DNA of 64,000 bases, taken from contig OZ025727.1 of NCBI GenBank assembly GCA_964019335.1, forward strand, positions 372,001 through 436,000, given 5' to 3'. Of the stretch, positions 1 to 64,000 are shown piece after piece; position 1 is the first letter of the stretch, and each line of letters begins with the position of its first letter. This DNA comes from Diplonema japonicum. Taxonomy: Eukaryota; Protista; Euglenozoa: Diplonemea. Made by a program: the position numbers and the translations under genes. The notes under the pieces were generated by a model. The model did no database searches and was not told the origin of the DNA. It saw only the letters and a list, made by a program, of their open reading frames with translations.

Positions 1-1607
1 ACGACGCGCAGCGTGTACACCGGGAGAGGCAAAGTACGGGAACCTACGAAATCGGAGCTAAGTGCGAGGTCGGCGGAGTCGGCGGTCGGAGCAGCATCGA
101 ACAGACAACAAAGACTGGAAAAGCTGAAGCACAAGATCCGCAGTGCGAAACAGCAAATGCTAGGGCTTTATGAAAACGGACACTGCGGTCCGCCGCCGGT
201 AGAGTTAAGGAACGTCCTCAGAAATATTGCGACTCTAGGAGAAGAACTGAAGGTTGACAACTGCCAGGTGGACGCGACAGGGGGTATCGACAGCATCAGG
301 GAGGAGCTGGACATAGCAGAGGACTTCGCTCAGGGAATGCTATCAGAGCTACTCCAATACCGCAAGAGAATGCAGACGAAGGCCTACGAACGCTCAGTCC
401 GTGCTGACTTTGGGGAAGAACGCAAGCACATCACAGCCTGGGTCAGAGACCGCCCAAACCAGAGAACGGACGTGGTTGAGGCAGCAGACGGAGGGGTGAC
501 GGCGAACCTACAGGAAATGGACAAGGTGATGCGGAACGCGTGGTCGGGCGTCTTCTGTGCGCGAACACCCGAGGAAGAGCCACAGTATGAGCGGTTTGCA
601 CAACGTTACGGGGACCTGATCAAGAAAGCCCCAATGGCACGGACTCCCATCACTGCAGAACAGCTGAGGGAAGTAATCAGGAAGAAGCCGGAGAAAGGAG
701 CATGTGGCGTGGACGGTTGGCGGATGAGTGAACTGAAGCGTCTCCCAACGAGCATCCTGAAGGCTTTCGCAATCTAGTGCCACAACGGCTGTCTCTCGAC
801 CTCATGGACGCCCTGGGGATGGACCAATCCATAGGGAGAGCACTCCAAGGGATGTACACCCAAATCACAAGGAGGTTCAAGTACCCCATAGGAGTGGGAG
901 ATACGTTTGAGACAACGAACGGAATTCTCCAAGGATGCCCCCTGTCAGTCATCGTCGTCAACGCCCTGTTGTCCATCATGGTGCGGGCAGTCGAGCAAGT
1001 CGCGCCAGACGCCGAAGTGCTAGCCTACGCTGACGACGCATACCTGCTGGCAAAGCTGCGTGGCTCACTACAAGCTGCGGTCAATGGGACATTGGAGTTC
1101 TGCGACCTGACGGGGATGGAAATCAACAAGGAGAAGACTGTTGGTTTCGGCACTGCTGAAGATTTCAAGTCGAAAGTCATAGGAAACCGAACGGAGATGA
1201 GGAAAGGCTTGGAGGTCGCGGTACCCTACAAGACGGTGACAGACCTCTGCGGACTGGGGGTGAAGATCAACACACGCAGGACAGGAACGACGTGGAATAA
1301 ACCGACCACGGGGGCGCTTGGCTCGCTGGACCGACTGGGGGGCACAAGGATTGCTTTCGAAACCAAAGCACACTTGGTCAGCACGACGGCGGATGAACAG
1401 AAGAGCGTGAAGTCCCTCATCGCAATAGGTGGGAAAACGACTATGGGTTTCGCCAGGAGGCCCATCTTCGCCACCCACTCCACGCACGACAAGCTGATGG
1501 AACTGAAAGCCGCTTACAAGCGAGACCGCATCACGCGACTCCGCAAGACGCTCAAGGCCTCGATTGGAACGAAAGCAATGCTCCAGAAGGGGAGTATAAA
1601 TAGATAG
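1..1607 (+). mobile_element. Decayed non-LTR (LINE-like) retrotransposon; reverse transcriptase region, internally deleted and frame-broken, 5' part outside window
   Basis: ORF 13-777 ends with the RT domain-0 motif KGACGVDGWRMSELKRLP then stops. ORF 777-1607 (other frame) has GILQGCPLSVIVVNALL, AYADD and GMEINKEKT. The RT motifs normally between these blocks are absent. Confidence 0.85.
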
Positions 1608-1995
1608 CCCCCCCAACCCACCCAAGGGCGGCCCTCCATGAGGGGGTTTGTCCTGCACTTTGAGTTTTTTTCTATATTCACTCAGTGTGTCGGGGTGTTT
1701 CAGAATGTCGTGAAAAAAAATCAAAAAAACCACTTTTTTACCGCCAAGGAATGACTTTACCATGCCTCAGGTCCTCAGGCCAACACGGGAGCCTCGAGGT
1801 GGCAGTGAAAGTCATTTCTTAGCTTGGCAGCTATGATTTTATACATCCCCCCCATCCCCACCTCCTTACAATTCCTCCTTGCCTCTCGCTTCATTATTTA
1901 TTTATATATTTTTCTCTTTTTTTTTTTTTTTTTTAGATCAATTATTCACACCAGTTGGGAGGCCCTTTTTTTTTCGGGTGGATCAGTAAAGCAGA

Positions 1996-2670
1996 ATGAT
2001 AGAGGCGCAGGTTAAGGATTTTTCAGTGTTGGATAGAAAAGCTAGTGCAAAGCTGCTAGGGGTTGAGACATGGAGCAGCATGACATGGGGTGAAAGGCTG
2101 AAGGAGCTGGAAAAGAAGAAGAGCGCAGAGGGGTTTCAAGCATCTATTGGAGGGCAGTTCTTAAGGAGAAGGGCAAGCAGCATGCGTGGGGCCCTACGTG
2201 ATGAAAACATCGAGCTCGCTCTAGTGTGGCATGAAGTCGAAGAGGTAGCAGCTACAGAACTCCAGCGGCTGGGCAGAGGACTACGTGAAAGAACACGAGT
2301 TGCCGGCTTCACTGTGTCCCCACCCTCCCCTAGAAGGTACGAAACATTCATGCTCGAGCGAAGCGACCCAACAACTCCTCTAGGCTTGACCTTACACGAG
2401 ACAATGGTCATCAAGCAAGTGCTTCCTGACACGCCTTCTCACCATGCAGGCCTTGTCCCTGGAATGCACCTTCTGGCTGCCGACGGCACACGTACCCGAA
2501 CTCCTCAATCACTGCCTCCTCTCTTTGAAGGCAAACAGGTTATCATCCTTACCGTCCGTGCCCCGCTTGCCACGCAGCCCTGTTCCTGGTGCGGTTCCGT
2601 GGCCCCTGTGCCCCTCGACACCCGCCCCCTCCTCCTCGACGGACGGCAGTCGTGCTGTTGTGTGTCGTGA
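1996..2670 (+). CDS. PDZ-domain protein with a C-terminal CaaX-like end (CCCVS)
   Basis: LERSDPTTPLGLTL...VIKQVLPDTPSHHAGLVPGMHLLAADG...VIILTV fits the PDZ consensus; pyrimidine tract upstream. Confidence 0.7.
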   Translation: MIEAQVKDFSVLDRKASAKLLGVETWSSMTWGERLKELEKKKSAEGFQASIGGQFLRRRASSMRGALRDENIELALVWHEVEEVAATELQRLGRGLRERTRVAGFTVSPPSPRRYETFMLERSDPTTPLGLTLHETMVIKQVLPDTPSHHAGLVPGMHLLAADGTRTRTPQSLPPLFEGKQVIILTVRAPLATQPCSWCGSVAPVPLDTRPLLLDGRQSCCCVS

Positions 2671-2861
2671 GTACTTTTTTTTTCTTTCTTTTTTTTGTTA
2701 AAAGTGAAATGCGTTGAGGGCTTCATGCGTTTGTTCATTGTTTAATGATGGTTTCCACCACCTGTCTTTTCTTTTCTTCTTTTTTTTTTGTTGCTGTTGT
2801 AGTTGTTTTTCAAAAAAGAATCCTGCGTTTCTAAATCAATAAAGGTAGCGGTGTTGCGGTG

Positions 2862-4019
2862 ATGGCCGACGTCATAGGCTCACTGTTCGGCAGCTCCCTT
2901 ACGGTAAGCCTCGACGAGAAGCGGAAGAACATCGCCCTGGTCAATATAACCAAGGTATATGGGGGGAGCAGCACTGCGGTGTTTTGGATGGTGGTGAGCA
3001 GGGGGATAAGAAACGGGGGGTGCGGGTGGTACCGAATAAAAGAGCAAGACAGCGAGAGGGAGTGGGTGTCTGTGTGCGAGAGGTGGGTGATCCGACGGGA
3101 CTGGTGCGCTGCGATCTGGCTGCTAGTGTATGACGGGCGCGTGGTGGACGTCAGCGGTGAGACAAACCTGATGCCGCACCAGGTGGAGTGGAGCGGGCCG
3201 ACGAAGATCGTTGCAAGGCGCCACGTGCGGAAGGACGAGATGGTGACGTGGATAGCACGGTTCGCGATGTTCCAAAAGACATACACCACACGGCTGCAGA
3301 GCATCCCGTCACGGCAGACAATAGCGCACATGGTGAACATGATCCACGTCTGCTTCCTCACAACGCGGAAGCATTGGATCTTCTTCCAGCGCTTCCGTAT
3401 CTCCTACACGCAATCGGTGCGGCTTTGCAAGTCATTGCAGCATACCTTCCGTTCCTTCCAGAAGCAACGTGCAGCCCTTCTTGACGCGCAGCTGGAGCAT
3501 TGGGAAGCCGACAACCGTAAAGAGCGTAAAAGGATTTCTGAATCCCTCCTCAAGCACTTCACGCCTGCCTTCCATTCTAGCACGCTCGATAAGCTTCGTG
3601 TCATCGACGGCTGCTCCGCTGAGGAGAAGCGTGCTGCGCTTGTCACATTGTTCACGAGGAAGCAGCTTGCTGTGGGGTGTCGTGTTGGCCGCTTCACATG
3701 GACCGGCTTCTCCCTCCCTCTTAACGAGGCGAAAGATGTTCTTCACGAGCTCCGCGAGCGTTGGGCGGTAACACGCTGCCTCGTGTTGAAAGGCCAGGCG
3801 TTCCCATCGTCCCCCAGAGCACCCGAGGAATGGTCTATCAAGTGGTTGAAATGGCACCCCCCGCACACAGTGGTGGTCTTCCCCCCGAGGAGGTCCCGCA
3901 GGCATACGACACCTGCCATCGTCATCAACAAGCCTTTCACCCCTGCCCCCCCTCGCTTGCAGAGCCGCCGGTACACTGCCCGCCCTTACATTTCACACAC
4001 ACGTCGCAGTCTTTCTTAG
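2862..4019 (+). CDS. Hypothetical protein (~385 aa)
   Basis: Long + strand ORF in GC-richer sequence between T-rich spacers; no family recognised. Confidence 0.6.
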   Translation: MADVIGSLFGSSLTVSLDEKRKNIALVNITKVYGGSSTAVFWMVVSRGIRNGGCGWYRIKEQDSEREWVSVCERWVIRRDWCAAIWLLVYDGRVVDVSGETNLMPHQVEWSGPTKIVARRHVRKDEMVTWIARFAMFQKTYTTRLQSIPSRQTIAHMVNMIHVCFLTTRKHWIFFQRFRISYTQSVRLCKSLQHTFRSFQKQRAALLDAQLEHWEADNRKERKRISESLLKHFTPAFHSSTLDKLRVIDGCSAEEKRAALVTLFTRKQLAVGCRVGRFTWTGFSLPLNEAKDVLHELRERWAVTRCLVLKGQAFPSSPRAPEEWSIKWLKWHPPHTVVVFPPRRSRRHTTPAIVINKPFTPAPPRLQSRRYTARPYISHTRRSLS

Positions 4020-4114
4020 GCCGTTTCCACAGCCTTTTCCTCTTTGTATTTCATCCTTTCTGCGGCTTTTATGTGAGATATTGAAAAAAAAAGAAAAGGG
4101 GGGGGGATATTTCA

Positions 4115-4720
4115 ATGACTGTCACGGAGTACGATGCAGTGAGCACTGAGGAGCCGGAGGACACTGACCTGCCGGTGGTGGGCCAGCCTGTCGTGGTGCA
4201 AAGAAGGCTCGTGCAGAGACCCGCACAAAATGAGTGGACTGTCGGGTTGTGTGGTTGCTGTGATAGGGGGAATGCGATGCAACTGTGCTGCAACGTGTAC
4301 TGGTGCTTCCCTTGCATGATAGGGAGGGTGCACTCGGCACTTGAAAACAAGCCGGATCACATGAATCCTGTTATGTGCTGCACCGTAGTTTCTATAGGGG
4401 TCCTCACTGCCACCCTGTCAGCTGTCCTTCCTCTTGTCACAAATGGTGCTGTTTCTACTACAGCCCTTAACATGGTAGGTTTAGGCTGCGTCATGGGGGT
4501 GGTCTCCTTTCAAAGAGAGGAGCTGAGAAAGAAGCATGGTATCCGTGGAGGTGAGTGGGGGGATTGCGTCGCTTCGCTGTGCTGCCCCGTGTGTGCTGTG
4601 ATGCAGCACCACACAGAACTCACCGAGAAAGGTACAAACCCTGGGTACTGCTGTTGTGAGGCCAGTGCTGAGGCCCCTGATGGGCACGCCACTGTGCAGC
4701 CTGGATACCAGGTAGATTAA
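4115..4720 (+). CDS. PLAC8 family Cys-rich membrane protein
   Basis: WTVGLCGCCD...CCNVYWCFPC and REELRKKHGIRGGEWGDCVASLCCPVCAVMQ are the PLAC8 signature blocks. Confidence 0.9.
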   Translation: MTVTEYDAVSTEEPEDTDLPVVGQPVVVQRRLVQRPAQNEWTVGLCGCCDRGNAMQLCCNVYWCFPCMIGRVHSALENKPDHMNPVMCCTVVSIGVLTATLSAVLPLVTNGAVSTTALNMVGLGCVMGVVSFQREELRKKHGIRGGEWGDCVASLCCPVCAVMQHHTELTEKGTNPGYCCCEASAEAPDGHATVQPGYQVD

Positions 4721-4815
4721 CTTCGTTTTCAATTATCGTTTACTTTTGTTTTATTTTATTTTCTTTTCACTCCAACCCCTCTCTATTTCTTTTTCCTCTT
4801 GATTTCAATCTTTGA

Positions 4816-4860
4816 GAAGAAGAAACAAAGAAGAAGAAGAAGAAGAAGAAGAAGAAGAAA
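4816..4860 (+). repeat. (GAA)n microsatellite
   Basis: Direct reading: about 10 perfect GAA units plus degenerate flank. Confidence 0.9.
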
Positions 4861-5923
4861 AAGGAAGGGGTGCCTCTCACCTTTAATGTGTTTTTTTACT
4901 TGAGATGGGCCGTTGCTAACCACCTTCGTTTCCTATCAGAGTGATTTTTTTTTTTTTTTTTTATTATCGCCATCTGAGCATCACTCACCCCTCATTGAAC
5001 GGAAGAAGAGAACTATACTGTGTGCTGGCAGGTGAACAACATAAAAGAAGAAAACCCAATTTTGTATTACTGCTTGCGACAGGGAAAGAGAAGTCACCAC
5101 TCACCACCCCCCCTTTTGTGGAAGAGGGAGGTGCAGCACAGGCTAATTTCGATTTGGTAGAAATTCTTTTTTTTTTACTAAACTTCGTTTTCGACCATTG
5201 TGTTCTTGTTGGGGCATAAAAGAGTGGGAGAAAAGAGAATACAAGTTTATCCGACTCATCGTCACCAACAGCTCTGAGGTCCTGCCTTAAGAGCATTTTT
5301 CTTAATTATGTGTCAAAAAACAACCGTTGCGTAATGGCCATCTTATTATTCTCTTTTTTATCTTTTCTTTTTCTTTTTTGTAGCCGTAGGACTAGCTGGT
5401 GAAGCGCCAAAAACGAAAAACCTGAAATGTCTAGTTTTCTTTTTCTTTTTTTCTTTTTTCTTTTAAAACAATATATATTGCAGTGGATTGTTGTTTTGTT
5501 AAACAATAACCGACAGAAGACTCCCAGAAAACCCTTCTTGTATTTTATCTTGTCCACCTTTTTAAAAGTCTGAATTTAATATGCATTGGGAAACTTTCTA
5601 TTCTTCTTCGGCATCTTGGGCCACGACAGGAGACTACTCTCATCATGACGAACAGCCACCTCAGGCACCAGACTGGTGTGAATTTCTTTCTGAACAGTGG
5701 GCACCCCGCCGTTCATCGCGTTTTTCGTTTCCTGTTACTGTCTCTTCAATCTTCGACTCGAAGTGTTCAGACCCATTTTTTTTCCTCTTTTTACGAAAAT
5801 AAAGAAAAGAAAATACGCTCACACACCCCCTTATTTTTGTTCTTTTTTTTAAAACAACATCCGACGAAAGAAGAGTGCCGCCCGTTAGGTTTTTTCTACA
5901 CTTCAAAAAAAAAAAAAAACACA

Positions 5924-6166
5924 ATGACCGCTGCGGCCGCTCCCACACTTGGCGCTGGCGCTCCTGCCCAGCCTTCAGGGCTTCTGACTAATGATCAGCT
6001 GCAGGCATCTCACGCGCCCCAGTCGCTGAAGACTAAGAACGTTGCAGCATGCATATCGTTCTGTGGAACCTCGTATGTGATTTGTGATACAAGAAAAACT
6101 TGACTTATTTACAACACCTCCTTTCTCAGACCAATTTGCCAGTCTGCCTGCAAGAAGTACGCATGA
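5924..6166 (+). CDS. 61-aa Cys-rich microprotein, copy 1; join(5924..6072,6130..6166)
   Basis: Removing GTATGT...TTCTCAG (57 nt, contains the in-frame stop) gives ...ACISFCGTSPICQSACKKYA*, colinear with copy 2. Confidence 0.75.
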
Positions 6167-6295
6167 GCGCCCTAAGGGGCCAACACCGCTACACTGCATG
6201 GAAGATGCCACTACCAGTACACTTTTCTTTTGCGAAGAATATAAGTTTCTTTTTTTTTAAAGCCCTTCCCCAAAGGATTATTTACACAAAGAGAG

Positions 6296-6520
6296 ATGCA
6301 TGCATCGTCAGCACCCACACTCGCTGCAGGAGCACCCGCTCCCACCGGTCTGCTGAGTGACGGCCAGCTGCAAGCGTCACATGCACCGCAGTCACTGAAG
6401 TCAAAGAATATCAAAGCCTGCAACGAGTTCTGCGGGACAAATTCGTATGTCGTTTTCAAACAGTTTTCTTCACCTTTTTACAGGCCTATCTGCCAGTCGG
6501 CCTGCAAAAAGTACGCATGA
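6296..6520 (+). CDS. 61-aa Cys-rich microprotein, copy 2; join(6296..6444,6484..6520)
   Basis: GTATGT...TTTACAG 39-nt intron at the same phase-2 position. Exons conserved with copy 1 with many synonymous changes; introns unrelated. Confidence 0.75.
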   Translation: MHASSAPTLAAGAPAPTGLLSDGQLQASHAPQSLKSKNIKACNEFCGTNSYVVFKQFSSPFYRPICQSACKKYA

Positions 6521-6672
6521 AAGCAAAGGTCTTTCCCAATTACACTAAACAGAAAATATTGTCCGCTTTTTCTTTTCTTTCTTCAACTATTCGTGGCGCC
6601 ATTTTCAGATATTATCCAGGCAGGGGAAAAGAAGAGAAAATAGGTGAAGATCTTCATGGACGAGCTGTGGCG

Positions 6673-9600
6673 ATGAGTGCGCTGCGGTATCCCTTGCTAC
6701 CGGAGGAGACGGCAGCAAGGCGGTCGGAGTATACATCCGAAGAAGGGGCAACGGAGCAAGGGCGAACAAGAACAGAGTCAGTGACCAGCGGGAGGACAGG
6801 TGCAGAGGCAGCGGGAAGGCAGCGGTACGAAAGGAGTAGGGCGTTCTTCTGTGTGTACCCTGACGGATGCTTCAGGGGTGCCTGCATCGACATCGTGTGC
6901 AACGTGTGGTTCAACAGAGCCATCTTGGTGTGCATCTGCATCAATGCCCTGACCATCTCTCTAGACGACCCACTGCACGACAACCTCCCCTACTCCTTGC
7001 GGTACACCATTGAGGTGATCGATAACATCTTCCTTGGCATCTTCACCTTGGAGTTCATTGTCAAGCTCGTCGCAATGGGCGGCTTCGTTCACCGCTCGGG
7101 ATACTTCCGCGAGCTGTGGAACTGGCTCGACTTCGCCATCGTCTTCTCCGGCATCTTCGGCCTCATCATGCCGCACGCCGCGAACCTCAGCATTTTGCGT
7201 GTCGTAAGGATCTTCCGCCCACTGCGTACCATCTCCCGTGTGAAGGGCATGCGCGATCTTGTCGACACGCTGGGCACCTCGCTCCCCATCTTGCTCAATG
7301 TCATGATGTTGTGCTTTTTCCTCTTCTTCATCTTCGGTCTTGTAGGAGTCATTTCGTGGTCCAGCGCACTCCACAACAGGTGCTACGGGTGGTCTGACGA
7401 GGAGGACGACTTCACCTACACCACCGTGTGCGGGAACGACAGCGTTTTCGAGTTCTTCCGAGTCAACTGTGCTGAGAACAGGACGTGCGTGTCGGGTGCG
7501 CCAAATCCCAACCCTTGGGCGAACTGGGACCACGTCGGGTCATCGTTCCTAGTGGTGACGCAGTGCCTCACCCTCGACGACTGGGTGACCCACATGTACC
7601 ACGTGCAAGACGGGTGGTCGCCCTTCGCCGCTGTCTACTTTGTTGTTGTGACGCTAGTCGGTGCCTTCTTTCTGCTGAACCTTGTCCTGGCCGTGATCAC
7701 TGACTCCTTCACAAGGTTCGCCATCGAGGAAGATGACAAAGACCTGCAGGCTGCGAGGGACAACATGCAGCAGCGTGTTATCAAGCAAAGGACAGAACAG
7801 GAGGCTTCCGAAGAAGGGGGAGAAGCTAACTACAGCGAGCTCCCCTCCGAGACTACTTCGAGCTGCAGCAGCAGGCCTGACTCTCCTGGCTCCCTCCATG
7901 AAAACAAAAATGTCGCCGCACGCAGTCGCACCCGTCAGAACAGTTTGTACCTGAACTCTTCACTACCAGGCCTTGAACAGGGTGCTCAGCGTCTCTTGCG
8001 AGATCAGTCAACCAAGAGAGAGTGGAAAAAGTTCACTGAAGGGCTTGACAAGGCAGGCAGGAAGGCCATCAAGAATTTCAGGAAGCTCGAAGGGTCCCGT
8101 GAATGGACGTCGCATGTACGCGGCATAACAGGAAGGAGGAGGGCGGGGACATGCATCCAGCCGTCCATCGACAAGCTGCAAGGCATGGAGGACGGACCCA
8201 GGAGGCGGAGCGAGGGTACTGTGATTTCAAAGAAGATCAGGAATAAGATCGTTCAGGCGCAGACCATCGAGAGCTCCTTGACCTTGAGATCCCTGGACGC
8301 GCAGTCGAGGAAGAAGCTGATGCAGTTCACCGACTCTGCCTACGCGGTGCAGCTCACAGATGTGAACGAGGTTTCATCGGAAGGGACCGCGGTCACCTTA
8401 ACCAACATGAACAGCAACTTCGGCCGTAGCGAAAACAGCAACGAGAACAACAACCACGGCAACGGTGACAGAGGCACAAATATCAATGCCAGCGAGGAGA
8501 ATATGAACCCGTTGATGTTTCCAAAGTCGATGAGGACGGCGTTGGTGGAACCCGAGAGCCTCGCTGAAGGTGAGGCGATCGACAGCGCATGGAAGCTGCA
8601 TTTGAAGCCGGACAGGGCGTCGGTGATGAGGAACTTCGGAAGGGACATCGTGACGCACCCGTACTTTATCAATGTGATGACGGGCCTCATTGTTCTGAAC
8701 GCGCTGGTGATGTCCGTGGAGCACTACCACATGGAGCCGTGGATCAACGACGTGCTGGAGCTCTCTAACATCATCATCGTGTCCATCTTCACCTTCGAGA
8801 CTGTCATCAAGCTCCTGTCGCTCAGCTTGCCAGAGTTCTACGAAGACGACTTCAACGTCATCGACGCTGTCATCGTTGTCATGTCGCTTGCAGAACTCAT
8901 CTTCCTCAGCTCCTCAGCGGCCACAGTCTTCAGAATACTCCGCCTTGCACGAGTCGTACGTGTTGTCAAACTAGCACGTGGCTGGCGGGTGCTGAAGCAT
9001 ATCGTCAAAACGGTCGGATCGTCGCTGTCTTATATGGGGTACCTGCTGCTGTTGCTGATGCTGTTCATATTCGTGTTCGGCATCCTCGGGAGGCAAATGT
9101 TCGCAGGCAAGGTGAGCCGCTGCTGCGTGCAAGACGACAAAGCAAGCGGTCTCTACAACTGCTACAAGGACACCGACGAGCACTACATATACGACGCATG
9201 CTGGAATACAGCATGGAAGCGAACACACTTCGACACCCTCTTCTGGTCGATGATTGCCGTTTTTCAGATTGTGACGCAAGACAACTGGACGGCTGTCATG
9301 TACAAGACAATGTCTGATGTGGGGGGCTTCTCGGCGGTGTACTTTCTCATCATTTTGATATTCGGGAGATACATGCTTCTCAACCTCTTCGTGGCGATCC
9401 TGCTTGTGGGGCTTGAGAAGGAGCACGCCAAGCGCGACGAGCTGTCGTCCGCTGACGGCGATGCATGTGACGACTTCAATGGTGTTCTGGACGACAGCAG
9501 CGAGGAAGAAGAATGCGAGTACCCACCACAAGTCCGCTACGAGGAGAAGCAAGCACAACGTGAGTACACAAAGTCCACTAAAACTGCTATGCGCAGCACC

Positions 9601-12600
9601 CACGAAGACTCCCCAACAGGTCCCCTGCCCAACGGATCCTTCAAAAAACTAGCCGCTGCACTGGCCTCCCCTCGCCGGCGGGGCAACAGTCTGATTGAAC
9701 CGTCAAACGTTCCCATCACACCAAGGGTGCCCCCGACACCGAGGGTTGTCCCGAAACTGAAACTGAGTTCGTTGATAGCCCCTCCGTCGCCAGTGACTCG
9801 AATACCGTTGCAGGCAACAGCGTTGAAAAGGAACGAAGAGGTCCTCAAGAAGAGCAAGAGGAAATCACGAGAAGACGATCCCTTCCACGGGTGGGAGCAG
9901 ATCATGCGCAGCCCCACAGAGTCCAACATATCGGGTGGGCTGTCGGGGCCCGCCATCAGCAGCCCCCAGGCTCCGAATTCATCGAGAATGATGTTCACGT
10001 CGATCAACGCGACTAAGGTCCCTGCTGCAGTGACGCCTCTGGCCCTTAAGCCGCGTGGGTGGTCTTTCGCGGACATGCCGAGGTATGAGAATGACCCTAT
10101 GACTCCGATGACGGCAAGGACACGACGAAAGTTCTCAAGGTTGCGAAGCCAGTCGCTTTTCAAACAGCTCAACGGCGCAGATGGAGAGAGCTACATCTCC
10201 GATGAGGAAGAAATACTGGATGTGATCTCTCTAGCACCGCTTCCTTCAGCAAGGCAGAAGCGCCTGTCGCTTGATTCTGCGTTCCATTCAGAGTACAAGT
10301 GGAGGGACGAGCCCCTGACGGCAAGATCGACAAAATCCCCCGAGACAAAATTCATGCACATCTTGCCGCAGCCCACACAGTCACGAGTTGCAAACTACCG
10401 CCATGCACCAAAGAAACGCAAGTATCCACACACAGAGATCATTCGTGGCAAAGAGATCGCATTCAGACGGGATATCTATGGGCTGTACGACTGGCAGGCT
10501 GTGATCGTGAAACCCAACGGACAGGAGGTAGAAGTCCTTCTAGGTTACTCTTGGGGATGCATATCTCCCACAAACAAAATACGTAGGTTCCTTTGGAAGG
10601 TGGTCGACGGGACCTTTTTCCCCTTCGAGAAGGTCATCGGGTACCTCATCTTCGCATCCTGTGCTGCACTGATGATGAACGACAAGACAGTGGGGCACTC
10701 ACACACGGCAGTCGTTGCCATCGAGACGCTAGACTTGATGTTCACGATCATCTTCTTGGTGGAGATCGTGATGCGCATTACAGTGTACACCTTCAGGTCG
10801 CCAGAGGCAGGTAAGTCAGCATACGTGAGGAGAGCACGGTGGAACTGGCTGGATCTGCTCATCGTGGGCATTTCTGTGGTGATGCTTCCCTTGCAGTACA
10901 TCGTGCAGAGAGATGTCGTGTCAGGGATGGCAGCCACGGTGTACAAGGTGGCAAGGGCGCTGAGGGCATGGCGACCGTTGAGGATCTTGGTCAGATCGCA
11001 GAATATGCAGATTGTGATAGGCGCGTTAGTGGGCACCATCCCTGCGGTGTTCAATGTGTTCGCAGTTGCTAGTGTGAGCTACTTCATGTTCGGTGTCGCC
11101 TCCGTACAGCTCTTTAAGGGGGCGTTCATGGCGTGCAACGATGGGTCAAACAGGACTTATGAGGAGTGTAACACCAGCACGTACTTCGTTGCGTCGCCTG
11201 TCGAGCCCTTCGCGTCCTGGGTCAACGATTCATACGCCATGAACAGCTCGTACCCTGACGGCGTGCGCCTGTTCAGAAGACGATGGGAAAACATCTATGC
11301 CTTCAACTTCAACAACATCGGCCACTCGCTTCTGACGTTGCTTCAGTGTGCCATCCTGAACGGGTGGACTGAGGTGCTTTACGCGGTAGTCGACAGTGGG
11401 AACACGGAAGACGGTCCTACTCGACGATCAGATAACGAAGCGATGGGGCTGTTGGTGGTGCTTTGGGTGTTCTTCGGTGGACTGGGCATCATGAACGTCT
11501 TCGTCGGCTGCGTGGTCGACTACTTCAGCAGGCTGAAAACACGTTTAGATAGGTCCGCGCTTCTCACGAAGAATCAGATGCAGGCACTCAGGATCAAGAA
11601 GATCCTCGCGAACCAAAAAGCGAAACACAGGCTGGTGCCCGATGAAAACGCAAGCATAGTCTCGAAGGCTTGCTACAGCATTGTGTCGCATAAGCTGTTC
11701 GCTGCGCTTGTTGTTCTGGCCATCTGCATCAACGTGCTTATAATGACCACTATTCACTACGAGCAGGCAAACGACTGGACCCGTCTTCAAGCAGTGTCAA
11801 ACATATTCTTTTCAGCACTCTTCACTCTAGAAATGCTCTTGAAGATCGGCGTTGCAGGGATACGCGTTTACGTCGCAACGAACTGGAACCGTCTAGACGG
11901 CCTCATCGTCATCTCCTCATGGCTTGAGGTCATCATCACAGAGTTTGTAACGCATGGCAATGCTGGGAGCGTCGTGCAGCTGTTCAGATTGGGCAGGATA
12001 TTGAGGCTCATTAGACACTTCAAGGGACTCAAGAAACTATTCCTAACTATGTATTACTCGGTTCCCGCTCTCCTCAATGTAGGGTCCTTGCTGCTGCTGG
12101 TCTTTTTCATATCAGGCGTGACGGCGATGGTGTTCTTCGAAGGCATACGCAAAGTAGACTTCAATGACAATTATCTCAACGGCCACTATAACTTCGAGAC
12201 CTTCCCGATGTCCATTCTGACGTTGTACAGGGTGTCGACATTTGACAACTGGAGGCAGGTTCTCCGAGCGTGCCTCATCCACCCACCGCAGTGCACGGGC
12301 AGTGAATGTGGCGCGACGTCTGGGTTGCAAGCGTTGCTCATTTCGTTGTTCTTTTCGGTGTTCGTGTTGACTGTAGGCTTCGTGATGTTCAATTTGTTTA
12401 TTGCTGTTGTTCTGGAGAACTTCAGGGAGAGCGTGTTGTTGCCGCCGCAATTGCTGGCAAAGATGGAGCTGGTGAAAATGTTCCGCGAGAAGTGGGCGTC
12501 GTATGACCCCACAGCGGTACAGATCATTAAAGCCTACAACTTCGTGCCGCTCATGATGCAGCTCCCCTCGCCCATTGGGTTCATGGACTGTGAGCCTCAC

Positions 12601-14364
12601 GAGATCCTTCCGTCGTTGCTACACTTGGACTTCCCCGTGACACGCGACTCGGACATTCTCTTCATGGACGTGATCGACGCCATCGGGGAGACCATCTTCA
12701 AGATCAAGCTTGTCGACCGTGAGGCAGCAAAGCAGCACATGTCATCCGGCAAACGTGACGTCTCGAAGGACAAGGAACGCTATGCACTGGGCTTTACCAT
12801 CGGCGACTGGTACGCAGCTTGCGTCATCCAGACAGCATGGCGCAAGTGGCGCGGTCCTTTGTGGAAAAAGAGCAGGTTCCCCAACAATCTTACCGGCTTT
12901 ATGATTAGCGACATGCATGAAAAGAGCTACAGACGGTTTCCTTTTGGGAGGCCACAGGTCAAGCCCAAAACGAAGAAGAACAGATGGGTCCTTGCGTTCA
13001 GTAAGAAGCAAGGTGAAGAGGAGGGGGGGAAAACTGTTGTGGGAAAAGAACGGAGTGACACGTTGATATCGATTTTCAGCAAAGGCGTAAAGGATGAGGT
13101 GGCGAAGATACGCAGAAGGAACTCGGAGAAGAGCTTTGCAAGGCTTCGGACTGTGTCGTCGCTCACGCCAACAGAGACGCAGCAGTCGCGGTCGCCTTCG
13201 TTGTGCTCGTCGTCGTCTAGTTCTGTGGATATCACACCAGGGCCACGGCCCATTGTGCCAGCGAATGTCCCCCCGCTGGGCTTCAAGCGGGGAAGCGACA
13301 CACAATCGGCTTCGATGGTGTCGATGAACCAGGTGACCACACCAACACAGTCCATGACCTCGCATGATGCTTCGCACTCCATGATGTCCGTGACACCGGG
13401 TGAGGGGAACAACGGGAAGACATCCGGCAGCACCCCGCCGTCGCTGATGTCGACCTTCTACCTCGCACGGCCAGTTGTGTCGCCCAACGACACGGTCCCG
13501 TCATCACCGTCGAAGGTGTCGACCACAACACAAACACCGAACATGAAAAACCTGGACACCAAGGCACGGAAAGACCTGCTGGAGCAGATGCAAGGGCTCC
13601 TTAAGATGCCCTCCCGTGAGGAAGACGAGGTCGTGTCGCCAGGGTCGCTGATGTCAACGCTGAACCTGGAGAGGGTTGTAAAATCCCCAATGGAGATCCC
13701 GACCATCTCGTCATTCACGTTCTCACCGGAGACAGGCCGTGAGCGGCTGAGGGTGGAGGATGACATGGATCTCATGTCTCCGTTCAGCGACCAGACGATG
13801 GGGATGACGTTTAACCTGTCTGAGACAGGGGGCAGCGTGCTGAGGCGGGGCTTCGGGAGCAGGCATACCTCTATTGTGCCACCACCACCGATACAAATCC
13901 CAAAAACATGTGTACCAGCAGTGGCAGTGGAAGTGAAGCCTGCTGTGCCTGCTCCTCAGGCTGATATCAAGAAATATGTTCCGTGGCCGAAGCCAGCATC
14001 AACACCTTCTGTGGCGTCACCCTTGGGTGGTGTCGAGGCACCGAGCCCAACAAGGCGAAGGTCGGACGCAACGCTTCTTGGTTCACCTTCGTTCAGCTCG
14101 TCTATTGCCTCGCCAGCTACGTTGCATTCTCCCCTGTTGAAGGTCCCACAGCTCCGATCCATACCTGCGGCACTCTCACCGTCGCCTCTCCCCTCTGTGC
14201 CGTCACACGAACCGAAGTCTCCAAGTTCCTTACATACTTTACATAGCTTCAGGAACACTATGTCTCTTCACAACATACTTGGATCAGTTAGTTCACCTCT
14301 TAGTAATCAAGCTTCTTTAAGGCATGCTTCTTCCGCTCGCGTTATTAAGAGAGACCTTCTCTAG
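6673..14364 (+). CDS. Four-domain voltage-gated Ca2+/Na+-type channel alpha subunit
   Basis: Four 6TM repeats with S4 segments (LRVVRIFRPLRTISR; FRILRLARVVRVVK; ARALRAWRPLRILVR; LFRLGRILRLIRH), four pore loops, and a C-terminal EF-like region with an IQ motif (VIQTAWRKWR). Start placed at the first ATG after the T-rich spacer. Confidence 0.95.
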   Translation: MSALRYPLLPEETAARRSEYTSEEGATEQGRTRTESVTSGRTGAEAAGRQRYERSRAFFCVYPDGCFRGACIDIVCNVWFNRAILVCICINALTISLDDPLHDNLPYSLRYTIEVIDNIFLGIFTLEFIVKLVAMGGFVHRSGYFRELWNWLDFAIVFSGIFGLIMPHAANLSILRVVRIFRPLRTISRVKGMRDLVDTLGTSLPILLNVMMLCFFLFFIFGLVGVISWSSALHNRCYGWSDEEDDFTYTTVCGNDSVFEFFRVNCAENRTCVSGAPNPNPWANWDHVGSSFLVVTQCLTLDDWVTHMYHVQDGWSPFAAVYFVVVTLVGAFFLLNLVLAVITDSFTRFAIEEDDKDLQAARDNMQQRVIKQRTEQEASEEGGEANYSELPSETTSSCSSRPDSPGSLHENKNVAARSRTRQNSLYLNSSLPGLEQGAQRLLRDQSTKREWKKFTEGLDKAGRKAIKNFRKLEGSREWTSHVRGITGRRRAGTCIQPSIDKLQGMEDGPRRRSEGTVISKKIRNKIVQAQTIESSLTLRSLDAQSRKKLMQFTDSAYAVQLTDVNEVSSEGTAVTLTNMNSNFGRSENSNENNNHGNGDRGTNINASEENMNPLMFPKSMRTALVEPESLAEGEAIDSAWKLHLKPDRASVMRNFGRDIVTHPYFINVMTGLIVLNALVMSVEHYHMEPWINDVLELSNIIIVSIFTFETVIKLLSLSLPEFYEDDFNVIDAVIVVMSLAELIFLSSSAATVFRILRLARVVRVVKLARGWRVLKHIVKTVGSSLSYMGYLLLLLMLFIFVFGILGRQMFAGKVSRCCVQDDKASGLYNCYKDTDEHYIYDACWNTAWKRTHFDTLFWSMIAVFQIVTQDNWTAVMYKTMSDVGGFSAVYFLIILIFGRYMLLNLFVAILLVGLEKEHAKRDELSSADGDACDDFNGVLDDSSEEEECEYPPQVRYEEKQAQREYTKSTKTAMRSTHEDSPTGPLPNGSFKKLAAALASPRRRGNSLIEPSNVPITPRVPPTPRVVPKLKLSSLIAPPSPVTRIPLQATALKRNEEVLKKSKRKSREDDPFHGWEQIMRSPTESNISGGLSGPAISSPQAPNSSRMMFTSINATKVPAAVTPLALKPRGWSFADMPRYENDPMTPMTARTRRKFSRLRSQSLFKQLNGADGESYISDEEEILDVISLAPLPSARQKRLSLDSAFHSEYKWRDEPLTARSTKSPETKFMHILPQPTQSRVANYRHAPKKRKYPHTEIIRGKEIAFRRDIYGLYDWQAVIVKPNGQEVEVLLGYSWGCISPTNKIRRFLWKVVDGTFFPFEKVIGYLIFASCAALMMNDKTVGHSHTAVVAIETLDLMFTIIFLVEIVMRITVYTFRSPEAGKSAYVRRARWNWLDLLIVGISVVMLPLQYIVQRDVVSGMAATVYKVARALRAWRPLRILVRSQNMQIVIGALVGTIPAVFNVFAVASVSYFMFGVASVQLFKGAFMACNDGSNRTYEECNTSTYFVASPVEPFASWVNDSYAMNSSYPDGVRLFRRRWENIYAFNFNNIGHSLLTLLQCAILNGWTEVLYAVVDSGNTEDGPTRRSDNEAMGLLVVLWVFFGGLGIMNVFVGCVVDYFSRLKTRLDRSALLTKNQMQALRIKKILANQKAKHRLVPDENASIVSKACYSIVSHKLFAALVVLAICINVLIMTTIHYEQANDWTRLQAVSNIFFSALFTLEMLLKIGVAGIRVYVATNWNRLDGLIVISSWLEVIITEFVTHGNAGSVVQLFRLGRILRLIRHFKGLKKLFLTMYYSVPALLNVGSLLLLVFFISGVTAMVFFEGIRKVDFNDNYLNGHYNFETFPMSILTLYRVSTFDNWRQVLRACLIHPPQCTGSECGATSGLQALLISLFFSVFVLTVGFVMFNLFIAVVLENFRESVLLPPQLLAKMELVKMFREKWASYDPTAVQIIKAYNFVPLMMQLPSPIGFMDCEPHEILPSLLHLDFPVTRDSDILFMDVIDAIGETIFKIKLVDREAAKQHMSSGKRDVSKDKERYALGFTIGDWYAACVIQTAWRKWRGPLWKKSRFPNNLTGFMISDMHEKSYRRFPFGRPQVKPKTKKNRWVLAFSKKQGEEEGGKTVVGKERSDTLISIFSKGVKDEVAKIRRRNSEKSFARLRTVSSLTPTETQQSRSPSLCSSSSSSVDITPGPRPIVPANVPPLGFKRGSDTQSASMVSMNQVTTPTQSMTSHDASHSMMSVTPGEGNNGKTSGSTPPSLMSTFYLARPVVSPNDTVPSSPSKVSTTTQTPNMKNLDTKARKDLLEQMQGLLKMPSREEDEVVSPGSLMSTLNLERVVKSPMEIPTISSFTFSPETGRERLRVEDDMDLMSPFSDQTMGMTFNLSETGGSVLRRGFGSRHTSIVPPPPIQIPKTCVPAVAVEVKPAVPAPQADIKKYVPWPKPASTPSVASPLGGVEAPSPTRRRSDATLLGSPSFSSSIASPATLHSPLLKVPQLRSIPAALSPSPLPSVPSHEPKSPSSLHTLHSFRNTMSLHNILGSVSSPLSNQASLRHASSARVIKRDLL

Positions 14365-15330
14365 GTGTTACATAAAAAAAAAAAAAAAAAAATACCCACC
14401 TTTTTTTTTGTTCTCTTATTTAGTTTCTTTTTTTGGAAACAAAAAAATATATAAAAAGAAGAATGACAAAGAGTTTTTCCGCTTCCCGGATTTCTCCCCC
14501 CCCCCTCCCCCCTCTCCTTTGTTTTTTTTCTTTTGCCTAGAAGACACTGTTTATTATTTCTCCCCCCTTCTCCCTGGGTTTTAACTGCCCCCTCCCACCC
14601 CCTGCATTTTTTTTAATTACCTGTGAAATACCGGTGAAGGGTACCTCAAAGAAAAGCTGAGGTTGCTGAACAAGATAAAAAGAGAACAAGATGAGTGGCG
14701 ACGGCGAAAGAAAAAAAAAAAAGGAGGAAAAACAAACAATTTGTTTGTTTTGTATTTCTAGAGCCTACTGCTGCCGCTGTATTTGAGAGGTTTGCATATC
14801 GAAGAGTTTTTCTTTTTTTTTTGCAGGGGGGTGGTGTTTTCTTTGGACTGTTTGTTCTGTTTTCTTTCTTCTTTGTTCTGTACTATTCTTTTTTAGAGGA
14901 ATTACGCTTTTTTCTTTTTTCTACTGCAGGTTCCCTTCAAAGACATCTTTTTCATACACGAAGCCAGTGCTAATTGGTTAAGGCACCTGCCCTGCGATCA
15001 TCGGGGAGACGAAGGCGGTGATTGGGCGGAACAGGAGTGCAATAGATGCGTCAACAGAAACCAAGCACCAAACCCAAGGAAGGAGAAACCTTGTTGAAGA
15101 GGGATGGATGCATGGTGTGATTGGGGAGAAGGTCGTCTCAACAAAGACATCCTTTAATTCAAAATATATTTATATTTTCTTTTTTTTTTTTCTCTTTCTA
15201 TTTCTTTTTATTCTTCCCCCCCCCCTTTTTTTTTGGTTGTTCCGTTATCAGAAAAAAGTAATTTTCTTTTTTTTTTTTTTTCTTTCTTTATTCCTTTTTA
15301 AAAAACAAACCATTAAACAAAGAAATTATC

Positions 15331-17691
15331 ATGGACGATTTCAAGGATTTGCCAGTTGTAAGGCCTGATAAGCCACCGATACAAATAGGGACAGGTGGTT
15401 TCGGCGAGGTACAACTCGTGGAGATAGGCGGGAAGAAGTACGTGTGGAAACAATACAAGAAGCTGAAGAAACGTGAGAAGGACGAAACAATGTTGTACTG
15501 GCTGAAGTTGGAAATAAAAGCTTGCGAACTTGTGAAGGACAAGGCACCAACCAGCGAGTACCTCATGAAGTTCTACTCCACAGAAAAGAACGAGAACGGC
15601 AACATCTGCCTGCGCATGGAGTACCTCAGCGGGATGACCTTACACGACGTCATCACAAAAAACCACCTCACAGCCCGACGAGCCAAGCGCTTCACGGTGC
15701 ACCTGGTAGAGGGAATTCAAATACTGCATACTCTCGGAGGCTCCCACCGTGACCTTAAACCAGCGAACTTAATGCTCGACAGCTCCAACTTTGACACCGC
15801 CATCCTAAAGATCATCGACTACGGTTTCAGTAAATTCCAAGAAGGGACAGACACATCGCACACCTCGTTGGGCACCAGGGACTACATGGACGTGAAGATT
15901 AAAACCGGATCGTACAATGCAGGGATGGCGGACATGTTCTCCGCAGGGAAGATTATTTCAGCTAACCTCTTCAGTACCGCTATCCTCCAGAAGATGCCCA
16001 AGGAGGAGGTTGACGCCGTGAATGAGGCTTGCCACAACCTCCTCCTCCTCGGCGACCAGCCGCGGTGGGGCGTGGAACAGCTACGGGCGTCAAACTTGTT
16101 TACCTATTGCAAAGAGATCGTGGACAACCCTGTTATCAAATGCCTGCCTCTGTCTGTTTTCATCGATGATTTCTTTGTTGCCCCGAATGGATGTGCTGCC
16201 CCGTCCAGTTTCTCCTTCTGCCCTGCCAGGGGTCTAGCCGTCTTCGGCGGATACGGCGTCAAGTTCTGTCGGCTCAGCCCTGCATCGGTCATCTTCTCCT
16301 TGCGCACGCAACTTCCTGTCACAGCGGTTGCCATCCTCAGCAAGTCAGAAGTGTTGTTCAGCGATGCTGTCGGTGTGTGGGTGGTCGACGATTCCATCAT
16401 CATCGATGATGACCACAGCGACATCAGAGCGAAGCCGCGTCTTCTGGTACCCATGAAAGATGTTAAATCCGTTAAAACCACACACGGGGGGCAGTGGGTG
16501 GTCATATCCTCAGATTCGAGCATATCGATGTACAAAAGCCGAAGAACCCGCAAGATACTGTCCCTAGAGCTGTTGGGGTACAACACGGGGAGCCTATCAG
16601 ACCTGGCCGAGACACCTTACAGAAAACTAGTTGGAGGGGTTGTTACAGAAGGAGAGCTGAACGTCTGGGGCTTAGAAGAAACCTATGAGGCTAAAAGAGT
16701 AGCTATCTCATCGAAGTGGGAAGGCATCGAGCAGAGGCCAACGAAGGGGACAAGGATTCTACTGTCGTCTTCTGGTGTTTACTGCGCCGTGTGCATACCG
16801 GAGGAGAAATGCATAAGGGTTCTGAAGAACACGTGTGGCAAGAAGGAACACGGGATAGTCAACAAGACGGAGGAGGTGCACAGAATAAACGACGTACGGT
16901 GCGTGGGGATATCATTTTCGACGATGGACAAGGAAGCAAACGGCATGGGGCAGGGGTACTTCGCCGTCGTGCACACGACACGCGACGGGAGGGAACTCTC
17001 CGTGTACAACGTAGAAGGCGACAAGAAGTGTCTTGCGAAGTACAAACTTCACAAAACAGCAATTGCATTTTTCACAAGCGCCAAGGACCTGTGCTTCCTT
17101 GACAGACAAGGCGACAACGTAAGATGCGGGACAGCAAATCTGAACGACAAGGACAACAATTGGAAAGTGACATGTGACAACATTCTACATGAAGATTACA
17201 ACCAGCAACATGTGATGGAGTGGTCATGGCTACAGTTGAGGAAGCTCCACTCTTCTGGAAAGTGTGAAGGGATGCTTTCATGCAATGGGCATCGTGAATA
17301 TTCTGTTTTATGCATCATCACGAACTCGGAGCTTACTTTCGTTCCTACGGACCCTCTGAAAATGAAAATCGTGTGCTTGCCTTTCCACGAGGTGGAGGTC
17401 GCAAAGGACAAAAGCAACAAGTACACCCTCCGACATTATTCATTCACGTTTGTCTTCACCCCGAGTGAGGGGAACGGCGATGACCTTTGCGTCCTTAACC
17501 CCGAGACTTCTATCCAGAAGGACTCTGTCATAGCTTCTGCTTTATCTGTTGCTTTAATGGACCCTGCCTTGTCGCACCTGGCTAGCCTCTATGACTTCTT
17601 GGATGTGGAATTGCCAATCTACCCCGATGTGAAAAGCAAGAGTAACCCTGGCTTGCTCAAAAGCATTGTCGGCACCGTGTGGCAGCATTAG
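15331..17691 (+). CDS. Ser/Thr protein kinase with C-terminal beta-propeller-like region
   Basis: IGTGGFGEV, YVWK, HRDLKPANLML, IIDYG, GTRDYM, DMFSAG. The C-terminal 500 aa are beta-rich (propeller call is inference). Confidence 0.9.
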   Translation: MDDFKDLPVVRPDKPPIQIGTGGFGEVQLVEIGGKKYVWKQYKKLKKREKDETMLYWLKLEIKACELVKDKAPTSEYLMKFYSTEKNENGNICLRMEYLSGMTLHDVITKNHLTARRAKRFTVHLVEGIQILHTLGGSHRDLKPANLMLDSSNFDTAILKIIDYGFSKFQEGTDTSHTSLGTRDYMDVKIKTGSYNAGMADMFSAGKIISANLFSTAILQKMPKEEVDAVNEACHNLLLLGDQPRWGVEQLRASNLFTYCKEIVDNPVIKCLPLSVFIDDFFVAPNGCAAPSSFSFCPARGLAVFGGYGVKFCRLSPASVIFSLRTQLPVTAVAILSKSEVLFSDAVGVWVVDDSIIIDDDHSDIRAKPRLLVPMKDVKSVKTTHGGQWVVISSDSSISMYKSRRTRKILSLELLGYNTGSLSDLAETPYRKLVGGVVTEGELNVWGLEETYEAKRVAISSKWEGIEQRPTKGTRILLSSSGVYCAVCIPEEKCIRVLKNTCGKKEHGIVNKTEEVHRINDVRCVGISFSTMDKEANGMGQGYFAVVHTTRDGRELSVYNVEGDKKCLAKYKLHKTAIAFFTSAKDLCFLDRQGDNVRCGTANLNDKDNNWKVTCDNILHEDYNQQHVMEWSWLQLRKLHSSGKCEGMLSCNGHREYSVLCIITNSELTFVPTDPLKMKIVCLPFHEVEVAKDKSNKYTLRHYSFTFVFTPSEGNGDDLCVLNPETSIQKDSVIASALSVALMDPALSHLASLYDFLDVELPIYPDVKSKSNPGLLKSIVGTVWQH

Positions 17692-18578
17692 TTGCCCCCT
17701 CCCATCGCTTAACTTAAGAACCTTATTATTTTTTTTCCCTCTTTTTTCTGTTAGTTTTTGGTAACTTTTCTTATTCTTCTTTCGAACACTTCATGTCTAA
17801 AGTCCATTGTTCACGCCCAAAGGGTCTGGGGATATGACCAGTTTTATCCCAGATATATGAAGCATAATTTCTTCTGTAACAAACTATAGTCTGAGGCAAA
17901 GACCCGTGAGCGATGGGCCAACCCTTCTGGGTACCAATGATATATATGAATATTCTTTGTCTGGAATTAGTTAATTTTTGTTTTTCAGGGGCAACCCTTC
18001 GGGAGCTCTTTCTGTATTACACTATCTCCTCATTTTCTTTTTAAATGCATGTGGGCCCACCGATGTCTGAACCGTTTAGCTCCCTTGAAGCTCACGCCAG
18101 CGTGCAAGTTTAGCCCGTTTTATTTTGGCACGTTGGCGATGGCTGTGGTGGCCGTTGCAAGATAGTCTTTTTTATTTATTTTTTGTGTCTTGTCTTACCT
18201 CTTGTGCTCCTTCACTCACTTCTGTTTTTAAAACTTTAAACTTTCAAAGACAAACGTCACGACCAGGGGCTTCCTGGGACAACCTTCATTTGTGCAAAAA
18301 GACGATAACCGAATAACAGACGGCTTACGATTTGTTGGCTTTTTACCAAAGGGACTTGGCTGGCGGCCGCACGTTTTTTTTCGCACGGGAGTGATGACGT
18401 AGTAAGTGTAAGGCTTCACCGAAATTTGCTCCCGATGCTTTTGAAGTAAACGCGGCCGTTTCATTGTACCCATAAACGATCAGAACACCCTTTTAGCTCT
18501 TATTTTGTTCCCACCCACGTACCTTTCCCTCCCGTCGTGTTGCGAGTCCCTTTTGTTTAATACAATTATCGTCTACAT

Positions 18579-20075
18579 ATGATCCCTACAGGAATGGACG
18601 GCGAGAGAAACCCGCTAGCAAGGGAAGCTGTCGAGCCGTATGATGGGGGACAGGAGGTGACGGAGGAAGTGGAAGGTGTGAAGCTGGTGGTGATTGGAAG
18701 CACGATTGGGTTCTTTTTATTCGGCTACGACACAGGGATCGTGAGCGGGGCTGCGGACTGGGCACAGGACAGCCTGGACATGACGGACCTCGAGCAGGGT
18801 ATCATGGTGGGTGCAACAGGAATCGCAGCTGCTGTGACCTGCTTGTTCACGTCATGGTGCAACACGCACCTTGGACGGAGAACAACCATCTGCGTATCAA
18901 GCATTTTCTACATCATCGGCGCTGGGGGCATTGCTGGCGCAGTTGATTTCTGGAGCATCACTGCATTTCGCGTGGCACTCGGCATAGCGATCGGCTTCGC
19001 CACAACGACCGTCCCACTGTACCTAGCCGAGTGCGTCCCTCCCGACATCAGGGGACAAATAATCACCTTGTCCGACCTTTGCATTGCCTTCGGACAGGTT
19101 TCCGCAGGGCTAGTTAACGTAGCTTGCAAGTACTGGGATAAAAACTGGAGGTTCTCCATGGGACTGGCTGCACTGCCCGCTGTGGTTCAACTCATCTTGT
19201 TCGTATTCTTTCTTGAAGAGTCGCCCCGATGGCTGGCACAGAACAGAAGGATGGGCGAAGCAAAACGTGTTTTCACGAAGTACCGAGGCACGTCGAAGAC
19301 GTCCACCGCCGAGCTACGGCAACTAACACAGTACGCAGATGACCTTCAGCAGGAGTCCTTCCTCGGAGCATGGCGACAGCCGCACTACGCGCGTGCCATG
19401 ATCGTAGGCATCGTGTTGATGATACTCAATCAGGCGTCGGGCATCAACACGGTAATGTACTTCAGCCACAGCATTTTGAAGAACGCGGGTTTCTCTGAAG
19501 AAATGTCTATCTGGGGTGCGTTGATATGTGACATCACACAGGCGGTTGGAGTGTGCGTGTCGCTGTACTTCATGGAGAAACGGGGAAGGAGGTACCTTGC
19601 TATATTGTCAGCGTGTCTGGTGGTCCCCACAATAGCACTGTTGGGTGTTGGGTATATGCGTGACATCCGCGAGCTATCCGTGTCGGCAATGGCGGTGTAC
19701 TTGTTCTGCTTCGGGCTGGGCCTCTCTGGTGTGCCATGGACGATGAATGGTGAGATCTTCCCTCTTGCCATTCGCAACACAGCGCAGTCGCAGTCTATCT
19801 TCACCAATTGGTTCCTCAATGGAATCATCGCTGTCGCCTTCCCCGTCTTTATGGATGACTACGGGGAGTACTTCTTCTTTTTGTTCTCTTTCGTCGCTTT
19901 TTGCGGCGCCATCTGGATGTTCCTCTTCCTCCCCGACACCACGGGGCTCAGTCTCGAACAGATGGACACGATATTCGCAACCCCCCTTCGCGTTGCCGTC
20001 CGCACCCGGAAGTGGCTCCTCGTCACGGACCTCGATGACCTTGATGCGAAACACCTTACGACAGCTACAAGCTGA
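18579..20075 (+). CDS. MFS sugar porter family transporter (myo-inositol/hexose-like)
   Basis: FLFGYDTG, LGRR, YLAE..PPDIRG, ESPRWL, NQASGINTVMYF, GRR, EIFP; 12 hydrophobic segments. Confidence 0.95.
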   Translation: MIPTGMDGERNPLAREAVEPYDGGQEVTEEVEGVKLVVIGSTIGFFLFGYDTGIVSGAADWAQDSLDMTDLEQGIMVGATGIAAAVTCLFTSWCNTHLGRRTTICVSSIFYIIGAGGIAGAVDFWSITAFRVALGIAIGFATTTVPLYLAECVPPDIRGQIITLSDLCIAFGQVSAGLVNVACKYWDKNWRFSMGLAALPAVVQLILFVFFLEESPRWLAQNRRMGEAKRVFTKYRGTSKTSTAELRQLTQYADDLQQESFLGAWRQPHYARAMIVGIVLMILNQASGINTVMYFSHSILKNAGFSEEMSIWGALICDITQAVGVCVSLYFMEKRGRRYLAILSACLVVPTIALLGVGYMRDIRELSVSAMAVYLFCFGLGLSGVPWTMNGEIFPLAIRNTAQSQSIFTNWFLNGIIAVAFPVFMDDYGEYFFFLFSFVAFCGAIWMFLFLPDTTGLSLEQMDTIFATPLRVAVRTRKWLLVTDLDDLDAKHLTTATS

Positions 20076-20263
20076 CAATTCCATGTAGACACTTAAACTG
20101 CTTGTACTTCTTTTTTTCTAAACCGGATCTTTTTCTTCCCAAGCTCCCGTGTGTGGCTTGTCGTTCAGTTCTCTTTCCCGAGTATTATTCTCACGTGTGA
20201 TGTCATTGCTGTTTACTACTATTGCTTATTTATTCACTTACAGGTCTAGGCGTTTTGCGCCAA

Positions 20264-23200
20264 ATGGAGTTTCCAGATGTACACCATCGGATGTCAAAAA
20301 AGATAGCACAGTTGACAAAGGTCATCTACCGGTTGAACACGCAAAACGACGACAGCGAATACCAGTTGCAGCAGATCACTGGGCTATATGAATGCGAAAT
20401 CGAAGAGATTTTGAAGGATGCCAGGGCCAAGATTATGATGTTCAAAGGGCAGCTTGAAGAGGAGAAGAACAACGATAAGGTGAAGATTGCTGTCGATCAG
20501 CTTCAAACAGTGAACGAAAGGGAAAAAGAGGAGATGGTGGAGCAGTTCACGGAGTTCAGGAAGAAGGCGATGGAGAACGAACGGGCGCTGAAGGCCAAGT
20601 CCGAGGAGCAAATAGCACAGCTCACAACACAGCTGCAACAAGTGAAGGACGCGTTCCAGAGCAGACTCCAAGCGTTCACGGAAGGCCAGAAGGGACTGGA
20701 GCAAAAGGGGTACGATGCACTAGAGGAGCTCCGGAAGCTTAAAGACGACGAGCTTGAAAAGGCCATTCAGCAGTACAACGAGAAGTACAAGTCAATGCTG
20801 TCCAAGCAGCTTCAAGCGCAAGAGGACCAGGAAGTCGCCTTGAACGAATCATGGGAAGCAAAGCAACGTGTGGCTGAAGCAAAGCACAAGCAAGAGCAAG
20901 ACAAGGCGACCAGCGACATTCACCACCTCAGCGAACAGAACACGTCTCTCTCACAGCAGCTCACAGCCTCCAACGACATGATCTCCGCCACTCAAGCCAA
21001 GCTGGCCTCCTTGGAAGAGCAGCTCAGCACCGCGAATATGACTGAGGTCGACTTGAACCAGACGTTACGGCAGTACCTCAAACAGCTAGGTGACAAAGAG
21101 AAGGCACTTGATGCAAGCACCTCCCAGTGTGGCGACCTGCAAGGCCAGCTGGAGGCGTCGTTCTCTAATTGCAGCAATCTCACTGAGCAACTGGATAAGT
21201 TGAAGCAGGCAGAATCCAAGCTGATGAACGCAGGGAGCGAGAGGGAAAAGTTCGCTCTAGAACTTCAATCGCAGATCGAGAGCATCACAGCCGAGTTCGC
21301 AGAGAAAGCCGCCAAATACGAAGGGCAGCTACGGGAGACACAACACGTACTAGATGCCAATGTCGCGGAACTTGCTTCTGTGCGCACGGCGTTGAGCACA
21401 AAGGAGGAGAACTGCCGCACACTGGAGGCAGAGGCGACAAAGCTGAAGCAGCGCATTACTAGTCATGAGGCTGAGATCGATAGAGTACAGACAGCACTGC
21501 GCAATGCCGAGGAGCTTGCTTCCGAGAAGCAAACAGCAGCCGCAAACAAGATAGGTACTTTAGAGAGGCAACTGATGGAGGCAGAGCAGATGCAAAAAGA
21601 CACCCAAGCTATGCTAACTAGGGACATGGATGGGAAGTGCCAGTCCCTCAATGACGATCACGAACGCAAGATGCAAACCCTGAAAGACGATCATGAAAAG
21701 GCGGTACGTGAGATGCGAGAAGCACTGAAGAGTGAGAACAAACAGCTTGCGGCACAGCATCTAGATGCCCAGGGCCTGCTGAATAGCAATGTCAAATCCT
21801 TGGGGGATAAGATTGAAGAGCTGACTACTGCATTAAAGGAAAGTGAGAAGGCAGCTGAGAACGCGAAAGAGGAGAGCATGGAGCAATTCAAGGCACTTCA
21901 AGCAGAGAGCTCGCAGGAGATCAATAGACTCAAAGAGGTGATAGAACAGAAACGAAAAGAACTGTCAGAGTTGGAAGAGAAGCTGAAAGGTGCCCATGAG
22001 AATGATGGGAGCAACCAAAAGGCGTGGGCGCAGAAAGAGGAGCAACTCAAGGCTACACTGGCTGAGATGGAGCAGAAGGTGTCGCAGAGCGAAGCGCTGT
22101 GCAAAAAGATCCAAAGTGAGAAAGAAGAGGAGGCGAGGAACTTACGGAACGCCAGTGCCTACGACCTTGAGAAGATGAAGGCGAAAATGGCCAGCGAAGG
22201 GCAGAACCACCTCAGCTCACAGCTGTCGAAGCTAAAGGACGACATGTTGCGAGAGCAGGCTGAGAAGCTCGAGCACGAGCTTCAAAGAGCAGAGCATGCT
22301 AGGCAAGTAGAGCTCGATAACATGAGACGGGCCCACAAGGAGATCGAGACGGCGCTGAAAGCAGAAGCAGAAAAACTAAACACAAGGATAGAACAACTGC
22401 GAGGTAACATGAGGGACTCGGAAAAGCAGGCGCAGAGCGATCAGGACAGCTGGAAGGAGCAGCGCTCAATATTGATACAGGAGCACAAAACCAAAGAGGA
22501 CAGCTTGAAGGCCATGTTCGCGAAAGATCTTGAGCAGCTACAAGAACGCTTGAAACTGGAGAAGAAAGCAGCAATCGCAGAATGCAAGAACGATCAAGAA
22601 GCGGTCATGTCGGCACTACGGAAAGAGCACGTCCAGAATTTGAACACACTTACGATTGAGCACGGGAAGGATCTGAACGAGCTGAGGAGCGACATGCACG
22701 AGACAGCAAACGAGAAGCTAAACGCACAGAAGGCCGATCTGGAGGGGCAAAAAGAAGCGGCTTTGAAGGCGCAGGAGGCTGGATTTGCTGCGGAGAAGGA
22801 AGAGATGAAGAAGGCACATAAAGAACGGCTGAGCGAGTCAGAGAACTCGGCTCAGGCGGTAAGGCGGCAAATGCACGACTTAGAAATGTGCCTGCGGGAG
22901 TCGAACAACCTTTTGGAGAAGGAGAGGGCAGCACATGAAAACATGAAGGTGACATCACGAGCGTCTTTGGAAAGCTCATTCGGGGAGTACAGCAGGAAAG
23001 TGAATTCAATGGCGCAAGAGCATGAGAAAGTCATTCAAGATCTGAAATCAGGACAGAGACAGCAGGTGGTAAAGCTCACAGATGAATTCACAGCCGTACA
23101 AGCAGCCATGAAACAGAAGCACCAGGATTTGCTGGTCAAAGTTGCCGAGCTGGAGTACCAGTACGCTAATCGGGAGTCGCGTGATGAGGACGTCTCAAGG

Positions 23201-23510
23201 ATCAATCAGCTAATCGTGGAGATTTCCTCAAAGGACGAAGCGCTTATCAAGGCTTTCAACGAGCTGAGATGGTACAAATTAGAGCTAGTCAACAGAGAAG
23301 AGAACTACAACAGGGTGTTTGGTAGACAGCCAACAGTTGCCTCAGGAAGTATGACACTACTCACAACTTCATGACACACCCACAGGACCACCCGCTGCGA
23401 TGCAAGAAGCAGCAGACAGTAGGCAGGCCCGCTCGGGATCAAAGACAAACGCGCCAATCGCGCCGGCCCGAGCACTTTCCATGGTGGTCCAGAAGACATC
23501 CACGCAGTAA
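20264..23510 (+). CDS. FAM184: FAM184-family coiled-coil protein; join(20264..23348,23386..23510) predicted
   Basis: N-terminal MSKKIAQLTKVIYRLNT and C-terminal YKLELVNREENYNRVF match FAM184A/B. A 37-nt GTATG...CACAG intron extends the frame to TAA at 23510; the unspliced ORF stops at 23374. Confidence 0.85.
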
Positions 23511-23908
23511 GCAATGATACGAATCTTCAAAAAAAAAAGATAGAGCATTGTTCCCCCTCCCCCCAGGGGTCAACAGGGGGAATAAATCCATTTTTTTTCA
23601 CATTTTGAATAATGGGGGTTAATTTTCACCAATCTTTCTAAAGTATCGATGACGGGTTGCCCCAAAATGTTTTTGCGCAAAATATGGCATTTTTATTCCC
23701 CCTTTAAGGATAATTTGACCCCCCCCCCCCCCTCTCCCCACCCTTTTATTTTGTCTTATGGTCCCCTTCTCCCTCTTTCTTCTGCGAGGATTTTCCCGTT
23801 TCTTCTTTCTAGTACATAATAATTGCATCCCTCCTTTGTCCCCCATTCTATTTTTCCGTCACTATTCTTACCTTATAGTTTTCTCTGATTTTGTCAAAAG
23901 GAGCAATA

Positions 23909-24814
23909 ATGAAAGCCGTGCACAAGATAGGCGTGGCCCAGTTGAAGGTAGGCCCATGCAAGGCAGCGAACCTTGAAATAGTGGAAAGGCTTGCTGCGGA
24001 AGCGAAGGGGAAAGGGTGCGAGATGCTGTTTCTGCCGGAGAACGCGGATTTTATAGGACAGGGCAAGGAAGAGACGTTTGCTCTAAGTGAGAAGATGGAC
24101 GGGGAGACGGTGGGGACTTTCAAGAACATCGCGAAGAAGCACAACTTATGGATTAATGTGGGTAGCTTCCACGAGGTTTTGGAGGACGACACCAAGATTG
24201 GCAACACACAGCTCATGCTGAACGCCGAGGGAGATGTGCTAGAGCTCTACAGAAAAGCACACCTCTTCGATGTCGATGTACCTGGTGGGAGGAGCTACAG
24301 GGAGTCTGCTTCTACAGTCGGTGGTAGCTCGTACAAGACAGCCGACACCCCTGTCGGCAGAGTGGGAATGACTACCTGTTATGACCTTAGGTTTCCTTAC
24401 ATGTACAGTGAGCTGGCCTTTCGTGCCCACAGCGACATCATCACAGTCCCTTCTGCCTTCATGGTGCCTACCGGGAAGGTTCACTGGGAAGTCCTCCTCC
24501 GTGCACGTGCCATCGAAACGCAGACTTTCATCATTGCGGCTGCACAGGCGGGAGCCCATAACCCCACCCGCTCCTCCTATGGCCACTCTCTCGTTGTTGA
24601 CCCCTGGGGGACCGTACTGCTCGATATGGGTGACGAAGAAAACACGCTCGGCGTGGCGATCCTCGACTTCTCCACGCTCCACAACACACGCGAACGTCTT
24701 CCTGTCGCGCAGCACATCAAGCCGCTCACATGGCCTAGTGGTGCGCCTCCTCCTCTTCCTGGGTCCCACACCGAGATAAAACAGCGTGAAGTGCAAAACC
24801 CCGAGGTTCTGTAG
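23909..24814 (+). CDS. NIT1: Nitrilase family, deaminated glutathione amidase (Nit1-like)
   Basis: Catalytic triad motifs FLPE, YRKAHLFD, TCYDLRFP, plus HWEVLLRARAIETQ and SYGHSLVVDPWG. Confidence 0.92.
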   Translation: MKAVHKIGVAQLKVGPCKAANLEIVERLAAEAKGKGCEMLFLPENADFIGQGKEETFALSEKMDGETVGTFKNIAKKHNLWINVGSFHEVLEDDTKIGNTQLMLNAEGDVLELYRKAHLFDVDVPGGRSYRESASTVGGSSYKTADTPVGRVGMTTCYDLRFPYMYSELAFRAHSDIITVPSAFMVPTGKVHWEVLLRARAIETQTFIIAAAQAGAHNPTRSSYGHSLVVDPWGTVLLDMGDEENTLGVAILDFSTLHNTRERLPVAQHIKPLTWPSGAPPPLPGSHTEIKQREVQNPEVL

Positions 24815-24859
24815 TATTTTTGTTATTCAGCCTTCTAGCGATAATAACTATAACAGGCC

Positions 24860-27800
24860 ATGAAGCGCGTGATGCTGCTGTTTGCAGTGTGCACAGTCAC
24901 ATCTCATGCAATGGCAATACTCAGCTTCTTAGACCTGTCAGGCACAGCGACGAATCTTGACCTGCATGACGCAAGTTTCACTTTGTATGTGTCCATGGGT
25001 ACGAGAGGGTTCTCTATGATAGATGCGACTCTCCCCAGCTTCATGGTGGAGATAGCACGGAGCACGGTGCCGCAAGGGGGAGCCACATATTCTACAAAGC
25101 AGTTGAACTCAAAGTTGGCCATCTCGACAGAAGGGGATGCAGGGGTGTATGTGTGGGACATACGGCAACCCGGAACAGTGACGGCTCAAGGGTTCTTTGA
25201 TGTCGGGACTGTGTCTCCAGTGAAGTATCAGGCGATCTGTTCTTCTGTCATTTATTCTGTGACAGAAGGTGGGGTCCTTTACATCTTTGATGTTGCCGGG
25301 AATTCAATGAACGTATTCACTGCAGGTCCAGTGGCTGGAACGCCTGTTGGTGATTCTGTGAAGGCAATCGCCTGCCACGGGACCACGCTCCACGTCGTGG
25401 TGGATACACGTGTTGATATTTATGACGTGTCTGCCCCCCTGAGTATAACAAAGACACAATCAATAGACCTCATCTGCATTGGGGTCAGCATCGCCTTGCA
25501 CCTTAGCTACGCATTCGTAGCATGCTCCGCTTCAGTCATTGTTGCTCAAATTGGTACCGCCCGTAAGACTACGTTGGCGCTCTCACCTGCCATCAACAGT
25601 GTCACTGTGTCAGATAACATGCTATTTGTGTCTTCCTCCAATGGGTTGGGGGTCTATGACGTTCTCGTGCCAGGGCAGCCCAAGAAGATAGTGCAGCTGA
25701 ACAACCTGGGGAATGTGCTCAAGACCGTTGTAGACCCCTTCAGCGTTTTTGTTCTGTCGACATCGAAGCTCTATGCCTTGACTGCTCCGCCCCCTTTGAC
25801 ATCTGCACCGTCGACCCCAGTACCTCCGACACCAGCACCTCCCACACGTGCGCCAACATTGAGTCCATTAACACCCGCACCCCCAACGGTGAGCCCGTTG
25901 ACAGCTGCGCCCCCAACGGGGAGCCCATCGACACTTGCACCTCCAACACCCGTACCTCAAACACAGAGTCCTTCAACATCAACGCCTCCAACAGTGAGTC
26001 CTTCAACACCTGCACCCCCAACACTGAACCCATCGACAATTGCACCTCAAACACCGAGTCCATTAACATTCGCACCCCCAACTCTGAGTCCGTCGACACC
26101 TGCACCTCAAACACCTAGCCCTTCAACACCTGCACCCCCAACACTGAGTCCAGCGACAGTGAGTCCTTCAACACCTGCACCCCCAACAATGAGTCCAGCG
26201 ACAGTGAGTCCTTCAACACCGGCACCCCCAACCCTGAGTCCGTTGACACTCGTTCCAACAACACCGAGTCCACTATCACTCGCACCCCCAACACTGAGTC
26301 CGGCGACACTTGTTCCAACAGTGAGTCCTTCAACACTCGCGCCTCCAACACTGAGCCCATCGACAATTGCACCCCCAACACAGAGTCCATTAACACTCGC
26401 ACCCCCAACACTGAGTCCGCCGACACTTGTTTCAACAGTGAGTCCTTCAACACCTGCACCCCCAACCCTGAGTCCGTTGACACTCGTTCCAACAACACCG
26501 AGTCCACTATCACTCGCACCCCCAACACTGAGCCCATCAACAATTGCACCTCTAACACCGAGTCCGTCAACACCTGCACCCCCAACGGTGAGCCCATCGA
26601 CACATGCACCTCGGACACTGACTCCTTCAACACCTGCCCCAACACTAAACCCATCGACACCTGCACCACCAACTTTGAGTCCGGTGCAGCTGACTTCAGC
26701 GCCTCCCTTGACACCCACGCCCCCTACATCTATATCTCCATCTACAGGACCCACCGCAGTACCACCAACAACTACGCATCCCTCCTTTTCACCGCTAACT
26801 CTAGTACCTCGAACAGTAACGCCTGCCCAGACCCAGATTCCTGCATGGCCAACCTCACCAGCACCGACGGCCCCCTCCAAGTCGCCTCGAACGATGGTTG
26901 GAACGCCAATTCCTTCTTCGTGCGCTCTAAGCGTTGCGGGGGGTGTTCTCAATGTCACGGCGGCCGATGTGCGGCAGGGTATCACGCTGTGGCTCGTTCT
27001 CATGGGGTGTGCGTGGACAGACGGGGTAAGCATAGGAGCTGGGGTGGACTTTGCAACAGATAGACCAACGGATATACGTGGATGGGCAGCGTGCAGCAGG
27101 GACAGCTTGTTTGTGGAATCGAGGAAAATAAACAGCACTGTGCTTAAGGTGCGTGTGGGCCCCACTTCAGACTACAAGAACAAGCACAACGAAGTGATAC
27201 GGGCCATGGTGAACCAGTCTAGGGTAGCGGGGATGAAAAGCGATGCTGACCTCGTTGTGTTGTGTGTGCAGAAAGAGCGTGCAGTGTCGGACACGGTGTT
27301 AGAGGCCGTGAGGGGAATGGAGGGCACAACGGCTTTCTTCCCGTCGTTGTCATCGGCAACACAAGCAGGGAAGACAAACGCGTTGCTACACCTCTTGGAA
27401 TGCCCTATCGAGTTTGACAGCGCCGATTTGTCGTTCACAGAGAACCCTCTCACTCTGAAGTTACACAGCTTCGACTCACCTTCCCACGCAGGAGCAGCTG
27501 TCGGGAACATGCTGCTTGTCAGCGCCTTTATTGTGATACACTACTTCGTTGTGTGGGCTTTGTTTGCGTTCTCAAATAGATCGTGGCTGCGTGCTGCAGC
27601 GAGATGTAGATTTCCGTCCTTTTCTGTTTTCCCAGCTGTTTTTCTTTATCAGCCAACATTAGCTTCTGCGGTTTACTTGCTGCTTAATGGCGAAATGAAG
27701 TCTAAGGCCATCGGCGTGTGCACCATTGCATTGTACAACATCCCGGTGGTGCTTCTTGTTGTCATTGTTACAAGCAACCGCGTGTTCTGCGCAGAGTACA

Positions 27801-28597
27801 TGTTCAGCCCCGCCCCCACAACACTGTCTGAGAGGGTTATGATGTGGATCCTAGGGAAGGGTCAGTATGTGTCTGCAAAGGACCCGACCTTTGTTGATAG
27901 GTACGCTTTGTTGTTTCAAGACTTCTTCCCTGAGAAGAGGAGGTTCCTGCTTGTAGAGTTAGCGTTCATCACCATCTTCGGTGTCATCGACGGGGTGGAA
28001 TCGCGGAGCATGCAAAGCTGCAAAACACGAGTTATAATCACACTGATAGCGTATGTGGCCTACACAGGGCTAGTGACGAAGAAGAGGGCGTATACTGGGC
28101 TGCTGAATAACATAGCTTGCATAGGGGCTGCAGTGTGCCAGACGATTGCTGCATTCTTCATTGTGGTACACTTCTGGAGTGCTGATGAGGCGAGTTTTAC
28201 ATCCAACGGGGCGGTGATAATGTTAATGATAGCCATCATGCTGACGCTGTTTAAGAGTGCAGTCGAGGTCTTTGGGATGTTCCACAGCATTGAAACAGGC
28301 AACAAGCACAAGCAGCCCGAGGACAACGAAGTCGAGATGGTTTCTGCCTCCCCCAGCCAGTCTCAGCATAGTGAGGATCAGCGGCTGTTCAGCGCTGTTT
28401 CGGTTTCTCTCTCCCCCAGTCGCGAGACGGAGTCCTTCAACCTGTCCACTTCTTCCTCATTCCGTCGCCAGCCACAACGCTACCTCTCAGTCAACAGCCC
28501 TCCCACACGCTCTAACACCATGCCTACTGCACCCAGGCGACGTGCAGCATCCCCCCAAGTTGTCTCTTTAACACCTCTTCAGAAGCATCTCATTTGA
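24860..28597 (+). CDS. Surface membrane protein: signal peptide, LVIVD-like beta repeats, Pro/Thr/Ser mucin stalk, ~7 C-terminal TM helices
   Basis: Hydrophobic N-terminus; repeated G-(F/V/L)-x-(M/V/I)-x-D-(V/I)-x-x-P units; TxAPPTLSP repeats; several hydrophobic helices after aa ~880. Confidence 0.8.
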   Translation: MKRVMLLFAVCTVTSHAMAILSFLDLSGTATNLDLHDASFTLYVSMGTRGFSMIDATLPSFMVEIARSTVPQGGATYSTKQLNSKLAISTEGDAGVYVWDIRQPGTVTAQGFFDVGTVSPVKYQAICSSVIYSVTEGGVLYIFDVAGNSMNVFTAGPVAGTPVGDSVKAIACHGTTLHVVVDTRVDIYDVSAPLSITKTQSIDLICIGVSIALHLSYAFVACSASVIVAQIGTARKTTLALSPAINSVTVSDNMLFVSSSNGLGVYDVLVPGQPKKIVQLNNLGNVLKTVVDPFSVFVLSTSKLYALTAPPPLTSAPSTPVPPTPAPPTRAPTLSPLTPAPPTVSPLTAAPPTGSPSTLAPPTPVPQTQSPSTSTPPTVSPSTPAPPTLNPSTIAPQTPSPLTFAPPTLSPSTPAPQTPSPSTPAPPTLSPATVSPSTPAPPTMSPATVSPSTPAPPTLSPLTLVPTTPSPLSLAPPTLSPATLVPTVSPSTLAPPTLSPSTIAPPTQSPLTLAPPTLSPPTLVSTVSPSTPAPPTLSPLTLVPTTPSPLSLAPPTLSPSTIAPLTPSPSTPAPPTVSPSTHAPRTLTPSTPAPTLNPSTPAPPTLSPVQLTSAPPLTPTPPTSISPSTGPTAVPPTTTHPSFSPLTLVPRTVTPAQTQIPAWPTSPAPTAPSKSPRTMVGTPIPSSCALSVAGGVLNVTAADVRQGITLWLVLMGCAWTDGVSIGAGVDFATDRPTDIRGWAACSRDSLFVESRKINSTVLKVRVGPTSDYKNKHNEVIRAMVNQSRVAGMKSDADLVVLCVQKERAVSDTVLEAVRGMEGTTAFFPSLSSATQAGKTNALLHLLECPIEFDSADLSFTENPLTLKLHSFDSPSHAGAAVGNMLLVSAFIVIHYFVVWALFAFSNRSWLRAAARCRFPSFSVFPAVFLYQPTLASAVYLLLNGEMKSKAIGVCTIALYNIPVVLLVVIVTSNRVFCAEYMFSPAPTTLSERVMMWILGKGQYVSAKDPTFVDRYALLFQDFFPEKRRFLLVELAFITIFGVIDGVESRSMQSCKTRVIITLIAYVAYTGLVTKKRAYTGLLNNIACIGAAVCQTIAAFFIVVHFWSADEASFTSNGAVIMLMIAIMLTLFKSAVEVFGMFHSIETGNKHKQPEDNEVEMVSASPSQSQHSEDQRLFSAVSVSLSPSRETESFNLSTSSSFRRQPQRYLSVNSPPTRSNTMPTAPRRRAASPQVVSLTPLQKHLI
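25790..26700 (+). repeat. Coding minisatellite, ~30-nt unit (TxAPPTxSPS), about 30 imperfect copies
   Basis: Repeated ACACCTGCACCCCCAACACTGAGTCC-type units read directly. Confidence 0.9.
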
Positions 28598-28747
28598 CGA
28601 TATTCTTTACAGAATCTTACGTGAAGTGTTTTCTCGGGGAACTATTTTCTTTTTTCGTTGTTTCCACAACGCTGGGTTTTCAATAAGCTCAGTGATACGT
28701 CTTTTTTTTTGTTATTTTACCCCCCACGTGACTCAAGCATAGGTAGT

Positions 28748-29752
28748 ATGGAAGTTTCATGGAAGGCAAAGTACGAAGAGCTGTTGGAGAAGCACGACAA
28801 GCAACGCGATTTGCTGAACACGGTTGGGGTAAAGAACAGACGGTTGGTAGAGGAGAACAAGTGCCTGAAGGACGCGTTGTGCTACATGAGCATCGGGGGG
28901 CATGGGGCGAAAGAGAAGTTTGATGCCATGTACGAGTCGGTCGAGCAGCTGAGACAGCATGCGGGATCGTGTGAGTCGTCTGCGGAGTACACGTCAATGA
29001 GGAGCTGTCCTGTAGAACAGAGCTTTGAGGAGATACTCGATGGATTGGCTTCTCGAATGGGCTGTGAGGCAGCGTGCAGCGAGCTTACTAGCATCGATAA
29101 TTTATGGGAGGAGACGAATCTCTGTGATTTGGCGAACGCGCTGTGTGAAAGGTCCATCGCTAATCCAGACCTCGCTCACAAGTATTCCTCGCTTGCTGCA
29201 TTGCTCTGCAAAGCGGAAGCACCGGAGCAGCGGCTCCACTGCATGCTTGTCGATTGTGTTCTGAAAGAGTTCGAAGTGCAGAAGCGTGGCCGCCAAGAAT
29301 GGCGGCTTGGCAACATCAGGCTCGTGGCAGAGTTGTACAAACAAAAGGTTTTTACCGAAAAGATTGTGTTTGACATCTTGTATTTTCTGATAAACGGGCC
29401 CCCCAACTCACCGAAGTGCTACACACCATGCACTGATGACGTGCTGGTTCTGTGTAGCCTACTGAAGAGCCTTGATGATGTCAAAGTGCTTAAAAAGACT
29501 TTCAGCGCGATATACTCAGAACTTGAGTTGCTTGCGATCAATCTCAGCCACTGCCCGAGGGCGTTGGCAGCCATTCAAGAGGTGCTGGGCACGCAAAGAA
29601 ACATTTCCATGCAGGCACAGAGGGCTTCCTTCGAGACGGCATCTTCGCCCAGACCGTTAGACATCAATGAAGAATGGAAGTGCGGACAATGCAGAAACAC
29701 CAACTGGGGCTTCCGTTCCGTGTGCGTGAAGTGCGACACCTCAAAACCATAA
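28748..29752 (+). CDS. MIF4G-domain protein with C-terminal RanBP2-type zinc finger
   Basis: RLGNIRLVAELYKQKVFTEKIV resembles MIF4G; ends WKCGQCRNTNWGFRSVCVKC (W-x-C-x2-C-x3-N-x6-C-x2-C). Confidence 0.8.
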   Translation: MEVSWKAKYEELLEKHDKQRDLLNTVGVKNRRLVEENKCLKDALCYMSIGGHGAKEKFDAMYESVEQLRQHAGSCESSAEYTSMRSCPVEQSFEEILDGLASRMGCEAACSELTSIDNLWEETNLCDLANALCERSIANPDLAHKYSSLAALLCKAEAPEQRLHCMLVDCVLKEFEVQKRGRQEWRLGNIRLVAELYKQKVFTEKIVFDILYFLINGPPNSPKCYTPCTDDVLVLCSLLKSLDDVKVLKKTFSAIYSELELLAINLSHCPRALAAIQEVLGTQRNISMQAQRASFETASSPRPLDINEEWKCGQCRNTNWGFRSVCVKCDTSKP

Positions 29753-30373
29753 CCCGGATTAAGCACCCTTGAAGCGAATCATAAATGCATGCTACTTTTC
29801 ATTTCTATGTAAACCTTTCTCCTATATCGGCAGCACTCCCTGATGTGCTGCGTGCATTTTCTTTTCTCAATACTTGGTTGAGGTGTGCTGCCTGTCCAGG
29901 ACGTTGTTGGCTTGCTGGAGACAGCAACTAACCCATGGGCCACAATCGGAGTGGGGCACCCTTTTTCAATGTCTTTCACTTTCTTTTCTTACAAGCCCCC
30001 GTTTCACCTGTTGTAGAGGAGCCGCCATAGATTTTGAGCCGACTAGTAGATCAGGCACAGCGATAGGCCTGCGAAACTGCCCCTGAGGTAACTGGTCATT
30101 ATGGTCGGTCACCAAAGGAGAAACCGCTGCTGAAAGGGGATATGTGCAGATAGAAGATGAGAACAAGGGGGCGTCTCACACAGACTTCCTTTAATTCATG
30201 TATTCTTTTTTCTTTTCATCTTAGCCTCGGTAAATGAACCACGGGAAAGCAAAAATTTAACTTTTTTTTTCTTGTGGTTTTAAGATTTCTCTCAGTGTGT
30301 AGAACGGATTCACAATTCTCCCAAAAAGAAATACCAGGTTCTTTTTTTTTCATTTTTTTTTAACAACTATTTA

Positions 30374-32387
30374 CATAGTGTCCAGGGTTAACCGATCACC
30401 TTCGGGTTTTGAAACCCGACCCGAGCAATTTTAGATTTTCGATCACAGTCGGGTTAATGATCGGTTTTTTTCTAATTTCGGATCGGTTTGATCGATCCAA
30501 AACCCATATTTCTGGCAAAAAATACCAAGACTGCTCAAATTTTTTTTTTTTCAAAAACCCTATTTTGACGATCCAGCCATTAAAACCCAAAATAGAGCCT
30601 TATTTAAGGCCTTAAATGCAGTTTTGAAAAAACTGGTTTTCAGACCTGTGATTCTCCTGGGTCAGGGAGGTCCAAGTTAAAAACAACAGGATTTATGATC
30701 GGTTTGATCGATCCAAAACCCATATTTCTGGCAAAAAATACCAAGACCATGCTCAAAAATTCTTTTTTCTAAAAACCCTATTTTGACGATCTGAGCCCAT
30801 TCCAGCCATCAAAACCCAAAATAGAGCCTTATTTAAGGCCTTAAATGCAGTTTTGAAAAAACTGGTACTTTTTTATACAACTGGTGGCCCATGCCAAAAG
30901 GAGGAAATTAAGCTCCTACGGCACCAAGGGCACACTTGCTAGCAGGATCGCTGCTGACAAGGCTAAGAACGGTGGGGAGGACACCGATAACGCAAGCCCG
31001 GAAGTCAAGAAGCGGGGGCGCGCACCCCTTCACAAACGGTGGCGGTGAAGAACTCAGCGGCTCAGTTGAGGGTGCTAAGCCAGCCTACACTCCAAGACGC
31101 ACCTCCCAAAACCGTACCTGCGGAAGATACGCCGGAGCACATCGTTTTCACTAACCTTGTGACCCGAAACCCCGCCATCGACAGATTCTTCTCCGTGGTG
31201 TCTGTCGAAACTCTTTCGGAACCGTCCAGGGGTCTCTTGCGGGGGGGCACCCATGTAATATGGTGCTCCGTTTGCAAGTCTGCTATTCCGCCTCACACCA
31301 GACGTACGAAGGCAGCTGTTGTTCTTGTACCTGAATCAGGACATCGGTGGTGCTCTGTCTTCGTCTGACAGGCACCACGTTCTCAGGCACGCCGGGTTGC
31401 AAGCAGGGAGGTAAGAAATTGTGCGTTCATCGCTGTGTGCGTGCATTCAGTTCTCTGTGGGTGAACATCCTGCCTCAACGGGCACGCTTCCGTGTGTCCC
31501 ATGGAGCTTTTCAAGGCGCCCCCTTACTTTGTTCGTTGCTACTTCCCGTTCAAGTTTCAATGTTTTTCATTATTGACTTTCGTGCCCAGTTAAAAACCCG
31601 CCAAAAACAGGGAGAATGCCGATTTTCGGGAAAATAATCCTTTTCTAAGATGTTTCGATGCAGGCGTTGTGTACCTGGGAGGTTCGGGAGACGAATAGAA
31701 GGGTTATAAGTATGGTTGCATGCTCTCCTCCCGTTCTAATTATTGATTTTTGATTTCGCTCCTATTTAAACAGAAAAAAGAAGAAAACCCGCCAAAAAAA
31801 GCGAAAAACAGCTTTTCGGGAAAATAATCCTTTTCTAAGTCGTTTTGATGCTCCCTGGGGTCGGCTTTGTGTATCTGGGGGGCCCGGGGGACGAATAAAA
31901 GGGTTATTATATGCATGGTTGCGTGCTCTCCTCCCGTTTTAATTATTGACTTTTGATTTCGCTCCCAATTAGGATCCTGCCTGAAACAGGGAAGCACCAG
32001 CTTTTCGGGAAAATAATCCTTTTCTATGTCATTTTGATGCTCCCTGGGGTCGGCTTTGTGTATCTGGGGGGCCCGGGGGATGAAACGAAGGGTTTTAAGC
32101 ATGATTGCATGCTCTCCTCCTTTTAATTTTTGATTTTCGATTTTTTTTGTTTTTTCGCTTTTAATTAAAAACCCGTCAAAAAAAGCGAAAAAACAGCTTT
32201 TCGAGAAAATAATCCTTTTCTAAGTCGTTTTGATGCTCCCTGGGGCCGGCTTTGTGTATCTGGGGGGCCCGGGATACGAATATAAGGGTTTTAAGCATGG
32301 TTGCATGCTCGCCTTTCATTTGACGTCAATTTAAAACCCGATTGTAATTAAAAACCCGCGGGTGATCGGTTAACCCTGGATACTATG
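30374..32387 (+). mobile_element. Non-autonomous hAT-type DNA transposon, copy 1 (2014 bp)
   Basis: 27-bp TIRs CATAGT(G/A)TCCAGGGTTAACCGATCACC and flanking direct repeat TATTTA. Subterminal tandem units of ~180-240 bp at both ends. Decayed 5' transposase remnants at 30890-31500 (WCSVCK ... HHVLRH, BED-finger-like). Confidence 0.88.
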
Positions 32388-32558
32388 TATTTATTCTTTT
32401 TGCTTAAGGAAAACAGTGGGTTAACATATTAGTTAACCGGTTCAAATGAAATCAGCTTGCACAATCAAGTAAGTTCTCTCTTCATTCCATCCTATTATTT
32501 GTCTCACAGCACACCCAAACACAGGAGGAAGGCGCATACATGCTCAGCAGGGTGACCG

Positions 32559-35500
32559 ATGCAAGGAGGTGATACGATACGAACAGATGCGCCTGCCGCG
32601 CTCGGCGGGATGGGAGGTGGCTCGTTTAACGTGGTGGATGCAGGGGACGACGAGGTACCTGTCTATGAGGTAGGGCTGCAGTGCTTGTGGCGCAGCAATG
32701 CAGCGTACTTAAAGGCGGTATTCTGGTCAGAGGAGCAGACATGGCTGGTGGACATGCTAGAGGGACACTGCGTAGGGATCGAGGGCACCGTGAAGGAGGA
32801 GGCTTGTCTGCTGGGGGAAGGCGAGATACAAGAAACAAAATACATCACAGGCAACAACCTCGTTCGCCGACACGACAGAGCCGTTTCCATCATCTCTGAC
32901 GACGAGACCATTACAGTGAACCTCCCTAACATCACGGAGGCGACTAGATTCTACGAGTGTTGCAAGATCGCACTTTCCGACGAGCTTGTCTGGGCACCCT
33001 TGCTGGCATTGCCCGAGCCCAACCCTGCGGTGCTCATGGCAAAGCTATCGGGGTTTTTCAAAGAGGCCCCTCTACGGCGGTCTAGTAAGAAGATCGACCT
33101 TTCTGGTGAGTGCAATATCACAACCTCACGTGACCCCACCGCCATGCAGTCTTTGTGGGTGGGGAACCTCGACCTCAATTACTCTGTTCTCCCGGTCAGG
33201 GCCGACCTCTCCCGATGGCTACCCAGAGGCAAGGACCTCTACGTCATAGGGCTCCTTGGCATCTCTGACGCTCTGTATGAAGAAAGGATGCGCCTTACCA
33301 ACCAGATCTGGCGACATGTCGGCAAGCGGGGCTACCACAATCTAATGACGGTTGACAACATGGAGCTCACTGTGATGGTGCTTGCAAGGCACAGCGTGAG
33401 CAAAAGGGTCCACTCGCTCAAAACAATGAAACACTGCGAAACGCGCCCCTCGCAGGAGGAGGAGGATGCTGTATCTCCTTTAGTTTGTGTACAACTCAAT
33501 TTCGACGAGACATTAATGTGCTTCGCGTGTACTAAGGTGTTGTTGCTAAAATCCGACCTTGGGTGGGAAGCAGCAGGAATACGCAGCAGAGTGCTCACTT
33601 CCATCATGTCAGCCATCGACCTTGAGGGCCGCCCGGGGTGCGCGTTTGACCCTTCATCGAGGTTTGATCATTTCTTCGTCTTCGGGGGTCTCGGGGATGA
33701 GATTTTTGTAGAGGTCCAGAAAGGCAATGCTTTGCAAGGATTCATAGAAGGTGACCTGGTCCTCCCCAAAGGCGGCTCCCTGTCGCAGAGGATCTTCTAC
33801 TCTTCATTGCCGTGCTTCGATCTCACGCCCGAGACCTATGATGCAAGTGTTCCGTGGGGCACCATTGAAGAAGGGAGACATGCGGTCGGTGCCTTCTTCG
33901 ATTTACCAGTGCAGCTCCCCTACATTGAAGCACTTTCCACACCTTCTGCGCTGCATTCATTTGAGGTTTCTGCGCAGCTGAAATTAGAAGAGATCGACTC
34001 ATCTGTGCCATTGAACAACGTTGCTTGCACGCTGTGCACGGAATGCGCTTCGAAGGAGGACAACCAACACGTTGTAGAATCTATGACCATAGGGACGAAT
34101 GCCCTGCCCACGTGTACCTTTGAGCCCATTCAACTCCACACCAATTCACAAGCGTATCTCTCGCAGCAGTGTTTGTACATCACTGCGTCCATCGAGGGCC
34201 ACAGCCTCGGGTCAGGCGCCATCGCCATTCACGACATATTCAAATCGATGTGGTCTGGGACAGGCGTGGAGTATGTGCAAGTGTCAGACTCGGTGAAGAA
34301 GACAACGCCAGTGCCCCTCACTGTCGCCCTGCATAGCGATTGCAAGGCTTCAGGTGCCACTGTCCTCTGCAACGTGAGTGTCTTCACCGACGCTGCACCT
34401 TTGATTCACGCGTCAGAGGAAAAGCAAGAGCGAGACGAGGTGACTCGACAAGAGATGATTGGGTACACGCACTCTAGCAGGGACGAAATTCTGCAAGAGC
34501 AGGCTTCAGCCTTCGACGAGTTCTTGGAGTTAAAAAGGTTCATAGATTCAGAAAAAGAAGCCCGCTGCTACCTTCAGCAGTTCGAAGCTCTTGGCAGGGA
34601 ACACTACAAAATACACCTCAGCACCGTCAATGAGGAAGTAGCTGCTTACGGTGGCATTGAGGAGTACATCGAGTACTTCGTGGTGTTGGATCAAATCACG
34701 CAGACGATATCAGGCAAAATGACAGAAGAGGCAGAGGAGCTCATGACTGTATGTGAGGAAGAAGAAGAAGTAACATGGGGTATCCTGCTGCGCCATCACC
34801 AGTGGGAACTGGGCATGCATGCGGAAAGAGTAAGCCAGGTTTGCGAGGAGACAGAAGCACGGGCAAACATCGATATTGAGTTAGAGGAAGATGTCGCCCT
34901 ACTTCTCGGGCTGAAGCAGTTGTCGCATAATGAAGTGCTGGCTAGGCACTTTATTGCAGAGCAGCTCGCCACTGAGTACATGCAGCTTGAGGTGGTTTTC
35001 AGCGAGGCAACTGCGAGGGACCAGGTGGTGGCACGGTATTATGAAGTGTTCGTTGCTATGTTTGAGTACGAAGCGCTTGCCGTGGTGCAATTCACACGGT
35101 CACACGAGGCATTGTATTACCAGGCGCTGCAGCAGCGCTCGTGGCTGGGCGTGACCGAAACAACAGAGCGGTTGCATACAGTTATTCTCCCGTCGCAAAT
35201 CTCGGCTCTTGAAGTGGAAGAAGTCATGGCACGAGAAAGCTCTACACAACAGGAGGCAATCGAGCACAACCACACAGCAGGTGCTATGCACATTTCTGGG
35301 AAAGAGCACCTAGTGTACTGCAACACGTTTGATGATCTTCGCGTCAGCATTGAGGCAGTCTTCGAATCAGCATTCCGGCAGCTGGTGCTGAACGAAGGCG
35401 TGCACAGGGAGGACATGCTTGTAGAGCACCATGACGAGGTTGGGCTGCATGCTGTCCTGCACGAAGAGCTATCGCGCAGATACTCCATGGTCCAGGAAGA

Positions 35501-38500
35501 AGTATCGTTATTCACGAACATGGAAGACGATGCGGTGACAGATAGGCACTACGCCACGGAGGCATGCAAGCTGCGCATCGATAAGGAAGTGTCGCAGCAG
35601 CGGCACCTATCAGAACGAGAGGAAGAAGAACGGCAAGCGTTAATCATGCTGCAGGATACTGACCTCTCTAGGGTGGCATCGCTGTTCAGGTACAACTTGC
35701 AGGTGGTGACTGACAATCTGCTGCATGATATTGACATCGCGATGCGCCGCGCTGTGATGGAGGAGACGTACCTGAGGGAGAGAGTCATGGACGAGGAGGA
35801 GCAAGAGAGTACTAGCCTTGCCTTCTGCTTGAGCTTGCAGAACACAGAAGTGGTCATGAGATTAGGGTTAATGGAGGAGTGTGATGTGCTGTTGTTGACT
35901 TGTTTAGAAGACTTCGAGACGCTGGCACGCAGCATAACCGATATGGGCATACAAAAGTTGTGCAAGTTGCGAGATGATTGGATGCTTGCGACCATTGAAG
36001 TGGAACGCGAGGCGGAGTACCAGCGGGAGTGCGTGGTGGAGCTAGAGGTTTTAGAGAACATAGGCCGCAGAAACGTAGCATTCGAGAGGTTCAAAGAAGC
36101 ACAGAAGTTACTCAGCATTGACGAAGACGTGAAAAGGATGCTTCTTAAGCAGCAGGAGACTATGCACTTCTTCCACTTGAACGAGCACTACTGCAGGTCA
36201 GTGCTGACAGAACTCTGCGCTGAACAATGGTGCGAACTGACGGACAGTTTGCGGTTCCCTCAGTATCCGAAATGGGACGAAACTCTTGCATGCCATAACA
36301 TTACAAGGCAAGGGCAAGTGCAGATCAAGATCAAGGAGGGACGTCGAGCACAATTCGAGCACAGGTGGTTGGTGATGAGGAATACGTCGCTCTCCATCTA
36401 CGAGGAGAAGATGCGCTTGGACCTTTCATTTGGTGTAGCCGCCGGGAGCATGCCGCTTAACCCATGCGGGTTCTCTCTCTCGACGCTTGGTACTGTGGGC
36501 AGCGATGCTCTGGTGTTCAATACACCCAGCAGTGGGGAGCGGGACTCCTGGGTGAGCTGCTTATTGGGATATGAGAATGGGAAGCTGAGCACCGGTACCC
36601 AGACAGAGCGGGACACCACTGATTACGAGAAAATAAAGGAGGAGGCCATGATGGTGGCAGATGAAAAGTACTCAAAGATGGTCACAGCCGTGGTCGGAAA
36701 GCTGGAGGACAACATGTCACACATGCAGACGTCTCAGCGACAGACGGAAGAGGCAATCATCAACACCATACACCGCAGGGAGCGAGACGTTCACGGCGGG
36801 CGGCTACGCAACCAGCAGGAAGAGACTGACATGAAAATCAACATGCTGGAGGGGCAGATGGAAAGGCTGCGGTTGGAAAAGTCACCACCGCAGCTGTCAC
36901 TGCAAGCTAGAATCATGCAATTGGAGAGTGATCTCCAGGAGGCCAATATGAGGGCGCAGGCCGCAAGGTCCACTGGCCCCACGGCATTGCTAGAAGAAGA
37001 GCTTCATTCGAAAAGCCGTATCATTGCATCCCTAGAAGAGCAGCTAGCGCAGTCGTCGCTGGCATCGCCTCTGTCACTCCCCGTCTACCCGAGCGGACTA
37101 GACAATGAACTGCTCCAGAATCGGCAGCTTATTATTGCGCTCGAAGAGCAGGTCTGCTCTCTCCAGTCTCAGCTCGAAACCAGCCGCCCATCAGATGCCG
37201 ACAAACGTCTACAAAAGCTGCATGCGCAGCTCAGCACTGATGACGAGACGCAGGTGCTTAAGAAGCGTGTCGTCAGTCTCGAGGAGGAGCTCGCTGCTTC
37301 TAACTCCCAAAAGAAAAACTCCGATCTCTGGAAAGCGCAACAAGAGGCATCAGCAGCAAGGGGCGAAGTTCTGAGGTTGAAAGATGCCTTGAAGATCGCG
37401 ATGAAGCATGAGGGGGTTCCCTATCAGGTGAAAGAAATGCTGAGCAGCCCGGGCAGCAGAGCGGTACTCAGAACCAAGGGTGTGCAGACAGTTATGACAC
37501 AGTTTGACGTTTCGAACCTTGAAGAGACAATTGACTACGCTGCCACTCTGGACGAGCGGTTCAGCACCAGTGTCGAGCGGGTGAAGGGTGTCATTCCCTA
37601 CAACGCGTATTGCATGCTTACAAGTGCTCTTTCCGATGGGGACACAGACGTAGACCCGATCCTGCCAATCGACTCGAGCCCTTCAAGCCCCTCATACCGA
37701 AAGGATGTCTCAGTCGTTTCGTTCTCTCCCGAGGCCAGGTTGCAGGGCACCGACATTAATCTTTTGGCAGAGGCAGTGCAAGCAGCTCGGCAAGAGCAGC
37801 AGGAGACTGTCGACAGCGTGCAGCGGTTGTTCAGGGACATGGAAAGCATGATGCGCATGTACCAGCCGACACCCCTCACGGAGGCCATCAGGCGATCTAT
37901 TGGTGTATTTAATGCAAGTGTTGAGGGTAACGTGCAGCTTCCGAGCAGCCCCGTCTTCATTCCGCCCACCTTCGTCTCTCCTGAGCGACGTTCTATGACG
38001 TCGCCGCAGCCGGTGCCCCAAAGAAGCCGCTCGTGTCAAGTTGATTTGCACGACGTTAGATTAGAACTGTCGGACGTCCGGGAGCAAAATGCCCTGCTGC
38101 TTGATAGGGTGCGGGAGACAGAGGCAGTCATACGCAAGCAAGCGGATGACATACGCAGGCACCAGGCCTCTGAGAAGGAGCTCTTGGAGCTCACGACAGA
38201 GCTCTCAGACGAAATCGAGCTCATAGAATCACGCGCAAGGGCACAGGAGCAGACATACCAGGATATCGTCACAGTGCACGAGGAACAAGGCGAGGAGTAC
38301 AAGCACAGGATACTGGAACTGGAACTCAGGCTACAAAGTGGATACAGCTCACCCAGAGTGCAGTCGCCGAGGGGGCAGTCGCCGAGAGGGGACCACGCAG
38401 TGCTCGAGCACTTTAGGCGGGTGGTGGAGGAGCAGGACGTTCAAAATAGAAACCTTAGGCAGCAGCTACATCATGCTGAAGCAAGAGCAAGTGATACAGG

Positions 38501-39419
38501 CAGTGAAAGCAGGCTGATGAAAGTAGTGGGGGAACAGGATATGCAAATCAATGTACTACGAGAGATGTTGAAGAAAGAGCAGCAGAAAGCAGCTGAGAAG
38601 GACAGTGTACTGACGGCTCCGTCGTCGCCCCTTTCGCAACGCCTCGCAGACCAGATCTTCGAAAGCAACAAAGACAAGCTGCTGAGGGCTGTCGACGACA
38701 GGGGCATCTCGCAGACGATGGACACGATGGTGGGGAACATGCTAGCAAAGGAACGGCTGGTGAATACAGTCGGAGGGGTGGGAGAGCTGAAAGAAGTGGA
38801 GGTGGGAGAAGGCACGGGAAGGAAGGTGGTAGAGAGGGAAGCGCAGGAGGTGCTAATAATAATGTTCTCATGGATGGTGTCCGAAGGAAGGCTGCGAAAG
38901 GAGGGTGAGGGGCCGAGGCATGTTCTGGAAGAGGACGCAGTGGAGCGCAAGGTTATGGAAATGGTGAGGAGCCCCGCTAGGGAGAGGCAGAAAATGTTTG
39001 AGATGCTTGAGGGAGTCTCAAGCAAGCTGGGGCAGGGAGGCTTCCTCCGAGGGGACTTAGTGCGCATCGCAGGGCTTACCTCAGCTTCTTACTTGAATGG
39101 AAAGACTGGAGTGATTGTGAACCCACCCACTCCTGCGACAGACAGGTATCTCGTATCTCTTGCACCTCCATTTGGGGACTGGGCCCTCCGGCGGTCTTCA
39201 TTGACCCCTGTTCCTCTGACATCCCCCACCTTCACGGAGAGCACCACGTTGCAAGAAGTGCGTAGCAGGTTGTGTGTCTCTACATATGAAGCTTGTCTGA
39301 GGGCTTGCCTTGTCATCTACTCTCAGATCTCTGGCATGTTCCTTCAACAGGCCCCTGAATGGCCCCTCCTCTTGGACCTCCTTGAAAGATGCCAAACTTG
39401 CGTAAAAGAGATTTGTTAG
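32559..39419 (+). CDS. 2286-aa protein: degenerate inositol 5-phosphatase-like domain, long coiled coils, PH domain, C-terminal KOW/SH3-like barrel
   Basis: LWVGNLDLN...LSRWL...DLYVIGL resembles the IPPc N-terminus. RQGQVQIK...RWLVMRNTSLSIYE...ERDSWVSCL is PH-like. GDLVRIAGL...LNGKTGVIV lies near the end. Confidence 0.75.
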   Translation: MQGGDTIRTDAPAALGGMGGGSFNVVDAGDDEVPVYEVGLQCLWRSNAAYLKAVFWSEEQTWLVDMLEGHCVGIEGTVKEEACLLGEGEIQETKYITGNNLVRRHDRAVSIISDDETITVNLPNITEATRFYECCKIALSDELVWAPLLALPEPNPAVLMAKLSGFFKEAPLRRSSKKIDLSGECNITTSRDPTAMQSLWVGNLDLNYSVLPVRADLSRWLPRGKDLYVIGLLGISDALYEERMRLTNQIWRHVGKRGYHNLMTVDNMELTVMVLARHSVSKRVHSLKTMKHCETRPSQEEEDAVSPLVCVQLNFDETLMCFACTKVLLLKSDLGWEAAGIRSRVLTSIMSAIDLEGRPGCAFDPSSRFDHFFVFGGLGDEIFVEVQKGNALQGFIEGDLVLPKGGSLSQRIFYSSLPCFDLTPETYDASVPWGTIEEGRHAVGAFFDLPVQLPYIEALSTPSALHSFEVSAQLKLEEIDSSVPLNNVACTLCTECASKEDNQHVVESMTIGTNALPTCTFEPIQLHTNSQAYLSQQCLYITASIEGHSLGSGAIAIHDIFKSMWSGTGVEYVQVSDSVKKTTPVPLTVALHSDCKASGATVLCNVSVFTDAAPLIHASEEKQERDEVTRQEMIGYTHSSRDEILQEQASAFDEFLELKRFIDSEKEARCYLQQFEALGREHYKIHLSTVNEEVAAYGGIEEYIEYFVVLDQITQTISGKMTEEAEELMTVCEEEEEVTWGILLRHHQWELGMHAERVSQVCEETEARANIDIELEEDVALLLGLKQLSHNEVLARHFIAEQLATEYMQLEVVFSEATARDQVVARYYEVFVAMFEYEALAVVQFTRSHEALYYQALQQRSWLGVTETTERLHTVILPSQISALEVEEVMARESSTQQEAIEHNHTAGAMHISGKEHLVYCNTFDDLRVSIEAVFESAFRQLVLNEGVHREDMLVEHHDEVGLHAVLHEELSRRYSMVQEEVSLFTNMEDDAVTDRHYATEACKLRIDKEVSQQRHLSEREEEERQALIMLQDTDLSRVASLFRYNLQVVTDNLLHDIDIAMRRAVMEETYLRERVMDEEEQESTSLAFCLSLQNTEVVMRLGLMEECDVLLLTCLEDFETLARSITDMGIQKLCKLRDDWMLATIEVEREAEYQRECVVELEVLENIGRRNVAFERFKEAQKLLSIDEDVKRMLLKQQETMHFFHLNEHYCRSVLTELCAEQWCELTDSLRFPQYPKWDETLACHNITRQGQVQIKIKEGRRAQFEHRWLVMRNTSLSIYEEKMRLDLSFGVAAGSMPLNPCGFSLSTLGTVGSDALVFNTPSSGERDSWVSCLLGYENGKLSTGTQTERDTTDYEKIKEEAMMVADEKYSKMVTAVVGKLEDNMSHMQTSQRQTEEAIINTIHRRERDVHGGRLRNQQEETDMKINMLEGQMERLRLEKSPPQLSLQARIMQLESDLQEANMRAQAARSTGPTALLEEELHSKSRIIASLEEQLAQSSLASPLSLPVYPSGLDNELLQNRQLIIALEEQVCSLQSQLETSRPSDADKRLQKLHAQLSTDDETQVLKKRVVSLEEELAASNSQKKNSDLWKAQQEASAARGEVLRLKDALKIAMKHEGVPYQVKEMLSSPGSRAVLRTKGVQTVMTQFDVSNLEETIDYAATLDERFSTSVERVKGVIPYNAYCMLTSALSDGDTDVDPILPIDSSPSSPSYRKDVSVVSFSPEARLQGTDINLLAEAVQAARQEQQETVDSVQRLFRDMESMMRMYQPTPLTEAIRRSIGVFNASVEGNVQLPSSPVFIPPTFVSPERRSMTSPQPVPQRSRSCQVDLHDVRLELSDVREQNALLLDRVRETEAVIRKQADDIRRHQASEKELLELTTELSDEIELIESRARAQEQTYQDIVTVHEEQGEEYKHRILELELRLQSGYSSPRVQSPRGQSPRGDHAVLEHFRRVVEEQDVQNRNLRQQLHHAEARASDTGSESRLMKVVGEQDMQINVLREMLKKEQQKAAEKDSVLTAPSSPLSQRLADQIFESNKDKLLRAVDDRGISQTMDTMVGNMLAKERLVNTVGGVGELKEVEVGEGTGRKVVEREAQEVLIIMFSWMVSEGRLRKEGEGPRHVLEEDAVERKVMEMVRSPARERQKMFEMLEGVSSKLGQGGFLRGDLVRIAGLTSASYLNGKTGVIVNPPTPATDRYLVSLAPPFGDWALRRSSLTPVPLTSPTFTESTTLQEVRSRLCVSTYEACLRACLVIYSQISGMFLQQAPEWPLLLDLLERCQTCVKEIC

Positions 39420-40731
39420 TTCGCTGGATTTTTTTTTCTTTATTTGTATCTTTGTATTTTGCATTTTTTTTTTGTTTCTCCTATCATACAAGTTTTTTTT
39501 TTTTAAAGAGTAAATTAAGAGAAGAAAAAGAGGGGCTTTAAAAGTGGGAAAAACAGAATTAAAAAAAAAAAACAAAGGTTTTCCGTTGCCTTTTTTTTTT
39601 TTGCTTTTTTTTTATATAAAAAAGAAACAACAAATGTAGTACCCGCTTTTCTTGTATACCCCTCCCCCACTTTTTCTTTTTTGTTTTATTTTATTTCTGT
39701 TGACATAGCTTTCTGTGATTTCTTTTTTCAAAATAAGTTTTTAAGTCGAATGGAAAAAAAAAGAGGAAATAGTCGCAAACTTGTGATTTTTCCAACTATT
39801 GAATTTATCGAAATAAATAAAAGTCACGGAAGCTATGTGGTAGTGTGGTTTTTCTTTTTTCCTTCTTCTTTTTTTTTTTTTCAAATCTTTATCGAGTTTC
39901 TTCTTTTTTCTAGATATTGGTAACTCCATGTTGCCCTACCGTCGGAGCTTTAGGCACCTTCCTTTTTTTCGAAGAGGAAAAAGAAAGGGGTTGGCTCTCT
40001 GCATTCTTATCCTTCTTTTTTTTTTTTTTTTTTTCCCTTTTTGCTGTGATGTTTTTTATTGTTAGTTTTACCGCCAACTCTTTTGTTCCCTTACTCCCCC
40101 ACCCAAAAAGAAAAAGGAAGAAAGATTTAAAAAAGGAACATAGCCCCCCCCCCCCCCCCCCCCCCCCATTTCCCATTTTCACAGCCTTCTCCACAACCAC
40201 TCTTTGTGTCTTTGTTTCCCCCCTTGCCCTCCCCGTTACTTTTTTATAAATGCTTTTTTTTTTTTGTATTTTCCAAGTTTTTTTTTTATTTCACACACAC
40301 AACATACCTTGCAACCTATGGTCTTTTTTTTTGGGGGGGGAGTTGGTTTTCAATGGGTTTTGATTTCATTCCCGACGAGCACTGCTTCATTGGTTTCCTG
40401 AAAATAACCTCCCGTACTTGGTCCACGGCATCGCCAGTCTCGGTGCCATGGCGCTTCGTGCCCAGTGATGGATGCCAAATCCCGAGAAATCCTAAAAACT
40501 TCGGTTTTCTTTTTTTTTATGGCGTAGCCTAAAGAACTTTTAGGTTTGCAAGACATGACAAACTAAATTTCCCAAAAAGAAAAAAAAAAAGAAAAAGGAA
40601 AAAAGGAGGAAGGAGGGGGGGAATTAAAAAAAAAAAAAGAGGGAAAAAAAGAAAAAAAAAAAAAAAAAGCGGGTGTTGGGATGAGCAGGCACAAAAAGTT
40701 TTCAATTTTAAGCGCTAAGCAAAACGCACCG

Positions 40732-41369
40732 ATGCTGAACTCGGTAGTGTTGGAGGTATTCTTTAAAAAAAAAAAAAAAAGAAATAATAATAATAACCCC
40801 CCATCCAGTCACGCTCTCACGGGAACAGCTCCTTCGGGTCGCCAAGGGGGTCGCCAGGGTACCCAAGGGGGGCATCGTCTCCATTGCCCCCATCGAGTGT
40901 CCCGAGAAGTCCTGTTGTGTCGCTGCCAGGGAGCCCTGTGGGGGGGTCGCCTAGCTTTGGACGGGGTGTTAGCCCGGTGCTGTCAGATGGGATTGTTGTC
41001 CCTACGGTGGAGGCACCTCAGGGATGGCAGCCCTTTTTTGACGCACGCATGTGTTTGACATACTATTTCAATCCAGAGACAGAGGAGACCATGTGGGCTG
41101 TCGACCAGGGTTGGCACGAGGTCGAACCTTCCTCGACAGAGGTAACATCTGACCCTGCTTCTCCTGTCTCTAGCAGGCTTCGCTCCCCCCTCCACGGTTC
41201 ACCCCTTGCGGATCTTGCTCGCTCGTTTGATGTCATTTCTATCGATGATGGCAGTGCCATGGATACCGAAGACCTTGCAGATGGTTGGGTCCTTGGGGTC
41301 GACAAGACCACCCGTGCTCTTTACAAGTACCATCTTCGTACTGGTGCTAAACGGCCATGGGCTGATTGA
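40732..41369 (+). CDS. Two-WW-domain protein; join(40732..40755,40809..41369) predicted
   Basis: PQGWQPFFD...YYFNPETEETMW and ADGWVLGVD...YKYHLRTGAKRPW. A 53-nt GTATT...TCCAG phase-0 intron links an upstream ATG in frame (start could also be 40681). Confidence 0.7.
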
Positions 41370-43119
41370 AGAGAATAAGAAGACTTCTGTGTATTTGTAT
41401 GATAATCTTTTGTTTTGTTTTTTTTTTTGGGGGAAAACGACACAAAACTTGTACCAACGAGAGAAAAAAAAAAAGATTTTTTTTTAGAAACATGAAAAAA
41501 AAAAAAAAAAAAAGAGAGAAGTCGTTTCTTTATGCCCCTTCTTTTTTTTTTTTTTTTTTTTTTCCCGTCCTTGTGTGTTTTTGCATTTCTTTTTATTTTG
41601 CAAATGTATGGTGTTTTTTTCCTCTTAAGGGGGGTTGCCAAAAAAACATTGCTCTTCGTCCATCTTGGTGAAAAATACTTGTTTGATTTTCAATCCTGTC
41701 TTTTTTATTCCTTTGCCTATCTATTCTCTCTCTCCCCCTTTCTCACCTTCAACCTCCACCCCTCCCTTTTTGAATAGAAAAAAAAAGGAAGTAAAATAAG
41801 TTACCAGTTTGCTATTTGTTTTGTTTTGGTTTTCTTTTTTCCCATGATGAGTAGCTATCACTCTTTTCCTCATCATAGTGAAAGTTCCCCCCCCTCCCCC
41901 CCCACACACACACTCTCTCTCTCTCTCTGCTCGGGTGTGCATGTGTAATCAGTTTCGTGTTAAAAAAAGGACCGATTGGTAACTTTGTTGATCATTAATC
42001 CCTTTTTTTTTTCTTTCTTTAGCTGCCCATCCTCACATGAAAAAAAGAAAATGAGTTTATCGTTAATGACAAGAAGATAGGAGAAATGAGTGGAGAAATG
42101 TCTTATTAAAGAGACAAGTGGTTTTATGTGAAAGTGGTTTTATGTGACAAAAAGAAGAGAGAGAACGAAAGTCGGGGAGCAAAAAAAAAAAAAAAAAAAA
42201 AAAAAGGCAACAGAAAAGAAAACAACAAAAAGAAAGTAAAATAGGAAAAATAATGTATCATTACAGCAAACAATCCGGGGGGGGGGGTGTTTTTTTTCAG
42301 AATCTATTGCATGGAAGCGGGAAAAAAAAATGAATGTAATAATAAAACAACAAAAGCAAAAACAAAGAAAATATGCAAAAAGAACAAAAGATCAAAGAAG
42401 AAAAGATCAAATCCTTTGTGATATCCATCGCTATGTTATTTTTTTTTTTTTCCTCCTTGTGATGGGAAGGACTTCTTCCCCCAGTGACACGAGTAACAAA
42501 AGTCCAAGCTGGAAAGCTCTGTATGCAAATCACAGCAAAAAAAAGAAGGGAAGAAAAAAAAAATAGAGATCTAATTATTTTTGTTGTCTCTAAGGTTTTT
42601 CTTTTTGTTACACTTGTACAAAAAGAAAAAAAAATAGATTTTGTGAAACGGCTGGTGGAACTTGATGGTGCTTAAAAGGGCAGCTGTAAAACGTACAAAA
42701 AACAAAAAAAAAGCATAAAAAGAAAAACAAAGAAGAAATTAAGGACCCTATTCCCCCCCGCCCCTTCTACTTTTTTCTTCACTTCTCCACCGCTACAGTT
42801 TTTCCTATTTCTTTCCCTTTTCTCTTTCAAAGCTTCGCCTAGCCCCGCGGCCTTTTTTGTTGAGAAAAGAGCATTTCCCCCTTTTTTTTTTGTCCTATTC
42901 CCCCCCGCCCCTCTTCCCATCTCCCCACACCCCACTTCCAGAAGGGTGCATACCATCATCCCTGTGATGAGGCGTCAAGCAATGCGGCCCTTCTAAGGTA
43001 GATTAGCACGGAAGAAAAAAAAAGCCCATCCTACTTTTTTTTTTTTTTTTTTTAATGCCCCGCTCCTTCTATTGTCAATATTCCCCTTTCATTTTTTTTT
43101 TTTGGTTCCTATAAATTAA

Positions 43120-45786
43120 CATAGCATCCAGGGTTAACCGATCACCCGCGGGTTTTTAATTACAATCGGGTTTTAAATTGACGTCAAATGAAAGGCGAGC
43201 ATGCAACCATGCTTAAAACCCTTCGTTTCGTCCCTCGTGGCCCCCAGATACACAAAGCCGACCCCAGGGAGCATCCAAATGACATAGAAAAGGATTATTT
43301 TCCCAAAAAGCTGGTGCTTCCCTGTTTCAGGCAGGGTCCTAATTGGGAGCGAAATCAAAAGTCAATAATTAAAACGGGAGGAGAGCATGCAACCATGCAT
43401 ATAATAACCCTTCTTACTTGGCGTCGATCGAGGAGAACACCGCGTCCACGGCTGTTACCACAGGCTGCGTGTACAGCAGCGACAAGGCCCTGTCATGCAA
43501 AACAGGGAGAGCAGCTTTCTGAGCCAGCCACCACGCTTCGATATCGAATGAGGTCGTCTCAAGGCTGTGGTCCATTTGGGCTATGGCCGAGTAGGACAGC
43601 CATTCCCCCTCTGACATGTCTTGCAGAAGTAGGCTGTCGCGTACCGTTGCGAAGCCTCGCTAGAAAAACTAGTTGATGGCAGCGTCATGAGCTATTTTTA
43701 TTAGGTAAAATTCCGCTCGTGCGCATAAACAGACCCTGACCCGGTACATAATAACAAGTCTGAAAACCAGTTTTTTTCAAAACTTAAAGCCTTAATAAGG
43801 CTCTATTTTGGGTTTTAATGGCTGGAATGGGCTCAGATCGTCAAAATAGGGTTTCTGAAAAAAAGAAATTGAGCATGGTATTTTTTGCAAGAAATATGGG
43901 TTTTGGATCGATCAAACCGATCCGAAATTAACCCATAAAGGACCGCTATTTTTCGTCTAAAAAGTCGATTTTGAACTTTTCGTTCAAATGCCAAAATAAA
44001 ATGGCGAGGGTGGAGTAGAGGGTGTGTACCTATATTATTTTCACTACCCCATTTCTGGAGCGCGAAGCGGCCTGCATTTCAGCCCCAGACGCGCCCAAAC
44101 TTTGGTGGTAGAGCAGCATTTGAGAGAAACAACTCTTGCAAAGGGCACATGCTATCCGGAGGTTCCATGGTTTCGGCAAGCAGCGCTTATTCAGGGTGCA
44201 GGGTGGGCTGGTTATTTTTTTTTCACCACTTATGGCCGTTCTTTGAACACAAGGTCCGAGGTGCCGCAGATATGCGACTTGTCCAATTTAAACGTTTTCA
44301 AGAGGTTTTCAGGTGGTTTTTTAAGGTGTCGTTAGTGTGAAAAAACTCGAAACAGGGCACAGGGCACATTGCTACGTTGCAATCTCTGCACGAGAACATG
44401 GCCTGGGTGCGTTTTTTCTCTAGTTTGTTGCACACAGTGCAATTCCGTGCCTTTTGCATCTTTTCAGGACACATTGAAGGTGCACCCTTGGTACGTGAAG
44501 GTGCACCCTGAGGGTGCACCCTTGGTACGTGAAGGTGCACCCTGAGGGGTAGGTATCTTCGGCTCCGGCGGGGAACGCTTGATGTGGGTGCCACCTTTTG
44601 CGATGATGTTGTTTGACAAGATTTCTTTGCCACACACTTGCTGACACTGAATGGGTATTCTGGGAGCAATTTCCGGGTTTTCCTGATGGTCCCCATGCAG
44701 TGGAAATCCGCATTGTAAATCCGTATCAACAATGGGACAAGCGAAATCAGTTGTCAAAGACAATCCAGTAATTCTGGTGCTGATATTCGGTGAGCAGCTC
44801 TGCCTCTTTCCCCCGGGTGCCCGTGCCGGTACAAACAATCATGTTTAGAGTGTAACCGGTGTCTGAATCGCATTTTGAACCCATAACGCTTCCTCTTCTT
44901 CGGCTCATAAACAATGAACCCGACACGGCTTCGACAGCGTATGATGGTTCATCCACAGCAAGGTTTCGCTTGGGTACATACAGGGATGACCAAGAAGGAA
45001 CCACAAGATTTATAAGATTGCGCCCTTTAGCCATTCTGTTTCCTTCTCCTCCACCAGGGGGCAACCCAAACCGCATTTGGCGCATTATTTTTAGCAGCCT
45101 GTTTCTTTCCATTACCGTTTTGAAATATTGTGAATATGGGGTATCTGTGAGTTCATCCTGTGCCCAGTAGACCTTGATATCTGTCTTGATTATGAGCCCT
45201 GTAAGTATCCAAAGGCCTCTATACTACTCGAACGGCTTGCTGCCCACCCCACGATAGCCTTTTAGAGCCGCAGGAGTTAAAAACAACTCAAAGTACAGGA
45301 CAAGCCCCCTGCTGGAGGGCCGCCCTATCAAAAACAAGAGTGGGCATGCAGAGCACTTAAAATGCCTTAGCAGAATTTTAAATTTTTTTTTTTTAGCTGA
45401 ATATTCAGCTCCGGTCCTTTATGGGTTAAAAAAAAACCGATCAAACCGATCATAAATCTTGTTGTTTTTAACTTGGACCTCCCTGACCCGGGAGAATTAC
45501 ATGTCTGAAAACCAGTTTTTTCAAAACTGCATTTAAAGCCTTAAATAAGGCTCTATTTTGGGTTTTAATGGCTGGAATGGGCTCAGATCGTCAAAATAGG
45601 GTTTTTGAAAAAAAGAAATTTGAGCATGATCTTGGTATTTTTTGCCAGAAATATGGGTTTTGGACCGATCAAACCGATCCGAAATTACAAAAAAACCCAT
45701 CATTAACCCGACAGTTATCGAAAATCTAAAATTGCTCGGGTCGGGTTTTAAAACCCGAAGGTGATCGGTTAACCCTGGATACTATG
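43120..45786 (-). mobile_element. Non-autonomous hAT-type DNA transposon, copy 2 (opposite orientation), containing a nested piggyBac
   Basis: Same TIRs as copy 1 and flanking direct repeat AATTAA. The minus-strand fragment 43414-43617 (AWWLAQKAALPVLHDRALSLLYTQPVVTAVDAVFS) matches the hAT C-terminal dimerisation motif. Confidence 0.9.
43932..45425 (-). mobile_element. Internally deleted piggyBac element (1494 bp)
   Basis: Perfect 14-bp TIR CCCATAAAGGACCG and TTAA on both sides (43928-31, 45426-29). Minus-strand remnants VYWAQD..MERNRLLKI, LAVDE, DSDTGYT, IVFDN*, and Cys-rich tail CTVC..CRDCNVAMCPVPCFEFFH. Confidence 0.95.
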
Positions 45787-45876
45787 AATTAAGATCAAAA
45801 AGAATACCATCTACAGGGGGGGAAGGGGTGTGAGTGTGCCGCACACCCACGTTGTCAGCAGGGAGGGGGGAAGCTA

Positions 45877-46704
45877 ATGGGATGTGGCCAGACGAAGGTA
45901 GAAAGAGAAGACTCATACCCGTACACCGTACCGCCGGTATGTCTTTTTTTTTTTTTTTCCTTCCAAAAAAAACAATTTGAAGACACCCGAGGCCTGTTCC
46001 CTCCAGCAACGGTTCTCAGATGGAAACGTGATGGCAGAGCCAAGCCCCATCGCATCAAAGCTGCGAAGTGTTAAAAATGGTTTCGTATCAAGAATCGCTG
46101 CTTTAGACCACTCGTATGTTGAAGATGATGACGATTATGTGTGCCCACCGAAGCTGCGGAACAGGCTGCAGCTATGGTCCGACGACCTGCCAAACGAAGG
46201 CTTGTCAACACCTAGGGGCAGCTTACTAGTCGGCGGCGACGACGACGAGATGGTGTATGACGGCTTCACGGGGGATGTGGTATGAAAAAAATAAAAAGAA
46301 AAAAAAAATGAAAGGCCCTTGTTGCAGCGACACCAGATCTAATTATTCCCGGAGCACGGCCCTCACGGTTGGAATGTAAGAAACAATTAAGCACTTACAT
46401 GGATTACCTACGAGCGGCTGTTGAGATGAACACCGACAGGATCATCGATCTTGATGTGGAAGAGGACTCGAAAGACGTGCCACGGGGCGAAGGTTACAAA
46501 GTCGACAATTTGGAGGGAGCGGAGATGGTGAAAGAGGCGAGCAGCAGCAGCCATCTTAGTAAGTCGTCCCTTAACATCAACGTCTCCCCCTCCCATGCCA
46601 CTCGCGTCCTTTTCAAAGAAGATGACCTTGACAACCAGGTCAGCATGAACTCCATAGAAGGCCCTGGTGACAATGCTGCTCCTGTTTATCCCACTGATGA
46701 CTGA
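45877..46704 (+). CDS. Hypothetical dual-acylated protein (MGCGQ...); join(45877..45936,45983..46279,46315..46704) predicted
   Basis: Two GTATG..AG phase-0 introns (46 and 35 nt) join three ORF-track fragments into one 248-aa frame; N-terminal MGC myristoylation/palmitoylation motif. Confidence 0.6.
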
Positions 46705-47004
46705 AGGGGGGAAGATAAAAAAAAAAAAAAACACGAAAAAAAGAAAAAACCAAAACCTCCGAATTACTTTTCCAAGTATTCTTTTTATGGGGGTTGGTTT
46801 TTTGAGAAAAAAAAAATAAAAAACAAAGAAGAGAAGAAGAATTGTGAATAGGATCAAATTTCTTTTTTCCTCCGTATTCTTCCTCATTTGTTGCTTTCTC
46901 ATTTTTACTTCCCACTCCATGCTAAGCTGATCCTTTTGTTTTCCCCTTTTTTGGCTTGTTTCAATCACCAACACAACAGTCTGTAGACATAGGCACATAT
47001 TAAC

Positions 47005-48279
47005 ATGTTTTCATCATCATCATCATCATCATCATCATCTGTGTGCGCAGAGGGAGCTGCCTTGAATCCCAACGCAAGGCCGTTCTCTGTGAAGACACAA
47101 AAGAAAACCACGAAGAAGGCGAAGGTCGTAGAGGTGGTCATAAGCACACCGTGGTACGCGGGCGGGATCAAGAAGAGCGAGGTCAACCTTGTGGACGAGG
47201 TAGCTGCTTACGGCGCCTTCATGAGGTTGAGCGAGAAGGAGCTGCATCTGCGACAAGCGGTAGTCGGGAAGATCAGGCAGGCAGCGTCCAGCATGGACCC
47301 TGACAGCAGGGTGACAACATACGGAAGCATCACATGTGGAACCGCCACACAGGCATCCTGTGTTGATGTGTGGGTGAAGTTTGCGTCCCTGGAAAAGGAA
47401 GCAATTTCCACCATGCTGGCTGCCGCAGGCTGTTCGCCTGTAAATGACATCCTATGCACGGAGCTCGGTGGGTTTGTGCAGGTGAAGCACAAGACGGGCA
47501 CCCTGAAGTACAACCTGACGCTTGCGCTGGACGACAGCACACCGCTGGCTTCAAACAGCGTGACGCAGGAGTGGGCAGCGTGCCACCCCCAGGCCGTCAC
47601 CGCACACGCTGCCATCCGTGAAGTGCTCGACCAGACGTCCAACTTGGACGTGTGCAGCGGTGGGATCAGCAGCTACGCATTGTTCGCCATGATCGTGGCC
47701 GTGTGCAAAATCTCCAGCCACACCACCCCGCATGCCCTTCTTGTTGAAGTGTGCAGGTGGTACGGCACCGTGTTCGACTTCACAGCACTAGGCGTGTCGA
47801 CGAGCACAGGGTGGTGTGCCAAGCCTGTGGGGTGCCAGGACACCTTGTTCGTGGAAGACCCGCTGGACAAGACCAACAACCTCGCTGCAGGGTGCAGCAG
47901 GCTGTTTGCTATCAAGGTACAGTTTCAGCATTGCTTCAAAACTCTGCAAAGGTGGCAGGTGGCAGATGGCGAGGCGAGCACATACAAAGGTCGCACGCCG
48001 CTGTCTGGGATCATCTCTCACAAGAGGCTGTGGCCCAGAGCAGAGAAGCAGGATGACAGCGAAGCAGGGACCAGTGAGAGCGAGGAGGACATCGACGAAG
48101 GGTCAGAGGTCCTGTCTGTCAGAGCACCCGCAAGTTTCAGGGGGGCTAAGTCGCTTACTCAAATATTCGCAGTCACGTCGTACGACTCCTTGTGCTCCCT
48201 TGACGACTCTGCTGAGCTTGGTGAGATGGAGGACGCACTCCTCTGCGATGTCGAACGTACAGCACTGGCCTTCCACTAG
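47005..48279 (+). CDS. TRF4/PAPD5 (TENT4)-like nucleotidyltransferase fold with PAM2 motif, probably catalytically inactive
   Basis: YGS..G, GGISSYALFAMI, YGTVFDF and LFVEDPLDKTNNLA are family motifs. DxD reads C-V-D. N-terminal LNPNARPF. Confidence 0.85.
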   Translation: MFSSSSSSSSSSVCAEGAALNPNARPFSVKTQKKTTKKAKVVEVVISTPWYAGGIKKSEVNLVDEVAAYGAFMRLSEKELHLRQAVVGKIRQAASSMDPDSRVTTYGSITCGTATQASCVDVWVKFASLEKEAISTMLAAAGCSPVNDILCTELGGFVQVKHKTGTLKYNLTLALDDSTPLASNSVTQEWAACHPQAVTAHAAIREVLDQTSNLDVCSGGISSYALFAMIVAVCKISSHTTPHALLVEVCRWYGTVFDFTALGVSTSTGWCAKPVGCQDTLFVEDPLDKTNNLAAGCSRLFAIKVQFQHCFKTLQRWQVADGEASTYKGRTPLSGIISHKRLWPRAEKQDDSEAGTSESEEDIDEGSEVLSVRAPASFRGAKSLTQIFAVTSYDSLCSLDDSAELGEMEDALLCDVERTALAFH

Positions 48280-50408
48280 TTTGGATTGAATGCAGTATTC
48301 GATCTCTTTTTTATTCCTTATTTTCTTTTATGATACTGCGAAAAAAGGATGCTCAGGACGTGTTTTTTTAAAAATCCCCCCCCCCCGTTCCTTTGAGCAA
48401 AGCCTGTTTTTCTATTTACTCCTTTATTTACTCCTTTCATTTTTTCTTTCTTTTCTGAAGTGACCCTGCGTCTCAAGTCATATTTCTATTTAAATCCTTC
48501 TTATTAATCTCTCTTGGCACGTGCTGGTCAGGCCGCGTTGCGTTATTTTTTTTCCTCTTTTTTTCTTTTCCTCCCGCTAAGATTTTCTGGCGTTAAGCTC
48601 TTACAATGATAGGTACATTCCTATTTTCAAAGCGCAGTGTGGACTGCAGATTTGTTTTAAGAGAGTTTAAAAAAAGAAAAAAGAGGGAACGGGGATTCAT
48701 CAATGTAATAAAAAGCTTAGGTTCAAAAAAAAAAAGAAAAAAAAAAAAGAAGGGGAGAGTTATGTTTCCCCCCCTCTTTTTTTTTGTCATTTTTTTTTTG
48801 TTCTATTCTTTACACCCCTCCCTCGGGCCCCTTGCCTCCTGGGTCTCAACAGAATAAGGAACTGCCTGCATCTAGGATCCTGTTTGCCTTTATTTTGCTT
48901 GTATGATGTTACCTTGGAGTGAATTTGTAAAAGGGGAAAAACAAAACAAAAAAAAGCAAAAAAGAAAACTTAGCACACTCCGCTCTTTTTTTTTCTTTTT
49001 TTTTCTTTTTTGTGGGCAGCTTCACGCGATCATAGTGAATTTATTTATTCCTTCAGGGGGGGAGGAATTTTTCAAAAAGTTGTTGCTAACAATTTCTTCC
49101 TAAAAATAAAAGAAGGGTATCTCGGTGCCTATTGGTTGCCTCCCATCCCCCCTTTAGAATGCAAAGTTCTTACAAAGCAATTTTGTAGTCTCCTGGAAAC
49201 ATTCCTGTCCTTTTGACAAACAACCCTCTCCTTTCCCCACTAAACAAAAAAGAAAAAGAGAGAACGGGGGGGAACATTTTTATTTGTCCCCCCCCCCTGT
49301 TCCTCTCTGTTAAAAAGAAAAAGAAGAAAAAAAAAAAAAGAAGAAGAAAAAAAAGGAAAAGAAGATTCCCTTTTTTTTTTTAAAAGACGTTGTTAATTGT
49401 TCTTTTTGTTTTTCTTTTTTGCGAGAACGAGTCTTAGGCCTGTTTAAACAAGAGGGACGTTAGGCAACGTGTTTTGCAGGGTTATAAACTCTTAAGTTTT
49501 TTTTTTTTTTCTTTTTTTTTTTTTTTTTGAAAAATAAAATATATCACTCCCCTCTTCCCTTGGTTTTTTTTTTATAGGCCTTCGTCGAGTAGCTTGCACC
49601 AAGCTAATTATTTTTTTTCAAAAAAAAAAAAAAAAAGTACCCTGTCCCATGCTCCCCGATGGTTATGAGTTCCTGCTAGGGTTCTCTTTCCACCAAGAAA
49701 AAAAGAAAATGACAAATTAAAAAAAAAATGGAGCTGTTCCCCTTTTTTTTGATACAGTTGCTCCATTTTCTTTTCTTCGAGGAGGAGGGGAAGAAGAAAA
49801 AAAAAAAGAAACTGACTCAGATTCCAAGAATGTACCCAAACACTTGTTTTTTTTTGTGATTATCAAAAAGTCACAAGCATCTTCGAGGTTAAGAATTAAC
49901 TATCCTGTTCAACATTTATTAGAGAATCTGAGTATTCTTCTTCTTTTTTTTTTTTTTAAACTCACACTCCCCCGGGAATTGATGCGGAGGATATCCAAGT
50001 TTTTAACTTTGGCTCCACCTAGAAAGACCTGCTTGACGAAGAAGGCGTGAGCAAGGTACGGGAGAAGGAAGAAAAAGGAGAGAAGGGAAAAAAAAAGGGG
50101 GGAAGATGATAATATGGTCAGAAATTTATCTCTTTTTCTGCTTTTTTTTTTATACCCCTTTTTTTGTTCTTTTTCTTTTCTTTTCAAAAGAACGAGAAAG
50201 ATAATGTGTTTTCTATTCTAGCCTATTTTCTTTTTTTTTTATATTATTATTTGTGTGTTTACAAATATTTTATCTTTCAAAAAGAAAAAATGATTTTATA
50301 ACTAATATGCAACTTCTGCCTTAGCAAAAGACTTTCGCAGTTTTAAAATATTTTTTGCTTCGTGCGAAAAACTAAGATATATTGTCATAAAAAAGATTTT
50401 CTTTGGAG

Positions 50409-50454
<46 letters not shown>

Positions 50455-51473
50455 CGTGTACACCGGAATGAAACTTCACACGGCACTGGAAGGATGCAAA
50501 AACGCAAACCTTTTTCAAAATGTCCAAGTTTTCTTTTCTTTTGTGTGTACTTTTTTTTTTCTTCTAATTTTACTAGGAAATAAAAAGTATAAGTGTGATG
50601 AACAAGCACGTGGCATGCTAAGGTTCGTACTGGCTGTGGAGGTGTAGGACATGCCAAAGCGACCTATACCTTCTTTTCTCCTTCCTCCACCCCCCCTTTT
50701 TCGAATAGATAATAAATATAAAATACTAAAGTGAAAGACAAGGCCTGGTTTTCTTTCTTTTTTTTTTTTGACCCACCAAAAGGGGAGTTATTATTTCCCT
50801 CCCTGTAAAAACGTTTTCTTTCTTCCCTTTTTTTTCTGCTGTACCTCTTTTAATTATTTCCCGAGAATAACAGCCTGGTATCTTGAGGGGCTAAATTAAA
50901 AAGGCCCACATCGTTTCCTTTTATTTTTTCAGGCGTCCTGCCACATACCGCAGGTACCCTTAAATGTCTCTTTTTTTTTTTTGTCTTCTTTTTTTTTTCT
51001 TCCCACCCCCTCCCCTCATTATCGTTCTTGCGCAATATAGTTGCTAATCTGTTTCCCCTATTTTCTTTTTTCGCTTTCAGGTAAGGGAAACAAAGAAGAG
51101 AAAAAAAAAAAAGAAAAGAGGAGAAATGAGTTTTTTTTTCTTTGATGCAAGATTTCATTACAAGCGAGTGGTCTCTCATATACATGTTTTGCAAATTCTC
51201 TTTTCCCCCGCCCCACCCTTCCCTTTCTTTGGTGGGTTGTTGCTATCACTCCTCCCCATCATAGTGACTCCTTCCTCTCCCAGTTAGAAGAAAGAAGACA
51301 ACGAGAAAAAGAAAAAAAGGATGAAAAAAAAAAAAAAAGGAAGAAAGCAAAAAGAAAGTTGCTGCGCTCCGCTGCCCATTGCTTCCTTTAGATTGCTGTT
51401 TTTGCGCTGCTTTCACTTTTTTTAACACCACACACAGCACGTTCGCATACTTATTTTTTTTTAAATCAAAAAG

Positions 51474-53967
51474 ATGGAGGGAAAGACTTTTGGACCATCG
51501 AGTGCCTTCAACAAGGGGGGCTTTGGGCCCGGGCAGCCCCGCAAGGCACAGCCTCAGCTGCCACCGACTGCTGTTGAGACAACACCTGAGCCCCCAATGA
51601 GAAACATGTACGGGACTGCCAACCAGAGCAACAGCAGCAAGCCGAGGACCGGCGGGATTGACTTTGGGGAGCTGAGAACAAGCAAAGACTGCGTGAGCTA
51701 CACCCCGCAGGAGTTCCTGTCTGGTAGGCCGGAGGAGGAGGTGGAGCCGAACGCAGAGTGGGTCGAGACGATCGGGAAGTACCCCGAGCTCCGCATCGAG
51801 GAAGGGAAGCGCACCATGGCCGACATCATCGACGAGGAGTGCAAGCTGTTCAAAGCGTCGCGTAGCAACGATGACAATGCCGGCGACAGGAGCATGTTCG
51901 GGACGCAGGCACCCGACAAAGAGCAGAGCGGCCCCGCCACGCCCCTCATCACCTCTGAGGCCGGTTTCCGTGTCCGTGCCTCCGACGAGCTCGACGACCT
52001 TGAGCAGCTTTCAAAGACCGTCACCGGTATCCTCAACAAGCTAACGCCTGAGAAGTACGACGCGCTGTCCGGCAAGCTTGTCGACAACCCGATCATCACC
52101 TCCAGCGACGAGTACACCCGTCGCGTCATCGAACTCATCTTCGACAGAGCCATCAACCAGCCCTCCTTCTGTGAGATGTACGCAGACCTCTCTCAGCTCA
52201 TCTCGAGGAAAGAGAAGGACAGCGGTAAAGAAAAGCCTGTGTTCAGGCGTCTTCTCGTCGAAGCCGTCCAGAAGGAGTTCGAGGCCAGGAAGGGGAGCTC
52301 TGGTGGTGAGGAACAGGCCAAGAAGAGGAAGCTCGGGAACATCCAGTTTGTGGGTGATCTGTTCAAGAAGGAGATGCTCACAGAGAGGGTGATCCACCAC
52401 ATCATCAACGTTATCCTGAACGGCGAAACCAAGGCCAGTGATTTTATCCCCGACCCTGAGGATGTGGAGGTGCTGTGCCGTCTGCTGGCCACTACCGGAA
52501 AGGAGCTAGAGAGGAAGGCTAGGGCCCCCACCTCCCAGTTCGCGGATAGCTACAACAAATACTTCACGAAGATAGAGAAGCTGACCTTGTCCTCGAGCTA
52601 CCCTGCTCGTATCAAGATCACTCTGCTGAACACCATCGACTTGAAGAAGGAAGGCTGGCCGGTTAAGACCCAGCAGGCGAAGAAGCTCAAGGACCTCGAG
52701 AAGGAGAACGAGGAGAAGGACAGGAAGAAGTATGCCTTTTTACCCCGCAACTACACTACAGGCTCGAGGGCATGCGTCACGCAAACCACACTGGTGACAA
52801 GACCGCCTGGGGTCAGGCGGCTGACATCCACGAAGCACTCAGCTCGAAGATGGACAAGTCTGGGAAGGGGAAGGACAAGAAGAAAAAGAACGATGATGAG
52901 TGGAACGTCGCAGGCAGCAACAAGAAGGGCAACACAAAGACCAAGACACAAGAGAAGGCAAAGAAGGGCACTCAACAGCAGCCCTCCAAGGTGTGCAGTT
53001 TCTCGTACTAATAATAATAACACAGGGCGTCTTTTCTGCGTTGGAGTCCAAAAGCAGCAAGGAGGAGAAGAAGAAGGACAAGAAGAAGAAGGATGAGAAG
53101 AAAGAAAAGAAGGAAAAGAAAGAAAAGAAGGCTGCCGAGGAGGACGAGGACAAGAAGGAGAGGCCTCCCACCCACGTGCCTGACGAGTTCAGGATGATGG
53201 TCTCGAATCGTGCCATGGAGGCAATGCAGGCTTCTGAAGAGGAACGTGAGGGTATCATCACAGGAGACTTCGACGACTTCAAGAACACCGCAGACCACAC
53301 CATCCTTGTTGTGCATGAGGTGCTGAGGTGCATCGCGAGCAACAAGGAAGAGGAGGACAGGAACATGCTCATTGAGTACCTTAGATACGTGTGCAAGATG
53401 GATGAGGAGGATGAGGAGAAGTTCATCAAGAAGAGCGACATGGTGAAGGGTATCGCGTGGTTCCTGTCTACTTCCGCCGTTCTGAGGCTTGTGGAGGACT
53501 TCCCCAGCATCTACAAGAGGACTGTTGAGGCTTTGAAGTCTCTGCTCCCCACCGAAAGCCACATTATCGACATTGCTAAGCTGTTCCAGTACGCCTACAA
53601 GAGCACGAAGCTGTGGTTCGACGAGATGGAGGAAGATGACCGCCCCGTGGACGTCATCGAGGAGCTTTTCGCTGAGCTCACCACTGACGTGTGGCTCCCT
53701 CTGCACACCGACCTCACTTTCGAGAACGAGGACGAGCGTAGCGGTGCCCTTGCGTGGTTCATCACCATCAACCACAAGATGGCGTGGCCCAACATGCTTG
53801 AGACCTACGAAAAAGACGTCCCCGTCTTCCAATACATGATGGAGAACCTCATCAAGTGCGGCACCTTCGACAAGGAATTCCTCAACTCCTTCATCGAGAG
53901 CAACAGCGAGTCCACCAAGGGGAAGCAGCAGAACGCCATTAAGATCTTGCAGCCTCTGCTCGAATAG
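51474..53967 (+). CDS. EIF4G: Translation initiation factor eIF4G-like; join(51474..52729,52762..52990,53026..53967)
   Basis: MIF4G motifs GILNKLTPEKYD, IFDRAINQPSFCEMYADL, LGNIQFVGDLFK; YTPQEFL 4E-binding-like motif. Two introns (32 and 35 nt) join three ORFs into 808 aa. Confidence 0.88.
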
Positions 53968-54066
53968 TAAAAAGAAGGTTCCTTATCACTCTCCCTCTCT
54001 TTCGTTTATATTCTATCCTAATTTTTTACGTTTATGTGCTGCTTTGCAACACAGAAAACCTACACA

Positions 54067-54993
54067 ATGGACATGCGGGCACGGTTGCAGGAAATGAGGA
54101 ACAGACCTCCGTTGAAACCACCACCTTTCAATACCACTTCTCCAGTAAGGAAGCCTTCACATTTGGAATTTCCACTAGATTTTCCGAAAACGAAGGAAAG
54201 GGATTACAGGGCACGATTTGCGACATGGCGCGATAGGAATACTGGTGCCAAAAGCAGTGAGTTGCAGGCGATTCTGGCTTCCGACGCTCGCGATGTCATC
54301 CTCGGTTTCAGGGACAGCCTTGCATCGCAAACGGTGACCGAACCCCTTCTCAGGAACTGGATAAAAAACGCAAAGTTCTTTAAAAAAGAGCACGAAAAAG
54401 GGTTCGAATACCTTGCGCAGCACGAATACCTACAACTAGCCGTGCAGTGGGCGTATCCCATACGAATGTATCCAGACGTACCAGAGGGCTTTAAGATAAC
54501 ATATGTGCAGCCTCACGAGCAGCACGACTTCAGGCTCATCGGGAAATCCAAAGATGCACACAACAGCAACGTGTCCTTAAAGCTGGAACGCATACCGCAG
54601 CACACGAAAAAGCCTTTGCCGTCGGATACCAAGCTATTTGTATGCTACCGTCTAGAGAGGGACAGGTCCAAGCGCACCGGTACCATGCATCCCTTCGACA
54701 TCATTCCCAGGGACACATGGCCTTCCGTGTTCAGCTACCTAGACGTGTTCTCTCATCTGTGCCTGGCACTCACATCTAAAGATATGTACCACGATGCCAT
54801 TGCTTGCGTAAGCCTGCAGGAGAAGCAGGTTTACACCACCTACTGGGAAGGTGTGACTCCATTCAAGGAACAGGACAGGCAAGCACACCTTTTGGTGACA
54901 ACCCCATGCAACAAGAAGACCTGGATCTGTACTTATTGCAAAAGCACGAATCAGTGGGTGCGCAGCACCTGCGGTACTTGCAACAAACACTAG
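54067..54993 (+). CDS. Protein with F-box-like motif and C-terminal RanBP2-type zinc finger
   Basis: IPRDTWPSVFSYLDVFSHLCLALTSKDM (F-box pattern); WICTYCKSTNQWVRSTCGTC. Confidence 0.7.
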   Translation: MDMRARLQEMRNRPPLKPPPFNTTSPVRKPSHLEFPLDFPKTKERDYRARFATWRDRNTGAKSSELQAILASDARDVILGFRDSLASQTVTEPLLRNWIKNAKFFKKEHEKGFEYLAQHEYLQLAVQWAYPIRMYPDVPEGFKITYVQPHEQHDFRLIGKSKDAHNSNVSLKLERIPQHTKKPLPSDTKLFVCYRLERDRSKRTGTMHPFDIIPRDTWPSVFSYLDVFSHLCLALTSKDMYHDAIACVSLQEKQVYTTYWEGVTPFKEQDRQAHLLVTTPCNKKTWICTYCKSTNQWVRSTCGTCNKH

Positions 54994-55103
54994 CCATACT
55001 AGCCCTTAGGACAGAGGAGCCGTTAGGTTCTACATGTCTTTTTCTTATATTCTTTCTTTTTTAGTTCTTGTATCGTCCTCTTTAAACACAGAAACAAAAT
55101 AAG

Positions 55104-56192
55104 ATGAGACACCTGTGTCTGCTTGCGCTCCTCCCCATGTGTAATGGGTACATTACCACTTCATGGAGGGACCTTCAAAGCAACACGAAATACAGTTTCT
55201 CGGACTACCTGTCTGAGTACAGCAAGGTGTACTCAGATGCTAGCGAGTACAAGAGGAGGGAGGCTCTGTTTCATGCTAACGTGGCGTCCATCAGGCGACA
55301 CAATGCCGGTGACAGCACGTACAAGATGGGCCTGAACATGTTCACGGACTTGGACGAGCAGGAACGCGCTGCTGCCAGGGGAAGGGCACAGTCCAGACCT
55401 TCGTACGCGGAAGCCCCTTCTATGAACGAGGAGCTCCCCACACAGGTCGACTGGAGGGCTACATCGCCTCCTGTCTTGACACCGATCAAGAATCAAGGGG
55501 CCTGTGGTTCGTGCTGGGCGTTTAGCACAACTGAGTCCATCGAGAGCGCTCTTGCTCGTGAGACAGGGAAGCTCATGGTGCTGAGTCCTCAGCAGTTGGT
55601 TTCATGTGCACCCAACCCGATGGCCTGTGGTGGTACTGGTGGCTGTGGTGGAAGCACTCAGCCCCTTGGCTTCAACTACACTATCGGTGCTGGTGGCCTG
55701 TCTGCTGAGGCCTCGTACCCTTACAGGAGCGGCGGGGATGGCATCACCGGGTCATGTAACAAGGGTGAAATCAAGCCCGCTGTCAACATCAAGGGTTGGA
55801 TCGAGCTTCCTGTCAACAACGCGTCTGCTTTGATGGCAGCCGTGGCCACCATCGGCCCCATTGCCATCAGCGCTGATGCAAGGAACTGGCACTCGTACGA
55901 GGAGGGTGTCTTCAACGCCTGCGGGTATGAGGTCGACCACTGCATCCAGTTGGTGGGCTACGGGACCACTGGCAGCACCAGCTACTGGATCGTGCGCAAC
56001 TCATGGGGCCCTTCGTACGGTGAGGAGGGCTACATCCGCATCTTGCGCACCCCTGCTGGTGAGCCGTGTGGAATGGACAAGAAACCGCAGGAGGGACTTG
56101 CCTGCAAGAACCAAACAGAGCCCCTCAAGTACTGCGGCACCTGCGGTATCTTGTCGGGCTCGTCGTACCCAACCGGCGCCTTTGTTGTTTAA
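55104..56192 (+). CDS. Papain-family (C1A) cysteine protease with signal peptide and I29 prodomain
   Basis: QGACGSCWAFS, DHCIQLVGYG, YWIVRNSWG; prodomain GLNMFTD. Confidence 0.97.
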   Translation: MRHLCLLALLPMCNGYITTSWRDLQSNTKYSFSDYLSEYSKVYSDASEYKRREALFHANVASIRRHNAGDSTYKMGLNMFTDLDEQERAAARGRAQSRPSYAEAPSMNEELPTQVDWRATSPPVLTPIKNQGACGSCWAFSTTESIESALARETGKLMVLSPQQLVSCAPNPMACGGTGGCGGSTQPLGFNYTIGAGGLSAEASYPYRSGGDGITGSCNKGEIKPAVNIKGWIELPVNNASALMAAVATIGPIAISADARNWHSYEEGVFNACGYEVDHCIQLVGYGTTGSTSYWIVRNSWGPSYGEEGYIRILRTPAGEPCGMDKKPQEGLACKNQTEPLKYCGTCGILSGSSYPTGAFVV

Positions 56193-56339
56193 AATGCCAA
56201 TGTGGCACAAGAGTGAACGTATTACCTTTCCCTGCCCTTTACATTTTTCTATTCTCAATACTCTTTTTTTTAAAAGTCTGAATTTCTTATTACTTCTATT
56301 ATTATTAATGCTCTCTAGCTTCTATTTTGATCAGTATTG

Positions 56340-56609
56340 ATGGGATGCGGGGTAGCTAAGCCAACATGCACTCAGACCGCGGAGCTTAGTTCGCCATGCG
56401 ATGTCTGTTCGGAGAGGGACACGAGTGCTACTTACATCTCGTCAGAGATTGCTTCGTCGGAGAATACCTACAGTAACTGCAGCAGCGAAGAATTCTGTGT
56501 GGTTGGAGGAGGAAGAGTCGAAGGTTTAAGGTCATGTCTCCGAAGGCCAATTCCCAGAGTCCGGACTAAGTTCGTTTCCATAAGCTTCATGTTCACACAA
56601 GTGATTTGA
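56340..56609 (+). CDS. Small hypothetical protein with MGCG dual-acylation N-terminus
   Basis: MGCGVAK start after a pyrimidine-rich spacer; otherwise unsupported. Confidence 0.4.
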   Translation: MGCGVAKPTCTQTAELSSPCDVCSERDTSATYISSEIASSENTYSNCSSEEFCVVGGGRVEGLRSCLRRPIPRVRTKFVSISFMFTQVI

Positions 56610-57259
56610 AACATTTCGTTGTTGATATCTGTGCAATAGCACCTAGCCTTATGGGCTGACGGTGATGTTGACACTTCTCTCTTTTTTTACTTGTTCTTGC
56701 AAGATATAAGAAGCAGCTTTTCTCGCCCCTTTCTTTTTTCTCTTTTTCGCCGATGGGAAAGGCGTCATAAAAAGAAGAACTGGCCGTTGTTTGTAGTTTA
56801 CCTGTAAGCACGTAGTGCCAACGTTCCCCCTTTTTGTTTAAACAAGTCAAAGTTGATCTTGCAAGAGATATCTGACACTTGCCATGTTTATGAAATGACG
56901 CCTTCCTAGAAGGAACTTTCATCTTTTGCTCTATAAATTACTTTGTTTCTCCCTCTCTGTTTATACAGGCACGAGGAACTTTTTGTGCTTTCCCTCCCCT
57001 TTGAAATGGTCCGCTGTGCACGTTTCCAACAATAACCTCGCAAGACAAGAAGATCCAACCTTGAATGCTCTTGAGCACCTTTGGTACCCTTCCATTGATG
57101 ACACTTTACGCATCGCCATTTGAATGAAGTTCTTGTCACCAAGGGAAACATTTGAGTGTAGACCTTTGTTCGGGACCACCCACCCTAGAAACTGATTTTA
57201 GGAAAATTTAGGCGGCGATATTTAAATATTTTGCAAAGCTCATTACAGGACGGAATGCT

Positions 57260-57856
57260 ATGGACGATCTACCGCTGTTTAAGGTGATCATCTTAGGGGA
57301 CAGCGGTGTGGGGAAGAGCTGCTTGGCGTCAAGGGTGACGGATGGCAAGTATAACCCAAGGATGAAAGCGACGATCGGAACAGAATTCTCGACAAAGGTT
57401 CTGGAGTGCGGTGGGGGCAGGGTCGTGTTGCAGATGTGGGACACGGCGGGGCAGGAACGGCACCGCAGCCTGGGGAAGGCGTACTGGCGGGGTGCGGCCG
57501 GGTGTGTGATTGTGTTCGATGTGACATCGATAGATAGCTTCACGAGCATCGACGGGTGGCTGAAGGAGTTTGTGGCACATGTTGGTGCTGAGAAGCCTGT
57601 TGTTATCATCGGGAACAAGCTGGATGACAAGGACAACACACGCGTCGCGGACAAGGCGATCCGTGATTGGTCACGCCACAACGACATCCCCTACTTCCTT
57701 GTCTCCGCCAAGACGAACCTGCACACCGCCGACCCTTTCCTCTGCCTCGCGAATAAAATCTCGTCGCTCCCTAACCCTCACAAGCTCAGCGAAACACGCA
57801 GCATCAACGTCTCCATCGTCGACGACCAGGACAGGCACAGGCTGTGCACCTGCTGA
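57260..57856 (+). CDS. Rab family small GTPase (Rab7-like, divergent)
   Basis: GDSGVGKS, ATIGTEF, WDTAGQER, GNKLD, SAK, C-terminal CTC. Confidence 0.93.
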   Translation: MDDLPLFKVIILGDSGVGKSCLASRVTDGKYNPRMKATIGTEFSTKVLECGGGRVVLQMWDTAGQERHRSLGKAYWRGAAGCVIVFDVTSIDSFTSIDGWLKEFVAHVGAEKPVVIIGNKLDDKDNTRVADKAIRDWSRHNDIPYFLVSAKTNLHTADPFLCLANKISSLPNPHKLSETRSINVSIVDDQDRHRLCTC

Positions 57857-59123
57857 GGGAAAGGGCTCCGTGTGTGTGTTTTTTATGTTATCTTTGTTAT
57901 CTCTTTTTTCGCCCGTGTATCTACCATTGTTGTGTTGTCATTTCAATAACTCATCATATTTCTTAGATGCTGGCTGACAATAGAAAGATTGAGAATCAAA
58001 AGCGTCTGAAAATATGTTGTCATCACCAGCAGCCAGATATGATGCGCAGGAGAATAGACCGTATCGTGCCAAAACCCTTTTTATTCTTTGTTGTGCTTCT
58101 AAAACGTGGTGGGTCGATCCCCTAGCTTTGCTTTTTATTCTTTTATCTCAGTCCGATTTATTTTCCTTTTTTTTTTTTGTACGGGTGTGGGGGAAGAAGG
58201 AGGGTTTTGGGAGTAAAGTGATATTTTCTTTTAATTTTCTTACCATCTTTCCTCTTATTCTTGGTTTCGTCCAACGTTTCTTTTTTTTTTTTTGTTGTGT
58301 TTTTTTTGTTTTGTTTTTTAAGCTGATGGAGAATACTGTGTTGAGAAGAAATGATTCTGTCTTTTGTTTATATTTTCATGTAGAAGATCCGCTTGCAATG
58401 TTGTTAAGTCAGCTTCCCAACAAGCTTCTTTTTTTTTTTTGCGGCATTATTCTTCCGTGCGTTGAAACAGGTTATACTTTTGACAAAATGTAACCCTTCA
58501 GATCTCTAGTCTTTGAATCAGTATTTTCCTCAAGAGCTTATGGGAGATGCAAAAGATCCAAGATTTCTTTTAGAAAATCCAGTAGTAGTGGATGTCAAAA
58601 GATATGTAAGGCTGTCTCTAATATCTAATACATCGAATCTTCGTGGACAGAGTGAAGAACATCTCTCGCATCCTGAGACGGTATTGTTCGCAGATTTGCG
58701 GAATCAATTGTCCGAAAAACCAGGATCGTTCAATCATTGAAAGGAGTCGCGAAACGTTGTTTGAACACAAGGAGGGGGGGGGGGGGGGGGGGGTGCTAAA
58801 CGGGTTTTAGATATGAGGCGTAAACTCTCCAGGTTTCTTCTACCCGGCAGTACAAACAACAGCCATTCCTCTTCTTGAAACTATAAATGTGAAAATTCTT
58901 CTCATAGCTGAAGTTGAGGGCATGCTTCTAATGGGACAAAAGAGTCATTTGTTTGTACTACAGTGGTAGTTATTTTTAGAGAAAAAAAAAGAAAAAAAAA
59001 CGAAGAACGAGAAAACGCTCCTTAATTTAATCTCCCCCTCCCCCCCTTCCATTATTTTGTGGATACGATTTCTTTCTCTTTTGTAATTTCTTTAACTTCT
59101 CCAGATCACAAGGGTAAGTCACA

Positions 59124-60218
59124 ATGCGCGTAGCCTTGTTGCTACTGCTTGCAGGAGCGGCCAGCGGATGTGTGACTAACATCGACTGCTGGATGAACGG
59201 TGTGTGCACCAACGGTGCATGCCACTGCAGCAAGGGATGGAAGGGCGAGAATTGCACTCAGCTCAACTTGCAGCCGGCACCTGTTGTCGGTGCCTACGGG
59301 TATGCGCCCAATGTCAGCAGCTGGGGTGGGCTCCCCACGAAGATAGACGGGAAGTGGCACTTGCACGCCGCAGAGATGACTAATGGCTGCGGCCTTTCCA
59401 GCTGGGGTAAGAACAGCAGAGTGATCCATGCCGTAAGCGACAACATGACCGGCCCCTACTCTAGGCAGGACGTGACCTTGGGTGCGTGGGCTCACAACCC
59501 ACAGCTTGCTGTTGACAACCACACCGGGACACCTACGTATCTGTTGTTCCACATCGGCACGGGGACTCACAGTGGCTCTCTCGAAAACTGTGGCGAGAAC
59601 ACACCCGAGCCCGTTGCACCCACAGTGACGTCGAACGTGCTCCACACGGCAAGCTCTCCTTACGGTCCTTGGGAGCCGTACAATGGCCTCCCGGGCATCA
59701 ACAACCCATCGCCATTCGTGTTCCCGAATGGGACCATTGTCATCACAGGAACAAGCTGGAACATCTACCGTGCCGACAGCTGGAAGGGGCCTTGGAAGAA
59801 GACACCCATTGTATGGTCCGGAGACGGTGGGCAAGGCGTTTGGGAGGACCCGTTCATCTTTTATGACCCTGTGATGAGTGTTTGGAAGATGATCGCACAC
59901 GTGTGGCCCAGTTACGCACCCGACCAGCCTGCCTGCGACCACAACTACTCCTTGAGAGAAGCAGGCTTTGCCTACTCATTTGACGGCATCCACTGGGTCA
60001 AGTCGTCGACCCCGCCCTTTGATAACAAGGTACAACACACGGACGGCAGCACGACAGCGCTTTCGACACGCGAGCGCCCTAAGGTGATCTTCGCTGCCGA
60101 TGGGCACACGCCAATCGGTCTATCAAATGGAGTATCAGCAAACCCCGAGCCGTGGGGCTGTAAGGATAAGCCAGGTGTCGATTGGACCTACACCCTTGTG
60201 GTGCCCATCGGAGAGTGA
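59124..60218 (+). CDS. Secreted EGF-like + beta-propeller glycoside hydrolase (GH43-like clan)
   Basis: Signal peptide; CWMNGVCTNGACHCSKGWKGENC EGF-like; SSWGG, AHNP, NNPSP, WEDPFIF, RERP motifs. Confidence 0.75.
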   Translation: MRVALLLLLAGAASGCVTNIDCWMNGVCTNGACHCSKGWKGENCTQLNLQPAPVVGAYGYAPNVSSWGGLPTKIDGKWHLHAAEMTNGCGLSSWGKNSRVIHAVSDNMTGPYSRQDVTLGAWAHNPQLAVDNHTGTPTYLLFHIGTGTHSGSLENCGENTPEPVAPTVTSNVLHTASSPYGPWEPYNGLPGINNPSPFVFPNGTIVITGTSWNIYRADSWKGPWKKTPIVWSGDGGQGVWEDPFIFYDPVMSVWKMIAHVWPSYAPDQPACDHNYSLREAGFAYSFDGIHWVKSSTPPFDNKVQHTDGSTTALSTRERPKVIFAADGHTPIGLSNGVSANPEPWGCKDKPGVDWTYTLVVPIGE

Positions 60219-60621
60219 ACTCCGTAAGACGACCGTGTGTCTTGAGTGCTTTTGCTAACGTCTTTGTTCGTGTCATATTCGGAGTGTCGATCTTGTTTTA
60301 AGTGATTTTTACCAACGTCCTTATCCGTGTTCTCAACGTTTAGTTTTAAAAGGTGAAGTAAGTCCCGCGAAAGCCCGGAGAATGTTTCTCTTCCCGTGCT
60401 CGGCTAGGAGACATGACCTGAAGTGCAGAAAGGCATCATCGCCTCAGTGTCGAATCAATGTATTTTAGCTAAACGTTTCTCCCCTCCCCCGCATCTTCCC
60501 TGCTATCACCAATCACACAGGAGAAGAGAAGAAATGTTAACGACATGCCGAGGACAAAGCATGTCCGTGCCGTCAAATTTGAAAGAAACGACAAAAGCTA
60601 AAAGCTGATAAACCCATCCCT

Positions 60622-60874
60622 GTTCTGCCAAGTTCCACCACGTTCCACCAGTTCTGCCAGTTCCACCATGTTCCGCCAGTTCCACCAGTTCCACCATGTT
60701 CCGCCATGTTCCACCATGTTCTGCCAGTTCCACCATGTTCCACCACGTTCCGCCAGTTCTGCCATGTTCCACCAGTTCCACCATGTTCCGCCAGTTCTAC
60801 CAGTTCCGCCAAGTTCCGCCGTTCCACCGTTCCACCAAGTTCCGACTTTTCAGTTTGGTGGAAGGGAACGGAAC
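60622..60874. repeat. Minisatellite of 9-10-nt units GTTCYRCCA(T), roughly 23 copies, ending in inverted copies
   Basis: Read directly. TTCCACCAA (60830-38) is inverted as TTGGTGGAA (60855-63). Flanked by ACCCAYCCCTG at 60612 and 60876. Confidence 0.9.
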
Positions 60875-61347
60875 GACCCACCCCTGCCCAGGACACTGGC
60901 TAGGGTTGAGCTGGACACCGCATGCATTAAGGACACAACGTGGAACGCAAACGCGGCTGAGATCATACCCAACACTGGTGTCTCGGCACCCATTCTGGGA
61001 TGAAGTTATGAGGTTTCAGATGGATACAAATAGTGCATCTAACGCAGATTTTCAATATCTTTCCATTCCATCTTTTTTTTATGAAAACCGATCCAAGGCT
61101 TTGGTCTAGATGACCACAGAACAATTACACCTATTAACTGCTTCTACAGAAGCAGTTGGGCGTTTAAGGGTTAAAGGACAGGGTTTTTTTTCAATATAGA
61201 CACTTGTTGGTAGATGGTTTATTCATCACCTTTTTCTTGAAAGTATTCGTTTTACAGTGGGTTTTCTTCCATTGTCAACCAGCTACCGGTCGCTCCATTG
61301 ACTTCTGCAGCCTTCAAGACAAGCACACAGGGAAAATACATTAGAAA

Positions 61348-61386
61348 AACCAACGATTCTAAAGCTACAGTTTCTGTACTTTATTG
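61348..61386 (+). other. Complete 39-nt spliced-leader (SL) exon of diplonemid type
   Basis: AACCAACGATTCTAAAGCTACAGTTTCTGTACTTTATTG: 39 nt, AAC start, and the conserved euglenozoan 3' half CAGTTTCTGTACTTTATTG. Confidence 0.95.
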
Positions 61387-61528
61387 GTCGTCTGTGTTTT
61401 TGTTGGTGCCTGCTGCGTCCGCTCGGTGTCCGTTCGTCGTCGTCTGGGGGGGTTGTTTCGGCCCGGCCCGCCTGCCGTTTAGCAAAGGATCCCCTCCCCC
61501 CTCAACACAAAAAAAAAAAAAAATAAAA

Positions 61529-64000
61529 ATGGACCCTAGACGAAACGTCGTCGGAGACCGCCGCCCGCAGGAGGAACGCCTACGAGAGACGCCGACCAAG
61601 CCGACCACCCGACCAGACCGAAATCTGGCCGGGCAGTATGACCCCTCCCCTCCCCTTAGATCCCCTCTAGATGTCGTCAAAAATAATAAAAAACATAAAA
61701 ACCAGGCAATCTGGTTGGGCACAGAGACCGCGGTTTTGACCGCCGCTGCTACAACCACGGCCGCCCCAGCCACCCTGAACGCCGCAGCCGACCCTGCCGC
61801 CCTAATCGCCGCAACTGAGACCGCCGCAGCCGCCCCTGCCGCAGCCACGACCGCCGCGACCACGACCCCTGCAGCCGACCCTGCTATTGTTGAAGAGGGA
61901 AGAAAAGAGGGAGAAAAAAAGGGGTGGGTACTGGTGTATGGTGAACACCCTCCCGGGTTGAGGACGGGCCCGGCCCCTGCCTTCCCGAAAGCCCTGCTTT
62001 CAGGAAAGTGGGAGGCCCTGTCTGGGAACTCAGGGAGGGAGACCCTCCAATACGGGTACCGGTGGGAGGGGACGAACGCCAAGGTGCGCCCCACCACGGG
62101 GATCCCAGGGGGGGCGGAGGGGTGGGTGAGGGAGGTGGCCGCCGCCGCAGGGCTCGAGGTGGTCCCCAACCAGGTACTTGTCAACAAGTACAAGTCTGGT
62201 TGTGGGATTGCCGCCCACAAGGACGACGCGAGGCTGGGACCGATTGTCCTAGTCCTCTCGTACGGAGCCGAGACCACAATGGTCATGAGGAGGGGGGACA
62301 GGGTGGCGAAATACCTGGTGCCCCCCTTCTCATGGGCATTGTTGGAAGGTGAAGCGAGACACCAGTGGACGCACCACATCCCGTCCGGGATGTCCACTGG
62401 TGTCAGGGTGTCGATCACCCTGCGTGCGGTAGGCCCCAAGCTCACCCGCACACCCCAGGAAGACCCATCCCCTGGGTTAACAGACGAACCCCCTTTTTTA
62501 GATCCCCTTTTTTGTGGGCAAGGGGGGGTGGCACTCCCAAGAGAGGATAGTGCCCCACCCGCCCCCCTTTTTTTTTTAGAACCCTCTTCGGAGGAAAACA
62601 GACCCTCTTCGGAGGAAAATAGAGAGAAAGGGGAAGAGGTGGCACTCCCGAGAGAGGGTGGTGCTCCTCCCCCCCATTTGTCCCCCCCTTTTTCATTTTT
62701 AGAGCCCTCTCCAGAGGAACCCTCCACGGAGGTAAAAAACAGACCCTCTTCGGAGGAAAAAAAGGCAGAGGGAGAGACAGCACGCCCGAGAGAAGGTAGT
62801 GCCCCTCCCTCTCTGCCCCCCATTTTTTCTGGACCCTCTACGGAGGTGTACACCCTGGTCCCCAAGGGCCGGGGGCTTTTTTTGAGGGTGGAAGGGAAAG
62901 AAAAAAAAAAAACAAACAAGGAGGAACCTTTTTTCTTTTCAAACAACCAGGGGGACCCAGCACCCACCCCCACCGCCCGCCTAGGTGTGGTTGGGGCGGA
63001 GGCTGCGAGCGACGTGAGAGCACCACTGCACACCCTTGTGAGAAGACAGAAAAGAGCCCCCTGGATTGCCATGGGTGGCAGGGAACCTAAGCCAGCGCCC
63101 AAGCGGAAGAAGAACAGGAGGAGGCACAGGAGCGAAACGGCCCTTCAGAGGCGTCGGGAGAAGAGGACCAAGGCGAGGGAGGGGGCGAGGGAGGCTGCCA
63201 GACAGGAGAAGAAAAGGCACCGTCGTGCGAGGAAAGAAGGGAGGAGGAGGGCCCGCAGAGAGGAACACGAGGCCGCCCTGGAACAGAAGCCAGATGACCC
63301 TGCAATGGGGCTGAAGCGGACCGAGGTGGGAACGCCTGGAGCCCAACCCCTGGCACCCAGAATCCCGGCACCTGGGGCTGCAACCGGCACAAGGAGGCAC
63401 CGCAGACGGACGGGACACAGCAAGGAAGGGGTGAGATGGGAGCACCTGGGGGTGTGGGCCTGGGTCGCCCTGGTCTCCCTCTTGCTGATCCCAGGGGTGA
63501 GGCAGGTGCTGGGGGCGGGCATCGGGATGGCCCCCTCCTTCCTGCATGCGGCAGTGTTGTGGAAGAGGCCGGGGAGCGACAGGAGGACCACCCGCAGGTC
63601 AAGGGTACAGGTGGGGCCCCGAGGGGATGAATGGTCCGCCGGGGAGCTCGCTTGGCTAGCAGTAGGGGGCACTCTGGTGGGAAGCACTTCAGTTTGGATA
63701 GGGGGGCTGATGTCGCTCTGGGCCATGTCGGAAGTGATGGTGTGGAAAGCTGGTGCTGACCCGGCCCAGAGATTCGGACCGGTAAAGCTGAGGAAGACAA
63801 GACGCGGATCGAGAGGTCACTACCTGCCGGTGTACTTGGGCCCGCCTAGAAGCTCAAGACGCAGAAAAAAGAAGGAAGACGCCAAGCAAGCGGCGAAGGA
63901 ACGAGCCGAGACGGAGGATAAGCTCTTTCAGGCCGAACACCTGGACCCCTTTGCGGACTTGACGCTGGCAGGGGACGCGTTGCAAGGAGGTGGTGACCCT
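61529..64000 (+). CDS. Large ORF (>=824 aa, 3' partial) with AlkB-family 2OG-Fe(II) dioxygenase domain; probable retroelement polyprotein
   Basis: Hand translation finds no stop from ATG 61529 to 64000. Domain ~61925-62425: RETLQYGYRW, PNQVLVNKY..G.GIAAHKD, IVLVLSYG, LEGEARHQWTHHIP, RVSITLR. Confidence 0.9.
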   Translation, partial: MDPRRNVVGDRRPQEERLRETPTKPTTRPDRNLAGQYDPSPPLRSPLDVVKNNKKHKNQAIWLGTETAVLTAAATTTAAPATLNAAADPAALIAATETAAAAPAAATTAATTTPAADPAIVEEGRKEGEKKGWVLVYGEHPPGLRTGPAPAFPKALLSGKWEALSGNSGRETLQYGYRWEGTNAKVRPTTGIPGGAEGWVREVAAAAGLEVVPNQVLVNKYKSGCGIAAHKDDARLGPIVLVLSYGAETTMVMRRGDRVAKYLVPPFSWALLEGEARHQWTHHIPSGMSTGVRVSITLRAVGPKLTRTPQEDPSPGLTDEPPFLDPLFCGQGGVALPREDSAPPAPLFFLEPSSEENRPSSEENREKGEEVALPREGGAPPPHLSPPFSFLEPSPEEPSTEVKNRPSSEEKKAEGETARPREGSAPPSLPPIFSGPSTEVYTLVPKGRGLFLRVEGKEKKKTNKEEPFFFSNNQGDPAPTPTARLGVVGAEAASDVRAPLHTLVRRQKRAPWIAMGGREPKPAPKRKKNRRRHRSETALQRRREKRTKAREGAREAARQEKKRHRRARKEGRRRARREEHEAALEQKPDDPAMGLKRTEVGTPGAQPLAPRIPAPGAATGTRRHRRRTGHSKEGVRWEHLGVWAWVALVSLLLIPGVRQVLGAGIGMAPSFLHAAVLWKRPGSDRRTTRRSRVQVGPRGDEWSAGELAWLAVGGTLVGSTSVWIGGLMSLWAMSEVMVWKAGADPAQRFGPVKLRKTRRGSRGHYLPVYLGPPRSSRRRKKKEDAKQAAKERAETEDKLFQAEHLDPFADLTLAGDALQGGGDP

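Follow-up and report, generated by a model that had tools for sequence, protein, structure and literature searches.

A retroelement of Diplonema japonicum that bears the full spliced leader at its 5′ end and encodes an AlkB-type dioxygenase domain

The window analyzed here (64,000 nt of the Diplonema japonicum genome; contig OZ025727.1, positions 372,001–436,000, forward strand) contains, close to its end, a complete 39-nt spliced leader (SL; AACCAACGATTCTAAAGCTACAGTTTCTGTACTTTATTG), directly followed by a leader sequence and an ORF that stays open up to the window end (Table 1). The initial annotation had recognized these features, i.e., a full SL present in DNA, a 142-nt leader, and an ORF of at least 824 codons encoding an AlkB dioxygenase, and all of them were confirmed, with GTCGTC immediately after the SL and an ATG opening the frame.

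Table 1. Features of the element copy at the end of the window (positions counted from the first nucleotide of the window).
Feature	Position	Strand	Basis or remark
SL, 39 nt, DNA-encoded	61348..61386	+	exact element 5′ terminus; exact match, 0 expected by chance
Leader, 142 nt, beginning GTCGTCTGTG	61387..61528	+	directly after the SL
Polyprotein ORF, first 824 codons	61529..64000	+	translation; frame extended beyond the window
AlkB-type 2OG-Fe(II) dioxygenase domain, aa 166–299	62024..62425	+	Pfam PF13532, E 1.9e-13
HKD motif of AlkB	62216-62224	+	translation
RVSITLR motif of AlkB	62405-62425	+	translation
Repeats rich in Pro/Ser/Glu, followed by a strongly basic Arg/Lys stretch	62430..63440	+	no Pfam match
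Hydrophobic segment, aa 639–666	63443..63526	+	Kyte-Doolittle 19-aa windows >1.5

The AlkB domain scored 51.5 bits with the Pfam family 2OG-FeII_Oxy_2 (cut-off 31.2) and contains the catalytic motifs (H230-K-D, the WTHH histidine, and R293-V-S-I-T-L-R). The HKD, WTHH, and RVSITLR motifs were conserved in four element lineages, across which the dN/dS of the domain amounted to 0.25–0.39, indicating that it is under purifying selection in all four and, judged by this selection, that it is functional. Its best solved relative was ALKBH8, a tRNA hydroxylase (E 1.8e-9), and a metagenome scan with the domain returned one weak relative (34% identity). For aa 320–900, no relatives were found among 1.84 billion representative proteins; the hydrophobic segment within this part is possibly a membrane anchor.

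When the frame was followed past position 64000, an OTU cysteine protease, a reverse transcriptase (RT), and a CCHC knuckle with a restriction-like endonuclease (RLE) were encountered. The complete element is about 9.33–9.4 kb long and consists, in this order, of the 39-nt SL, the 142-nt leader, one 2,804-aa ORF (naturally unbroken in the sister copies on contigs C9 and C16), a T-rich 3′UTR with a 25-nt unit at its end, present 1–8 times, and finally a poly(A) tail. The initial annotation had proposed the 5′ end of a full-length retroelement, and the presence of an RT, an R2-type RLE, a poly(A) tail, and multiple copies bears this out. The use of the SL for capping and translation and a demethylase role of AlkB, likewise suggested there, would be possible functions. 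The ORF first comprises the AlkB domain, basic and hydrophobic linkers, and the OTU protease lying between two C2H2-like fingers, after which come the RT, the CCHC knuckle, a PD-(D/E)XK endonuclease, an acidic linker, and a C-terminal domain without assignment (its 440 aa gave no usable match in the ESM Atlas). The OTU domain exceeded its Pfam cut-off (47.7 vs. 23.3 bits) and has the catalytic Cys loop DGNCMF at aa 942 as well as the NGNHYEY His motif, while the RT matched Pfam RVT_1 and contains a YLDD motif. From RT to RLE, including the CCHC knuckle, a 36-sequence family profile matched R2 proteins with an E of 1.8e-39, and the endonuclease motif in ORF2 reads CHDPRC..H..C..RHD..(19)..E..(10)..RPAD..(15)..D. 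An AF2 model of ORF2 built without alignment (pLDDT 35.7) was discarded and replaced by a rerun with the 36-sequence alignment, which reached a pLDDT of 91.5 and had R2 TPRT complexes as top Foldseek matches (E 1e-15 to 3e-17).

The copy in the window, located on contig C80, is 99.8% identical to its sister copies (99.8–99.9% among those on C80, C9, and C16), and its frame continues past the window up to L061:5154. Its RT is 2 nt shorter than in 45 of the 46 copies, and its 3′UTR is interrupted by a 6.2-kb APE-LINE; the C80 contig itself terminates within the element. A programmed frameshift in the RT was rejected as an explanation, because C80 alone has the 2-nt-shorter form and the ORFs in C9 and C16 are continuous. 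The window copy is thus young but inactive, given the RT frameshift and the LINE in its 3′UTR.

While the initial annotation took the element for a single copy, this is true inside the window only: at least 74 stretches of the genome match, with 24 5′ ends that include the leader, and almost all of them lie close to the end of a contig. The SL precedes the leader in all 24 cases, with the exact SL/GTCGTCTGTG junction (slashes mark junctions). In total, 207 SL-like 39-mers were found in the genome, nine of which are SL RNA genes; the latter read SL/GTACCCAATCTGATCC rather than having the GTATG donor that had been considered typical of them. Unit families unrelated to the AlkB element likewise bear the SL. 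Upstream of the SL, the flanks vary by copy and consist of unique DNA (as at 61176–61347 of the window), poly(A), terminal repeats, or truncated elements, and three copies that are 99.8–99.9% alike part from their flanks exactly at SL nucleotides 1–3. At the 19 non-A-rich flanks, SL nucleotide 1 is an A in 10 cases. Some copies display the alternative junctions SL/CAAAGGATCC and SL/GATCCCC, the sites of which correspond to the AG dinucleotides at 61481–61482 and 61486–61487 in the leader of the window copy. A small minority are relic-SL forms, in which the SL is followed by 16 nt of SL starting past the SL's own CAG. In addition, in run X4 (one of four runs, all Logan contigs, kind unknown), position 385 of L061 was joined to position 482, with GT..AG at the ends. 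Runs X2 and X9 contain the element as well.

The poly(A) tails are between 6 and over 60 A long, and 5′-truncated copies sit directly behind older poly(A) tails. Together with the SL junctions at AG and the relic SLs, these variable tails and 5′ truncations indicate, at the sequence level, that the copies arose by retrotransposition. Some copies are nevertheless clearly DNA-level duplicates, as contig C24 carries four SL 5′ ends spaced 10,659, 10,659, and 10,583 bp apart.

The copies are confined to chromosome ends. Contigs are capped by terminal 0.4–0.9 kb arrays of an 8-nt repeat, and the sense strand of the element is always continuous with the C-rich strand of this repeat, (CCCGCAAA)n. None of the 36 minus-strand matches is more than 80 kb away from a contig start, and on the plus strand, matches for which the contig end is known are located close to it. 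Beside the chromosome-end repeats, elements are arranged in head-to-tail chains, and the terminal repeats are joined directly to 3′-truncated elements at AAA/CCCGCAAA. The C9 copy is preceded by an older, truncated element and followed by terminal repeats, and it lacks a target-site duplication. At many junctions, an SL directly abuts an older, truncated element without intervening repeats, which is compatible with capture at eroded ends and with endonuclease-driven insertion alike. The genome lacks (TTAGGG)4 telomeres and contains a TERT candidate with a Telomerase_RBD match above cut-off; nothing relevant was found in the literature on the 8-nt repeat or on diplonemid telomeres or telomerase. 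Head-to-head terminal arrays inside contig C30 were considered as an ancient fusion, which was rejected since they proved to be a 200-N scaffold join.

Among known systems, R2 (9nl3, 9dou, 8gh6) provided the best profile and structural match over the RT, thumb, linker, zinc knuckle, and RLE, and likewise has C2H2-like fingers N-terminal to the RT, whereas it targets 28S rDNA and differs from the element in target and N-terminal domains. R2 frees its 5′ end by an HDV-like ribozyme; in contrast, no ribozyme family was found in the diplonemid element with Rfam. The closest named relatives are annotated as 'SLACS 132 kDa protein' in D. papillatum (37% identity), in which AlkB+OTU and OTU+RT proteins were found as well, and a D. 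japonicum transcript ORF is 75% identical to the N-terminus of the element. The CRE clade (SLACS, CZAR, and CRE1/CRE2 of trypanosomatids) shares with the element a single ORF in which the RT is followed by CCHC and RLE, a euglenozoan host, and a link to the SL. SLACS, CZAR, and CRE1/2 are transcribed from the SL gene promoter and carry only part of the SL. Unlike the CRE clade, the diplonemid element itself begins with the entire 39-nt SL, resides at chromosome ends instead of in SL genes, and encodes AlkB and OTU upstream of the RT. The REL motif of the CRE clade, C-x-C-x-H-x-C ... RHD/N ... E ... R/KPD ... D/E, is present in the element, with some spacings slightly outside the published ranges (PMC12857005).

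The fungal CRE relatives MoTeR1, FoTeR, and Cnl1 encode RT and REL, and are telomere-confined in one orientation, with TPRT on telomere repeats as their presumed mode of insertion (PMC12857005, PMC3636483). Confinement to ends, fixed orientation, and continuity of the sense strand with the C-rich repeat strand are shared with the diplonemid element. However, their 5′ end points toward the chromosome terminus, whereas the 3′ end of the diplonemid element is distal because the polarity of its terminal repeat is opposite to the fungal one, and they are without SL, AlkB, or OTU. HeT-A/TART-type ends are composed of elements alone without telomerase, whereas simple-repeat caps and a TERT candidate occur here; likewise, Penelope-like elements and Terminons (PLE RT, GIY-YIG or none, hammerhead) differ from the R2/LINE-type RT and RLE without ribozyme found here. 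The relic-SL retrogenes of dinoflagellates also have a DNA-encoded SL at the 5′ end of retroposed units, with relics cut at an internal AG through repeated rounds of splicing and reverse transcription, but they are passive copies of host mRNAs, whereas in the present case the SL stands at the head of an element that is autonomous, and is inherited in full. Finally, plant RNA viruses and orchid Ty3/Gypsy elements have an AlkB dioxygenase of their own, that of the orchid elements being an active m6A RNA demethylase in vitro (PMC9289625). In contrast to these plant cases, the present element belongs to another host kingdom, is of the non-LTR type, and has its AlkB, with an activity predicted from sequence, fused into the RT polyprotein; moreover, this AlkB is nearest to ALKBH8 among solved structures and not to the plant m6A demethylases.

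The finding is thus a real retroelement, and we consider it highly probable (roughly 85%) that it represents an autonomous non-LTR retrotransposon of the R2 group, one copy of which contributes its 5′ third to the window. Within this group it appears most like CRE/SLACS, a placement resting on the automatic 'SLACS' names of its best matches and not on a tree.

That a host AlkB mRNA gave rise to an ordinary processed retrogene, or that the assembly is chimeric here, has a negligible probability. SL plus ORF in DNA does look like a retrocopy, and the AlkB domain is similar to the ALKBH8 type of the host, but AlkB, OTU, RT, and RLE are fused in a single ORF, and the identical junction occurs 24 times with different flanks in an assembly made from HiFi reads (PMC13598402). 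None of the observations that would have spoken against a retroelement in the initial annotation, i.e., a single copy, no RT, no poly(A), or a chimera, was made. The same annotation had also offered insertion into an SL gene, in which case the SL would be the target flank of a CRE/SLACS-type element and the SL gene promoter would drive its transcription. The SLACS-like RT-RLE and the GT after the SL, as in an SL RNA gene, would suit this explanation, and SLACS, CZAR, and CRE1/2 insert inside SL RNA genes, SL genes being the target of most CRE and NeSL elements (PMC3636483). It is nonetheless highly improbable, since the flanks are without SL-gene promoter and intron: the varied upstream flanks do not resemble the conserved sequence found upstream of SL genes (...GGGTTTGGAGAAAGAGGTYCGGGAGGTT), no SL intron follows downstream, and just 9 of the 207 SL matches are SL genes. 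Very unlikely, too, is a long-dead retroelement, persisting as a subtelomeric gene family spread solely by segmental duplication and end-to-end recombination. Although exchange is frequent at chromosome ends, where the copies are located, and although the near-identical spacing on C24 and the very high identity among the C80, C16, and C9 copies agree with such spread, the independent 5′ junctions exactly at SL nucleotides 1–3 with unrelated flanks, the variable poly(A) lengths, and the many 5′-truncated copies do not. Neither do the intact 2,804-aa ORFs, the RT frame kept at the tested site in 45 of 46 copies, and the purifying selection on AlkB across lineages.

With regard to the origin of the SL itself, trans-splicing of a read-through precursor could provide a fresh SL in each generation, the SL in DNA being merely its copy as in dinoflagellate retrogenes. 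Several observations are in line with this: the variant junctions SL/CAAAGG and SL/GATCC come right after AG dinucleotides, the SL+16-nt relics begin after the SL's own CAG, unrelated unit families carry the SL too, and the T-rich 3′UTR of an upstream element could act as polypyrimidine tract. However, the main junction SL/GTCGTC follows TG instead of AG in 24 of 24 copies, and the relic forms are few. Because of this TG, and because no SL-less AG/GTCGTC copy exists, re-splicing of DNA copies cannot remake the junction, and we regard this origin as unlikely. Since no SL-less master copy with an AG acceptor was found in the genome, the junctions argue that the SL is DNA-encoded and inherited with the element. 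As the cDNAs reach SL nucleotides 1–2, the transcript of such an element would therefore begin at the SL.

Other makers of this 5′ end were considered. An HDV-like or hammerhead ribozyme was rejected, as the SL and leader gave no Rfam match at E up to 1 (the only four Rfam matches are sub-threshold and located in the 3′UTR), and so was a special 5′ fold (fold z-score of –0.44). No promoter was found at the element 5′ end, and a search for an SL-gene promoter upstream of the window copy yielded chance matches only. For the retrotransposon as we read it, the likeliest route to SL-headed RNA would be initiation at SL +1 from internal signals. Read-through transcripts would also be spliced at AG sites and then reverse-copied, giving rise to the short-leader and relic-SL copies. 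The endonuclease would nick the G/T-rich strand (TTTGCGGG) of the terminal repeats, or possibly a T-run opposite the poly(A) of an older element, and the nicked 3′ end would anneal to the RNA poly(A) and prime cDNA synthesis. Such poly(A)-primed insertion would set the fixed orientation and yield head-to-tail chains, after which erosion of the chromosome end would trim the distal (3′) side and terminal repeats would be newly added. AlkB, in turn, would most likely strip base methyl marks off element RNA, with as possible target the hypermethylated SL cap region, which might otherwise block the RT, or alternatively m6A-type marks.

A more far-reaching and quite doubtful proposal is that the approximately 200 SL-headed units form a self-leadered system, in which the SL serves as internal start signal and cap acceptor, AlkB strips the SL-cap methylations, and the elements inhabit and partly build chromosome ends of reverse polarity. 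Element RNAs would then be born resembling mature host mRNAs, AlkB would let the RT copy the leader to its last nucleotide, and the C-rich strand would end 3′, the reverse of all known telomeres.

In the literature searched, which yielded only SL-gene-targeting CRE/NeSL elements and passive SL-tagged retrogenes, no description was found of a retrotransposon with a complete SL as its own 5′ end. The element provides a natural experiment, showing by what means a parasite gains a translatable 5′ end in a host that trans-splices. Its AlkB, fused to an RT and maintained by selection in several lineages and in no fewer than two Diplonema species, is a third independent AlkB recruitment by a selfish element, after plant RNA viruses and orchid Gypsy elements, and the first in a non-LTR element as far as the literature searched shows. 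Such recruitment suggests that methylation of RNA bases generally hinders either reverse transcription or the expression of elements. Moreover, the element chains would constitute a readable record of chromosome-end erosion and healing, and the polarity of the terminal repeats, if confirmed at the bench, would contradict the universal rule that the G-strand ends 3′.

The 39-nt host spliced leader (SL) was indeed present in DNA at window 61348–61386, where the chance expectation is 0, and was directly followed by GTCGTC; from the element's ATG at 61529, the ORF remained open for 824 codons up to the window end. The initial annotation had also called this a single copy, which held within the window but not genome-wide, as the stretch after the SL returned at least 74 matches. 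The N-terminus of the element shared 75% identity with a D. japonicum transcript ORF. The element starts 15 kb from the end of its contig (C80, 448,382 bp), in a genome of 62.5 Mb on 132 contigs; the D. japonicum YPF1604 genome has been described as 118 chromosomes and 62.3 Mb, assembled from HiFi plus Hi-C data, in a data note (PMC13598402) silent on telomeres, repeats and the spliced leader. The last ordinary-looking gene ahead of the element chain is a 364-aa ORF (window 59124–60218), with a 70% identical paralogue at C62:468097–469128. Also located upstream are a repeat family at window 60618–60961 (83–89% matches at several places, some locally clustered on C25, C32, C49 and C81) and a ~200-bp dispersed repeat at window 60978–61175, possibly a SINE or MITE, with at least 30 chromosome-internal copies of 92–97% identity on many contigs.

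Extension past the window end revealed that the frame continues to L061:5154 (locus L061 being C80:433001–443000), and the reverse transcriptase (RT) and restriction-like endonuclease that had been anticipated there were found, as RVT_1 and as a CCHC knuckle plus nuclease matching R2 proteins. The RT of the C80 copy is divided over two frames. At this site, 45 of the 46 genomic copies read ...ACACACC..., only C80 being 2 nt shorter, and the longer form is also present in public sequencing runs; the frame split is peculiar to C80. Moreover, the natural C9 and C16 copies each contain a single 2,804-aa ORF with AlkB, OTU and complete RVT_1. Searches relied on the separate pieces of the C80 copy and on the natural, uninterrupted C9 copy rather than on a repaired or consensus element. 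A profile of 36 relatives matched R2 proteins (E 1.8e-39) from the RT fingers via the thumb and CCHC knuckle into an RHD..E..RPAD..D nuclease. For an AF2 model built with the same 36-sequence alignment (pLDDT 91.5), the best Foldseek matches were R2 target-primed reverse transcription complexes (E 2.6e-17 to 1e-12), with LINE-1 ORF2p next. The nearest named proteins are annotated in D. papillatum as "Retrotransposable element SLACS 132 kDa protein" (37% identity), and the motif of the nuclease agrees with that given for SLACS/CRE/MoTeR (PMC12857005), albeit with slightly different spacings.

Coordinates of features in and around the element, of SL RNA genes and of terminal repeats (C, contig; L, locus cut from the genome)
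Feature	Location	Remark
2OG-FeII_Oxy_2 (AlkB)	aa 166–299 of C80 element frame	Pfam match
OTU	aa 942–1047 of C80 element frame	Pfam match; DGNCMF Cys loop, NGNHYEY His motif
RT motifs 0–2	C-terminus of first C80 frame, ending L061:5154	
RT motif A onward	L061:4979–8935	next frame
LINE, APE+RT (Exo_endo_phos + RVT_1)	L065:88–6300 = C80:442088–448300	2,071 aa; just outside window
SL RNA genes	C15:779064–779443; C59:512399–512772; C4, C51, C107 (L033, L038, L050, L056)	
Terminal repeat (CCCGCAAA)n arrays	L064:1–621; L024:3471–3934; L025:1–460	

The C80, C16 and C9 copies are 99.8–99.9% alike, with SL nt 1–3 marking the exact point at which element gives way to flank. Likeness of the C80 copy to its sisters ends at L061:9148, where an APE+RT LINE is inserted in a T-run of the 3′UTR; the 3′UTR picks up again past this insertion at the extreme contig end. 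In the C9 copy, the 3′UTR extends ~530 nt beyond the point where C80 likeness stops, and SL through poly(A) together span 9,331 bp. Across copies, the 3′UTR terminates in TTCTCAAGTCCCCCTTTTTATTTAT, repeated from one to at least eight times, followed by the expected poly(A) tail, whose length ranges from 6 to over 60 A.

With regard to retrotransposition versus DNA duplication, the length of the poly(A) differs among copies, and that of older copies is directly followed by 5′-truncated copies, both being signs of retrotransposition. Further such signs are mosaic chains, which consist of fragments that are each cut at the 3′ side before a new 5′ end begins (e.g., L013), and the junctions with unrelated flanks, which always start at SL nt 1 or 2; leaving aside A-rich and repeat-like flanks, A is found as the first base in 10 of 19. 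Some copies are duplicates at the DNA level: four SL-headed 5′ ends on C24 (at 7158, 17817, 28476 and 39059), spaced 10,659, 10,659 and 10,583 bp apart, look like a tandem array that arose by DNA duplication instead of separate insertions. In sequencing run X1, consisting, like the other runs used, of Logan contigs of unknown kind, word depth was even at ~2,600, which would fit roughly 100-fold HiFi DNA times ~25 copies.

Genome-wide, 207 SL matches were obtained with up to 2 mismatches, only nine of which are SL RNA genes (SL|GTACCCAATCTGATCC) with a common conserved upstream sequence. These genes are ~350 bp apart where tandem, and since only nine were assembled and two arrays are situated at contig ends, the assembled arrays are probably collapsed. 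At C2:150556 and C30:484559, the SL intron is present with a T at SL nt 1, and these copies possibly arose by reverse transcription of SL RNA. Three junction classes (SL|CAAAGG, SL|GATCC and SL|TTTCTGTACTTTATTG) sit directly after AG, the acceptors of the former two being located within the 142-nt leader between SL and ATG, while the latter follows CAG inside an older SL; the SL|CAAAGG joint with GT..AG ends also occurs in run X4. These AG-site junctions indicate that spliced transcripts of DNA copies were copied back. The SL|TCTGTG and SL|GTGCC classes look like small deletions. Since the main junction, SL|GTCGTC, is preceded by TG in 24/24 copies and no AG|GTCGTC source is present anywhere in the genome, the full SL is inherited as DNA, and the element RNA must start at the SL. 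Comparison with the SL RNA genes revealed no SL-gene promoter upstream of the window SL, and neither a known ribozyme nor an unusual fold was found at the element's 5′ end. As the favoured route, transcription would initiate at SL +1, driven by internal signals. In Ascaris, the SL exon serves its own gene as an intragenic promoter element; an internal promoter is likewise present in L1Tc.

The SL also heads several unrelated unit families, and those with different cargo were observed at L032:1501–2973, L059, L051, L052, L060 and L047. One other family displays SL|GGTGGGGGG followed by a 460-aa ORF, and another a "B" leader (SL|GTCGTTCGTG) followed by an OTU-like ORF. A-runs precede most other SL-headed units, several of which are chromosome-internal.

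No (TTAGGG)4 was found in the genome; contig termini consist of 0.4–0.9 kb of an 8-nt repeat (6,171 overlapping 24-mer matches genome-wide). Left contig ends read 5′-GGGTTTGC... and right ends ...CCCGCAAA-3′, so that the strand ending 3′ is C-rich, a polarity that, judging from the assembled ends, appears opposite to the canonical telomere rule. At AAA|CCCGCAAA (L031, L045, L043), the repeat abuts truncated elements with nothing in between, which looks like de novo repeat addition onto a 3′ end. The genome also contains a TERT candidate (C41:533974–534300, 1,086-aa open frame; Telomerase_RBD 28.4 bits, above cut-off). The sense strand of the element is always continuous with the C-rich terminal strand, as in MoTeR and FoTeR (PMC12857005), and priming by the T-containing G-rich strand on the element's poly(A) would account for this; given the reversed repeat polarity, element 3′ ends face outward. 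All 36 minus-strand element matches are located <80 kb from contig starts. The head-to-head terminal arrays at L043:998–1197 (C30, ~334.8 kb) were rejected as a real internal array, being two repeat-capped ends across 200 N, and look as if Hi-C scaffolding had placed two chromosome ends side by side.

Finally, the iron triad and 2OG motif of the AlkB domain are intact, and its motifs are kept in four lineages of the element, at aa identities of 100, 86, 67 and 52% and dN/dS of 0.25–0.39. The fourth lineage (L034:704–1246, minus strand; 52% identical, catalytic motifs intact) adjoins another SL-headed unit. ALKBH8 is the best solved relative, and the best sequence relatives (35–39% identity) are small AlkB proteins and a D. 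papillatum ALKBH8 homologue. No description of the AlkB/OTU/RT architecture was found in the literature searched; among retroelements, an AlkB that demethylates m6A is known from orchid Gypsy elements (PMC9289625). D. papillatum has one partial AlkB+OTU protein and a second with OTU+RT, so the architecture is common to the genus. The trypanosomatid SL cap 4 carries methylated bases, and AlkB/FTO substrates are known. Together with the cDNAs that reach SL nt 1–2, this leads us to hypothesize that the element's AlkB might clear the SL cap region of methylated bases.
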